A stretch of 64,000 nt of DNA. Origin: Callorhinchus milii (Eukaryota). The stretch spans positions 108,874,001 to 108,938,000 of the forward strand of contig NW_024704742.1 in NCBI RefSeq assembly GCF_018977255.1, given 5' to 3'. Of this stretch, positions 1 through 64,000 are shown piece after piece. Made by a program: the position numbers and the translations under genes. The notes beneath the pieces were generated by a model. It was not told the DNA's origin. It worked only from the letters and a program-made list of their open reading frames with translations, and did not search any database. Position 1 is the first letter of the stretch, and every line of letters begins with the position of its first letter.

Positions 1-671
1 CGAACCAGTGTGCAATCTCGGCGTCCGGTTCGACCCCCAATTGTTCTTCCTTCCTCACATCCATTCCCTGACTAGCACTGCCTTCTTCCACCTCCGCCAC
101 AGGTTCGATCCACAGCTGTCCTTCCTTCTCCATATCCGGTCCCTGACCAAGACCGCCTTCCTCCATCTCTGCCATATTGCTCACATCCAACCATACCTTA
201 CCCCAGATGCAGCCAAAACATTCGTCCATGCTTTTGTCACCTCCCGACTCAACTTTTTAAATGCCCTCTTCACCAGTCTCCCCAGCTCCACCATACACAG
301 GATCCAGCTCGTTTCCAAATCCCTTCATGGCCTGGCACCTCCCTACCTCCCCAACCTGCTTATCCACCAACCCCAAGCTGCTGCCTCTGCTCGACTGGCT
401 CCGGTCTCCGGCATGTCTCTTGTGCCCTCTGTTCTACCATTGGCAGCTGTGCTTTAAGCTACTATGCCCTGAAACTCTGGAACACTCTTCCTTTATCCCT
501 TCGCCTTGTCCCTTCCTTCCCCATCTTTGTCGCGCCTGAAGACCTTCCTCTTCGATCATGCCTACGGTTAACTCCCCCTCCCCCTGGCTCAGTGTTGTGC
601 TTCGCCACTTTCAAGCCTCTGGAACGCGACCCTGGGGAGGGATGCTGTATAAATTGGATGTTGTTGTTGTT
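1..671 (+). mobile_element. L2-clade LINE 3' fragment (C-terminal ORF2 remnant + 3' tail)
   Basis: ORF 8..457 has L2 ORF2 C-terminal motifs (NLGVRFDPQL, AKTFVHAFVTSRL, SLHGLAPPYL); ends in a (TTG)n tail at ~660-671. Confidence 0.9.
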
Positions 672-1874
672 TCTGCCAAAAATATTAGGTACAATTAATA
701 CAATGTAGAGCCAGGATTTGTGAACAAAAGATGTGCACAAAAATAGTGTCTTTGAATTCCAGTTCATGGAAAACAGAACGAAAAAGATCAATTTTTTCAT
801 CTTTCAGAAAGCACTCCGAGATGCTACCTCACGTGACGGGCACTATATAAATTCAAACTGTTGTTTGTTTCTAGTTTGGTGCATGGAAATGCCGAGAGCT
901 GTGAAATGCAGGAATATTGTACAACATATAGCAAAAAACTGAACCATTGTGCGGTATCTGTTGACCCACCCAAGATTGTCCTGACTGATGTATTGTTGTT
1001 CACATCTTGTGCAAGTCTCTGTCAGTTGTCCATCTCAAGATCTACCTTTCAGACTGTGATTTTGCTCATCTCCCCAACTCCCCAATCCCCTTCATCTCCA
1101 CCTCAGCTATAAATGCAAATCACATTGTAATTTCCGTTCATCAAACCCCCACCACACCGCACCCCAACAAAATCTAACCAATACTGCAATAGCTTACAAA
1201 GTACAAAGGTAGGCACTCGGACCATAAGCAATGCATCATTGGAGCATGGAAATAAAATGTTGTCCCCAGCACTTGGTTGCTTTGAAAACTCAGTATTTTG
1301 TGTCAATTTTTTACTCCTTCTCTAAAACATCATCCTTTTTGCTTGCACAAACTGCAGGTCTGCTACATATAGAACACACTGAAGAAGTTTGAAGATGCAG
1401 TATCATGTGTTATTTAGTTTAATGGATTTGTGGAGCAATTAATTCCCCTTCAGGACTTTTTTTTAAAAGTAAGGTGGGTGACTCTTCCTCCCATTTCCCA
1501 ATTCTTACTCTAGCAAATTTTATTCCATCCATGAAGTACTGTACATGTGCCTCCTATTTAGATTGAAAACCTACTTCCAATATGTTCCCATATAATGTGA
1601 GCTTTAACATGAGATCAAACTTTCAGTAGATATTACCATGCATTAGATTACACTATTAGTGCAGAGTCAAGAGCCTTCATCACAAAATACCTTCAACAAG
1701 GCAGCCGACTAGCTCAGTTGTCTTTTTACTATAATTTGCCAGCTTCTTCAGTAGATGCTTTACAGTCTCAGTTGCTAACAGGAATGTTTTAAAACCTGAT
1801 TTTGAACATGTCCGCTCACTGGTTTAGCCGAATTTTAATGGTACGCCTGCAATAGCCAAATGGAGCTTTGCTTT

Positions 1875-3530
1875 TGAAAATATATATTTGTTTATAAATC
1901 CAAAACAGAAATCCAAAACAAACACAACATCTTCTGTTACAATTTTTCCCTTTTCTCCTGATACAAACATCATTGTGTTGTTTACTGTACATTCCTTCAC
2001 CACACATAGGTTGTGCGCATATTTTTTGGGACGCTCCCTTTAACATAATTGGGAGTCGCCCCTGTGTACACCAAATCCATGTGCATCCCTGCACACACCC
2101 TGATAAGGTGCACGTGCTGCTTTCGGAAGGTGCCCTGATGTACACCGTAAGTGCACACGTTTACCGTATATACATTTTTGGGACGCTCTTCGTTTACATC
2201 TTGAGCGTCCTTCTGTACTCTTACTTTACTCAGCTTTGGGTGCACTTGTGGGCTACCCGGTGGGTGCACCCTGAGCGGGTTGTGCCAGAGTGGCTCCTGC
2301 CGGGGTCAGGCCCCATCTGGCCTTTGCTGTGGTTGAGCTGAACTTCAGCTTGTCCCTCAGCATATAGTCCTTGATCCTAGTATGCGTGAGCCTGAGGCAG
2401 GCCCTCACTGTCCTCTTGTTCTGCCAGAAGAATACCTGGTTTCAGGAATGCCAAAGGGCCTCCTTTACTGAGTTTATGATCCTCCAGGCACACTCGATGT
2501 GGGTTTCGCTGTGAGTGCCTGGGCAGTGGCCATACAGCACCGAGTGCCATGACAGCGGGTCCCCAGGGATGAACCGCGAGAGAATCCATTCCATCTTTTT
2601 CCAAACTGCCTTTGCGAAACAGTACTCCAGGAAGAGGTGGTCCACGGTCTCCTGGCCTCTGCAGCCGGCCCGAGAGCAACGTGCTGACTGGCCTAGACCT
2701 CAACTGTGCATGAAAGCCCTGAGGGAAAGGGCCCCTTTCATTGCCAGCCAGGCCATGTTGGTCAGGGCTGGTGACGAGGCGTTTTGTCAGATGTAGCTGG
2801 CTGTCACGCAGTGTAGCTTCCGATCGGGTCTGCCCTCTCCCCCTTTCAAACTGTTTCAACTAGTATTAGATTACAAGAGCAGTTGGAAAAGGGTCTGGCG
2901 TTCTAACCTGTCTGAGGGGGCGTACACATTGATCAATCCAAGAGGAGCATCTCTGTACATTATGTCTACTACTAGGAGTCTCCCACCTACCACTTTACTG
3001 TGCTCAGTGATGGTGAAATTTCCCCCACCAACCCCCCACCCCGCCGCAGCACAGCCACCCCAGAGCTGCGGCGGTCATTTCCCCTGGACGACACTGAGGG
3101 TCCGTAGGGAAACCACCACAAAGCCCAGGCCCTGTAGCTACTGGAGTGCAGTATTATGTGCTCCTGCAGGAAAAGGATGTTGGCCCTCACCCCGGCCAGG
3201 TACTGTAAGGTAGAGATGCAGCACAAGGTGTTACATATGCTGCGCACATTTAGAGCAGCTACTTTCAAGGACATTTTGTTTTTTTTAAATTTATGCTGTC
3301 CCCTTCGTGGCCTCTTTGTCTCCCACCTCCTTCTGGAGGCATGAGAAAAGGTTCACGAATTGTGCATCGCCTTTGGGGCTCCAGTCATTTACGGTTTCCC
3401 CTCTCACTTCCCTTTTGTTTCTCTTTGTTCTTGGCCTGAATTCCGTTCTCTGGCCTTTACCATTTGTTTTCTCCTTGGTGTTCCTTGCCCCCATTGCCCC
3501 ATACCTGCCATTGTTCTTCTCGTTTTGCTA
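1875..3530 (-). mobile_element. Tx1/L1-clade LINE, internally deleted (ORF1 tail, ORF2 APE N-terminus, C-terminal zinc-binding region, 3' UTR)
   Basis: ATG at 3274(-) gives MSLKVAALNVRSI...ILFLQE, continuing (frameshifted) as GGRLLVVDIMYRDAPLGLINVYAP. It then jumps to AWLAMKGAL...CSRAGCRGQETVDHLFLEY..AKAVW and RIKDYMLRDKLK, typical Tx1 ORF2 termini. Confidence 0.85.
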
Positions 3531-4139
3531 GTCAATGGAGCAGAATAGATACCAATGTTTGTACATGACTGAGCAGAGCTTTGTCTTGATCCAGACTGAC
3601 TTTGTGTGAAACAAATCACATTTCAGTTAACAGGGATTTCTGGCAGGGAGTTTTGCTCATCTGTGTAGTGCTAAATTCTAGTTTGTGTTTGAGACACATA
3701 ATCCCGTGACATCATTTGACCCAATCACTTGAAACAGATCTAATTCATCATTGATCTTATTAATTAGTTCACATTCATAGAGCATTGATCTAACTAGTTA
3801 GTTCACACTGCATTTTTGTCGCAACGCAGGGCTCTAGCAGGATAAAAGCAGATGGCTATCCATTCATTTTATGTAAAACCCAGTACATAAAATAAGTAAG
3901 AAAGGTCACTCCATTGAGCCAGCCTCTTCCAAAAGATGGAGGTTGAAAACGTAACATATGATGTGATTATTTCAACACCGCAAATTGCAATCAAACCAGT
4001 TGAGGTGGTAGGACACCTCCTTCCCCACCCCACTAGACTTTGCCAGAATAGTTGAGCCTGAAATCTCCAGCTGCTGCCAATGGAGTTGTTGCCCACAGAG
4101 TTCAGCATCTGAGTGAAACCTCACAGGACACAGGCCTGT

Positions 4140-5545
4140 CTTAGAGTTCGGTGATGGGGAGCCAGTGGAGCCTGGCCAGAATTGGTAAGATGTGGGTACG
4201 GTGTTTAGTCCGTGTAAGTATGCAGGCGGCAGAGTTCTGAATGAGCTGGAACTTTTGAATAGTGAAGTTGGGGAGATCAGCGAGGAGTGCATCTGAGTCC
4301 TGTAGCTCAGTGGTTAGAGCACTCGCTTTGCAAGTGAGAGACATGAGTTCAATTCCAGGTAGGGTGAAACCTTGGGCAAGTTTCCTTACTCCACACGTCT
4401 AATAATAATCCCTCCAAAACCAAAAACAATAATAAATTGGTCATTTTCAATCTACGACTGTTTGTGGGACATTGCTGTGCGCAATTGGCTGCCGCGTTCG
4501 CCCACAAATATACAGTCAATTCACTTTACAGTGTGTTCTGTGAAGCGCTTTGGGATGTCCTCCTGACATGAAAAGCGCTATATCAAATGCAAGGATTATT
4601 ATTATTATTATTATTATTATTATCCAGGTGGGAGGTGACAAAATGCATGCACAAGGGTTTCGGCTGCATTTGGGGTAAGGGCAGAAGTGGGCAATGTGGC
4701 AGAGATGGAAGATAATGGTCCTGGTCAGGAACCAGATGTGGGGGAAAAAGGACAGCTGAGGGTCAAACCGGACACCTAGATTGCGCATTGGTTCAGTGAG
4801 TGTGATAGAGAGCCCAGGGAGGTTGAGGAGTTCAGATCTGCAGAAGTGAAGACGTTGACGGGAGCCAAGGAGTATGGCGTCCGTCTTGTCCATATTCAGC
4901 TGCAGGAAGTTTGTACTCATCCAGGCCCTGATGTCTGGCAGACAAGCTGATGGAACATTGGGGGACCTGGAGTTGGTACTGGAAGAGGCAAAGTAGCTAT
5001 GTGTGTCATCCACATACATGTGGAGGTTTACCCCGTGTCTGCAGATGACATCGCCCAATGGGAGCATATAGATAAGGAAAAAAAGGGGCCAAGGATGGGC
5101 CAAGGGTATCCCGCAAGTGACCGGGAGGGGCTGGGAGGAGAAACCATTTGCCAAGATGAAATAGAGTCAGTTGGTTAAGTAGGACTTGAACCATGCAAGT
5201 GCAGTCCCACTAAGGTGGATGAGGAAAGAGAGGTGGTGGAGGAGGATGGCATGGTCATCTATGTTAAACATGGCAGAGAGATCCAGGAGGACGAGGAGGC
5301 AGAGGGAGCCCTGGTCACAGATAGAGAGGAGGTAATTTGTGACTTTGACAAGCGCTGTCTCTGTGCTGTGGACAGGATCGAAAAAACAGACTGCAGGGGC
5401 TTGTGGAGGGAGAGGTGTGACCGAAGTTGACCTGCAACAATGCATTCCAGAACTTTGGCAAGGAAGGGTAGGTTGGAAATGGGCCGGTAGTGTGAAGATT
5501 AGAGGGATCAAGGGTATTTTTTTGAGGAGGGGTGTGATAACAGTG
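4140..5545 (-). mobile_element. L2 LINE RT fragment, degenerate, interrupted by a SINE at 4295-4623
   Basis: [52 protein letters not shown] motifs in frameshifted ORFs. Confidence 0.9.
4295..4623 (+). mobile_element. tRNA-Ala-derived SINE, subfamily A (full length)
   Basis: A box TAGCTCAGTGG, anticodon arm CTCGC-TTTGCAA-GTGAG, B box GAGTTCAATTCC, Deu-like 3' segment, L2-type stem-loop and (ATT)n tail; near-identical copies elsewhere in the window. Confidence 0.92.
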
Positions 5546-5599
5546 GGGGAAAAAAATCATTTTCTTGAGGAGGGGTGTGAATGCTGTAGCATTCTATTT

Positions 5600-6115
5600 A
5601 CATAGAATGGTATAGCATGGAAACAAGTCATTTGGCTGAACTACTCCATACCACTGTTCATATTGCATATGAGCCTCTGCCTTCCGATTCCTCTGTCCTA
5701 TACCACTTTCCCTTCTCCCTGATGAATGCATCATTTTATTTTTTCTCTTAAGTTCATTGTTGCTTTTTGCTTTAACCATGGCTCTTAGTTGTGAGTTCCA
5801 CATCGCAATCACCTTTTGCGTGGAGAGATTTCTTCTAAATTCCCTATTAGGTCTGCTACTGGCTATCTTATATTTACAGCTTCTAGTTTCGGACTCACCA
5901 ACAAGTCAAAACAGCCTATCAACATCTAGTTTATCAAATCCTTTCATAATCTTTATCAGATCCCCTCACAAGCATCTAAACTCCAGAGAGAAAACTTCAA
6001 TCTGTCCAATCTTTTTTGATGGATGTCATCACTCATCCTTAGCATCAGCCCTGTATATGCTATACTCTCTCCAATGCTACAATATGCTTCCTGTAATGTG
6101 GTGACCAGAACTGTC
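5600..6115 (-). mobile_element. Old CR1 LINE 3' fragment
   Basis: Similar to the 3' ends of the CR1 copies at 12540 and 18102 (catagaa..., ggtgaccagaactg). Confidence 0.65.
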
Positions 6116-6714
6116 TAATGAATAATATTGACTTGGTTTGAGCAGTTTTCAGCAATATAATCATTTTCATATCACTGCATTTTTAACTCCTTATACTTTA
6201 CAATATGCACTGTCATATGAAGTGAGCAATGACTGGCATAAAAAGGTGAGCAAAGCAATTTTAAGCAGGCTGTTGCTTACAAAAGCCAATTAAAGTCTGG
6301 CAAAGGAAATTCTAAGTTTCTACTCAGCATTGGCATTGTTAATACTCTGCATTTACATGAACAATCATCAAACTGTAAGAACTAATTTTAGTTGCATTCT
6401 TTCCCAACATGAAAACGGAAAATTCCACATTGAATAGGATTCCCCTGTAGTGACATCATGAAGTTTCCACTCCAGTTGCATTTTTGTTTGTGGGCAGCAC
6501 TCCACTGTTATAATGTCAGTAGAGTGTCCAGTCTCAACATCATTGAAGTATGATGTCCATTTCCTGGGTATCCTTCACAAGCAAAGTTAAGTCATTGCAC
6601 AAAGGAAACAGATAAAATAAAAAGAGTACTAAAAGTGTAAGCAGATAAAATAAAAAAGAGTACTAAAAGTGTACCAATATCACCTATGATAACATTTATA
6701 AGATTATAATAAAA

Positions 6715-7080
6715 ATAATAATAATACTTGCATTTGCTACAATGCCTTTCACATCGGAAGGCTGTCTCAACGACTTCATAGGATTTTATTGTGGTTGTAC
6801 ATTTTGTAGGTGAATCTGGTAGTTCATTTGCACACAGCACAAACAGCCACAGCTAACTTTAATTGTGGATTTGTTGGCCAGGACACCAAAAAAAAAATTA
6901 TTTTTCAAATATTTTTATGGCATTTTTAATATTCTCCTGAACAGGTAGACGGAATCTTTCTTTAACAACTCATCCAAAATTTGCCACCTCCAGCAATGTA
7001 GCAACCCCCATCAGTGTATTCGTGTGTCAGCCAAGGCCAAGTCCCATATTTGATTTGAGAATGCTACTAACTGTAGTAGG
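6715..7080 (-). mobile_element. Degenerate Deu-domain SINE
   Basis: (AAT)n tail, cttgcattt...cctttcacatc, and the Deu-like segment gttggccaggacacc...cctgaacagg...tttaacaactcatcc. Confidence 0.55.
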
Positions 7081-7371
7081 CTGATATTGGGCATTTTTTT
7101 TTCCATTGGTCAATCAGTTTCTCATTAAAAATTAATTTTGGTCAGTGGAAATTCTCAGTCAACGTAGAAATTCGGGAAAACATAAAGTGAAACTCTGAAT
7201 TTGGAATTAGGATTGTTACAGGACTAGAAAGGGCTCTTTCTATCGATTTGGTCACAAAGCAAAAAATTATCTTACACTATTCCATTTCTCATATGCCTCA
7301 GTTGATTTCTTCAAAAAGAGTCTTTACCATGTATCAGTTCTCTCTTGAATTTTCTGACACAATCTACCTCT

Positions 7372-7555
7372 ATAGAAACATAGAAACAGGAGTAGGCTAT
7401 TCAGCCCCTCAAGTCTGTTCAACCATTTTAAAAGATCATGGCTGATCTGTACTTCAAGTCCAGTTACCCGTACTTGCCCCATATCCCTTAATACCCTGAC
7501 CTCCAACCCTTCTTCGGTAATCTTTCCACATATTCACCACTCTCTGGGAAAAATA
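7372..7555 (-). mobile_element. CR1-type 3' end fragment
   Basis: tagaaacatagaaacaggagtaggctattcagccc...atcatggctgatct, same family as 24066-24252. Confidence 0.65.
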
Positions 7556-8709
7556 ATGAAACCTAAATAATTTGTTCACTTCCCTCTTCTGAGCAAGTTG
7601 GGCTACCTCGTTCAAATTTCACAGTTACTGCAATTCAAAGTAAATCTAGTGAAGTGCTTTGAGACATCTTGATGGTGTGATAAGGCGCTATATTAAATGC
7701 AAGGATTATTATTTTTACTTTCAAAGTAATTCTAATGTGCGTCTTCATTAAGAAATATTCAGAATTTATGCCATTTAATGACATCTGGAGTATAGTTTTG
7801 GCCAGTTGGATATCCCTTTCATTATGAATGAATCTGTACTTTTTCAATTTCCTTTTTCCACCCTTACATTTATTTCTTCCCCTTCATTTTTCCCCTTCCT
7901 ATGAATATACAATTATATGACCTTAATGTGGAAGGAAGAAACTAAGTGAAAAGTCAAGCAGAGAAAAGAATGGCTGTACAACAGATCTTTTTTCTTGCAT
8001 TTGTCCAATTTTAAACATATGAAACTAAAGACTAGTGTAACAGACAGACACAGTTCTTGGCTCCCTGCAGAAAACCACTGATTGCACGATTTCTGGAAGC
8101 CAGCTCTTCTGGTAAAGTTCATTTTTATTCTTTGAAACCAGAGGCATCTTTTCATGCTTATTTTCAGAATGTGAATGAAGTAGAGATGGCACTTTTCAGT
8201 GTACATGAAAGTGATGTGAAAAAACTTAATCACATACATGGAGACAGCAAGGTGAAAATTATAACCCGTCTGTGTTGGCACATGACAGATTCCAATTTCA
8301 CCCCGTCGCTTCATCAATGTGATGTCAATAAGTCACTGAGCATGACCCAGTTAATCATTAAAAACATGAGCAAGCATTAGCATGATTGGATTATGAATTT
8401 TATACACGAATATTCATAAGTATGAGCTAAGAAAACAAAACATATGAAATGAAATTAAATGAAATGAAACGTAAAACATTTCAGTGCTCCATGCTTTCTT
8501 ATTACAACAATATCAGAACTGTTTCTGAAAAATTGACCCAAATTGTGAACTGTTTTCTTGCACAGATGCAGAAGTCGTTGTTTCATATTCTTCACTAATT
8601 TTATGCCTTTTTAGGGTATCCGTGTCAGCACTCTCACTTCTGGGTCTGTAAGTTGTGTGGTAGAGCCATTTGTTAGGACTTGAGTTTCTCATTTGACTGT
8701 GCTACTGAA

Positions 8710-9290
8710 AGCAGACATCATCCTTCGGGGGAAAGTAAGCAGGTGTCCATGGAGCTGAATTAGCTCCAAGGTGACATGCTTGGTAACAGAATGTTGGAAC
8801 TGAGTCAATCGTTTGTGGAGGTCTCGGTAGTCCAGTTCCTGAGCCAGGCAGGTCCACAGTACTCCATCACAGTACTCCTGATGGTAGCTAGTCTGGCTCA
8901 TTAATAGAACATGGAGGTGCAGACTGTGGGGCAGGGATTCTTGTCACTCAGTTCATGTTAATCCTGCAAGCCAAAACCCCAAATGGTAAGCAGTCCTAGC
9001 TTGTCAGACAGCATTTTCAATAACAAGCTATGCAATTTTAGCTCATTGAACTTAGCAGTACCTCAATGCAAACTCTAATGTCCCCAAGCCTCAGCTCTTG
9101 TCAACTTGCTCCTGATACTTTCTGGTATGTAGATAATCAGGGTACTCCAAGTGAGAGTGCACATTCCGTTACAGACACAGAAATGTCTTTGTGTAGGTGG
9201 CAGACATGGAACTCTCAATGTGGTTTGGGTACTCTTAAAGATTGAAGATAGGTTTCTGCATGTGCCAGACGCATGGCTGACCAACATATT
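8710..9290. repeat. Unclassified interspersed repeat (opposite orientation to the copies at 23700, 41160, 44597)
   Basis: Reverse complement matches the other copies, e.g. ttaatcctgcaagccaa and ggtttctgcatgtgccagac. Confidence 0.7.
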
Positions 9291-9454
9291 GAAGGAGTGC
9301 TGCATTATTGAAGGTGCAGTTCTATTTCATGTCTGCCACTTACACATACAATATATAGTTTGAGACACGACATGTCATGCGACTGCCATGCGATTTCTTT
9401 CACCTAGCAAATTCTTATGTTCTTATGTTCAGAGATGTGGAGAGTTCTCCTAGA

Positions 9455-10770
9455 ATATTTGCAAATTAGCATCTCAGAGCACTTAACAGTGGCGAAGCCT
9501 GACTCTGAGCTGGTGGGTGGGTGGGGGTGGCTGTAAGCACGATCGAAAAGGAAGGTTTTCATGCTGGACTTGAAAAAGGGGAGAGGGGGCAAGGTGGAGG
9601 GATTGAGGGAGAGTGTTCCAGAGTTTCGGGGCATAGTGGTTGAAAGCACATCCTCTAATGGTGGAGTAGAGGGTGCGAGGGACAAGCAGGAGGCTGGTGC
9701 TAGTCAAGTGGAGGTGCCAGGTGTTGGATTGGGAAGGAGGAGAGGTAGGAAGATGTTAGAGAGTGAAGTAATTTAAGCATGAGTGTGAGGATCTTGAAGT
9801 CGATCCATTCGGTGATGGGAAGCCAGTGGAGCCTGGCCAAAACTGATAAGATGGGGGTACGGAGTTTGGTCCAGTTAAGTATGTAGGCGGCAGAGTTCTG
9901 AATGAGCTGGATCTTTTGAATAGTGGAGCTGGGGAGTCCGGCAAGGAGTGCATTTACGTAATCCAAACGGGAGGTGACAAACACATGCACAGGGTTTTGA
10001 CTGCATTTGGGGTAAGGTACGGTCGGAGGTGGGCAATGTGGCGGGGGTAGAAGAAGGTGGTCCTGGTCAGGGACTGGATGTGGGGGAGGAAGGACAGCTG
10101 GGTGTCAAACTGGATGCCTAGATTACGCACTGGTTCGAGGAGTCTGAGGGAGGTCCCAGAGAGATTGCAGAATTCAGATCCACAGGAATGAAGATGTTGA
10201 CGGGAGCCAAGGAGCATGGCTTCCGTCTTGTCCACATTCAGCTGCAGGAAGTTTGTACTCATCCAGGCCCTGATGTCTGCCAGACAAGCTGATAGAACAT
10301 GGGCAGACCTGGTGTGGATACTGGAAGAGGCAAAGTAGATACATGTGGAAGTTTACCCTGTGTGCGTATGACATCGCCCAGAGGGAGCATATAGATGAGG
10401 AAAAGAAGAGGGCCAAGGATGGAGCCCTTGGTACCCTGCAGGTGACCGGGTGAAGGTGGGAGGAGAAACCATTTGCCGAGATGAAATGGAGGCAGTTGAT
10501 TAAGTAGTTCTTGAACCATGCAAGTGCAGTCCCACTAAGATGAATGAGGGAGGAGAGGAGTTGGAAGAGGATGGTGTGGTTGATTGTGTCGAACATGGCA
10601 GAGAGATTCATGAGGACGAGGAGGCAGAGGGAGCCCTGGTCACAGATAGAGAGGATGTTGTTTGTGACTTGGACAAGCGCTGTCTCTGTGCTGTGAGCAG
10701 GATGAAAACTAACTGCAGGGGCTCAAGTAGGGAATGGAGAGAGAAGTGTGACCAAAGTTGATCTGCAACA
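9455..10770 (-). mobile_element. L2 LINE RT/3' fragment
   Basis: [59 protein letters not shown]. Confidence 0.9.
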
Positions 10771-12539
10771 CTGCAGGTCAAAGTACACTGCTTTGCTGTT
10801 TGTGGAATTTTACTACAGCAGATTAGCTTTCCTATTTGCCTACATGACAAATAATAAATTAGTTTAATTATAGTTCCTTGTGTCCATACATTTTTGGAAA
10901 GCAAAACTGTATATGAAGTCATGGTTTACTTTTTTGCCATAAATAACAACAAAGATGTTCTTTGAGGTATTGCTGAAGTTTAACCAGCTAAAACTGCACA
11001 GCTGGTCATTGTGAGCACTGTCTGGCAAGTTTCCCACTGCTTGTCCAGGTACAACCACCCAAATTCAAAATTTTGTGTTGCCTGAACAGATTTGTGTGTT
11101 AGACAGAAGAAGGTGAACTCCCACTCCTGATAGCTGTCCATTTAGTCCCACTGAAAAGTGAGATTGTATAGACATTGAGTAAAAACAGGATCAGACTTGA
11201 ATAATAGTCCTTGCATTTGATATAGAGTCTTATCACGTCAGAAGGATGCCTCAAAGTGCAAATGGAGTGACTGTAAACATGCAAACGCTATAGCACAATT
11301 GCGTACTTTGCTTCGAAGTTCTCCATAATCAAATAATAGTTCACTGGTACTCACTGCCTAAATACCCATACGAATGTACACTTTAGTACCAGACAGCGGA
11401 TGGAAAACCTACCTCAGAAAAATAGTCAGTGCCTTCAGGAGGCAGAAAACTGGGAAGGAAGAGGTGATCGATAAAACATTATTGTGGGTCACTCTTATAC
11501 AATTTTAACTACTGATTCTGATTCTACTACTGATCACCCAGTTAGAAAGCGATCACTTAAAAAGCGTCATTACTGTGGTTCGGTTATGTAATATCTTGCA
11601 GCTCCTGTGTAGAGAAGTGAAAGATAGCCTAGGCATTTCTCTGAAGAGAGAAGTGAAACTTGGCACATTAATTTCAGAATCCCATGTTGTCCTTTATACA
11701 CAGAGGGTAATCATCTGGAATGGTTATCAGGAAGGGTGTTTTGGGGGAGTTTTGGTCAGATGGGTTCTGATGTTTGGGGAAACCCATCACCGTGCTTTAG
11801 AGGAATCAAGCTAAACTACTGAGCATTTATATAATTGTGGAAATTCTGGTAATTTGTAATGACGTACACACTCTCTCCCTGGCGGGCTGCACCTTATTCA
11901 CATTGTCCCCAGTAATGAGGTTGTATTGCAAGGCATTGTTGATGTTGGACCAGTCTAGCTGGTCCAACACCAACAGTATCTTGAGGTACGGTGGACCTGC
12001 CTGGCTCAGAAACAGGAGTACACAGAGCACCACCAACTCGATTCTGATATTCCATTGCCAAGGATATCATCTTGGACCTAATTTATTCCAAAAGAGACTC
12101 TGTTGACTTCCTCTTTCTTCCCTTCCGCCCGAGCTTAATGCTATAAGTTGTTTCTTAAATGAGAAATAAGACAGGGATGAACATTGGTTTGCCAAATTTC
12201 TCCAGGCTATTCTGCTGCATGCGTCCCCTTCCCCCACACACATAGGTTAAGAGTTTGCAGAGCAGAAATTCACAGCTCATTTAGTGCAGCGCACACTGAG
12301 ATCAACAGTATTATCTCCATCCACCAATAACAGTTGTCTGCTTTTCCTCATTCCTTTTATTATCCACTGAAACAAAATTTATTTTGATATCTTAATTTAA
12401 TTAACTTTTATTTCAGTGCGAGAGACTGATGTCAGGGAAAAGTAATTTTGCACAGTGTGGAATCATAATACAATTCCAGGTTCAATACATAGTCTGGACA
12501 AATGCAATGTGCTTAAATCCAAGTGTGCACTATGAAGAG

Positions 12540-15500
12540 ATCATAGAATCATAGAATTGTATTGTAGAATTGTACAGAACAAAAAGAGGCCATTCGGCCC
12601 ATCGAGTCTGTGCCGGCTCTTTGAATAGAGCAATTAAAGTCAATCCCACTTCCCAGCCCTTTCCCTATAACCCTGCAAACCCGTCCTCCTCAAATACCCA
12701 TCCACCGCGTTTTTAAAAGTAGTTATCAAATCGGCCTCGACCACCCTTTCAGGTAATGCGTTCCAGATTTGAACAATTCGCTGCGTGAAAAAAATTCTTC
12801 TCACCTCCCCTCTGCTTCTTTTAGAGACTATTTTGAATCTGTGACCTCAAGTCACCGACACACTCACCAGTGGAAACAGTTTTTCCCTTTCCAACCTATC
12901 AAATCCCCTCATGATTTTGAAGACCTCTATTAGGTCTCCTCGTAACCGTCTCTGCTCCAATGAGAATAATCCCAGCCTCTCTAGCCCTTCCTCATAATCA
13001 AGGTCCCTTATTCCTGGTACCATCCTCGTAAATCTCCTCTGCACCCTTTACAATGCCTTAACATCCTTCCTATAGTGTGGTGCCCAGAACTGGGCACAGT
13101 ATTCTAACTGAGGCCTAACCAGTGTTTTATATAGGTTAATCATAACCTCCTGACTCTTGTACTCTATGCCCCTATTTATAAAGCCTAGAATCCCATTTGC
13201 CCTTTTTACAGCCTTATCTACCTGTCCTGCCACCTTCAAGGATTCATTTACCTGCACCCTTCGGTCTCTCTGTTCTTTTACCCCCCTTAAGATTGTATTA
13301 CCAGCCTGTATTGCCTCCCCTCATTCTTTCTACCAAAATGCATTACTTCACATTTCTCCACATTGAAACTCATCTGCCATGTGTCTGCCCATTTTACCAT
13401 TCTGTCTATGTCTTCCTGCAGTTGGCTCCTATCCTTCCCACTGTTTACCACACCACCTAACTTTGTGTCGTCCGCAAACTTGGAAATGGTGCTTGCTATA
13501 CCCAAGTCCAGATCATTTATGTATATTGAGAAGAGCAGTTGTCCTAATACCGATCCCTGGGGGACGCCACTGTACACTTCCCTCCAATCAAAAAAGCAGC
13601 CGTTCACCACCACTCTCTGGTTTCTGTCTTCCAAACAGTTCTGGATCCATGCTGCCACTGTCCCTTTTATACCATGGGCTTCTATCTTTCTTACAAGTCT
13701 TTCATGTGGCACTTTGTCAAATGCCTTTTGAAACTCCATATAAACTACATCAACTGCATTACCTTTATCTACCCTCTCCGTTACCTCATCGAAAAATTCT
13801 ATTAGATTTGTTAGACAAGATTTGCCTTCAACAAATCTGTGCTGGCTGTCCCTAATTAACCCATAATCTAAGTGAAGATTTATTCTGTCCCGGATTATAG
13901 TCTCCAGGAGTTTTTTCACTACTGATGTTAGGCTGACTGGCCTGTAGTTCCCAGGTTTGTCCTTCTGTCGTTTTTTGTACAGGGGAGTCATATTGGCCAC
14001 TCTCCAGTCCTCTGGCACCACTCCTGTGTCCAACGAAGATTGAAAAATTGAGGCCAAAGCCTCCACTATTTGTACCCGTGCCTCCCATAGTAACCTTGGT
14101 TGCATTCCGTCTGGACCAGGCGACTTATCTACCTTCAGCGCAGTCAACCTTTTCAGTACTTCCTCTTTGTTTATACTTATCCTATCCATTTCCTCTACCC
14201 TCTTCTCTGATACTGCGGCATTTGGTGCATCCACTTTCTTTGTGAAGACAGATGCAAAGTACTCATTCAGCACATCAGCCATGCCCTCTGCCTCCACAAT
14301 AAGATTTCTCCCTTGGTCCTTAATTGGCCCCACCCTCCCTTTGACTAATCTTTTTTTCCTTGATATGTTTGTAAAATATTTTAGAATTCCCTTTAATGTT
14401 ACGCGCTAACATTTTTTTGTATAATCTTTTTGCCCCTCTTATTTCCTTTTTCAAACCTCTTCTGCACTTCTTATATTCGATTTGGTTGTCTTCTGTATCT
14501 TGGGTTGGACATTTGTCATATGCCTCCTTTTTCTGCTGCATTTTAGATACAATTACTTTCGTCATCCATGGAGGTTTGGAAGCCCTACTTTTCCCTTTTG
14601 TGGGAATGTATCTATTTTGTCCCTGAACTATCTCATCCTTGAAGACTTCCCACTGCTCTTCAGTTGTTTTACCTGCCAATCTTTCTTTCCAGTCCACCTT
14701 GGCTAGCTTCCTTTTTAGCTCACTGAAATTTGCCCTCTTCCAGTTGAATATCTTTACCTTAGATGGTTCCTTGTCTCTTTCCATATGTACTTTGAATCTA
14801 ATGATGTTATGATCACTATTACCCAGATGCTCTCCCACTGAAACCTGCTCCACTTGTGCTACTTCATTCCCCAGAACTAGATCTAGCACTGCTTCCTTCC
14901 TTGTTGGGATGGAAACGTACTGATCAAGAAAGTTGTCCTGTATGCATTTTAGGAATATTTCCCCCTCCTTGCCCTTTGTGCTGTTGTTTTGCCAGTCTTT
15001 GTTGGGATAATTAAAGTCCCCCATTATCACGACTCTATTGGCCTTGCATCTGTCTGAGATCTGCTTGCAGATCTGCTCATCTATTTCCATTCCACTATTT
15101 GGTGGTCTATAGTATACCCCTATCAGCGTAACAGCTCCTTTTTTGTTCCTGAACTCTAACCGGATATATTCCGTTTTGGGGCCCTCCAGCACCTCGACCC
15201 TTTCCACGTTTATAACCGTATCTTTGATTAATATTGCCACAACCCCTCCTTTTTTTCCTTCCCTATCTCTCCTGAATGCATTGTAGCCAGGAATATTCAG
15301 ATCCCATTCCTGTCCTTGCTTGAGCCAAGTCTCTGTTACTGCTACTACATCGTATCTCCCTATGACCACTTGAGCCTGCAGCTCACCAATCTTGTTTGCT
15401 AAACTCCGTGCATTTAGGCACATGCACTCCAAGACCGACTTGACCTGCTCTGCGCTGCCCCCTGTTTTATTTCTCCATTTTCTAGCTCTTCGTTTTTTGC

Positions 15501-15620
15501 ATTCCCTTCCCCCCTCAAAACTAGTTTAAACCCTCCCCAACAGCATTAGATAGCCTGTCTGCAAGCACATTCGCCCCAGCCCTGTTTAGGTGCAACCCAT
15601 CCATATGATACAGGTCCCAA
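12540..15620 (-). mobile_element. CR1 LINE, 5'-truncated: end of ORF1 (SGNH-esterase), near-complete ORF2 (APE + RT) with a few frameshifts, 3' tail
   Basis: ORF1 end DLYHMDGLHLNRAGANVL..GEGLN* (~15525-15617); APE CLNARSL/VTETWL/GVYYRPP/MGDFNYP/NSDHNII (15432-14320); RT NYRPVSLTS/AFDKVPH/GVPQGSVLG/KFADDTK (14333-13287); (TTCTATGA)n-type tail at 12540. Confidence 0.97.
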
Positions 15621-18101
15621 TCCTTTGGATGAAACATTAAAATGTTCCAGTGGTGACGTAATGACCAGGGAACCTGCAAACTCAATTGAATACTCATTTG
15701 AATGGAGACTTAATGTCTATTAGAATGTTCCATGGTATTGTTTCGGTCATTTACACCCCACAGGTAGCAGGAACTGTCTCACTGTTTCAATTAAAGGGTG
15801 TTGTTGTCTGAAGGGGGCCTGATTGGCATGAATACTCATTGTCTGTAAGAATGTGTATTTTGGGATGTCCTCCCGACCTGAAAGGCGCTCTATAAATGTA
15901 ATTCTGTTTTTGTTGTTGTTGTTTTGTAAGTGTGAGAGTACAAGTGGACGGGGGATAAAACACTAGGTATTTGAGCAGGCAGGAGAGTTACAGCTTGGAG
16001 GGGCTTGTAACAAACTAGTGGGTCAGCTCATTCCTCTCAGCAAACCATAAGTGCTAGCATTTTATGTATTACGACTCCAATTTAATTTAAGACTTTGGGG
16101 TGTCGTCAAATTATACGCTTCTGTCCATGAAATATTTTACATTTATTTCAAGAAGTGGGTATTTAAAATTTGCTAATATAAACAGGATACTGGTTTTGTC
16201 CTCCCGACTCGAAAAGCCCCGATTCTAAACAATGAGGCATTGAGTAAAACATACCAAGCTGTGTGACAAAACCGAGGTCCTTTTCAAGAGAACATCCCGT
16301 GGCACCAGCTTGATACCTCTTCCACCCTTTGCTATTCTGAATACCGACATCCATTGGACTTCTCACTAGCAGATCGTGGTTTGCTCCTGTTGGTTAAATG
16401 ACACAAGCACAGAAAACCCAGGGCAGCTATTATTCCCTCAACTGATATTAAACGCAGTGGTCTATAGTTACTTAACTTGCTTTTTCCCTCTATCTTGAAT
16501 AATGGTGGAATATTTACTATCTTTCAGTCCTCTGGTATTTCTTCTGAATCCAAAAATCTTAAAATCACTGTCTTACAACTGAATCGTGCAGAATTTTGGA
16601 AAATTCTTGAACTCAGTATTAATTTGTAAATTAATTTTCCTGCAGGTCTTTTTTAAGAACTGCGAGAAACCAACTGCATTTATGATTTTTCGAATTCTAC
16701 ACAATCTTAAATTTTAAGCCAATAGTCATAAAGCTAAGACCAAGTGAAATGGCATCTCTTGGAAGAGAGGAAGAAAATAAATACATGTTAAAACAAGGCA
16801 AGAGAACTGTTTATTGTTAACAGGGGGAAAAAAAGTTTCATGTAGATTGAATTGTTTAATGAATTAATCCAACAAACAATACTAAGAATCGGCTTTAGAA
16901 ACATAATTAAATTTAGGAGACAAATAGTCCTTTGAGCTAGTGTTACCTGCAGTCTGTTTTAAACATCTGGATCCCATTGAATAGCGTCCAACTTCCCATT
17001 CACATTCCAATGTGTTCATGCAGCCAAATACCCGCCATAGCAGAGAACTTGACCTACTTCTTTTCCACGAAGAAACAGCGGCCGAGTGGAAACAACATCC
17101 CATGTTCTGAGTTAAATCCACACAAAAAAGATTTCCAGGTTAGTGTGGGGTAGTTTTCAAGTAGTACTGAAGTTTTAAAAAGTGAACGTTTGATATCGGC
17201 AAGCTGCTTGTGTAGCTGCTCAGGCGCACTCACTGCAGGGGAAGCTAACATGAAGAAACCACATAAACACAGGGTTTTAACTCCAAGTGAATCAGACTCA
17301 GCAGCCTTTCTTTCAGCAGATTTTCTCTTTGCAGGTTTGCGGGTTCACACGACCTCTTTGCATGTCTTTTTCTGTTGGCCGTTGTCTTATATTAATACTG
17401 TGGCCTACTTGCCAGACTGCTGGTGTAATTTTAACAGGCTTGGAGGTTCCAAATCATATTTATGTCTATGATTTTCCCTGAGTTTAAATTATTAAAATGA
17501 ATACCCACACTGCGAAGAAACAAAAGCTTGCCTGAAATCATTTTAAAGACGTTTACTGTTAAAAGGAATGTTGGCTTGCTTTCTGTTTTCAAGGATATAT
17601 TTCATTCATTATTGGGGCTTTTACACATGTAAAACTGTTATATAACATACAAATTGCAATAAATCTTCGGTTAACATCATATTAAAACAAATACTTTTTT
17701 TTACTTTATTTTTCACTGATCTATTCCCAGTTGGATGCAAACAGCTATAATTTTTTCTAAGCAAAGTGCTTGAGCAATAGGCACTGTTGCAGTAAGTCCA
17801 GCAGTGTCTTAAAGCACTATTTTCATCATTCTATGCAGATGTACTTAGATATTTATTATAGAAGTACTTTGCATCAATTTCCGTCAACTCTCTGAAATTA
17901 GAGAGGGGTGTTTGAAGGGCAAAGCAGAAATCCAGGGGCCATTTTGTCCATGACATGCCTTGTCAATCAGAATAAGGAATAGGGAAACATTTCAAAGCAT
18001 AAACAAAACAAAATGCATTGTGTTGTGTAACTCCACCATTTTAGAAATAATCAAGTATCAGTGCCTGAATGCTGCATTAGTTCTGTCTGAAGACAGCACT
18101 T

Positions 18102-19737
18102 ATAGAATCATAGAATTATACAGCAAAGAAGGAGGCCATTCGGCCCATTGTGTCTGTGCCGGCTCTTTGAAAAGAGCTATCCAATTCACTCCCACTCCCC
18201 CGCGCTCTTCCCATAGCCCTGCAAACTTGTCCTTCCCAAATAATTATCTACCTCTCTCATAAAAGCTGTTATCGAATCGACTTCCACCACCCTTTCAGTC
18301 AATGCATTCCAGATCCGAACAACTCGCTGTGTAAAAAAATGTCTTCTCACCTCCCCTCTGTTTCTTTTAACAACTTTTTTATATCGTTGTCCTCAGGTTA
18401 CCGACCCACCCACCAGTGGAAATAGTTTCTCCCTGTTCACCCTATTGAATCCCTTTATAATTTTGAAAACTACTATTAAATCTCCTCTTAACCTTCTCTG
18501 CTCCAAGGAGAATAATCCTAGTTTCTCTAGTCTCTCCTGATGACTGAAGTCCCTCATTCCTGGTACCATCCTGGTAAATCTCCTTTGCATCCTCTCCAAG
18601 GCCTTGACATCCTTCCTAAAATTTGGTGCTTAGAACTGAACACAGTACTCCAGCTGAGGCCTAAAGCCTAGTATCCCGTATGCTTTTTTAACAGCTTTAT
18701 CTACCTGTCCTGCCACCTTCACAGATTTACTTATCTGAACCCCAGGTCTCTCTGTTCTTTCTCCCCCTTTAAGATTGTACCATCAGCTTATATTGCCTCT
18801 CCTCATTCTTCCTCCCAAAATGCATCATTTTGCATTTCTCCACATTCTCCACATTTCTCCACAAGTTTCCTTACTCCACACGCCTAATAATAATCCCTCC
18901 AAAAAACAAAAACAATAATAAATTGGTCATTTTCAATCTACGACTGTTTGTGGGACATTGCTGTGCGCAATTGGCTGCCGCGTTCGCCCACAAATATACA
19001 GTCAATTCACTTTACAGTGTGTTCTGTGAAGCGCTTTGGGACGTCCTCCCGACGTGAAAAGCGCTATATCAAATGCAAGGATTATTATTATTATTATTAT
19101 TATTATTAAACTTCATCTGCCACGTGTCTGCCCATCTTACCAGTCTGTCTATGTCCTCTTGCAGTCTGCTACTATCCTCCTCACTGTTTACTACTTTTCC
19201 TAGCTTAGTATCATCTGCAATCTTGGAAATTGTACTCCCTATACCCAAGTCCAGGTCATTCATATAGATCAAAAACAGCAGTGGTTCCAATACTGATCCC
19301 TGAGGGACACAACTGTACTCTTCCCGCCAGTCAGAAAAACAACCGTTAACCATTACTCTCTGCTTTCTGTCTCCCAGCCAGTTCTGTATTCATGATGCCA
19401 CTGTCCCTAATACCATGGGCTTCTATTTTGCTTACAAGTCTCTTATGAGGCACTTTATCAAACGCCTTTTGAAAAGCCATATAAACTACAGCAGCTGCAC
19501 CATCTTCAACCACCCTCTCCGTTACTTCATCAAAAAACTCTATCAGTTTGTTAGACATGATTTGCCTTTAACAAATCCATGTTGGTGTCCTTTATTAACC
19601 CATATTTTTCTAAGTGAAAATTTATTTTGTCCCGGATTATCGTCTCTAGAAGTTTCCCCACTACTGATGTTAGGCTGACTGGCTTGTAGTTCCTGGGTTT
19701 ATCCGTCGGCCCCTTTTTGTATGGGTGTAACATTTGC
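18102..19737 (-). mobile_element. CR1 LINE RT/3' fragment interrupted by a SINE
   Basis: NYKPVSLTSVVGKLLE, AFDKVPH, VPQGSVL, KIADDTK, QRRFTRMVPG; tagaatcatagaa tail. Confidence 0.93.
18862..19107 (+). mobile_element. 5'-truncated SINE subfamily A inside CR1
   Basis: Matches the 4295 SINE from caagtttccttactccac onward; (ATT)n tail joins CR1 at aaacttcatctgcc. Confidence 0.92.
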
Positions 19738-20309
19738 TTCTTGAGGCAGAAAGTGAAATGATGTCTCACATTGCCTCCAGTAGAGTTACCATTAATTATG
19801 TCTCCGGTCAGGAGCTAGACAAAGAGTACAGGCTAGCAATGTGGGCTTAGAATTATGAAGTTGCAAGATATGATTTTAGAAACCATTGCATCTCTGAGGG
19901 GGTCATACTGAAGCAGTTGTATTTGTTTTACTGCCAATTCTTTGGATTCTGCCCCACAGTGTAAACTGGATGAATCCACATCCTGCAGCCTTGTGGTGCT
20001 GAGAATGTACTTGTATGGTCCAAATGAGAAGCAGAGTATCTATACTTGCCAAATCAAAATAATGCAATACAAGATGCAATGCAACATAACATGGCTTATA
20101 ATTGGCTATGAATTGAAATATAAGCCACCACATTTAGTTACCTATTTATAACATTTGGATTCTTGCCAATTTGATACCCTCTCGCTCTCATGGACACCGA
20201 ATGCCCTCCAGTGTACCTTACTCAAGTGATGTGGATCAGAGGGAAAGAGTATGGTTAAAGAGAGAATAGAAATAAGTATGATGAAGAGCAAGCCATGTAG
20301 AGTGTATAT

Positions 20310-20590
20310 AATAATAATGCTAATAAACCTTGCATTTGACATAGCGCTTTTCATGTCTTCGAGATGTCTCAAAGCGCTTCACAGAATATACTGTAAAGTG
20401 AATTGACTGTACATTTTAGGATGAAATGCAGCAGCCAATTGTGCACAGCAGTGTCCCACAAACAGTTGTGGATTAAAGTGACCAATTTATTATTATTTTT
20501 TTCTTGAAGGATTATTATCAGGCGTGTAGAATAAGGAAACTTGCCCAAGGTTTCGCCCTGCCGGGAATCAAACTCATGTTTCCGTGGCTT
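20310..20590 (-). mobile_element. tRNA-derived SINE (subfamily B-type tail)
   Basis: cttgcatttgacatagcgcttttcatgtcttcgag...acagcagtgtcccacaaacag...aaggaaacttgcccaagg. Confidence 0.85.
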
Positions 20591-21833
20591 TGCCACACTA
20601 ATATTAATGTTTCTGTCAGAGATGCAGTGCATGAGCTGAAATTTTACAAAAATCAATGTGCCCTCAAACACCAGAATTGCTGCAGACATCCTGGCAGGCA
20701 AAGAGTTAAGATTTGAGCTTGTGGAGAATCAACCCAAATCCAGTTATTGATGAGTCTTAATTTTCCACATGGTAGGTTTTGGGAATGTGATTTACTGATC
20801 CTTTAATGTTTCCACCCAATCCTTCCTATATTCGCAGTATTTTATCAAGTAAGTACATTTTCATAAGAAAGATAGATGGCAGATAGACATATAGAAGATA
20901 ATTGTAAGATTGCTGCAGGACTCACCTTTCCAGTTTTTACAAGTTGGAGATGGCACGCAATACTTTTTCTGAAACATCTTAATTTTTAGAAAGGAATACA
21001 TTACGCAGTCACTGCGTTTTACAGGAAACTCTGAAGTGCTTTGAGACGTATGGACCAGTGAACTGGCCTCAGCAATTCTTTCTGGAAACCTAGTTGAGTC
21101 ATTACCTACCCTTTAGGTGAAGAAAAATTTCCTGGTATCTGTCCTGAAATTGTCTTTTGCAACTCTAAATCTATAAGCCCTTGTTCTATTGTCTTGGTGT
21201 ATCCTAAATTATTGTTGAGGATTTACATTTTCAATTCCACTGAAAATGTTATACATTTCACATCCATGCCTTGACCTGTTCAGCTTTCCGTCAGTCATCT
21301 TGACCCCATCCCTCTTGAATCCAAACCCCACTTCAGGTGCAAACTCTCAACTGTTCAGTGCCTTGGGAAATCCTCCCGATGTGAGAGCGCTATATAAATG
21401 CAATTTGTTGTTGTCATATATCTCTGTAAGGTTTCCCTTGAGACATCTTCTCTCAAGACTGAAGAACCTTACTTTGTCAAATCGTTACTCATAACTCATT
21501 CCTCTAACACCGGGGTTCATGCTCATTGATCTGCTCAGGCACTGCCTCTAGGGCCAGGGCAGCCTCCTTATGTCACAGGGATTATATGGCTTGAGTATGA
21601 TTTCTGCAGATCTAAACTCAACTGATTTAGTAATATAGCACAAATATCTCATCCAAAGAATAGTACTTCTGACAACATAGCATTCAGCTAGTACTGCACT
21701 TGAGTGTTTGCTTGGACTGTAAATTTAACTCTTGACATGGATACCAAACCATGATTTGGGACTTGATCTCACAACCATTAGAGGGAAGAGTTCTATGCTA
21801 AGCCAAATTGCCTACCTCTTTTCACAAAGGTGA

Positions 21834-22277
21834 ATCATAGAATCATAGAAATACACAGCACAGAAGGAGGCCATTCGGCCCATCGTGTCTGTGCTGGCTC
21901 ATTTAAACGAGCTATCCAAATCAATCCCGCTCCCCTGTGCTCTCTGCATAGCTCTGCAAATTTGTTCTCTCCAAATAATTATCTACTTCTCTCTTAAAAG
22001 TTATCAAATCATCTTCCACCACCCTTTCAGACAATGCATTCCAGATCCGAACAACTCGCAGTATGAAAAGATTTCTCCTCACCTCCCCTCTGTTTCTTGG
22101 TTTACCAACCCACCCTCCAGTGGAAATAGTTTCTCCTTGTTCACCCTATCAAATCCCCTCATAATTTTGAAAATTTCTATTAAGTCTCCTCCTAAACCTG
22201 CTCCAAGGAGAATAATCCTAGCTTCTCTAGCCTCTCCTGATAACTGAAGTCCCTCAATCCTGGTACCATCCTGGTAA
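21834..22277 (-). mobile_element. CR1 LINE 3' fragment
   Basis: aatcatagaatcatagaa tail; GDLIEIFKIMRGFDRVNKEKLFPL. Confidence 0.9.
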
Positions 22278-24065
22278 AGGATCCTGGTGAAGCTGAAGAA
22301 ATAAAAAATAAAAACATTTGCAACATTAAAGGAATTTAACACAAGAAAGTGTGGAACACATGATAGCTTTATGTCCAAAAGCCCTGTTGCTTCCAAAGTT
22401 TTCAAGTGTAACATATCCTATTCTGGATTCTACCCGATTTATTTAATCTCTTGAGTAAGGTTGAAAACCACAAATAAAGTGTCCAGGTCGTTAAAGCTTT
22501 GCAAAATGTCTCTTTAACCCCCAAAGGTAAAATTTCATTGAACATTACAATCTACTTATTTAACCATGCCAAACAGCTTGTTCAATGGAATTGTGTTCTG
22601 GGAAAAATTTGATCATCTTTGTTTATACTTAACTTTGTAACCTTCAATTTGTCACAATTCCAGCCATAGGCTGTGTATATTTAGTGAAATGTATCCCTGG
22701 AACCTGAGATTATGTAGCAGAAAAAAACAAATTTCATAGCAATTGGAGATAATAGTTTGCTGTCCACAGTATTTATAAAGGAAACCATGTATTTGAAACA
22801 CTCTGTTTGAAATAGAGGTAAGAATTTTACCAGGATTTCTGACATGTTCATAATAAGTTATTTATGCCACAATAAGTTATTTATGCCACAAATATAATTA
22901 CAATTAGAGTGTTTCACAATTTAACCTTATATATTGACTTTCAGGTTTGTACTGCCATACATTGAAGGAGGGGAGGAAGCAACTCGGAGGGACTCGGAGG
23001 AATAGACCAATGGTTGGGTGGATAGAATATTCTGCTGTCTCGATGCATTCAAAAATATTGTTCTGGGTTTACTTTCTCAATCCCATTCTCAATCTCAATC
23101 AAACTTTGTCTGGCAAGTCAATCTATACTAGAAACAGACAAAGAACTGAGTCCTAACAAATAAAATGATCTTTCTACAAACTCATGCTTAACTAGCGGAA
23201 AATCAATTCTGCACAGTGCACGTTTTTAATTGTTTTTTTTCTTTTCAAATCTTAGTGATGGATAAAAGACGTCTCCTTGTGTTTCTGATTTCATGTCTAA
23301 TCATCATATGTAAGTAACACCATATGATCCTTTTGTAATTTGCTTGTTTTAGAGGATTCCTACTACTCATTTCAGTTGTTTTCATGCTATATCTAAATAA
23401 AGTTGCTAATATAAAAAACATTGAATATAATTTTAAATTCAATGTTAAATTCACTGAGAAATGTGATTGAATAGAAATGAAGCAAACTGATAGTGTTGTG
23501 CTACACTTTTTTATGATTACAACTAAATACATATTTACCTTCCAATTTACTCTCCTCTCCCGTAGATGTTGGGGTATGGGTCCCTGGGCATATTTATAAA
23601 GATGGAGTCATTTTCATTTGTAATTTAGTTTTAAAAGTGGCAGCTATTTTTAAATGAGTATCAACTTGACAGTTACAGCTATTTTTATTAATATTTTTTG
23701 TCAGCTGGATGTCTGACACATGCAGAAACCCATCACCATGCTTAAGAGAAACCAAATCCAATGAGAGTTCCATGCATCCCATGGAAATCCCAGTGTTTGG
23801 AATAGAATATGCACTTTCTCCCTGGAGCGACACACCCTATTAACCTTAATAGTCTCCGGAATTATAGCACCACCCTACCTGTTAGGGCTTTGGCTTCCAG
23901 AGTTAACAAAAGCTGAGTGGTAAGAATCCCTATTCCCAGTGACTGATCTGGACCTCCAAATCCTCCCAGTGGGCCAGGCTGGCACATCTGTCATCAGCAG
24001 TGCCCTGGCATAGTGTGGATGACAAGACTAGAGGGATGACGAGATTCTGACATTCTACTGCCAAG

Positions 24066-24252
24066 CATAAGAACATAAGAACATAAGAACATAAGAACAT
24101 AAGAAATAGGAGCAGGAGTAGGCCATTCGGGCCCTTGAGCCTGCCACACCACTTAATACGATCGTGACTGATTTACTAACCTAATTCCATTTATCCGCCC
24201 TATTCCCATATCCCTTAATCCCTTTAGTTTTAAAAATCTATCGATCTCAGCA
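24066..24252 (-). mobile_element. CR1-type 3' end with (CATAAGAA)5 microsatellite tail
   Basis: cataagaa x5 followed by ataggagcaggagtaggccattcgg. Confidence 0.8.
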
Positions 24253-24392
24253 TATTACTTTGGAGCCAACTGAACTCCAAGGAGACCCCACTTATCTCCC
24301 CCCACCCCCACCCCTTTCCATGAGGTCATTTAACATCTGACAAGTGCAGGTTTGAGTCTTCATTAGGTGGATGGCAGGACCAGGAACTCCTT

Positions 24393-24709
24393 ATAATAAT
24401 AATAATCCTTGCATTTGATATAGCGCTTTTCACATCGGGAGGACATCCCAAAGTGCTTCACAGAACACACTGTAAAGTGAATTGACTGTATATTTGTGGG
24501 CGAACGCAGCAGCCAATTGCGCACATCAATGTCCCACAAACAGTCGTAGATTGAAAATGACCAATTTAATTATTGTTTTTGGTTTTTGGAGGGATTATTA
24601 TTAGGCGTGTGGAGTAAGGAAACTTGCCCAAGGTTTCGCCCTACCTGGAATTGAACTCAGGTCTCTCACTTGCAAAGCGAGTACTCTAACCACTGAGCTA
24701 CAGAACTCC
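24393..24709 (-). mobile_element. tRNA-Ala-derived SINE subfamily A (full length)
   Basis: Reverse complement of the 4295 element; flanked by GAACTCCTT at 24384-24392 and 24703-24711 (candidate TSD overlapping the SINE 5' end). Confidence 0.92.
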
Positions 24710-25008
24710 TTGACAGTTTCCTGGTCAGTAGCTCAGCATGAAATGCGTGAGAACATCTTCCTGCCCTCAGCTCAGAAACACGTCCAATTCCCACTGAGCA
24801 ATGGTTCCACCAATTGGAAGTGAGTAGGTGGATTCTAAGCAAACTCAAACGCCAGATAATGCCTTCCAACAGCCTTCCCAAGCCTCAGATTTTCTTTATC
24901 AGCTATTTGACAGATTTCTGTCTTCAGCATGATGGAAGGACCTTTACAAGGTAGTTTGAGACATGCCAGCCACTTTGATGTTCTCATGAGTATTATTATC
25001 ATTTGCAG

Positions 25009-25892
25009 ATTATTTGAGAAAGAATTCAAAGCAGAAAAGTTCTAAACCAAAACAGAAAAAAGTGCCACAACCACAAAGGGAAGAGTCAACATTTCTGCCG
25101 AATGCCACTTATTGGGGAGCCCCTATCATATGGGAGAAAACTTTTCAACCAAGCCTGAATCGTGAACAGCTCAAAACGACAGCTTTTTCGATTGGGCTTA
25201 CAGTGTTTGCTATCGGAACATATAAGCAATACCTGTACAACTTTGTACAATCTGCTGAAAAATATTTTATGACTGGATACTTTGTGACTTATTACATCCT
25301 CACTGATAATCTAGATGTCCTCCCTTCTGTGAAATTAGGGACCGGCAGAGAAATCAAGCCATTTTACATAGCTGAAAAGCCAGGCTGGATTCATCTATGG
25401 AAAGCTAGAACGTCTCTCTTGAGTAGCGTGATTAAAGAACTCATTCAAAATGAAGTGCAATATGTATTCTGCATGGATGTTGATCAAATATTTATGAATA
25501 ATGTGGGGTCTGAGATTTTAGGGGACCTTGTTGCAACTTTGCACCCTGACTTCTATGATGCCCCAAAGAACGTGTATCCATATGAACAAACTTCTGTTTC
25601 GAAAGCGTATGTTGATGGATTGGAAGGTGATTATTACTACACTTCAGAGCTCTATGGTGGAAAATGCAATGATGTGTATGAGTTAACTCTTACCTGCTCT
25701 CAGTTCATAATTCAGGACATAGAGATTGATTTCACTGCCATTATGTTTGAGGAGAGTTACTTGAACAGATATTTCATCAACACTAAGCCAACCAAAGTAC
25801 TTTCTTCAGAATATAGTTGGCCTGCCCGAAGAGAATCCACGGAATTTGTAGTAAAGAGGATCTTTTCTCTGGAGCGATACATGCCCGTATAA
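25009..25892 (+). CDS. GT6-family (ABO/GBGT1/GGTA1/A3GALT2-like) alpha-1,3-glycosyltransferase, terminal coding exon with stem + complete catalytic domain
   Basis: Intact ~293-codon frame with WGAPIIWE, IGLTVFAIG, SAEKYFM, YYILTD, FCMDVD (DxD), LVATLHP, GDYYY, EESYLN, KPTKVLS.EY. Acceptor-like ttatcatttgcAG at 25008; stop TAA 25890-25892; no in-frame ATG or TM segment, so upstream exon(s) are expected. Confidence 0.93.
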
Positions 25893-26214
25893 AGAAATGT
25901 GTGTTTTTCCATCATGCAAAATATGGAAAAAAGTTTTTTTTTTAGAAATTACTAAGTTATAAAAGAAGGAGACTATATTTTAAGAATATTCCATTCCAGA
26001 GTTTATGTTTAGGTCATAGAGTTCAAAGGTGTCCAAAAGCACAGTTATAAAGATAGGAGATGTAACTTCAATAGAGAAGCAAGTACCAAAACAGGCTCAG
26101 AGGCCCCAAATGGCCACCAGCTGCTTTGTAATATTTATGTTCTTGCTTTCCACAATCCTTATGAAAACTATTAGTGTTATACTGCGTTATTACAGTAGTG
26201 TGTCTTCACTTTGA

Positions 26215-26220
26215 AATAAA
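26215..26220 (+). terminator. Candidate polyadenylation signal of the GT6 gene
   Basis: AATAAA ~320 nt after the stop codon, in AT-rich sequence. Confidence 0.4.
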
Positions 26221-28429
26221 AGCTGCTTAATATTTAGAAATTTAAAAAATTACAAGTTTAGTATTAAAATTGCAAAATATATTTATCATTTAATATAAAT
26301 ATCAAAAATGGATAGTTAATCTACTGTGAGAATAGTAACCAGTGTTGTTTTCTTGCTTGCATTGGACTAATTTTAGACTTAAAATACAGAACATCTAAAA
26401 GCTCTTCACACCCTATAGTACTTGCAAACAACAAGAGCACAGGTCAAATGATAGCACACAAGACTGTGTTAAATGTGCCCTATTTATTACATTGAATTGA
26501 CCACAGATAAAACTTCTTAAGGCTGTCCAAAATGGTAACATCTGAGCTTAAGGATCTTGGCCTCCCATTTCTCTCTGGAGCTTCAGTATTGTACTGGGAC
26601 TAGCCTCAGCCCCTGGATTATGGGATGGGAAAATTTGCAAGTCTTGATCACAATCCAATGATTTTTGCTTGAAAGTGCGTGTGTAAATATTGATGAGAAC
26701 AGGATCGACTTTGGCTATATAATGTGACAACAGCATAACATACTTTTATATCTGAAAAATGAATCTTGAAAGTACCACATCTTTCCCAGTGACATAGAAC
26801 CACAGTGTAACACATCAGGGACGAGTGCCTTCAGGAAAGGAGAGACACAGAAAAAATAAGGCATACAATTATGTTGAAGAAAAACACTCCCATCCTATTA
26901 ACATCGGAAATTAATAGAAAGTTGTCAACCCATTTTGAAATATAATTTCATATTTTTCAACTATTTATAACTATAACAGTGTTAATATGGAATACTATAA
27001 CAACAACAACAAGATTGCATTTGTATAGTGCCTTTCACATTGGGAGGACGTCCCAAGGCGCTGGGATGTCAAGAATAGTCAAGAAATGGAATAGAAAGAA
27101 TGCAGAATTAGTCTCAAGAAATCTACTGGATGCAAAATTAGTCGAGCTGTGTCCATTATTTTGAGCAAAGACAAATTGAAAAAGATATAACCAACCTTCT
27201 GACAATCTTCAATGTATGACCCAATGCCCCAAATTGCTTAGAAACACATCATGGAGATTATTCCTTTGAATATGGCGCGTGACAATTTCTGGCGGTTTCC
27301 TCCCCAAACCAAGAAAGGTTTTCCAAACAGTTTATCATCAAATGTGGAATAGTACTAGCAGAGAGGGAAATAAGAGACATCCAGTCGAGCTGCTAAATGT
27401 AGCCAGCTGCTGATTTTTTAAATAAATGTGGCAGATGCTTCCCTCCAATTATTAGGAATCTACTTGGCTGTATTCCTAATCTGCTGCGAACAAAACTCTA
27501 ATTTAGGGAATAGAGGTAACAATANTTTTTTAATTAGCCAATGTGATGTGAGGTCTGCATTTTAAATCCTTTTTTACACTGGAAAATGAGGATTTGAGGT
27601 AGTGATTTCAGCAACCTCACCCTAATTAACCATAATGTGTCATATCAATGAAAAGCCACTATGAGAATAATAATAGTAATCCTTGCTTTTGATACTTTTC
27701 ATATCAGGAAGATGTCTCAAAGCGTTTCATAGGATTTAGTATAAGGTATATTGATTGCATAATTTGTAGACATTATTACTGATGTAGTGACCAGCAGAAC
27801 GTAGATTACCGAGAGAAAGTTTGAGTGTTATCATTTATGCCCACCCAAACATAGTGTCGTAATGAGAAAAATAGTTCCATATCTTTTATATTCTTTGTTT
27901 GGATCAACTATTTTTTATTGTGTTTAGGTATCACCACTATGAACTCAGTGTAATTGCTTTCACTTGGTTACATAATTGATCATTTCAATCAAAGTAAATG
28001 ATACTGCATGAATTCTGCTTAGTTCCACAAAATTTGAATTAGCTGGAAAATGCTGTAATAGTTCTGAGGAAAAATTAATAAAATTTTTCAGAAAAAGGCT
28101 TTGCAATTGGTGATGATGAGCTTTTAGCTATGTTGCTGGTGGGTGCAATAGTGAGGAAGAAGAGAAGTCTGTGAGAGACGATGGTATCCATAATGCTCAA
28201 CACAAAGCCACAAATCAGTGCTTCTGTCATTTCAAGAGGTATTGCATTAGCTCACTCTGAATTAAGTCGATATCCTTTGAAGCACGACTGAATTTACCAC
28301 AATGTGATTGGTAACAACAATGGCATCATAGACATTTTTGGACAACCGTTGGATCCAATAATTTTGTGGTGAGTGTAAAATTCCTCCCTCATCCTCAGCA
28401 CAACGATTGTGAACCAAGGTGTCAGCACT

Positions 28430-28950
28430 ATCATTGTCTTCTTTGACTGTGCCTTTGGAGACCCTCCTACCCTCCCTGCCCTCCAACATCCCTTATCCCA
28501 ACAGCCACCCCCACCCCACCTGCAGACATGCAAATCCCTGACTGACTGTCCAGAGCCTTGGGACGTTCTCCTGAAAGGCGCTATACAAATGTAATTTTGT
28601 ATTGGATTGTTGCCAACCCCAGAGCTATTTCAGACTGAGTAGCACAAAAGTTTGGCCCCCAGGGTCAGCAAGATCAATCACTATCACCAGCAGAAACAAA
28701 AATAGCAACAACAACAACAATAACAAAATTACATTTGTATAGTGCCTTTCACATTGGGAGGAAGTCCCAAGGCGCTGAACAATCAGTGTTTCGGACCCAA
28801 GCTGGGGTTCCGGATTGGGGAGGGTGGGGGCAGGGAGAGAAGGAGGGTGACCAAAGACACAGTCGAAGAGGAGGATCTTGAGACAGATCTTGAAGGAGGC
28901 AAGGGAGGGGCAAGCCGAAGAGACTGCGGCATTGAGTTCAGTCAATTCCA
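28430..28950. mobile_element. Two L2 3' ends in tail-to-tail orientation (28430-28612 +; 28705-28950 -)
   Basis: ctttgactgtgcctttgg...ccttgggacgttctcctgaaaggcgctatacaaatgtaat, and its reverse complement with an (AAC)n tail. Confidence 0.8.
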
Positions 28951-29524
28951 ACAGTAGAATCTTGGAACTGGCTTCAAGCCCAACACATTGAATTTGTAAA
29001 GGAACATTGCATATTCACTGACCATGATTATATGACCATCTAGTCCCTGTTCTCAGCTGCAATTCTCTCTGAGTTCCAGGCAACTTTCACTTGTGTACAT
29101 TCCAAATACCTCAACAACCAAAGCAAAGCACAGTGTTACAAATCACCTGTTATACAGTGTTGTATTCAGTTGAACAACAACCGCAGCAGTAGTGGAGTTG
29201 CCACTCAGAGACTTCAGAGTCGAAAATTCTAAAGCAATTGGCCAATCTGGCCGATTACAGCTTTGAACCTGGAAACATAAAAACAGAATTTTTCGGGCCA
29301 GGGGTCATTCGGCACATTGTGTCTCTGCTACTACTACCTGTTTTTCTAAGTCTTTCTTTTTTTAATTAATGCTAATTTCTCTCTCTTTCCCAGTAATGTG
29401 TTTACTTCTCAGGTGCTTCCACTGTACAACTTGAAAAATGTTTGTTTGGTCAGCTGGGTGTCTGACACCCGCAGACACCCATCACCGTGCATAAGACTAC
29501 CCAAACCAAACTGAGATTTCCAGG

Positions 29525-30190
29525 CATCCCGTCAACAAGACCGAGGCTCTCCTGATTGGCTCCCGTTTGCGCCTCCACACCTGAGGCGCTGACAGCTCAC
29601 CATCCATTGATGCAATACCACCTTACTAAGCCAGTCTGGAACCTTTGGGTCTTGTTTGACCCTCAACTATCCTTTCTACCCCACGTCCCTGCCATGACCC
29701 GCTGTGCCTTCCCCCACCTCCGCAACATCACCCGGCTCTGCCACTGTCTCACACCGCAGGCCACCGAAACCCTCATACATGCATTCATAACAATAATAAT
29801 CTTTGCATTTGATATAGCACTTTTCATGTTTTCGAGATGTCTCAAAGCGCTTCACAGAATATATTGTAAAGTGATTGACTGTATAATTGTGGGCTAAACG
29901 CGGCAGCCAATTGCGCACATCAATATCCCGGCAATATTCCAGCAATGCAATGACTATGCAAACTCCTTGCTCGTCAGTCTTCCCAACTCCTTCCTCCATA
30001 AGCTGCAGATCATCCAGAACTCATCCAGCTCCACTGGCTTCCCATCACACAGAGGGTACAGTTCAAGATCCTGGTCCTCACCTTCAAAGCCCTCCATGAT
30101 CTTGCTCCCCCCTACCTCTGCGTCCTCCTAAACCCCTACCATCCTGCTCGCTCCCTCTGCTCAGCGGGCTATGGCCTGCTTCACAGCTGT
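29525..30190 (+). mobile_element. L2 fragment with an antisense SINE 3' piece (~29792-29930) inserted
   Basis: NLWVLFDPQLSF, LRNITRL, ATETLIHAFIT, then reverse-complement SINE tail, then resumption at gactatgcaaactcc. Confidence 0.85.
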
Positions 30191-30869
30191 GCCGATGAGA
30201 ATCGGTCAGGTGGCAGTGTTGCCTGTGATATATTTACAACCAGATAAAATATAAGTGGATATGCACAAGCTTTCAACACTTTTCAAGAACAACACTTTTG
30301 ATCTAAAGATGTTCACGTCTCTGAGTCCTTGAGTTACATGGACATATGTTTGGTGGCATAGAGTGCTTTGATTAATGGGAGTTGGCAATACTATGCTCAA
30401 TTATATTGTTATCTTCAGAGTTACAAAGGCAACTAAGACTTGGCTCCATACATTTTTATATCGAATTTTATGCTGTGCTGTGGGACATTTACTGTGGTGC
30501 GTGCCTCATTATTTAACACAAAGATTGCTTGCCTGCCGAGCAATATGTTCTAATGAGGATTTTGCATAGAAGACTTCAAAGAGTGAAGGCTTTCACACCT
30601 ACAAAGAATTGTTTTAAGAGGCACCACTAATGCAGACAAGGTTTTGTCAGGGTACCTGTGTAATTCAGGTCCATGATATTAAATGTACAACATTACAGGC
30701 GGTAAAAATTTAAAAAGTAAAAATTTTAAATGTTTCATTAACTTGTCTTCACATGAGACTCTTTAAGTGGATCTAAAATAAATCAAAATGGTTATACATA
30801 CTTTGAAGTTAATGTTACAAACAATGCTGAATTATGAGCATCCAACTGATACATTTAAACCTATTTGCA

Positions 30870-31985
30870 TGCAACAACAGCAACTTGTATTTATATAGTG
30901 CCCTTCACGCGGAGTAGTGTGTCACAGTGCTTAACAGTGGCAGAGCTTGACCCCAAACTACGGAGAGAGGAGGGTGATCATAGGCATGATCAAAGAGGAA
31001 GCTCTTTTTATGTGATCTGAAAACAGGCAACGAGGAGGCAAGATGGAGGGATTGAGGCAGAGAGTTCCATAGTTTGGGGGTGTGGTGGCTGAAGCACGGC
31101 CGCTGATGGTGAGGGATGTACAGGAGGCCAGAGCCAGATTAGCAAAGGGGGCAGGTATCAACAACAACAACAAAATTACATTTATAGAGCCCCCTTCACG
31201 TCGGGAGGACGTCCCAAGGCGCTGAATGGGGTGTAAGTCGGTCGGAGAGGTAGGGTGTGCCAGGGATAATTTAAATGTGAATGTGAGCATCTTGAAATCA
31301 ACCCGTTTTGTAATAGGGCAAATGCTGTGATGATGGGGGTACAGATTTTATAATAATAATAATAATAATCCTTGCATTTGATATAGCGCTTTTCACGTCG
31401 GGAGGACGTCCCAAAGCGCTTCACAGAACACACTGTAAAGTGAATTGACTGTATATTTGTGGGCGAACGCGGCAGCCAATTGCGCACAGCAATGTCCCAC
31501 AAACAGTCGTAGATTGAAAATGACCAATTTAATTATTGTTTTTAGTTTTGGAGGGATTATTATTAGGCGTGTGGAGTAAGGAAACTTGCCCAAGGTTTCA
31601 CCCTCTGCCTGGAAATGAACTCAGGTCTCTCACTTGCAAAGCGAGTGCTCTAACCACTGAGCTACAGGTCTCCATTTTGGTGCTGTTGAGGATATGGCCA
31701 GCAGAGTTTTGAATTAATTGGATTTTATGAATGTTGGCCCTGAGGAGATCAGTGAGGAGGGCATTGGACTATCGAGGTGGGAGGTGACAAATGCATGGAT
31801 AATGGTTTCAGCTGCATTGGGTGTGAGGTATGGTCGGAGGCTGGCAATGTGGCGGAGGTAGAGCAATACAGTGCTGGTCAGGGACCGGATGTGGGAAAGG
31901 AGGGAAAGCTGGGGATCCATTCTGCAGTCTCGGTTGTGCTCAGGTTCAGTGAATCTGAGGGATAGACCGAGGAGTTCAGGTGAGG
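30870..31985 (-). mobile_element. L2 fragment with nested L2 tail (~31160-31230) and SINE (31350-31673)
   Basis: DPQLSLLSHIRSLT, AAETIIHAFVTSHLD; two (AAC)n tails. Confidence 0.8.
31350..31673 (-). mobile_element. tRNA-Ala-derived SINE subfamily A (full length)
   Basis: Near-identical to the 4295/24393 copies; ATTTT duplicated at 31345-31349 and 31674-31678 (candidate 5-bp TSD). Confidence 0.93.
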
Positions 31986-32104
31986 AGACATTGATAGGTA
32001 TTTATGCAGAGTATTTATGTAAAAGTGAATTATTCTAATTGTGAGGACTTCATCTATTTCTCTGTTTCTTCAGTTAGTTAAATTAAGTTCAAGCTGTTAG
32101 TTAT

Positions 32105-32413
32105 AATAATATATACTAGTCCTTGCATTTGATATAATGCTTAGCACGTCTTTGAGACATCTCAAAGCGCTTCACAGAATATACTGTAAAGTGAATTGAC
32201 TGTATATTTTGTGGGCAAAACGCAGCAGATAATTGCACACAGCAGTGTCTCGCAAAGAGTCATGGATTGAGTGACCAAATTATTATTGCGTTTTTTTCAT
32301 GAGGAGATTATTATTAGGCGTGTGAAGTAAGGAAACATGTCCAAGGTTTCGTCCTGCTGTGAATCGAACCCAGGTCTCTCACTTGCGAGGCGAGTGCTCT
32401 AACTACTGAGCTA
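32105..32413 (-). mobile_element. tRNA-derived SINE (CGC anticodon loop, B-type tail)
   Basis: Reverse complement reads tagctcagtagttagagcactcgcctcgcaagtgagagacctgggttcgattc. Confidence 0.88.
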
Positions 32414-33399
32414 GTTATTCAGGATATGAGGAAGTTAGGTAGTATGCAGCCATGAATATCGAACAAAGCACCTGCAAATATACTGGAAGCTTGATTATCT
32501 GTCAAGTTTAATCATCCACTGGAGGAGAGAGAGAGACAGGTTACTCCATTATGATGGATAATTGGGATTCTACACTATACACATAGGTATTTATTAAGCT
32601 CCCAGGCAAGGAGAAAGCACATCAATCCAGAGGCAGCAGCACCATGTCATTGGCTTTGTTGTACATGGATGTGCAATAATGAACATTAGTAAATGAGGTG
32701 TTATAACCAATTCTTGTTGCACCATTGACAAAGGCTGACAACTATAAGTCTGTAATATGATTTTTCTTTGTTGTCTTATATGAGTTTCCCCAGAACCTCA
32801 CCAAATGCATCACCATTTTTCTTGACTCCATTTTCCCTCCCCCCATTCAGTCTCTACCTATCAATGACTGTGGCTCATCAAATAGTCTCTGATGTCTTCT
32901 CTGCAACATAGTTGTTCAATCTTTCTTCAGCCTTCACTCAGACCTCCAAGTCATTGTTTCTCCATGAAACAGAGGCCCAACCAATCGTAATTGAATGTCT
33001 CCCTTTCCACTTGACAGCTTTATTACTCACCAACAGCTTCTGTACTTTTTCTTTGAAGCACTTCATTTCATGTTAAAGGTGTTGCCATGGAAACTATTGT
33101 ATTTATATATACCTGCCTTTCATGGGATATGCAGAACTCTTCTATTTCCAATCTCTGATAGCCCAAGCCCTTCGAGTGGCCTTCTGAATGTTTCTCTCTC
33201 CAAATTGGTTCAAGAGCTGGAAACCTAATCCTTAAGATAAACAGTCTGTGATGTCTGCATTGTTGGCACTGCTAGTCTTTGCATATTTTCTTCTGAGATC
33301 AGGGAAGGTCTTTACTTAAAAATGGTCCAACTGGAAAGAGCTGCAGATGTTTTTATGTTGCTGCCAATACTTGGGATTCCAACCTGCAAGAAGAATGGG

Positions 33400-33790
33400 C
33401 AGAGTTCTAGTACTTGAAAACTGAAGTGAATCAATAGGAAAATAAAAAAGGAAGATTGAGAAAAAAAGATTCACAAAGCTTGTAGGAAAGGGTGACCATT
33501 GGACTGAATGCAAGATTGTACAAAAAGAGGCTAAAAAAGACATTAGAAAAGTTAAAAAAAAATGCAAAACACATTGCNAAAAAAGTTCTTTCATTATTAT
33601 AACAATAAGAGGAGATTCGGGAAAGACATTAAAATGCTAAAACACTCAAAAGAAATTGTAAAAGAGAATAAAAAAAGATATAGTGAACATATTGAACAAC
33701 TACTGTACTTCAGTACAGTATTATTTAGTACTGTATAGGGAAAGAATGGGCTACCATAACTTTTATATGCAGAGGTTAAACATGGTACAG
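33400..33790 (+). mobile_element. Old CR1-like ORF2 linker fragment
   Basis: Translates to K-rich KEAKKDIRKVKK...KKFFHYYNNKRR...KDIVNILNNY, comparable with SKIFYKHIK...MADVLNEYF of the CR1 at 14300. Confidence 0.55.
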
Positions 33791-34559
33791 AAACCTTGTT
33801 TAATGTCACCAGCCAGTTCAGTACCTGTGTATTTATTATGTGTTAGATGTATAAAATCCAACTAATACATAACTTTACATAAGTCACATAAGAGACGACT
33901 TATGCAAGTTTCACATAACTCATACTTTGCATAAGTCATATTAAATGTATGGTCTCAGCTGATACATTTGTATAGCACTTTTCGCGTTGGGAGGATGCAA
34001 CTGATACAGATATTTAGTGCGGTAAACCAGTTGTGATTTACCTGTTAAACCAGTTCAGATATAACTGCCCAAGTTCTGTTGAATTTCCTATTAACTCCAC
34101 TCAAATTTAACTGCACTAGTCATATTAACAATTCTGAAGTTAAACATTATCTCCATCTTAGAGCTGATTCTGAAGCATCGTTCTAAAAAACTATTGTCAA
34201 ACTGAACACAATCTATCTCCTTTTCTTTCGGGAAGCAGGTATATGATATATATAGAAACTAATCAACATGCTTAACAAGAATCCAAACCAGACTGAGATT
34301 TCACAAATGCATGCCATCTATGTATGGCAAATTTCCCTGTGTCTGGAATGGAATGCACATCGCACGGACAAACCCTGCTTCCCTAATTCCAGAAACTTTT
34401 AGTGCAGGCAGATGTCTGCTTAAACTATCAGGAAGAAGGATCTGTAAATCTAAGTCATCACGAGCACAGCAATAGTTTTGTTCCTACATAATATTTTGTG
34501 GCACTTTAAAGTAAAATTGACAAAAAATTGCAAAAAGATTCCCATGTTGCTCTAGCCAA

Positions 34560-37000
34560 TAACAACAACTTATATAGCACCCTCCACGCGCGGCAGAGTC
34601 TCAGAGCGTTTAACAGCGTCAGAGCCTGACTTCGAGCCTGTGGGGGGGTGGGGGGGGGGGGGGAGGTGGCCATAAGCACAGTCGAAGAGGAAGGTTTTCA
34701 GGAAGGACTTGAAAAAGGGGAGAGAGGGGCAAGGCAGAGGGACTGAGGGAGAGTATTCCAGAGCTTTGGGGTGTAGTGGCTGAAAGTGTGACCTCCAATG
34801 GCGGGACAGAGGGTGTGAGGGACGAGCAGGAGGCCGGTGCCAGTTGAGCGGAGGCACCGGGTGGTGAATTAACGAGTGAGGATGTCAGAAAGGTAGGGAG
34901 GTGCCAGAGAGTGAAGGGATTTGAACACGAGTGTGAGGATCTTGAAGTTGATCCATTCGGTGATTGGGAGCCAGTGGAGTCTCGCCAGAACTGGTGAGAT
35001 GGGGTACGGAGTTTGTTGCGGGTATGTATGTGGGTGGCAGAGTTCTGAATGAGCTGGATTTTTTTGAATAGTGGAGCCGGGGAGATCGGCAAGGAGTGTG
35101 TTTGAGTAATTCAAGCTGGACATAACAAACGCATGCATGAGGGCTTCAGCTGCACTTGGGGTAAGGAATGGTCGGAGGCAAGCAATGTGGCAGAGGTAGA
35201 AAAAGGCGGTCCTGGTCAAGAAACGGATGGGGGGGAGGAAGGACAGCTGGGGGTCGAACCGGACACCTAGATTGTGCACTGGTTCGGTGAGTCTGCGGGA
35301 GGTGGGTGGAGGTTGAGGAGTTCAGATGCGCAGGAGTGAAGACATTGACAGGAGCCAAGAATTATGGGTTCCATCTTGTCCAAATTCAGCTGCAGAACGC
35401 TTGCACTCATCCAGGCCATAATGTCTGCCAGACAAGCTGATAGACTTCGGCAGACCTGGAGTTGGTATTGGAGGAGGCAAAATAGATTTGTGTGTCATTC
35501 ACATACATGTGGAAGTTTACCTTGTGTCTGCAGGTGACATCCCCCATTGGGAGCATATAGATAAGGAAAAGAAGAGGGCCAAGGATGGAGCCCTGTGGTA
35601 CCCTGCAGGACCGGGGGCGAGAGGAGAAATCATTTGCTGAGATGAAATGGAGGTGGTTGGTTAAGTAGGACTCGAATCATGCAAGTGTGGTCCCATTGAG
35701 GTGGAGAGGCAGTGGAGGAGGATGGTGTGGTCGACTGTGTCGAATACTGCAGAGAGATCCAGGAGGACGAGGAGGCAGAGGGAGCCCTGGTCACAGATAC
35801 AGAGGACATCATTTATGACTTTGACAAGTGCTGTCTCTTTGCTGTGGGCAGGGTGAAAACCTGACTGCAGGGGCTTGAGAAGGGAGTGGAGGGAGAGGTA
35901 TGACCAAAGTTGACCTGCAATACTTTGTTCCAGAACTTTGGTAAGGAAGTGTAGATTGAAGATGGGATGGTAGTGTGAGAGATTAGAGGGATCGAGGAGG
36001 GGTGTGATAACAGCGGTTTTCAGGGGGAGTGGAACAGAGGCTGAGGAGAGCAACAGCTTGACCATGTCAGCCAGCAGGGGGGAGAGAAGGGAGAGTTGAG
36101 TGACCAGCACTGGGTGGGGAGGGGTTCGAGGCAGCAGGTGGGTGATTGTGGTTGAGAGGGAGGAGGCAGAGATGGGGGCAAAGGAGTGTAAGGAGGGGGA
36201 GTGGCAGGAGTCATGGCGGAGGGAGAAGGCAGTGTGGATGGTCTGGGTGGGATGGAAGGAGACATGGGGGTGGGGAGAGTGATGCAGCCAAACAGATGTT
36301 TTCAATCTTTGAAGCGGAGAAATCTAGGACCTCTTCACACTTGAGGCTTGATGTGAGGATAGAAGGGGCTTGAGGGGATGCACGGAAGTGGTGGTGGATG
36401 TTGGAAAACAGCGTCTTTGGATTGTTGTTTGCCTGCACGATGACTTTGGAGTAAAAGTCAGTTTTGCCTTAAGAAAGGGAGAGACGGTAGGTGCAAAGGC
36501 TCCCATGTAAACTGGTCATGAATCATGAGGCTGGATTTCTGCCATCTGAGCTCTGGGTTTGGATTTTAGTGAGCGGAGGTGACTGTTGTACCAGGGGGAG
36601 CGGGTGGATTTGGAAACAGCCCTGGATTTCAGGGGAGCCAGGGAATTAAAGGTTGTGGAGAGATGTTCATTCAGCAGCTTGACAGCTGCATCAGGATCAC
36701 TGCAACTGGAGGGCCGAGGGAGAGGAAGTCCGAGGAAGAGAGGGCATTTATGAGGGACTCAGGGGGAAGCTTTATCCAGGGGCAGAAAAAAATAGTGGAG
36801 GGCTTGGAAGAGGGGAGGGGGATGCAGGAAGAGCGGGAAATGAGGAAGTCGTCCGATATGGTCTTGTCCGTGATGAACAGGTCAGAAATGTCAAGGCCAT
36901 GTGTGATGACGAGGTCGAGGGAATGGCCACGGTTGTGAATCGGTGAGTTGATGTGGAGGGTGAGGTTTAGGGAGGAGAGGATGGCAGTGAAATCTGAGGA
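34560..37000 (-). mobile_element. L2 LINE, long degenerate ORF2 (APE end to 3' tail)
   Basis: HNRGHSLDLVIT (APE), [58 protein letters not shown], (AAC)n tail at 34560. Confidence 0.92.
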
Positions 37001-37509
37001 CTTTAAGAGAACTTTGCATCTTTTTCCTGGGCTCCCTCCTATCTGCTGTCTGGAAAATCTGACTTTAACAACTTCAAACCTAAACAATCTCCTTAGGTTA
37101 AACAAAACACAATCTCGTAGTTTCCCTCTCAGTTACTTTGGCCTTTTTTAAAAGAAATGACTGCACTGGATTCACAGTTTTTTTCTACTGGATATTGTTC
37201 CTGTTCTTATTAATCCCTGTATTTCACACTCCCATCTCGGACTACCTTTGTGGTGCACCACCCTGTAACAACTCTTGCCAGCATTTCGTAATCTGATAAT
37301 GGCCTATTACCTACCTCGTTATGTACGTAGTTAGTGGTTTTAAATTTCTGACCTCTTCCTAATACCTTTGCCTCCTCGTCCTGATCCTGGAGAAAAAACA
37401 TTACCCACAAAGATGTTACGATTTGGAATGCACTGCCTGAATGGGAGGTGGTAGAAGATTCGATAGTAGCTTTCAAAAGGGAATTGGATAGGCATTTGAA
37501 TGTATTTTC

Positions 37510-37710
37510 AAATAGTGCCATGGGCTCTTTAACATCCACCTGAATAGGCATCCAGGACCTTGGTTTAATATTTCACGCGGCACCTCTAACAATGCAGACT
37601 CCCCCAGCAATGTATTGGGTTTCAGCCTAGACTGTGAATTCAAAGGTCTGATGTGGTACTTAAACATTCTAACTCATAATCAACAGCGCTCACAACTGAA
37701 CCAGACTAAT
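37510..37710 (-). mobile_element. Deu-domain SINE fragment (adjacent to a CR1 3' piece at ~37400-37505 +)
   Basis: atagtgccatgggctctttaacatccacctgaa...ggtttaatatttca...cacctctaacaatgcagactccc resembles the AmnSINE/SacSINE Deu core. Confidence 0.65.
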
Positions 37711-40700
37711 GTCACAGTTTAGAGTCTAATCCCTCTAATATTTCTAGTTTATCGGCTTTCGCCTGTGGCAAGGTCAATTATCCTCAATATTGCTCCATTC
37801 CCATCTGAAAGTGATGACGTTCTTGAATTTATGTTTCCTCTATAATTTGCAGTTAGTGTTGCACCTCCCACATTACCAGCAACCTTTTCAGCACAGTTCA
37901 CAGGGAGATATCAAGAAAGCAACCCAACCCAACCCAAAGCATCAGCTTTGGGGCAACCCTGTGAATATAAAATACTATTCATTGTTTTATATCTAAATGT
38001 TGGCATTTTATAACAAAAACAGATTAGTTCAAAATCTACAAGATTAATGTGTTAAGTGTAACTTTTCATCAGAAGTGGATCCGTTGATAAGCCGATTCCT
38101 TAAATTATTTAAAAAGGAAATTAGCTAGATGTTCTAAGAAATAACATTGAAATGTATGGCTATTTTATGTCTGTAATTTTATTGGGTAAAGGATAACAGT
38201 TAAAAAAAATGTTTTACATTAGAGTTTTATTTTATCTTATGAAATCCACAATATTTTCTGGTGCTTAATGCTTCCGTGTAATGTAGCTCAATACTATCAA
38301 ACGGGAGCAATTCTCCTTTCCTTTCAATTCCAATGAATTGAATTTTATTTTAAAAGATACAAGTTGCATGTTGCTATTGTAATTTTGTATGAATTGCTAT
38401 TTTGAAAAAATATTGAAATGAGTCTCTGTATCCTTTAGGATTTATTGTACTGTGTATATAAGATACACTGATAAAAAAAAGTTAGCACTTTTACAGAATT
38501 TTACCACACTAAAATGTACTTTACAGTAATTATTGTAAAGAGTAGTGACTAGCTTTTTTTCGTAGGGTGCCACAAACACACATCACATGAATGAATGAAA
38601 GATTTTTGACCAGGACAATCTCCATTCTCTTTTCCAATAATGTCATGGAATTAACTAACATTGATCTGAAGAGCAAGTAAGCATCTGATCTGAAAGATGG
38701 CATATTCAATAGCACAGCATTCCTCCAGCCCCACTCTGGAATGCCATTGTAGATTATGAAGTCAGCCCTTGATGTGGTACTTGCACTACATAGACACATT
38801 GAAACTTTATGCATTGTCTGTGTTTCGCTGCTACAGTTTTTCCTATATCAACAACAACAACAACAAGATTACATTTGTATAGCGCCTTTCACATCGGGAG
38901 GACGTCCCAAGGCACTGGACAGTGCACAGCATTTCAGCCTTTTCTAAAATAGCATTATCGGCTTTTTTTTAAAAAAAGTCCACTTTCCATCTTTTTCCCA
39001 TTATCACTTAATGGTTTTACTGATTAGCTGCTTATCCAGTTCCCATTTGAATAGTGATTTTGATACATTGATGTTTCCTTAAAAACTATTTGTTGTAATG
39101 GATACTAAATTAATTACATATATCTCCCTCATTTTAAGTGTGAAACTGGCTTTGGCAGTGGTAAGGAGAATGCATGAATAATGTGCTCAGATACTCTTTA
39201 TGAGAGTGTTCAAGACTTCCCAGAAACACGCAAATTAACCTGTGGGTGTTTCAACACTAAAAATCCAATCAAATGTATTGCAGGGATCTGTCTATAGCTG
39301 ACAAAAGATTAAAGTTCATGTATCTGAGGCCTATAATGCTGTTGGTGTTAAACGTAATTACTTTGACAATGCACAATTATAATGGAAAATCTCCTTAGAG
39401 GCCAACAGAGTCAATGTTGCTGCATTGCACACGAAGCAGAATATCAGTCCTCTCTGTACCACAAGCTAAAGGAAGAGTTTCTGAAACATTGTGTTCAAGT
39501 ATATCATATATGATGATTTAGAACTTGGATTTTGAGATTGTGAAAACTCAAAAGACCATGAAGTTCTGATTTCGTATTCAAAGCCTCAAATCTTATTTAC
39601 ACCACAGATAAAGCAAAATAGTTCTGAGTGGTGATTAAAGATATATTTGCGCACAAGTTTCATGTATTTATTCTCAAAAACAACAACTTGCATTTATATT
39701 GTGTTCTTCATGTTGGATGTTTCTAAGTGCTGAGGTTGAATGCCAACAGGGAAGAGGGGTGAATTCTATTATTCTAGTAGCATTTGAACTATTGCTTTAA
39801 ACATTAAGGCCTCAATAGCAGGTATACTTAATTAAAGTGATGGCAAGAAAAGTTTTTTACAAGGTTTATCATGGCGTTTCATGTATAACTAGCATAATGT
39901 AGTGTCTGTATTAGTAGGCAAATAGCCATTTGCACAAGTTATTTGAAAGAAGAAGACAGTTATCTGCGCAACAATCTCCCAGATAAATTCACTTCATGGT
40001 TGGTTTGTGGGACCTTGCGGGACCTTGCTGTTAGAAAATTGGATGCTGTGTTTGCTTACAAACACACTGCACTTTACAGTAATTCCCTTCTGAAATACCT
40101 TGAGACCTTTCGACATAAAGGCACTCTATCAAATGAAGAAATTATTATCATCATTAGGAACAATGGATATATAATGTACTTTTGTCAATTTTTTCCTATC
40201 CTTTCACATCTTGACATTACTCACTCTTAGAGAGGCTGTAACTTCATGGGCGCTGGCTATGCTCCAGCTTAACTGTGAACCTTGACAGTGAATATCAACG
40301 GGCTGTTCAACAACAACAACTTGGATTTATAGAGCGCCCTCCATGTCGGACGGCATCTCTGAGCGCTTCACAGTAACGGATCCTGGGGCCGAGCCAGGGG
40401 GAGGGATTCAATCATGGACATTTTTCGTCTAGCATTTCTTATGTTCTTATGGAGGGCATTGTAGGCAAACCTATAATTCAATCCTCATCTGCTGATGCCC
40501 AAAAATGCATTTCCAGGGAGGAAGTAAGGAGGTCAATGAATAGTGAACAGAAGCAGAAATACTGGCAAATTTCTAACTCAGGAATACTGAGAGCAATTTT
40601 AATACCTTTGCCACTGCCCCAACTGAGATCAGCTAATTCAGCACAGACAGGAGATCAAGGCTGTGACCTTATATAATCCCTTTACAATACAGTCAATTCA

Positions 40701-41159
40701 GGCGTACCTTTTATTTACTCAAGTTTTGCATGTTCGTGTGAACCGGAATAGTAAGCCTTCAATTACATGACAATTATAGAATTATGTTAAACCAGATTAT
40801 CATTTTGGAAAAAGAAGTGAAATTCCAAATTTGCAAAACAAACACCCACAATTAACATAGAAGATGCAGGTCCTGAAATACTCCACAAACAAAGGGCTAC
40901 AGCAGCTGGTTTGTGAACGATAAGAATGAATTGGAAACCTATTTGTCTGAGCCTTCTACATATTCACAAGTTTATTGGTTGTCTTAAAATATTTCCAACA
41001 TATGGAAATATTAAGATTTATTTTGATCAACCAGTGTGTGTCTGACAAATGTGGAAAATTATCACTATGTTTAAGGATATCAAAACCAGACTGGTAGTTC
41101 CATGCATGCCACTTATACATAATAATTCCCATGTTGGAGTGGAAAGCTAACTCCCTCCC

Positions 41160-42010
41160 CCACAAGAGTTATACCCTGCTTACCTAATATCGGAGAGTAT
41201 TAGGTGCATGTTGACAAGAGCCAAGGTTTTGGGGACCCCAGTGTGTATTGCGGTACAACTGGAATTTAGCCAGCTAAAACTGCATAATTTGCCATGGCTG
41301 GCAAGCTTTCGATTGCTTATCCAGCTATGATCATAGACTTTGGCTTGCAGGGATAACAGGAGTTGAATGGGAAGAATCCCTGCCCCCAATGACTGAGCTG
41401 TTCCTTCAAGTTCTCCGAATGAGCCAGGCTGGCAGATCTGTCACCAGCAATGCCCCGGAGTATGGTGGAGCCATCTGGCTCAGGAACCAGACTACTGAGA
41501 CTGCCACAGAGGATTAACTTGATTCCAACATTCCTTGGAGCCAGTTGAGCTCCAAGGTGACCCCACTTACCTTTCCCCCAAGGAGGATAGTCACAAGTTA
41601 GTCATTTAACATCTGACAAGCACAGGTTTGAACCCTCAATAGGTGGGTGGCAGGTACCAGGAACTCTCTGCAAACTTCCTGTTGGGCAACACAGCTCAGC
41701 ATGAAAAACATGAGAGCACGGCTGAAAAACCACAGCTCGGACATACATCCCTACCCATTGAGTGATGTCCAGTGTTTCGACAAGTGTTGCTTGAGCAGCA
41801 GTTGCTTAGCTTTCTGCATACCAATCATTATGAATTCCAAGTTCTGGATACAAGAATGCATGTTCACAAGCCCAGATTCCAGGTAACGCCTGCCAGCAGC
41901 TGTCACCCCAAGCCTCAAACTTTCCTCATCAGTTATTCAACAAGCATCTGCCTTCATTATGGTGGAAGGACCTTATAGGATAGTTTGTGACATGTCAGCC
42001 GCTTTGATAT
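41160..42010. repeat. Unclassified interspersed repeat, longest uninterrupted copy
   Basis: Collinear with 23890-24985 (e.g. gtcatttaacatctgacaag, ccaagcctca, ggaaggacctt) and 44860-44985. Confidence 0.72.
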
Positions 42011-42799
42011 CTACAATGCATGAATGACCAGTAGTAATGCCATGGAATTAATTTAGAGCCAACTAAACCTGAAGCTGTATGGACAGTACAGTTTGGGTTC
42101 AAGGAACAGAATGATATGCTTTAATATGTTTTTCATTGTGGTTGGACGAAACATTGGGCAAGTTTCCTTACTCCACATTCTCAAAAGTTTAGATGGTCAA
42201 ACTCTGTTACAAGACTATCATTGTAAAATATTGAGCGAAACATTGGGCAAGCTTGCTTACTCCACATGCCTTTGTTTACCTCTGAAAAAGTCCCAACTGG
42301 AGTTTATCTTGTGGTGCTCCTGCATGCTTTTCCAAACTGGAATCCAGAATTTACAGGAAAAAACATGATAGTAGCCTCAATGTTCCTGAGATAGGAAGGT
42401 GAACTATCAGTCAAGCTTTCATCAACCTGCTTCTGATCGCTACCCAATGACTCCCGATAAAAAGTCCATATAGGTATGATGTGACAGAATCAGGTCACAA
42501 CCTTTTGACCAAACTGAGCTAAGATGACACTTGTATATCAGTATTTACTCTAACGTGGAGGATAACTTATTCTTTGTTATTCCTTGGCATTTTAGTGAAG
42601 TACTTCAGGGTCAATATCTTTCATTTTTATTACCATACAAGGACTGCACTAGCTGTCAGCATACTCTGCAATGTAGAAGATGAAAAGGGAACTGAAAATT
42701 TGGTGAAGATCTGCAACTAAATATTGTCATTTTCTATTTGATTCTCAAATGTTTAGATGTTCAAACTCTGTTACAAGAGTATCATTACAAAACATTGGG

Positions 42800-43075
42800 T
42801 GAAACATTGGGCAAGTTGCCTAGCAGTAAGTAGGAACCTGATTGTTAATCAATTGGCGGATCGCTTTTCCAAGGCAATAATTCAAAAATAAATAAATAAA
42901 TGTGGTCACTTAATCTACGACTGTTTGTGGGACATTGCTGTGCACAATTGGCTCTTGCATTTCGCCCACAGAATATACAGTCAATTCACTTTACAGTATG
43001 TTCTGTGAAACGCTTTGAGAAGTCTCAAAGATGTGATAAGGCGCTATATCAAATGCAAGGATTATTATTATTATC
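42800..43075 (+). mobile_element. SINE subfamily B body lacking the tRNA head
   Basis: cctagcagtaagtaggaacc...ggcggatcgcttttcc central segment, Deu-like 3' part, (ATT)n tail. Confidence 0.85.
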
Positions 43076-43498
43076 ATAGGGCAAATGTGAATGGATGCCA
43101 GTTAACATGAGTCTTTACTGTCTATTTTATTTGGTCTGAAATAATCACATGAAGTAACATTAACTGACTATTGCAATGTTGTGTATAGCATTTGCCTACA
43201 TTAACAGTAATGGTCTTCACTCGTTGCCATTAGTGCAAGATAAAGTAAGGCCATATAATGATAGCAGAAAATTGAAAATGAATTGAAAATGAAAAAGTAA
43301 TAATTTACAGAGAGATTGGTTTATCACCAATGGAAATGCTGTGAGTGAGGATCCTGCCCCCATTCATATAGAATGCTCAATTGCTTGGTCTAAAATAGTA
43401 GATACAGTTCTTTTGTTCAAATTAATATTAAATGATAGCCTCCCATTTAGTATGGGATGGTAGTAACAACACCACAGCATTTTGTTGGAGCATTCTGT

Positions 43499-43816
43499 GG
43501 AGTCCTGTAGCTCAGTGGTTAGAGCACTCACTTTGCAAGCGAGAGACCTGAGTTCAATTCCAGACAGGGCGAAACCTTGGGCAAGTTTCCTTACTCCACA
43601 TGCCTAATAATAATCCCTCTAAAACCAAAAGCAATAATAAATTGGTCATTTTCAATCTACGTCTGTTTGTGGGACATTGCTGTACGCAATTGGCTGCCGC
43701 GTTCACCCACAAATATACAGTCAATTCACTTTACAGTGTGTTCTGTGAAGCGCTTTGGGATGTCCTCCTGACGTGAAAAGCGCTATATCAAATGCAAGGA
43801 TTATTATTATTATTAT
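43499..43816 (+). mobile_element. tRNA-Ala-derived SINE subfamily A (full length)
   Basis: Near-identical to the 4295 copy. Confidence 0.93.
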
Positions 43817-44596
43817 AGCCAGGGTTACCACTCCTGATCATTATCAATGACACCTGCTGGGATGTTTTGAGATGCCTTCCCGATGTGAAAGACACTATAT
43901 GAACGTAAATCATATAGTATTGGAAAGTGTCTTGGGTAGACTTCAAGTGAGACCAGTTGTAAGTTAACCTGCCAATATAGCCTGCTGAGACAGCCAATAT
44001 AGCCAATGAACCGACCCGCTAATAATCATTATCTAAATTAGTGATGAGTAAACTACGTCCCGGGGGCCAATTCTGGCCCCTGGCGCAGTCAAGAAACAAC
44101 CCACCCCACCCCCAGAAATTTCTCACCAGTCTAGGTAAGTCTGTATTCAATCGACAGTGTGTTTCCAGGTTTTTCTTGATTCAATATTTAAGTATTGAAT
44201 CAAGAAAATTTATTTTATTGGCCAAACAAAAATATTGATCACCACTGATTTAGGATCATAAAAGAAGAATGGTTATATGGGTGAAGAACCAGAGGTCAGC
44301 CAGCACTAGTAAAACCTTACCCCATAAAACCATAGAGCCACAGAAATTTACAGCCATTCAGATTATTGTGTCCATGCTGTCTCTTTGAAAGAGCAATCCA
44401 TGCAGTTCCATGTATCTGCCTTTTCCCCGTTCCTCTACAAATGATGGACTCCTCGGGAGTGGAGTTGTAGAGAAGACAATTACCAAAAATATGTTTTTGA
44501 ACTGTTTCAGTCTACTGAATATACTTTTGATTGTGAAAGAGAATTGTTCACATATGTTATAGGCCACCTATAATTGCAATCTGACCTTTTTTTTAG

Positions 44597-44990
44597 TTAC
44601 CCGGGTGTCTGACACATGCGGAAACCGTGCTTAAGAGTATCCAAACCAAGCTGAGATTTCCATGCATCCTGCCTACACATGGAAGTCCCAGAGATAGATT
44701 GTTGGAATGGAATGCACACTCTTTTCCTGGAGGGACGTATCCTGCTTACCCAATTCTGGAAAGTATTAGGCTTAGGTTGGCAAGAGCCACGGCTTGGGGA
44801 CCCCAGAATATATCGCTGTCTGGCAAGCTTTCCCAATGCTTGTCCAGCTAGAACCACTCTGCCTATTAGAGCTCTGGCTTGCAGGATTAACAGGAGCTGA
44901 GTGGGATGTCTTCCTCCACCCAGTGACTGGTCTGCCTTTCCAGGTTATACCGATGAGCCAGGCTTGCTGTTCTGTCATCAGCAGACATGG
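44597..44990. repeat. Unclassified interspersed repeat, terminal portion
   Basis: T-run followed by gggtgtctgacacatgcggaaacc, the same terminus as 23700 and 29450. Confidence 0.7.
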
Positions 44991-46769
44991 GTCCAATAAC
45001 TTTCTGACCCAGATGAGTCATATTTGATGAGATGTAAACTCTACTTGTAATGCACTGAATTTATTGGGATCACAATGCTCATCAAGAGGTTATTTCAGTC
45101 ACTGAACGTGCATGCAGTTCATCTAAAAGCAAATCTCTCATAACTTCATTCAGATTGTAATGTTATACAAGATGCCAATGAGAGACAGAACTTCTCAGCA
45201 TCATATCAGAGTTCATCTGCAATCATTCCAATAGCTATAACACACTTAGAGTATGCAAATATCCACCTGTAGCACTCACATTCCTCAGTGTATGTCATTA
45301 TAATTGTCAGTTCATAGAGAATTTTGGCAACTATCCAACTTTGCAGGCAAGCCTGTCAGCATACTCTGCATTGTAAAAGATGAAAAGGGAACTGAAAATT
45401 TGGTGAAAATCTGCAACTACATATAGACATTTTCTATTTTTAAGGATGTGATTCTCAAATATTTAGATGTTCAAACTCTGTTACAAGAGTATCATTACAA
45501 AACATTGGGTGAAGCATTGGGCAATGTTTCTCAACATCTACTTCTCAAACTAATAAGATTCAAATAGAATAAAGTGTAATTTAACAAACAAGCACACAAT
45601 GTCAGTATCAATGACTAGCTACATATTCATCAAACAGCACTTCTAGGACCTATAACTTAATAATCTTTGCTTTTGATATAGTACCTTATCATATCAGCAT
45701 AACGTCTCAAAGCATTTCGCAAGATTTACAGTAGAGTGTCGATATTTATAGGCAAATGCAATGGCAATTTGTGCACAACAATGTCGCACAAACAGCAATG
45801 AAGTGAAAATGAATGATCAATTTTATTTAGTGGATTGTTGGCCAGGATCCAGAAGAAATATCCTTCTCTTTTGTAACCATTCTAAATGACTGCTGGACTG
45901 AAAGGTCCAGGTTGTTTGTCAAGACTTTATAGTATAAAGTCTCATCCTCTTCCCATAGCCAAATTCTTTAATGCCAGCAAAAATACCAGTTTTTGCAATT
46001 CCCTCTTTTTCTGTCATTTCTTACAAAGCAATTGGTTACAATCTTAATTCTGATGAGTTTCAGCAAAGGATAAAAGATTAATCACATACTGAATACCAGA
46101 AATACACAAATTGAATACACATGCACATATTCAGGCAGATGATATTCTTGCCAGACAATGCAGTACCATTCTTCTATGTAAGAGAATTAATAAGATTTTA
46201 AGACATGTCTCCTTCATATTTGGCAAATTCCATCCGAATGATATTAATTAATACAAATACAAGATTAATCTGTAAAGCGCCTTTCACATTGGGAGAATGT
46301 CCTTATGCGCTGAACAGTCAGTTGAGCATGGGGTGGGGGTGTGTGTGAGGGGTGTTGGGATCAGGAAGGTTGGAGGGCCGAGAAGGTAGGAAAGTGGCCG
46401 AAGGCACAGTCGAAGAGGCGGGTCTTGAGCTTGCCTCGAAGGAGGCAAGGCAGAGAGAGAGGCAAAAGCGAATGTGGGATGGAGTTCCAGAGTTGGGGAC
46501 AGAGAGGCTGAAGGCCCTACCACAGATGATGGGGCGGACCTAGTTGGGAACATGGAGCAGGCCAGAAACTGCTGACAATAAAAGATGAATTGTGGCTAAG
46601 TGTTACTTCATGCAATATGGAATTACCAACTGAAAAATGATGGTAGCTAAAACCATGGAGCATAATATTCACTATTCTTATTGGTTTGCGCACCATAAAC
46701 CTTAGCTGTTCTTTCTCGCTCCCCTTTCACAAGCTTGAAAGCTAATTCTATTGCCTAGTTAATAATCCT

Positions 46770-46977
46770 CAAGAAAAAACAATAATAAATTGGTCATTTC
46801 AATCCACGACTGTTTGTGGGACACTGCTGTGCGCAATTAGCTGCTGCATTTCGCCTACAAATATACAGTCAATTCACTTTACAGTCTATTCTGTGAAGCG
46901 CTTTGAGACATCTAGAAGACATGAAAAACGCTATACCAAATGCAAGAATTATTATTATAATAATTATTATTATTATA
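46770..46977 (+). mobile_element. SINE 3' half (B-type tail)
   Basis: aataataaattggtcatt...ctgtttgtgggacactgctgtgcgcaatt...(ATT)n. Confidence 0.85.
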
Positions 46978-48304
46978 GTTAATATGGCACAGAGCAGAAT
47001 CCAATCTAAACCTTCTAAACTGTTCAGTTACTGGACTTTACTACAAGGTTACCATCTGTGTACAGAATGTATCCATTAATTGTGATTTAAAAAGTGAAAT
47101 GAACTTTGCTCGATGACAGCAGGTAAAGCATGCCATTGGTTTTGTTCAGTTACTCATACTGCAGGTTATGCTTTGTGCTAATTCAACATTATTCAACAGG
47201 GACATAGGTGGTTTTCTTTCTCCAAAGGTGTGGTCTAACTCCATATGGATTTTCTTATTATTATTATTATTATGATAGTGGACTTGATTAGTTTATATCA
47301 CAATTGTCTGCAGCTTCACAAATTCTGGGAAGTAATTCAGTACTCAGTGTGGTTATAAACTCTTCAAAGAAAATTTAAAAAAAAGTGGTCACTCAATCCA
47401 CAATGTCTCGAAGACCTGATAAGGCGCTATATCAAATGCAAGTATTATTATTATAATAAATGAATCCTACTTCCATATCAATTTAAGTTTCTTGAGGATT
47501 CTTTCCCAGTACTCAAAAGGTACTATATAAATATAAATTGTATTGCATCAAAATAAAAACAAAACACAGAATATCATAGAATATACTGTGAAGTGAATTG
47601 ACTGTATATTTTGTGGGCGAAATATACAGTCAATTCACTTTACAGTATATTCTGTGAAGCTCTTTGAGACGTCTTGAAGACGTGATAAGACACAGTACCA
47701 AATGTAACGATTATTATTATTATTAGAAGAATGTGTGTACAGATAGAATATCAAATTACAAGGACATTTCACAAGGTAACAAGAGGGGTTCAGATGAAAA
47801 AAGCCTTTTGGCCCATTTGATTTCATCCTTTCAGAATACCCATCCTACCATCACCCCATTACAGCATCAATCTGTTTCTTAATGAATCTATTCTATGGCT
47901 TCTTCTGTCCATAGGATTAATATAAATAAACCTCTATAATTCTTGGAATTATCAGACATCACTCAAATCCTCTGATTTAACTGCAATGCAATTAAAGGAG
48001 GAGTTAGCACCAGCGCAACATATTGGGCCAAATGGTATCCTCTGTGCTGTAAAGTTTCTATGTTTCAATGAGAGGTGGAACAATGCAATTGAGAGATGGA
48101 TAAATACCAGATTCCATTCACTCCTGCTATGGAGCCTGGACAGCTGCATTAAAAGCAATCCATAGTTTGCAAAATGTAAATTAATAAAATATTCTTGGCA
48201 GAAGCAGATAATACCAGAAAGATGTGAACATTTTATTTGCAAAATGTTGACCCAGTCAAGCAACTCAGACTATAAGACACCCATGTGTAAAGTCACAGAT
48301 GCAC

Positions 48305-48680
48305 AGATGGTTCAAGCTCCACAATGGGACTTGGGATCCATGCAATCTTTGCTGACCCTTTAGTGCAGTCCTGGGGATGTGTTGCATTGTCGGAGGTGTC
48401 ATCTTTCGGTGAGATGTTAAAACAAGTTCCTGCCTGCATGTTCAAGTGGATATTGAAGATCCCAAAGCACTACTCAAAAGGAAGGGAGTTTCTCCTGGTA
48501 TCCTGGCCAACAATCCCCAAAATAAAATTGGTTACTCATTACATGGCTATTTGTGGGACACTACTGTGTGCAAATTGACTGCAGGTTCATCCACAAAATA
48601 TATCACTTTACTCTGTAAAGCGCTTTGAGATGTCTTGATGATGTAATAAGGCATTATGTCCAATGGAAGGATTATTATGT
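48305..48680 (+). mobile_element. Old Deu-domain SINE (AmnSINE1/SacSINE1-like)
   Basis: ggttcaag B box; gcattgtcggaggtgtcatctttcgg..gagatgttaaa..gttcaagtggatattgaagatcc..tcctggccaac Deu core; L2-type tail. Confidence 0.7.
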
Positions 48681-49336
48681 TTTTTTACACACCTTTCTAA
48701 AATGTCAAAATTCATTCTCAAAGTCTCCTTATTTATTAATCTAAACAAATGCAGATTTCTTCCCTTCCCACAATAACAATTGTAAACTAAAAGTTTCTTT
48801 CGGACAATTTGTTTGACAAATATCAGGATGAAATTAAGCAAGCTTGAAATTCCAATCCATTCAGGTATCAGCTTCAGTTACAAAAAAAAAGATCCTATAA
48901 TAACCCTTGCATTCGATATAGAGAGGGTATCGGATGCATGACGGAGGGTGGCTGAAGGCATGGTCGAAGAGATGTTTTGAGACAGGCTTGAAGGAGGTAA
49001 GGGAGGGGGTGAGATGGAGGTATTCTGGGAGTGAGTTCAAGAGGATGGGGGTAGAAAGGCTGAAGGCCCAACCACTTATGGTGGATGGGGTGGGTGAGGG
49101 ACATAGAGCAGGTGCTTACTTGATGCATACAGGAGGGAGAAAGGAATGGAGGTGTATGAGAGAGTGCTTCACAAGGATTTGTGTCAAATGTAGTGATTAT
49201 GGGTTTGCAAACAAACATGGCTGCTGCTTTGCACACATAAAGGTTACCAGGTAGCCATGAAGTGAATGTCAATGGTATCTGGAGGATTATTGGTCAGGAT
49301 ACTTGAAAGATGCTCCCTGCTCATTTCAATAGTAAT

Positions 49337-49696
49337 ATAATAATAATAATCCTTGCATTGGTATAGCGCTTTTCATGTCTTCGAGACATCTCAAAGCACT
49401 TCACAGAATATACTGTAAAGTGAATTGACTGTATATTTGTGGGCAAAACGTGGCAGCCAATTGCGCACAGCAGTGTCCCACAAACAGTTGTGGATTGAGT
49501 GACCAATTTTTTTTAAAAAAGGATTATTATCCCCAGAAAAGCGATCCGCCAATCGACTAACAACTGGGTTCCTACTTACTGCTAGGTAAACAGGCATGTG
49601 GAGTAAGGAAACTTGGCTAACATTTCACCCTGCCAGGAATAGAACCCAGGTCTCTCGCTTGCGAGGCGAGTGCTCTAACTGCTGAGCTACAGGACT
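49337..49696 (-). mobile_element. tRNA-Ala(CGC)-derived SINE subfamily B (full length)
   Basis: Head agtcctgtagctcagcagttagagcactcgcctcgcaagcgag; extra central segment gcctgtttacctagcagtaagtaggaaccc...ggcggatcgctttt; (ATT)n tail. Confidence 0.9.
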
Positions 49697-50602
49697 AAAT
49701 AGCTGGAATGTTAACAGTATTAGGTCTTTCAGTTGGATAAGAGAGGCATGTACTTTTGATTTTAATGCTTTGTACCTGTGACTGATAGTGCTGCAAAACT
49801 GCTAACATTCACCTGAAAAGGATGAATGAGACCTCAGCTTGAAGTCTTATTTGAGGGACAACGCATCAGCTTAGGGTGTGACCTCAAACTTCTGACGTGT
49901 GTTTTGAACCAGAGTTGAGTGTGCTACTAACTGAGCGAAGCTGGGACATATGAGCGAAACTTGAAGTTGGTATTTTTACATGAAGTTTCCCTCCATTACT
50001 CTTGCCTCCAGGTTTCTTTTTCCTGTATCCAGTCTAAAAATAAAGAGATTCATTCTTATTTCTAAAGTGTATTACCTCACAATTTGATACATTCAGTTCC
50101 ATCTGGCAACATTTTACCCAATGAATTAATTTGTACATTCATTAACAATGCTCTGCTTCCTTCACAATTTATTACAATTACTAATAAATAATTTAAAAAA
50201 AACTGCTGAATAGAATTTGGTGTGAATTGAAAGCCTTATTATCTTCTGATGTATTTAGGACAAATGACCACCAGGTGAATGATCAGTTAAGCTAGCTGTC
50301 GAGGGTATTGGGAGAATCCCCTTTTCTTTTCAAACAGTGGGGGAGAGGTAAGCTGATCTCCTTGGAGCTGAGCTGACGTGAGGGTTTACACGCTTGGCAA
50401 TAAGTGTATGTTGGAAATGACTCAACACTCTGTGGTAGCCTCAGTAGTCTGTTTTCAGAGCAGGGTGGGTCCACAGTAATGCAGGGAACTGCTGACGACA
50501 GATCAGCTAGCCTGGCTCCTGAGGCACAAATTGGGGGAAGAGACTGTGAACCATTGTTGAGACAATGCAACCTCTGACAGTGCAATTCACCTTCAGCACT
50601 GC

Positions 50603-51830
50603 AACAACAACAACAAAATTCCATTTGTATAGCACCTTTCATGTCAGGAGGACATCTAAAGGTACAGAATAATCAGTGTTTCGGACCAGAGCTGCGAGTT
50701 GGGATTGGGGAGGGTGGAGGGCAGGGGGAGAAGGAGGGTTATCAAAGACACGGTCAAAGAGGAGGGTCTTGAGACGGATCTTGAAGCAGGTAAGAGAGGG
50801 GGCGAGGCAGAGGGACTGTGGGATAATAATAATAATAATAATCCTTGCATTCGATATAGCGCTTTTCACGTCAGGAAGACGTCCCAAAGCGCTTCACAGA
50901 ATATACTGTAAAGTGAAGTAACTGAATATTTGTGGGCGAACGTGGCAGCCAATTGCGCACAGCAATGTCCCACAAACAGTCATGGATTGAAAATGACCAA
51001 TTTATTATTGTTTTTGGTTTCGGAGGGATTATTATTAGGTGTGTGGAGTAAGGAAACTTGCCCAAGGTTTCGCCCTCTGCCTGGAATTGAACTCAGGTCT
51101 CTCACTTGCAAAGTGAGTGCTCTAACCACTGAGCTACAGGACTCCACGATGGTGTTCCAGAGCATGGGGCTAGAGTGGCTGAAGGCCCACACACCAATGG
51201 TGGGGCGGGCGAGGTGGGGAGCATGAAGCAAGCCGGAGCCCGTTGAGTGCGAAGGTTGGTAGGGGGTTAAGGAGGTCACAGAGGTAGAGGGGGAATAAGG
51301 CCGTGGAGTGCTTTGAAGGTGAGGACCAGGATCTTTAATGGTATCCTCTGTGTGATGGGAAGCCAGTGGAGTTGGGTGAGGATGGGGGTGATAGGGTCAC
51401 AGAGCCTGGTGCGGGAGAGGACACGGGCTGCAGAGTTCTGGATGATCTGCAGCCTGTGGAGGGAGGAGATGGGGAGGCCGACAAGCAGGGAGTTTGCATA
51501 GTCGAGCCTGGACGTAATGAGAGCATATACGAAAGTTTTGGCCGCCTGTGGCGTGAGACAGTGTCGGAGCCAGGCGACGCTGCGGAGGTGGGGGAAGGCA
51601 GAGCGGGTCATGGCAGGGACGTGGGGTAGAAAGGATAGTTGAGGAACAAGACGCCAGGGTTCCGGACTGGCTCAGTGAGGTGGAGTGTGCAACCACGGAG
51701 GGCGATCCTGTCAGCGCCTGAGGTGTGGAGGCGCTGACGGGAGCCAATCAGGAGAGCCTCGGTCTTGTTGAGGTTCAGCTGTAGAAAGTGAGCTCTCATC
51801 CAGGACTTGATGTCTGACAGAGATATCAAG
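50603..51830 (-). mobile_element. Younger L2 3' fragment interrupted by a SINE
   Basis: SDIKSWMRAHFLQLNLNKTEALLIG, ALITSRLDYANSLLVGLP, QLHWLPI; (AAC)n tail at 50603. Confidence 0.92.
50823..51145 (-). mobile_element. tRNA-Ala-derived SINE subfamily A (full length)
   Basis: Near-identical to the other A copies; inserted in L2. Confidence 0.93.
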
Positions 51831-51959
51831 TGTGCACAGGGCTGTCAGTCTAGACAACTGCCCACAAACTGTTAAAACGGTGCAAAATATAGTTCTGCCC
51901 TAATTGAATCAGATGTTGACGCAGGTGTGACTGTTCCTCAGTGTCACCGTCACACTCAC

Positions 51960-52590
51960 ACACAGGGTGTGAGAACGCGTGACGCGTCACACCGGCTCAT
52001 TTGCATATTTTAAAAAACGTGACGTCACGGGGACTTCGGACCCAATTGCCATGGAGGACTGGTGTTGGGGGAGGGGGGGGGGAGAGTGCGCCGAGCGGCC
52101 AATCAGCATGTTTCAGAGCCCAGCCGACAGCGTGCGTCACGCACCACCCGGAAAACCCGCCCCCTTCCCTCCGTCCGCCGCGGAGATTCGGATCCGAAAC
52201 AGTCACGTGCTCACGGCGACCCTCCTGCCAACGGCGCTCGGCCGTTGAGCGGCACGCGGGCGGAGTGATTGACGTGGCCACAGACCAGTCGGAGCGCGGT
52301 GGCTGGCGGACGGCCCGTGCCGTGGGCGAAGAGAATCGAAGGCGGGCCAATGGGAAGGGTCGGGAGGCGGCGAGCGGAGGCGGGATGCGGTTTCTCGGAC
52401 AAGTTGGATGTCAGTCAGTCGTCAGTCGGTCAGTCGTATGCCCCACAGTTACCCTCTTCGGTCGCCCTGGCGGTTGTTGCCTCAGAGGCTCGGGGAGACA
52501 GGAGAGCGCGAGAGGGGGGCGGGTGAGGCAGAGAGAGGCGACCATGAGTGGGACGTCGGACTGATCGATGCCGGAGGGGCCAGTTCAAGA
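51960..52590 (+). promoter_or_regulatory. CpG-island promoter and 5' leader of the ELL-family gene
   Basis: Sharp rise in GC and CpG; octamer ATTTGCAT 51999-52006, CRE TGACGTCA 52020-52027, CCAAT 52099 and 52347, CCGGAA 52148, GTCACGTG 52202, TGACGTGG 52270, repeated TCAGT (Inr-like) 52410-52436, GC box ~52516, YY1-type CAAGATGGCGGC over the ATG. Confidence 0.85.
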
Positions 52591-52730
52591 TGGCGGCGGC
52601 GCTCGCTGAGGATCAACGGTACGGGCTGTCCTGTGGCAGAGCGAGTGGGGGCCCCGGCAGAGTCACCGTCTTTCACGTCAAATTGACAGAGACAGCCTTC
52701 CGAGCGCTGGAAGCCTTTCAACATTCAAAG
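52590..52730 (+). CDS. ELL2: RNA polymerase II elongation factor ELL family (most similar to ELL2), coding exon 1
   Basis: Strong Kozak aagATGg; 47 codons [47 protein letters not shown], resembling ELL2 (QRYGLSCGR...[19 protein letters not shown]); phase-0 donor AAG|GTGGGG at the expected position. ELL versus ELL2 is not certain; exon 2 not found in the window. Confidence 0.85.
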
Positions 52731-55700
52731 GTGGGGGGAGCAGATTGACCTTTTATTTCTCCCCACATTGTATTCCTCATCCGCTGCTCTTATTTTCATT
52801 GGAAATCCAACAGCAAGTGGCTGCCCAGTTCATGTGTCAAGTCGGTTACTTGGACGGGTTTTTAAAAAATTTTTTTTAACACTTTTAACACTTTTTCCAA
52901 AAATAATGGGCATTTATCCTTGTTTAACGTCACAATTTATGGTTTAGATTTTATGTGGTCGGGGTGGGGAGAAAGTTATTTTTTAAAGAAGAGCCCGAGT
53001 CGCAGCTGTGACTCCTTTTTTTCGCTGAGCAATGGAGTTTTTTTTCCACAAAAAATAATTTTATTTGCTTGAAATGGTATTGAATGTATTGCTAGCGCTG
53101 TCTCTAGATCTATTTATTTTAACCAATGCACTTTTTTAAAAAAAAATCCACTCCACAGCCAACGTAATAAAACTTTTACCATCTGAGGTTTTCCTCTGAA
53201 TAAAACTGGATTTGGTTGTCGATGGCGATATCTGCTGCTGCTACTCTGTATTTGAATGTTAAATTAAATATGGCTTGCCATATGTTTTTTTTTGGAGAGT
53301 ATGTAACTTTCAGGATATTCACATATCTTCCAGTAGAGGTATACAAGTACATACGTGTGAAGTTAGTAGGTGGCAGTGTTGGTGTGTCATTGGATTTTTG
53401 ACTTACTGTAATAAAGAGAACATTTTATGCTTTAAGTGGATGTGGCTGATTCACTTTAATAGGAGTATATCCGAGTGCATACGTACGTGACGTGTTTGGT
53501 GGTAGGGATTAGACTGGGTTGAATAGATTTTGTGTTAACTGTCTCACACAATTGCAAGAAATTACATTTACATGTCGCTGTAGTTTTAGGCTCTGTTTAT
53601 GTGTCCATTAGGAAATTCTTCGAATTATGATGAGTAATGAATGTCAGATTAATCCCTGATTGGGATTTAGGAATTGAAGATTTTTTTTAAAACAAATGAA
53701 TTCCTGTTATGGAGATTTTGAATTTGGGATGTGCTTACCTAGTAGTATTAATGAAATGAGGTTGACATTATCAGATGCCAGCAAGCCAGAGTAGTTTAAT
53801 TTAGGTGAATACACAGTCGTCTACTTCCCTTTGCCCACCCCCTCCATACACACACACGCTACACAAAGTGGGTTTCTCTTCCTCAGTCCCCTCCCATATC
53901 TCCTACTTAGCTACATTATTTCTTGTATTTGATATAGTTGCACCATATTGATGTTAATTCTGTATGTGTAATCAATCATCATTCGTTATAGGGATTTTCA
54001 ATACAACTGGAAGATGCTGCGGAACTATTCTGTTGCAGTTGCATTCATTTGTTTTTATTGAAGTAGAAAAGAAACTTGATTTTTCAAAATCAAAATTGTG
54101 TGTTTAATTTTGTAATTGTAAAAGTATCAAGATTTGTGTTAAATTGGAATAACTTAATAGTTTGTGGTTGAGCTTTAAGTAATAAGTGAATTATGAATAA
54201 TTTATCTGTCTGATTATACTAGCTGCACTGACCTGTCCAGATGCCTGCCAGATCCAGGGTTAGAAATTAGTCAAGTCCATTTAAACAGAGCAGAGACCAT
54301 GTCAAGCTGTCAGTCTCTTTCTTAATTTCTAAAAGACATTCTTTGGTTCATAACAAAAGAGTCACGTATGGTCTTTTAAAGGGTTGCTATGCTTTTATTT
54401 GCATTGCTTACAATCTACTTTGTTTAAACCACACTTCAAGTTGATGTTATTTGAGGCTGTTATGAGTGGTGGAGAAAAAGAACTGAAGTTCTAGTCAGCT
54501 GTGCATTGAGTAGGTAAACCTACTCAGGTATATGTTTGAAATCACTAATTATATTATATGTTGCATGCTGCAGCTATGTGCTGGCCTGTGCTGATTGGGG
54601 GTGGGGGCGGGGGTTCTCTCAGCAAACTATCTGAGTTTCGCTTTGGGGATGAAGTACTAGGTTAGTGGTTCAATTTGAGGTGGTTACGGTAAATTACAAT
54701 TTAATTTAAAAGGGTGCTGTATTGCACTTGAAGATAAACTGTGGCAGTCAGCATAAAGTAAATTCTGTGTTCTGTATGTAATCAGTAAATTATCTAGTGA
54801 CATTGAATTCTAATGAAGGTATATTTTTCGATTGGCCCCCTTCTGTGCATAAAATATATTTGTTGATTAGTTTAGTAAAGATTTCAGTTAGTGCAGTATT
54901 TATAACAAGTTGAGACTGCCATCTTGGTGCATTTGGCAGCACACTTATCTCAGGGTTAGAAGGTTGTGAGTTCAGATTCCTTAAGTTCAGAATTTAGCCT
55001 GATACCATTACAATACTGGGGGAGTTTTATATTGTCAGAGGGCCATCCTTTCCAATAAAACATGAAGCTATGGTCCTGTTCAGGTCAGTGTTGAAGATTG
55101 TGTGATGGGTAGAGAAGGACGTTTATCCTCTTTGTTTGGTCAACAATCCATCAGATTAATCATACCTAGTTTGCCGAACATTGTTGGTGCATTGTTTGTA
55201 TACTTGATTGTAAATAGTTATGCAGCTTTTGAGTTTTGCCTTAAGGTCCTATAAATATGCAAATTGTTCTTTTATTATCCATAAGTTACTTCCTTTTTCC
55301 CTTGATTGGCTCTTGCCTCTGAATACTGTTTTCTTGGAAATATCTGGAGACTCTAGGTTGATGTTATGCTGTGATTAAACACAATTTGGCATATAAACCT
55401 TTATTCTCAGGAGTCATCTTTGCTTCTATCAGGAAAAGGTAGTTGTGTGGTGAGTAACAGAGGATGAGAGGTTTTGTTTCAGCCCCCACCTCCCCCAAAC
55501 CACAAGAGGCGTGCAACTTCTATTGGCCAGCTTTATTATCAATACAGTGTGGTCATGCAAACTTGCAGTCGCGGGTTTATTTGCGAAATCGCTCTCAACC
55601 ACTAAGCCGATTAGAACTGCACCGGCAATTTTCATCCCTGATAATTTTTATGCACGTCTCCAATGATTTTCATTTATTGTACTGGTCTAATCTTGTTACT

Positions 55701-57339
55701 GTCTGTGCAAAGTTTTGTGCAAAAACAGTGTTCTTAAATGTGATTTGTCAAATGTACAGAAATAAATGAAAACCATTTGAGATGTGCATATGCCTATATT
55801 ACCTTTATTTTTTTACACGATTAACTAAGTATTTTTAAGAAAACCTAGCACTGTGGCCACCAGAACGTGTTGGTCGCCGCACACTGAGGCCACTAAAAAA
55901 ATTATCTGGGTGCCATTGAATCGACACATCAATATAATGTATACTGACTGGTTTCATCTTTGATACTCCTACTTTGGTAATGCATTGTTGCATGTTTATC
56001 ATCCAAACTCTTGGTAGTTGAACAATTCCCCTTTCATGAATAGCATTTAGATTATCTTGTCAACTAGTTTGGTTTGGATAACTCAGACTGGATTTAATTG
56101 GATCTAATTTGAATTTATTCTTCCTCCTGTTCATGGTTTTATTCACCCTAAATCTGAGAACTGTATATAGCAAGCAGAATGGAGTTACAAAACCCAAGAA
56201 TGTGCTTGCATGTGGTGAAAGTAAAGATGGTTTTGAAATTAATGGTTTATAACATTTGTATTGTGATATGGTGGGATTAATTCAATCTAAATATGCAGTG
56301 ACGACATCTGCACACTATTTTTAATGATTCTTGGATTTAATATAGCACCTTATCACATTAAAACATTGCAAAGTGCTTGTTTTTCTGTAAAGTGTGGGGA
56401 TTGTGTATTTTGTAGGCAAATCCAGCAGCCAATTTGCAGATTCCCACAAACAGCCATACATAGTGATTAAATATGGAACAAATCTATATTGCTACTTGTT
56501 GTGGACAAAATCAATGCCTCCACTGGTATGATTAAATAATTAATATTATTAATAATAAGTGTTGCATTTCATATCAAGAGAACTTCTCAAAGGGCTTCAA
56601 ATGGTAGCGTTAGTGTAGTAACTATATGTTGTAGGCAAAATTGATCTGATATCTTGTGCTTTATTGAACATGCAGCAGTGTTAGTGGTAATTAGCTTTGG
56701 TTAAAACAAATTCAGCTGAGTTGACAGCATTTGAGACTCTGAAATTAGCTTTCTCACTAGAAATTTATAAGGCAGTTTGGTCGAAAATGCAGAATAACTA
56801 GGTATTTTGCCATGTGTACAGAGGTTGTCAGAATATCGTGTTTTACAAGGTATTGTGAAATTCATCCTATTTATTCTTTTCGGCTTGATTCGGGTAAAAA
56901 TCACTTATGTATTGCCTTAGCCACTTAACACTATCTATCATAAGTGACACAATTGTGGTTTCTGGTTTAGAGCATGGGAAGAAGGATTTACCCATTGAAA
57001 TGCAACAATATTGCCACATCCTTAATAATACGTTGTGCATTGAAATAGAAAAAATACAACTTGGGAATTCCAATTTTCTGGTTTGAAAGTTATACATTAA
57101 TATTTTGAATTGTTTTTGTGTTCTTGAAGAACCTCTGTAGTCAAATCTGAATTAAAATGTTGAGTGACTGTATAAAATAATCTGATGTGAATTTAATTTT
57201 TTTTAAGTTTGTCATTCTATGCTGCCTCCTACTTCTTGCCAGTTGTTCTCTGGTGATAACGGCTAGGATCTACAGTAGTTTTAGCTTACACAACATTTAG
57301 GTGTGAGCTGCAGTATTTGCAGCCTGAGCACTGACCCTA

Positions 57340-57790
57340 ATAATAACCCTTACATTTTGTGTAGCACCTTTCACATCAGGAGGACATCTCAAAGTGCTTC
57401 ACAGAATATAGTATAAAGTGGACTGTGAGTGATTATGAGTGACTGAGGAGTGTGTTTTGTGGCAAACGCGGCAGCCAGATTTGCGCCAGGCAGTGTTCCA
57501 CAAACAGCCACAAATGACCAATATTATTTGGGGAAGTGTTGAATGCAAGGACACTGAGAAACTCGCTTTTTGATAATATCATGGGATCTTCAAAGTCCAC
57601 CTGAACAGGCAGACAAAACCTTTGTCTAATGTCACATCCGCAGGATGGTATCTCGGGAGAGTGCAGCCACTCTCAGCACTGCAATGGAGTGTCAACCAAG
57701 AATCTGAGTTCCAAGCTGCAACGTGATGCTTGAGCCCACAACCATCTGACTCGGAGATGAGACCGCAAACAACTGAGCCAAGTTGACACA
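57340..57790 (-). mobile_element. Old Deu-domain SINE
   Basis: catgggatcttcaaagtccacctgaacaggcagac...tcagcactgcaatggagtgtca...acaaccatctgactc; SINE-type tail at 57340. Confidence 0.7.
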
Positions 57791-58089
57791 TAAGAATTAG
57801 AAGTTTGAAAGGTTCTAGGGATGCACTAATGATTGCTGATATGGGAGAGATTTTTTGGTTGCTGGCATTTATGCCTTTCACTGGTAACCTTCACAAAATG
57901 ATTAAGCTTTAAATTCAGTTCTCATTGTATTTGAAACTTGGGAGTTCCAGCTTCTTTTACCAAACACTATTGTATATGGATAATTGTTGACTTAAAACAT
58001 TTTTAAAATTTTAATTTACAATATAATACAGCAGAGGGGGTTGGGAAGAGGACAGATGACTGAACGCAAAATCAAAGTGGTAGGTCTTC

Positions 58090-58740
58090 CCTGTAACATC
58101 ACCCGACTCCGCCACTACCTCACCCCTCAGGCCGCTGAAACTCTTGTTCATGCCTTCATCGCCTCCAGGCTCGACTGTGCAAACTCCCTGCTTGTCGGCC
58201 TTCCCAATTCCTCCCTCCGCAGGCTGCAAATAATCCAGAACTCTGCAGCCCTTGTCCTCTCCCACACCAAACTCTGTGACCCCATCTCCCCCACTCTTGC
58301 CTGACTCCACTGGCTCTCTGTCCTTCAGAGGATCCAGTTCAAGATCCTGGTCCTCACATACAAAGCCCTCCATGGCCTCACGCCACCCTACCTATGTGAC
58401 TTCCTAATCCCCTACCAACCTGCCCGTTCCCTCCGCTCAGCCGGCTCTGGCCTGCTCCATGTCCCCCGACCCACCCGCCCCACCACTGTCGGGAGAGCCT
58501 TCAACCACTCTGCCCCCAACCTCTGGAATTCCATCCTCCAGTCACTCCGCCTCACTCCCTCCTTAGCCTCGTTCAAGTCCTGCCTCAAGACCCTCCTCTT
58601 TGACCATGCCATCGGCCACCCCCTTCCCCTCCCTTACCCCCCCAACCCCAGATCGGATCTGAAATGCTGTACTCTGTCCAGCGCCTTGGGACGTCCTCCT
58701 GACGTGAAAGGCGCTATACAAATGTAATCTTTTTGTTGTA
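58090..58740 (+). mobile_element. Younger L2 3' fragment in ELL intron 1
   Basis: NITRLRHYLTPQAAETLVHAFIASRLDCANSLLVGLP; tail gcgccttgggacgtcctcctgacgtgaaaggcgc..(TTG)n. Confidence 0.92.
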
Positions 58741-59559
58741 GTCTTGCAAACCTTGAACAAGGTGAGGGAGGGAGTCGGAAGGATGGAGTTCTAGACAATG
58801 GGGGTGGAAAGGCTGAGGGCCTACACGTCAACGATGGGGCAGGTGCAACAACAAAATTACATTTGTATAGCGCCTTTAATGTCGGGAAGACATATCAAGC
58901 TACTGGATAGACAGTTTCAGGTAGTTCGTGGTATATAAAGCAGATTAAAAGATGAGGATCTTGAACGCGATCTGTTGAGGGATGGGGAGCCAATGGAGCC
59001 ATTACAATACAAAAACTTGTACGATATTTAAATTGAATTGTCATTTAGGAATTGAAGTATAATATTACTACTTTTACAGTAGCTATGGTAAATTGTGATT
59101 CATGTGTATATAGTGTACATTAGTTGAATATGTTTTGTAAATCCTATCTATAAGTATGTTGCATGTGCACTTTGTCATGATTATTATTAAATGAGTATAA
59201 CCCTTATACCAAATAATGCAGCCATTTTATATTTGTTTTAAGTGTAGAGGCAAAGTTGACATAGATTACAGTTTGACGTTTAAGGAGTCACAGCAGGTTT
59301 ACGTTCTAGGATGTGAATTACGTGCTAAGATGGTTAGCTTAAATGTCAATCCACTAATGTAAGGGATAGAAGCGTCAAGTGAAATGCTGTATTTTTGAAT
59401 TAAGGTAGTGTTGAGGAAAAAAGTGGAGAGATCTTATATTAGATGCAACATGCTAAGAACTGTTTAAAGTGACACTGATCATAAAATGTTTTTTCCTATG
59501 CTGTGGTACCCTCCTGCTGCAGGTAATTAGGCCCTTCTCGTGAAGCAGGAGACGGAACA

Positions 59560-59936
59560 GGAGTTGTGTAGTGGTTAGAGCACTCGCCTCACAAGCGAGA
59601 GGACTTGGGTTTGATTCCCGGGCAGGGCGAAACATTAGGCAAGTTTCCTTACTCCACATGCCTCTGATTACCTAGCAGTGAGTAGGAACCCGGTTATGGT
59701 CAGCTAGCAGATCGCTTTTCCAGGGGTAATAATCCCATTAAAATAAGCATTTTAAAAAATAATAATTTGGTTGCTCAATCCATAACAGTTTGTGGGGACA
59801 ATGCTGTGTGCAATTGGCAACCGCGTTTCACCCATAAAATATACAGTCAATTCACTTTTCAGTATCTTCTGTGAAGCGCTTTGAGACATCTCAAAGACAT
59901 GGTAAGGCATTATATCAAATGCAAGGATTATTATAA
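59560..59936 (+). mobile_element. tRNA-derived SINE subfamily B
   Basis: gtggttagagcactcgcctcacaagcgag head, tacctagcagtgagtaggaaccc central segment, (ATT)n tail. Confidence 0.88.
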
Positions 59937-62894
59937 TCTTGCATGTACTATTGGAGACTGACTTAAAGTCAGATGCAGTATTAATAATCAGACAAGCAAT
60001 TATTAGACTAAAGAGAGCTACTAATTTCATTTATTAGAAGCCAATGTGAGGAAACAGTTTCAAGCCAAACACTAAAAACAGAATGCTACTGTGTACAATA
60101 AAAGTGATAAATTAAGAAAGTAATACTTTGGAAGGTGTTAGGCTTATCCATTTGATATAGAACAAAAGTTTGGTTTTCCAAACAGTCTAATTAGATTAAA
60201 GGTCTCTTAGTGCACATTGAATGGTCATAGAGTCCTATAAGGTGTAGACCCTTTGCCAGCTTGTGAAACAAACTGATTTATTTTGCCCACAAAATAGTCA
60301 ATTCATTTTACAGTATATTCTGTGAAACGTTTTGAGATCAGGCGCTATATAAATTTAAAGGATTATTATTGTTATGTTGCCCAGTTGTGAACAAAAAGAT
60401 GGTCAATATGTTGCCTCTGTTTTCTCTCCAAAACCCTCCTCATTCAAACCTTTAGTCTTCTGATCCTATTGCATGGTGTGTTATTTGCAGTGTCCAAATA
60501 ATGTAGTTACAAAATTACTTGTACAGTGGTTGTCGGTATACATATTCTTATCAATCACGGAAGTTCCCACCCTTGGAGCCTACGTGTCTAACCTGTTCAG
60601 AACCCCAAGGTCTGACTTAACATAACCTCACACCTTTGCTATTTATACTTAATGACCTGAAAGAACTTACAAGTAACTTCTAAACTTCAAACATCAATCC
60701 GTGGAGTTCACAGCTTTCATTAATCTGATTCCAGCTTTAAAAGACAATCACCACAATTTGATTTGAGAGTTTTTTTTTACTCAGTGTAAGCATCCAGAAA
60801 TTTTTTTAATGTTGGGCTTAGGTTGTGGTCAGCTTGTAAAGGAATCCCTGCCAACACTGGTTTACCCTGCAATGAAAAAGCTTTCTTTCTTTCTTTGAGG
60901 CATTTATGGCTGCACTTTATCCACTGCCTTTGCTGCTTCATCAATTGCATATGTGGTTAGTCACCACCATCAAGCATAGACCAGAACATAATTGGCTTTT
61001 TAAAGTGAAAGTCTATGAAGTTCAGTGCTTGCTGTCAGCACCTATGTTTGCGTTTATATATCCACAAGCAAACTGAAACAGCATAATTTTTTTTCATGGG
61101 GGCAGACCTTCATCCGATCATCTGTACGTCTACTCTGGTTCCTGCAACTTATCGCAGTAGTCTGCAGAGGTGCAGTGCAACGATGCACATCTCCATTGTA
61201 TTTTCCAGTAGAAAATTAGATGGACAAAACCTGTCCTTGTTATGTTTGAGGAGACTAGACTCCCTCCCTAATCCAGTGCTAGTCGAACTGAGATGAAATA
61301 ACTTGGCACAAACCAGGGTTTGGACCTAGACATTTCTGACATTCATGGCACAATGTAAACTGCAAGAGACTTAATGTCTAGCCCCCCTTTAAGGTTCATT
61401 GTAGTTTTCGTCTCCACACGATAAAGTCTGAATTTATGTTTGAACTTCTACTATGGAAAAGTAATTAAAAGACTAAAGCAATGGTGGCTAACCAAAGACA
61501 TTTTCTTGATTTAATATTTCTTTATTTATGGCCACACTATAAACATTGCCACTTAGTAGCTACTGGAAATAAAACATTTATTTTAAAACACTCACTTAGA
61601 TGAGTGTGAATGTTTGGTGATGGGTCTTGCGGATGATCTTGATGGTCCGGTGGGCCACTTCCAGCCCGTTGGCAGGCCATAATTTATGGGTTGGCCATCA
61701 CTGCTATAAAACTTATATTAGAAATGCTAATGTTGCATTTGGGGCAAGGTTATAGAATTTGTGAAGAATGAAATATGAATGGTAGAACGGCACCATGAGC
61801 AAGCCCACTTTATATGTAAACTTGTGCTGCAGTGATTAAGTTATCACTTGAACCTCTGGATTCAAGTGATGTATGGATATACTGTAATAGCATGATTTGT
61901 ATGATGAAAGGAAGATCTGTTCGGGTCTATTTCCTAAATCGAACATAATTGACCAAAACTATTAATAAATTGCAGAGAAAAATATTGATCGTACATCCTT
62001 CATTTAAAAAGGCCAAATATTTTAATAGCTATGCCAAGCAATTACTTCAAAATTGACTAGAATATTTTTAAAAAAGGACAGTGCTATAGATACTCAGGAC
62101 TTCTATGAATAAATTGAAATACAAGCAGTGAGGTTCAAATAATTATTACAATAAAAGTTTTAATCTAAAAGGCATTTCCATAATATTGGTAATACAGGTT
62201 GTCCTTTTCACCAGGGTATTTTTGTGCTGCTTTAGATGAGACACTTAAGTTGGAACTGAGTTGGTAGTATAAAATTCCTTTGACCAGACCCAGTAATGTT
62301 AACTCTGGTGATTTCAGTTCTCTGGACCAGCTGCCTTAGTGAAGTTGTAACGTGCTGCCTTTAGTAAAGAAAAGGTTTTAATTTGTGCCCACTTAAACTG
62401 GATTGAGATTTCATAAATTTATGGTATGACATTTATATTAGCAGTGATGGGATACTTTTTCTGATCAGACAGATACTAAGTGAAAGTACTCTTCCCATGC
62501 TTTTTGCTTAAAATCTGATATTCATTCCTTGTTCAATTGGAGGAAAGACTGCCATACATATGTTCACATGAAGGGAGAGATGGAAGAATAATCAGAAATC
62601 TGAGGCACATACAAAAGTGCATGTAACTAGTGTGCCTTAAACTGATCTTTTTTGGGGGGTGGGGGTAGTGGTAAGAAGCTGTTGTATCCATTGATCCTGT
62701 CTTTATCCAAGAAATACGTCTGACTGCCATAGAAATGTGGGTTTGAAATACTGTCACACCTACTTGTGATACTGTAGGACATTGAAATTGACCCTTGTTC
62801 TATTCTGGGAATGGTCTTTGCTTTGGCAGAATATTCATCTGATGCTGCTTGAGTGCTCGTCCTGCATTAACTCCATGAGTGATTCTCAGTTTGC

Positions 62895-63185
62895 TGTACT
62901 ATCCCCCAGTGCCTTCGCCTTGCTTCCTCCCTTTCCTCCTTCAAGGCCGGTCTCAAAACCTTTCTCTTTGACCGTGCCTTCAGCTCCCCTCTCGACTCTC
63001 TTCCCCCTCCTCGCTCCCTCCCTTCCCTCCCCTCACCCTGACCATTTCCCCCTCCTCGCTCCCTCCCTTCCCTCCCCTCACCCTGACCATTTCCCCCTGC
63101 TCGGGTCATGACCCAACTGTGCAGCGCCTTGGGACGTCCTCCTGACGTGAAAGGCGCTTTATAAATGGAATCTTGTTGTTGTTGT
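62895..63185 (+). mobile_element. L2 3' end with an internal ~45-bp tandem duplication
   Basis: ctttgaccgtgccttc...gcgccttgggacgtcctcctgacgtgaaaggcgc...(TTG)n; FPLLAPSLPSPHPDH encoded twice. Confidence 0.85.
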
Positions 63186-63797
63186 ATTATACGTTAATGC
63201 AAGCTGACAGATGAAGGGGGAAAACTAGGTCTCTGACAGGACTTGGGGTTCAAGTTAGTCTACGTACATAGATGTACAGCTAACTGTTGTGGTTTTGATA
63301 GTTTAGTATTCTCTAACTGTTACTGTTGGAAATGTATGTAGACCAGTTTATGATCAACTCAAAGCCTTCAAATCCATCATGTCCTGCTTTTTTAAAAAAA
63401 AACTGGGTAACAATATTGTGCAATCCTGGAGAGTGGTAGGATGTGGGTTTTGCATCTGCAGTTTCCTTAGTGGCATGTACCCAGCTTTGGATATGTTGTT
63501 AGGTTCGTGTGCCAAGTAGATGCTAAACACTTCCACATGGTGGAAAAGTTATGGTGCGAGTTCCCCAGGTTAACAGCTGACTTGAGAGGCATTGGTAGAG
63601 GTGTGTAGGTTGTTGTGTGTAATGACATCAAAGTGGATTAGAATTTAAAATGATACTAATGAAGAGCAATGTCTGGAAGATTCAAGAAAATGTAGCTGTA
63701 ACAAATTGTTAATTTTATTAATGATAACATAAGGTCATAGATAGGTGTCAATTGGTAGCAGTCGCAGAAGGTTGTGAATTCAAGCCTAAAGCAGCAG

Positions 63798-64000
63798 ATT
63801 ACATTTATATTATTTTGGAAGGACGTCCCAAGGCATTGGATAGTTACGGGTTTGCACTCAAGCTGGAGGTTGGAATTGAGGGGTGGAGGTTAGGGTTTGT
63901 GTGGGAGGATGACCGAAGGTACGGTTAAAGAGGAAGGTTATGAGACTGGCCTTGAAGCAGGCAAGGGAGGGGGTGAGGCAGAGGGATTCCAGTATGGATT
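63798..64000 (-). mobile_element. L2 3' end running off the window
   Basis: ggacgtcccaaggc...gaccgaaggtacggttaaagaggaagg..gagactggccttgaag, reverse complement of the L2 3' UTR. Confidence 0.75.

Follow-up and report, generated by a model that had tools for sequence, protein, structure and literature searches.

An ancient lineage of vertebrate GT6 glycosyltransferases with a conserved T/S-S-E sugar-pocket signature, represented in Callorhinchus milii

Introduction

The stretch of Callorhinchus milii DNA analysed here (the window; 64,000 nucleotides) encodes a true and intact member of the GT6 glycosyltransferase family, which lies outside GBGT1, ABO and GGTA1/A3GALT2 by the motifs that define these. 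It belongs to a clade, named here the TSE clade after its residues at positions 266-268 (ABO numbering is used throughout), that, judging from its tree, arose no later than the lamprey-gnathostome split. From the pattern of conserved residues, we give a probability of about 0.5 to the reading that these proteins would be active Mn/UDP-dependent retaining Golgi transferases, with a donor that is not GalNAc and probably not Gal, and with a non-canonical acceptor.

The gene, its exons, and its neighbours

The gene, which carries the name 'GBGT1-like' in the databases, is intact and has two coding exons (Table 1). The window translation has a frame without stop from 24990 to 25892 on the forward strand, its catalytic region is 100% identical to the Callorhinchus milii database entry, and the RefSeq protein XP_042196690 (311 aa) is the exact joint translation of 23258-23309 and 25009-25892, with GT and AG at the intron ends. 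The preliminary description, made from the letters of the stretch, was right about an intact GT6 frame, every motif that it named being in place in one stop-free frame; the gene span that it gave, 25390..25892, takes in the C-terminal part only. The first exon encodes a basic tail followed by a hydrophobic stretch which, judged by eye, would be a type II membrane anchor.

Four runs were mapped to 20000-27400, among which X1, X2, and X3, all from one study, are RNA by guess only. Contigs from X1 and X2 are placed from exactly 25009 and through the stop with zero differences, and the 161 and 105 letters that they carry ahead of this position place elsewhere, whereas the X6 contig is unbroken from 24788 to 26404, that is, across the exon acceptor. 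By this comparison, the transcript appears to be spliced. The joint of 23309 to 25009 is not among the joints listed for the mapped runs, and a search of the window for an extra upstream coding exon, such as that of coelacanth isoform X1, returned none (best score 15). The UniRef model A0A4W3JPH5, with another first exon and another tail, was rejected, since its first exon is a repeat with several copies in the window and the X1 and X2 contigs reach the window's stop. The start of this model corresponds to a high-copy repeat at 24550-24573 and 31513-31536, and the RefSeq anchor exon is likely the correct one.

A single exon carries the catalytic domain in full, with no intron at the place of the one between exons 6 and 7 of ABO. 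The domain likewise lies in a single open reading frame in the teleost members P0098, P0075, and P0060, as predicted from contigs of up to 23.8 kb. The intron may thus be missing throughout the clade, through either a retrocopy origin or the ancestral state.

The first coding exon of a separate ELL-family gene, probably ELL2 by its motif, follows on this strand some 27 kb further downstream, which confirms a neighbour of this family, the preliminary description having named ELL2. This exon is the only neighbour identified in the window, a motif search for others having returned none, and it is likewise all that the 64 kb offer with regard to the GBGT1-type linkage to RALGDS-CEL-GTF3C5. The window also holds a LINE-type element at 13287-15525 on the reverse strand, recognisable by eye from two frames that resemble an endonuclease (401 aa) and a reverse transcriptase (372 aa), and numerous shorter LINE and SINE remnants throughout.

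Table 1. Features of the GT6 gene and its neighbour in the window (positions counted from the first letter of the window)
Feature	Position	Strand	Remarks
Anchor coding exon	23256..23309	+	ATG at 23258; exon acceptor just 5'; GT donor at 23310; residues 1-17 of XP_042196690
Catalytic exon	25009..25892	+	Stem, whole GT6 catalytic domain, and stop in one large exon
Tyr89	25221..25223	+	ABO Tyr126; 164/164 clade sequences
Mobile internal loop	25374..25409	+	New invariant Glu (177) and Leu (184); Trp181 and Arg188 retained; Ser185 released
DVD metal motif	25476..25484	+	ABO 211-213; both Asp 164/164
LHPD	25539..25550	+	His233 in 163/164; position 235 mostly acidic (E 143, D 3 of 164)
T-S-E triad	25641..25649	+	ABO 266-268, G-loop; clade signature; S and E 164/164; T 157, S 7
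MFEESY	25743..25760	+	ABO 300-305; Trp300 released, His301 mostly hydrophobic, Glu302-Glu303 kept, Tyr305
Short C-terminal tail	25857..25892	+	Arg340 kept; Lys346 replaced by Arg; His348/Arg352 lid absent; X1 and X2 contigs reach the stop
3' UTR	25893..26270	+	At least to polyadenylation-signal hexamers at ~26215 and ~26263; may extend further
ELL-family first coding exon	52590..52725 (approximate)	+	Separate gene; Pfam ELL E=1.2e-11

Family, fold, and comparison with characterised GT6 members

The protein matches the Pfam GT6 profile (PF03414) with E=8e-83 and 278 bits against a cut-off of 25, and a search of the ESM Atlas returned GT6 clusters only. Its AlphaFold model (mean pLDDT 91.9, from an alignment of 102 sequences) has GTA as top match, with a TM of 0.96 and an rmsd of 1.2 A, so that the structural comparison with GTA/GTB proposed at the outset bears out the fold. 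Besides the family profile, the GT6 features found are a GT-A fold superposable on GTA, GTB, and alpha3GalT, the DxD and Glu303 in 164 of 164 clade sequences, and the type II anchor. The HMMER alignment to solved ABO structures, which has no gaps near the motifs, places TSE at 266-268, MFEESY on WHDESH, LHPD on LHPG/S, and GWIHLWKAR on RWQDVSMRR, in agreement with the alignment by eye from which this triad and these replacements had been read.

With ABO GTA/GTB, the protein shares about 38% identity, the fold, His233 of LHP, Tyr264, Arg188, and Glu303; contrary to ABO, which has a small residue at 268 and WHDESH, it has Glu268 and a one-exon catalytic domain, and is without Trp300, His301, Ser185, Thr245, Asp326, His348, and Arg352. 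GBGT1, the Forssman synthase, resembles it in the GT6 fold, the DxD, E302-E303-S304, often P245, and the type II topology. However, the GBGT1 triad is GGA, Trp300, Gln301, and Arg352 are absent from the clade, which thus has in common with the WQEESH motif the EES and neither the W nor the Q, and the two form separate clades. The DVDQ motif is shared with GGTA1/A3GALT2 (the HAA group), unlike the HAA triad, LQAW/LHAW, WHDESH, and the Tyr361/Arg365 lid (K-x-Y-x-x-x-R), none of which the clade has.

Phylogeny and distribution

In a maximum-likelihood tree of 40 sequences and 265 columns, the TSE sequences form one clade (support 99.9/100) with a long stem, lamprey branching first, and an inner order close to that of the species tree. 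In the best tree, ABO, GBGT1-like, and HAA proteins group together to the exclusion of this clade (92.9/84), which would make it, likely though not securely, the sister to all characterised GT6 members. AU tests (5000 replicates; the p-values are rough, as the constrained trees came from a fast search that favours rejection) rejected forcing the clade into all GBGT1-like proteins (p=0.037) or with the two tetrapod-type GBGT1 (p=0.0024); placing it beside ABO (p=0.17) or beside the HAA group (p=0.12) was not rejected. An ordinary GBGT1 orthologue is ruled out by motif and tree, and a pseudogene or a private decay by orthologues that are intact from lamprey to teleosts with invariant pocket residues. 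The distinct conserved GT6 subfamily suspected from the single sequence stands, with a T/S-S-E signature in every clade sequence.

A first homologue search gave 242 matches, among the best 120 of which, those listed, were coelacanth (69% identity), sturgeon and paddlefish (63-64%), and reedfish, bowfin, gar, tarpon, eels, and many teleosts (46-56%); their triad is TSE in 119 and SSE in one. The exhaustive search by profile brought in one further member from sea lamprey (FYFTSE, HLDESH) as well as two divergent copies from mudskippers. These two copies (P0190 and P0203) sit on a long branch and have changes at the H-P-E and EES positions, which suggests relaxed or shifted selection in this lineage of gobies. 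A second search with a characin query, for which 120 of 207 matches were listed, returned characins, catfishes, knifefish, and milkfish, with no cypriniform named among them. Altogether, the clade ranges over lamprey, chimaera, coelacanth, bichir, sturgeon, gar, bowfin, and many teleost orders. The preliminary description had proposed looking for orthologues next to ELL2 in sharks, rays, chimaeras, and other vertebrates. Members do occur in lamprey, coelacanth, and ray-finned fishes besides the chimaera; no shark, ray, lungfish, or tetrapod member is among the matches listed in any search. The collection, in which many rows are unnamed, does hold lungfish, caecilian, and frog GT6 of other types, the presence of elasmobranch GT6 in it being unconfirmed. 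None of six candidate short fragments sought in sharks, lungfish, and amphibians passed E 1e-8, a result by which loss is not proven. The cypriniform, elasmobranch, lungfish, and tetrapod absences are thus apparent rather than demonstrated losses, and would explain why the lineage has been neglected.

Several other GT6 sequences have unusual pockets. The amphioxus (Branchiostoma) protein P0206 has the triad TEG, with NVD for DVD and WHEEGY, hence an acidic G-loop with the Glu one position earlier. Near the ABO branch, P0191 (Rhinatrema), P0207 (Sylvia), and P0199 carry QGN with VFEESH, TAS, and TEA, respectively, and we know of no characterisation of any of them. The chordate GT6 P0218/P0367, with GGA and WNEESH, falls, at low support, close to where the vertebrate GT6 group begins.

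Earlier work on the lineage

A fish gene named GT6m8 was reportedly found in fugu, Tetraodon, and medaka by Turcot-Dubois et al. in 2007, and is said to be absent from zebrafish. Tetraodon and medaka members do fall in the TSE clade, for which no cypriniform is named among the matches listed, and whose range is far wider than those three species. GT6m5 to GT6m8 have been described but are uncharacterised (PMC2699481), and the legend to Figure 1 of Yamamoto et al. 2014 (PMC5377540) names a cluster outside ABO/GBGT1 'ABO/GBGT1 Ancient'. We infer that the TSE clade is probably this GT6m8 and/or this cluster.

Yamamoto et al. grafted motifs of annotated genes into human A transferase. The TSE, SSE, YYYTSE, and FYFTSE grafts gave no A or B antigen and YYYTSG was fully A-active (PMC5377540, Table 2), so that Glu268 alone is the switch between the active and the dead YYYTS graft; the FYFTSE of this table is that of the lamprey member of the clade. 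The GGA triad is important in GBGT1 (PMC5278553), and triad effects depend on the scaffold, so that graft results need not transfer (PMC6351642). PMC5571153, PMC5164903, and PMC10460411 added nothing on the clade, and the literature searched, which mostly left out subscription journals, turned up no native member that had been assayed, knocked out, or solved as a structure. Given the published TSE graft and the names GT6m5-m8, the subfamily is better known than the preliminary description implied. The existence of the lineage is not new, having probably been noticed in 2007 and had its triad tested out of context in 2014, whereas its age, its breadth, its invariant rebuilt pocket, and its systematic mislabelling are not in the literature searched.

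A rebuilt pocket

Pocket residues were counted over 164 clade sequences, a teleost-heavy and redundant set. Invariant in all of them are Y126, E177, L184, R188, D211, D213, P245, S267, E268, and E303; close to invariant are position 302 (E 162, D 2), Y305 (162), and Gln214 of DVDQ (159). Other positions have been released: Ser185 (A 120, S 19, G 12, and others), Trp300 (G 119 and others, W not being among the commonest), and His301 (L 137, F 10, Y 8, M 5), as well as D326, H348, and R352. About 10 of the 13 clade-specific conserved residues fall on the internal loop, the G-loop, position 305, and the C-tail. E302 and P245 are no novelty, as they also occur in GBGT1-like proteins (E 10/10, P 6/10). 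Within the internal loop, Trp181 and Arg188 have stayed in place.

The reduced C-terminal tail of the preliminary description is real with regard to the lost His348/Arg352 lid, although Lys346 is kept as Arg in 156 of 164 sequences; lamprey has Ile there and the coelacanth model ends short of this position. Neopterygian members (P0007, P0008, and teleosts) are longer at the C-terminus: in place of the His/Tyr-Arg lid of other GT6, they carry an extension whose two conserved cysteines likely close a disulfide loop; this extension is absent in chimaera, coelacanth, sturgeon, and bichir.

Rates were analysed in 41 clade sequences less than 75% identical (tree length 12.7). Both S267 and E268 fall into the slowest class of rates, and site 300 reaches the 89th percentile. 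Of the 15 contact sites, 8 do not vary, compared with 27 of the 257 other sites (Fisher p=1e-4), the contact list having been compiled from literature and recall after the data were seen. Among 146 further representatives of GT6, 139 of which align at position 268, this residue is Ala in 72, Gly in 43, and Glu in 7, of which four are the TSE clade itself, two are misaligned, and one is independent; Trp300 is found in 116 of 132 aligned representatives without Glu268. Over 22 pocket positions, the clade has a mean net side-chain charge of -5.6, compared with -1.2 for 32 reference GT6.

Donor, acceptor, and alternative explanations

In the reading that we prefer, the protein would be a catalytically active glycosyltransferase, anchored in the Golgi membrane with type II topology, whose GT6 lineage predates the lamprey-gnathostome split and whose sugar pocket has been re-specified. 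The Mn2+ held by the DVD motif would bind the UDP-sugar, with Tyr126, which presumably stacks on the uracil, and the Arg at 346 on the phosphate. Asp211/Arg188 and Glu302 would hold ring hydroxyls, and Glu303 would support front-face retaining transfer, leading to an alpha linkage as in other GT6. The invariant Glu177, Pro179, and Leu184 of the internal loop may replace the missing C-terminal lid in closure. An active transferase is favoured because the binding and catalytic residues are held and new loop residues have become fixed, whereas the decayed GT6 proteins P0226 and P0249 have lost the DxD, Tyr126, and Arg188. These two are GLT6D1-type, presumably, a name given from their tree position as offshoots of the HAA group; like the clade, they have lost Trp300 and His301 and have no known activity, and they have also lost residue 302, which the clade keeps.

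The donor guess comes from alignment to the contacts of GTB rather than from docking, and sequence is a poor guide to the donor specificity of GT-A enzymes (PMC7948508). In GTB, O2/O3 are contacted by Asp211, O3 by Arg188/Gly267/Ala268, O4 by Asp302, and O6 by His301/Trp181, and Ala268 already clashes with the N-acetyl group (PMC4692239). Glu268, standing in place of Gly/Ala by C2/C3 of the donor, would shut out the N-acetyl group, which makes a GalNAc donor unlikely, and would probably hydrogen-bond ring hydroxyls. With the O6 contacts His301 and Ser185 released, a small non-acetylated donor would be the most likely. UDP-xylose would be our lead guess, itself on the unlikely side, with UDP-glucose, its sugar repositioned in the pocket, as a slightly fainter second, and all other donors taken together would weigh about as much as glucose. 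In GTB, a larger residue at Ser185 raises glucose transfer (PMC4202792), and most clade members have Ala185, which counts against glucose. Trp residues bind the acceptor (PMC4202792). The loss of Trp300, together with the acidic pocket, would speak for an acceptor that is not a stacked terminal beta-Gal/GalNAc and may be cationic.

Several observations pull the other way, towards a conserved pseudoenzyme whose donor-sugar site would be occupied by Glu268 and which would bind a metal, a nucleotide, or a glycan without transfer, as a Golgi lectin, a scaffold, or a regulator of some other transferase. Arg268 fills the donor site likewise in a human O allele. Glu268 abolishes the A and B activities in the human scaffold (PMC5377540), even though such outcomes need not carry between scaffolds (PMC6351642). 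K359A, Y361A, V363A, and R365A each abolish the activity of bovine alpha3GalT (PMC13476921), and the equivalents of Y361/R365 are absent from the clade; the coelacanth model, moreover, stops before Lys346. The O6 and acceptor-stacking contacts are released, the pocket is so acidic that a UDP-sugar would be disfavoured, and the combination of Glu268 and a hydrophobic 301 is seen again in one unrelated domain without DxD and Arg188, the sole independent GT6 domain found with Glu268. This is the first GT6 domain of P0294 (1286 aa), a protein in which two GT6 domains are combined with two GT2-like ones; it also has a non-Trp 300 and Tyr305, is without Tyr126, and groups with the second GT6 domain of the same protein, outside the chordate clade. 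Against a pseudoenzyme, DxD, Arg188, Glu303, Tyr126, and His233 are near-invariant from lamprey to teleosts and new invariant pocket residues have been gained, whereas other degenerate GT6 offshoots lose such residues. We therefore regard a pseudoenzyme as unlikely, although it is the alternative to be taken most seriously.

Somewhat more doubtful is that the clade consists of ordinary alpha1,3-Gal (less likely GalNAc) transferases with compensating pocket changes, acting on an acceptor unused by ABO, GBGT1, GGTA1, and iGb3S, for example the core of an O-glycan or a glycolipid of fishes. The donor of every characterised vertebrate GT6 is Gal or GalNAc, the clade has conserved the O2/O3/O4 contacts (Asp211, Arg188, and an acidic residue 302), and the AU tests leave room for a position beside ABO or the HAA group. 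However, Gly or Ala occupies position 268 in 115 of the 139 aligned representatives, the Glu268 grafts lost both A and B activities, and the contacts of His301 and Ser185 have been given up. Dogfish reportedly has extended core 5-like glycans (PMC10532229), and no dogfish protein is among the clade members listed; a core 5 (GalNAc-alpha1,3-GalNAc) synthase is unlikely in any case, as Glu268 should bar the N-acetyl group.

A synthase of the fish Fuc-alpha1,3-GalNAc epitope was ruled out: alpha-fucosides from GDP-beta-L-Fuc require inversion, and the epitope is present in zebrafish, where no clade member is listed. Finally, a different chemistry, in which Glu268 and Glu303 would form a carboxylate pair for nucleotide-sugar or glycoside hydrolysis or for inverting transfer, has no precedent in GT6 to our knowledge. 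It would be in keeping with the open lid, the lost acceptor platform, two glutamates that never vary close to the sugar site, and the repeated retaining/inverting switches among GT-A families (PMC7185993), but position 268 lies by C2/C3 and not above the anomeric carbon (PMC4692239), and we consider it very improbable.

Significance of the lineage

Well over 100 fish proteins among the matches listed are labelled as Forssman synthase-like without having its motif or belonging to its clade, and such a label does not amount to a function. Returning to an active transferase, we tentatively propose that the oldest-branching vertebrate GT6 lineage may move a sugar other than Gal or GalNAc, for instance xylose or glucose, onto an unrecognised and possibly cationic acceptor. 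Lampreys, chimaeras, coelacanth, and most ray-finned fishes would then have this glycan in common, and tetrapods, elasmobranchs, and zebrafish would have lost it. If this were true, the activity would be the first of its kind among vertebrate GT6, and its product a fish glycan epitope not seen before. An invariant rebuilt pocket kept since early vertebrates would point to a glycan or a Golgi function that work on human, mouse, frog, and zebrafish would miss, and the lineage bears on the mucosal glycans of fishes and on how donor specificity changes in GT-A enzymes.
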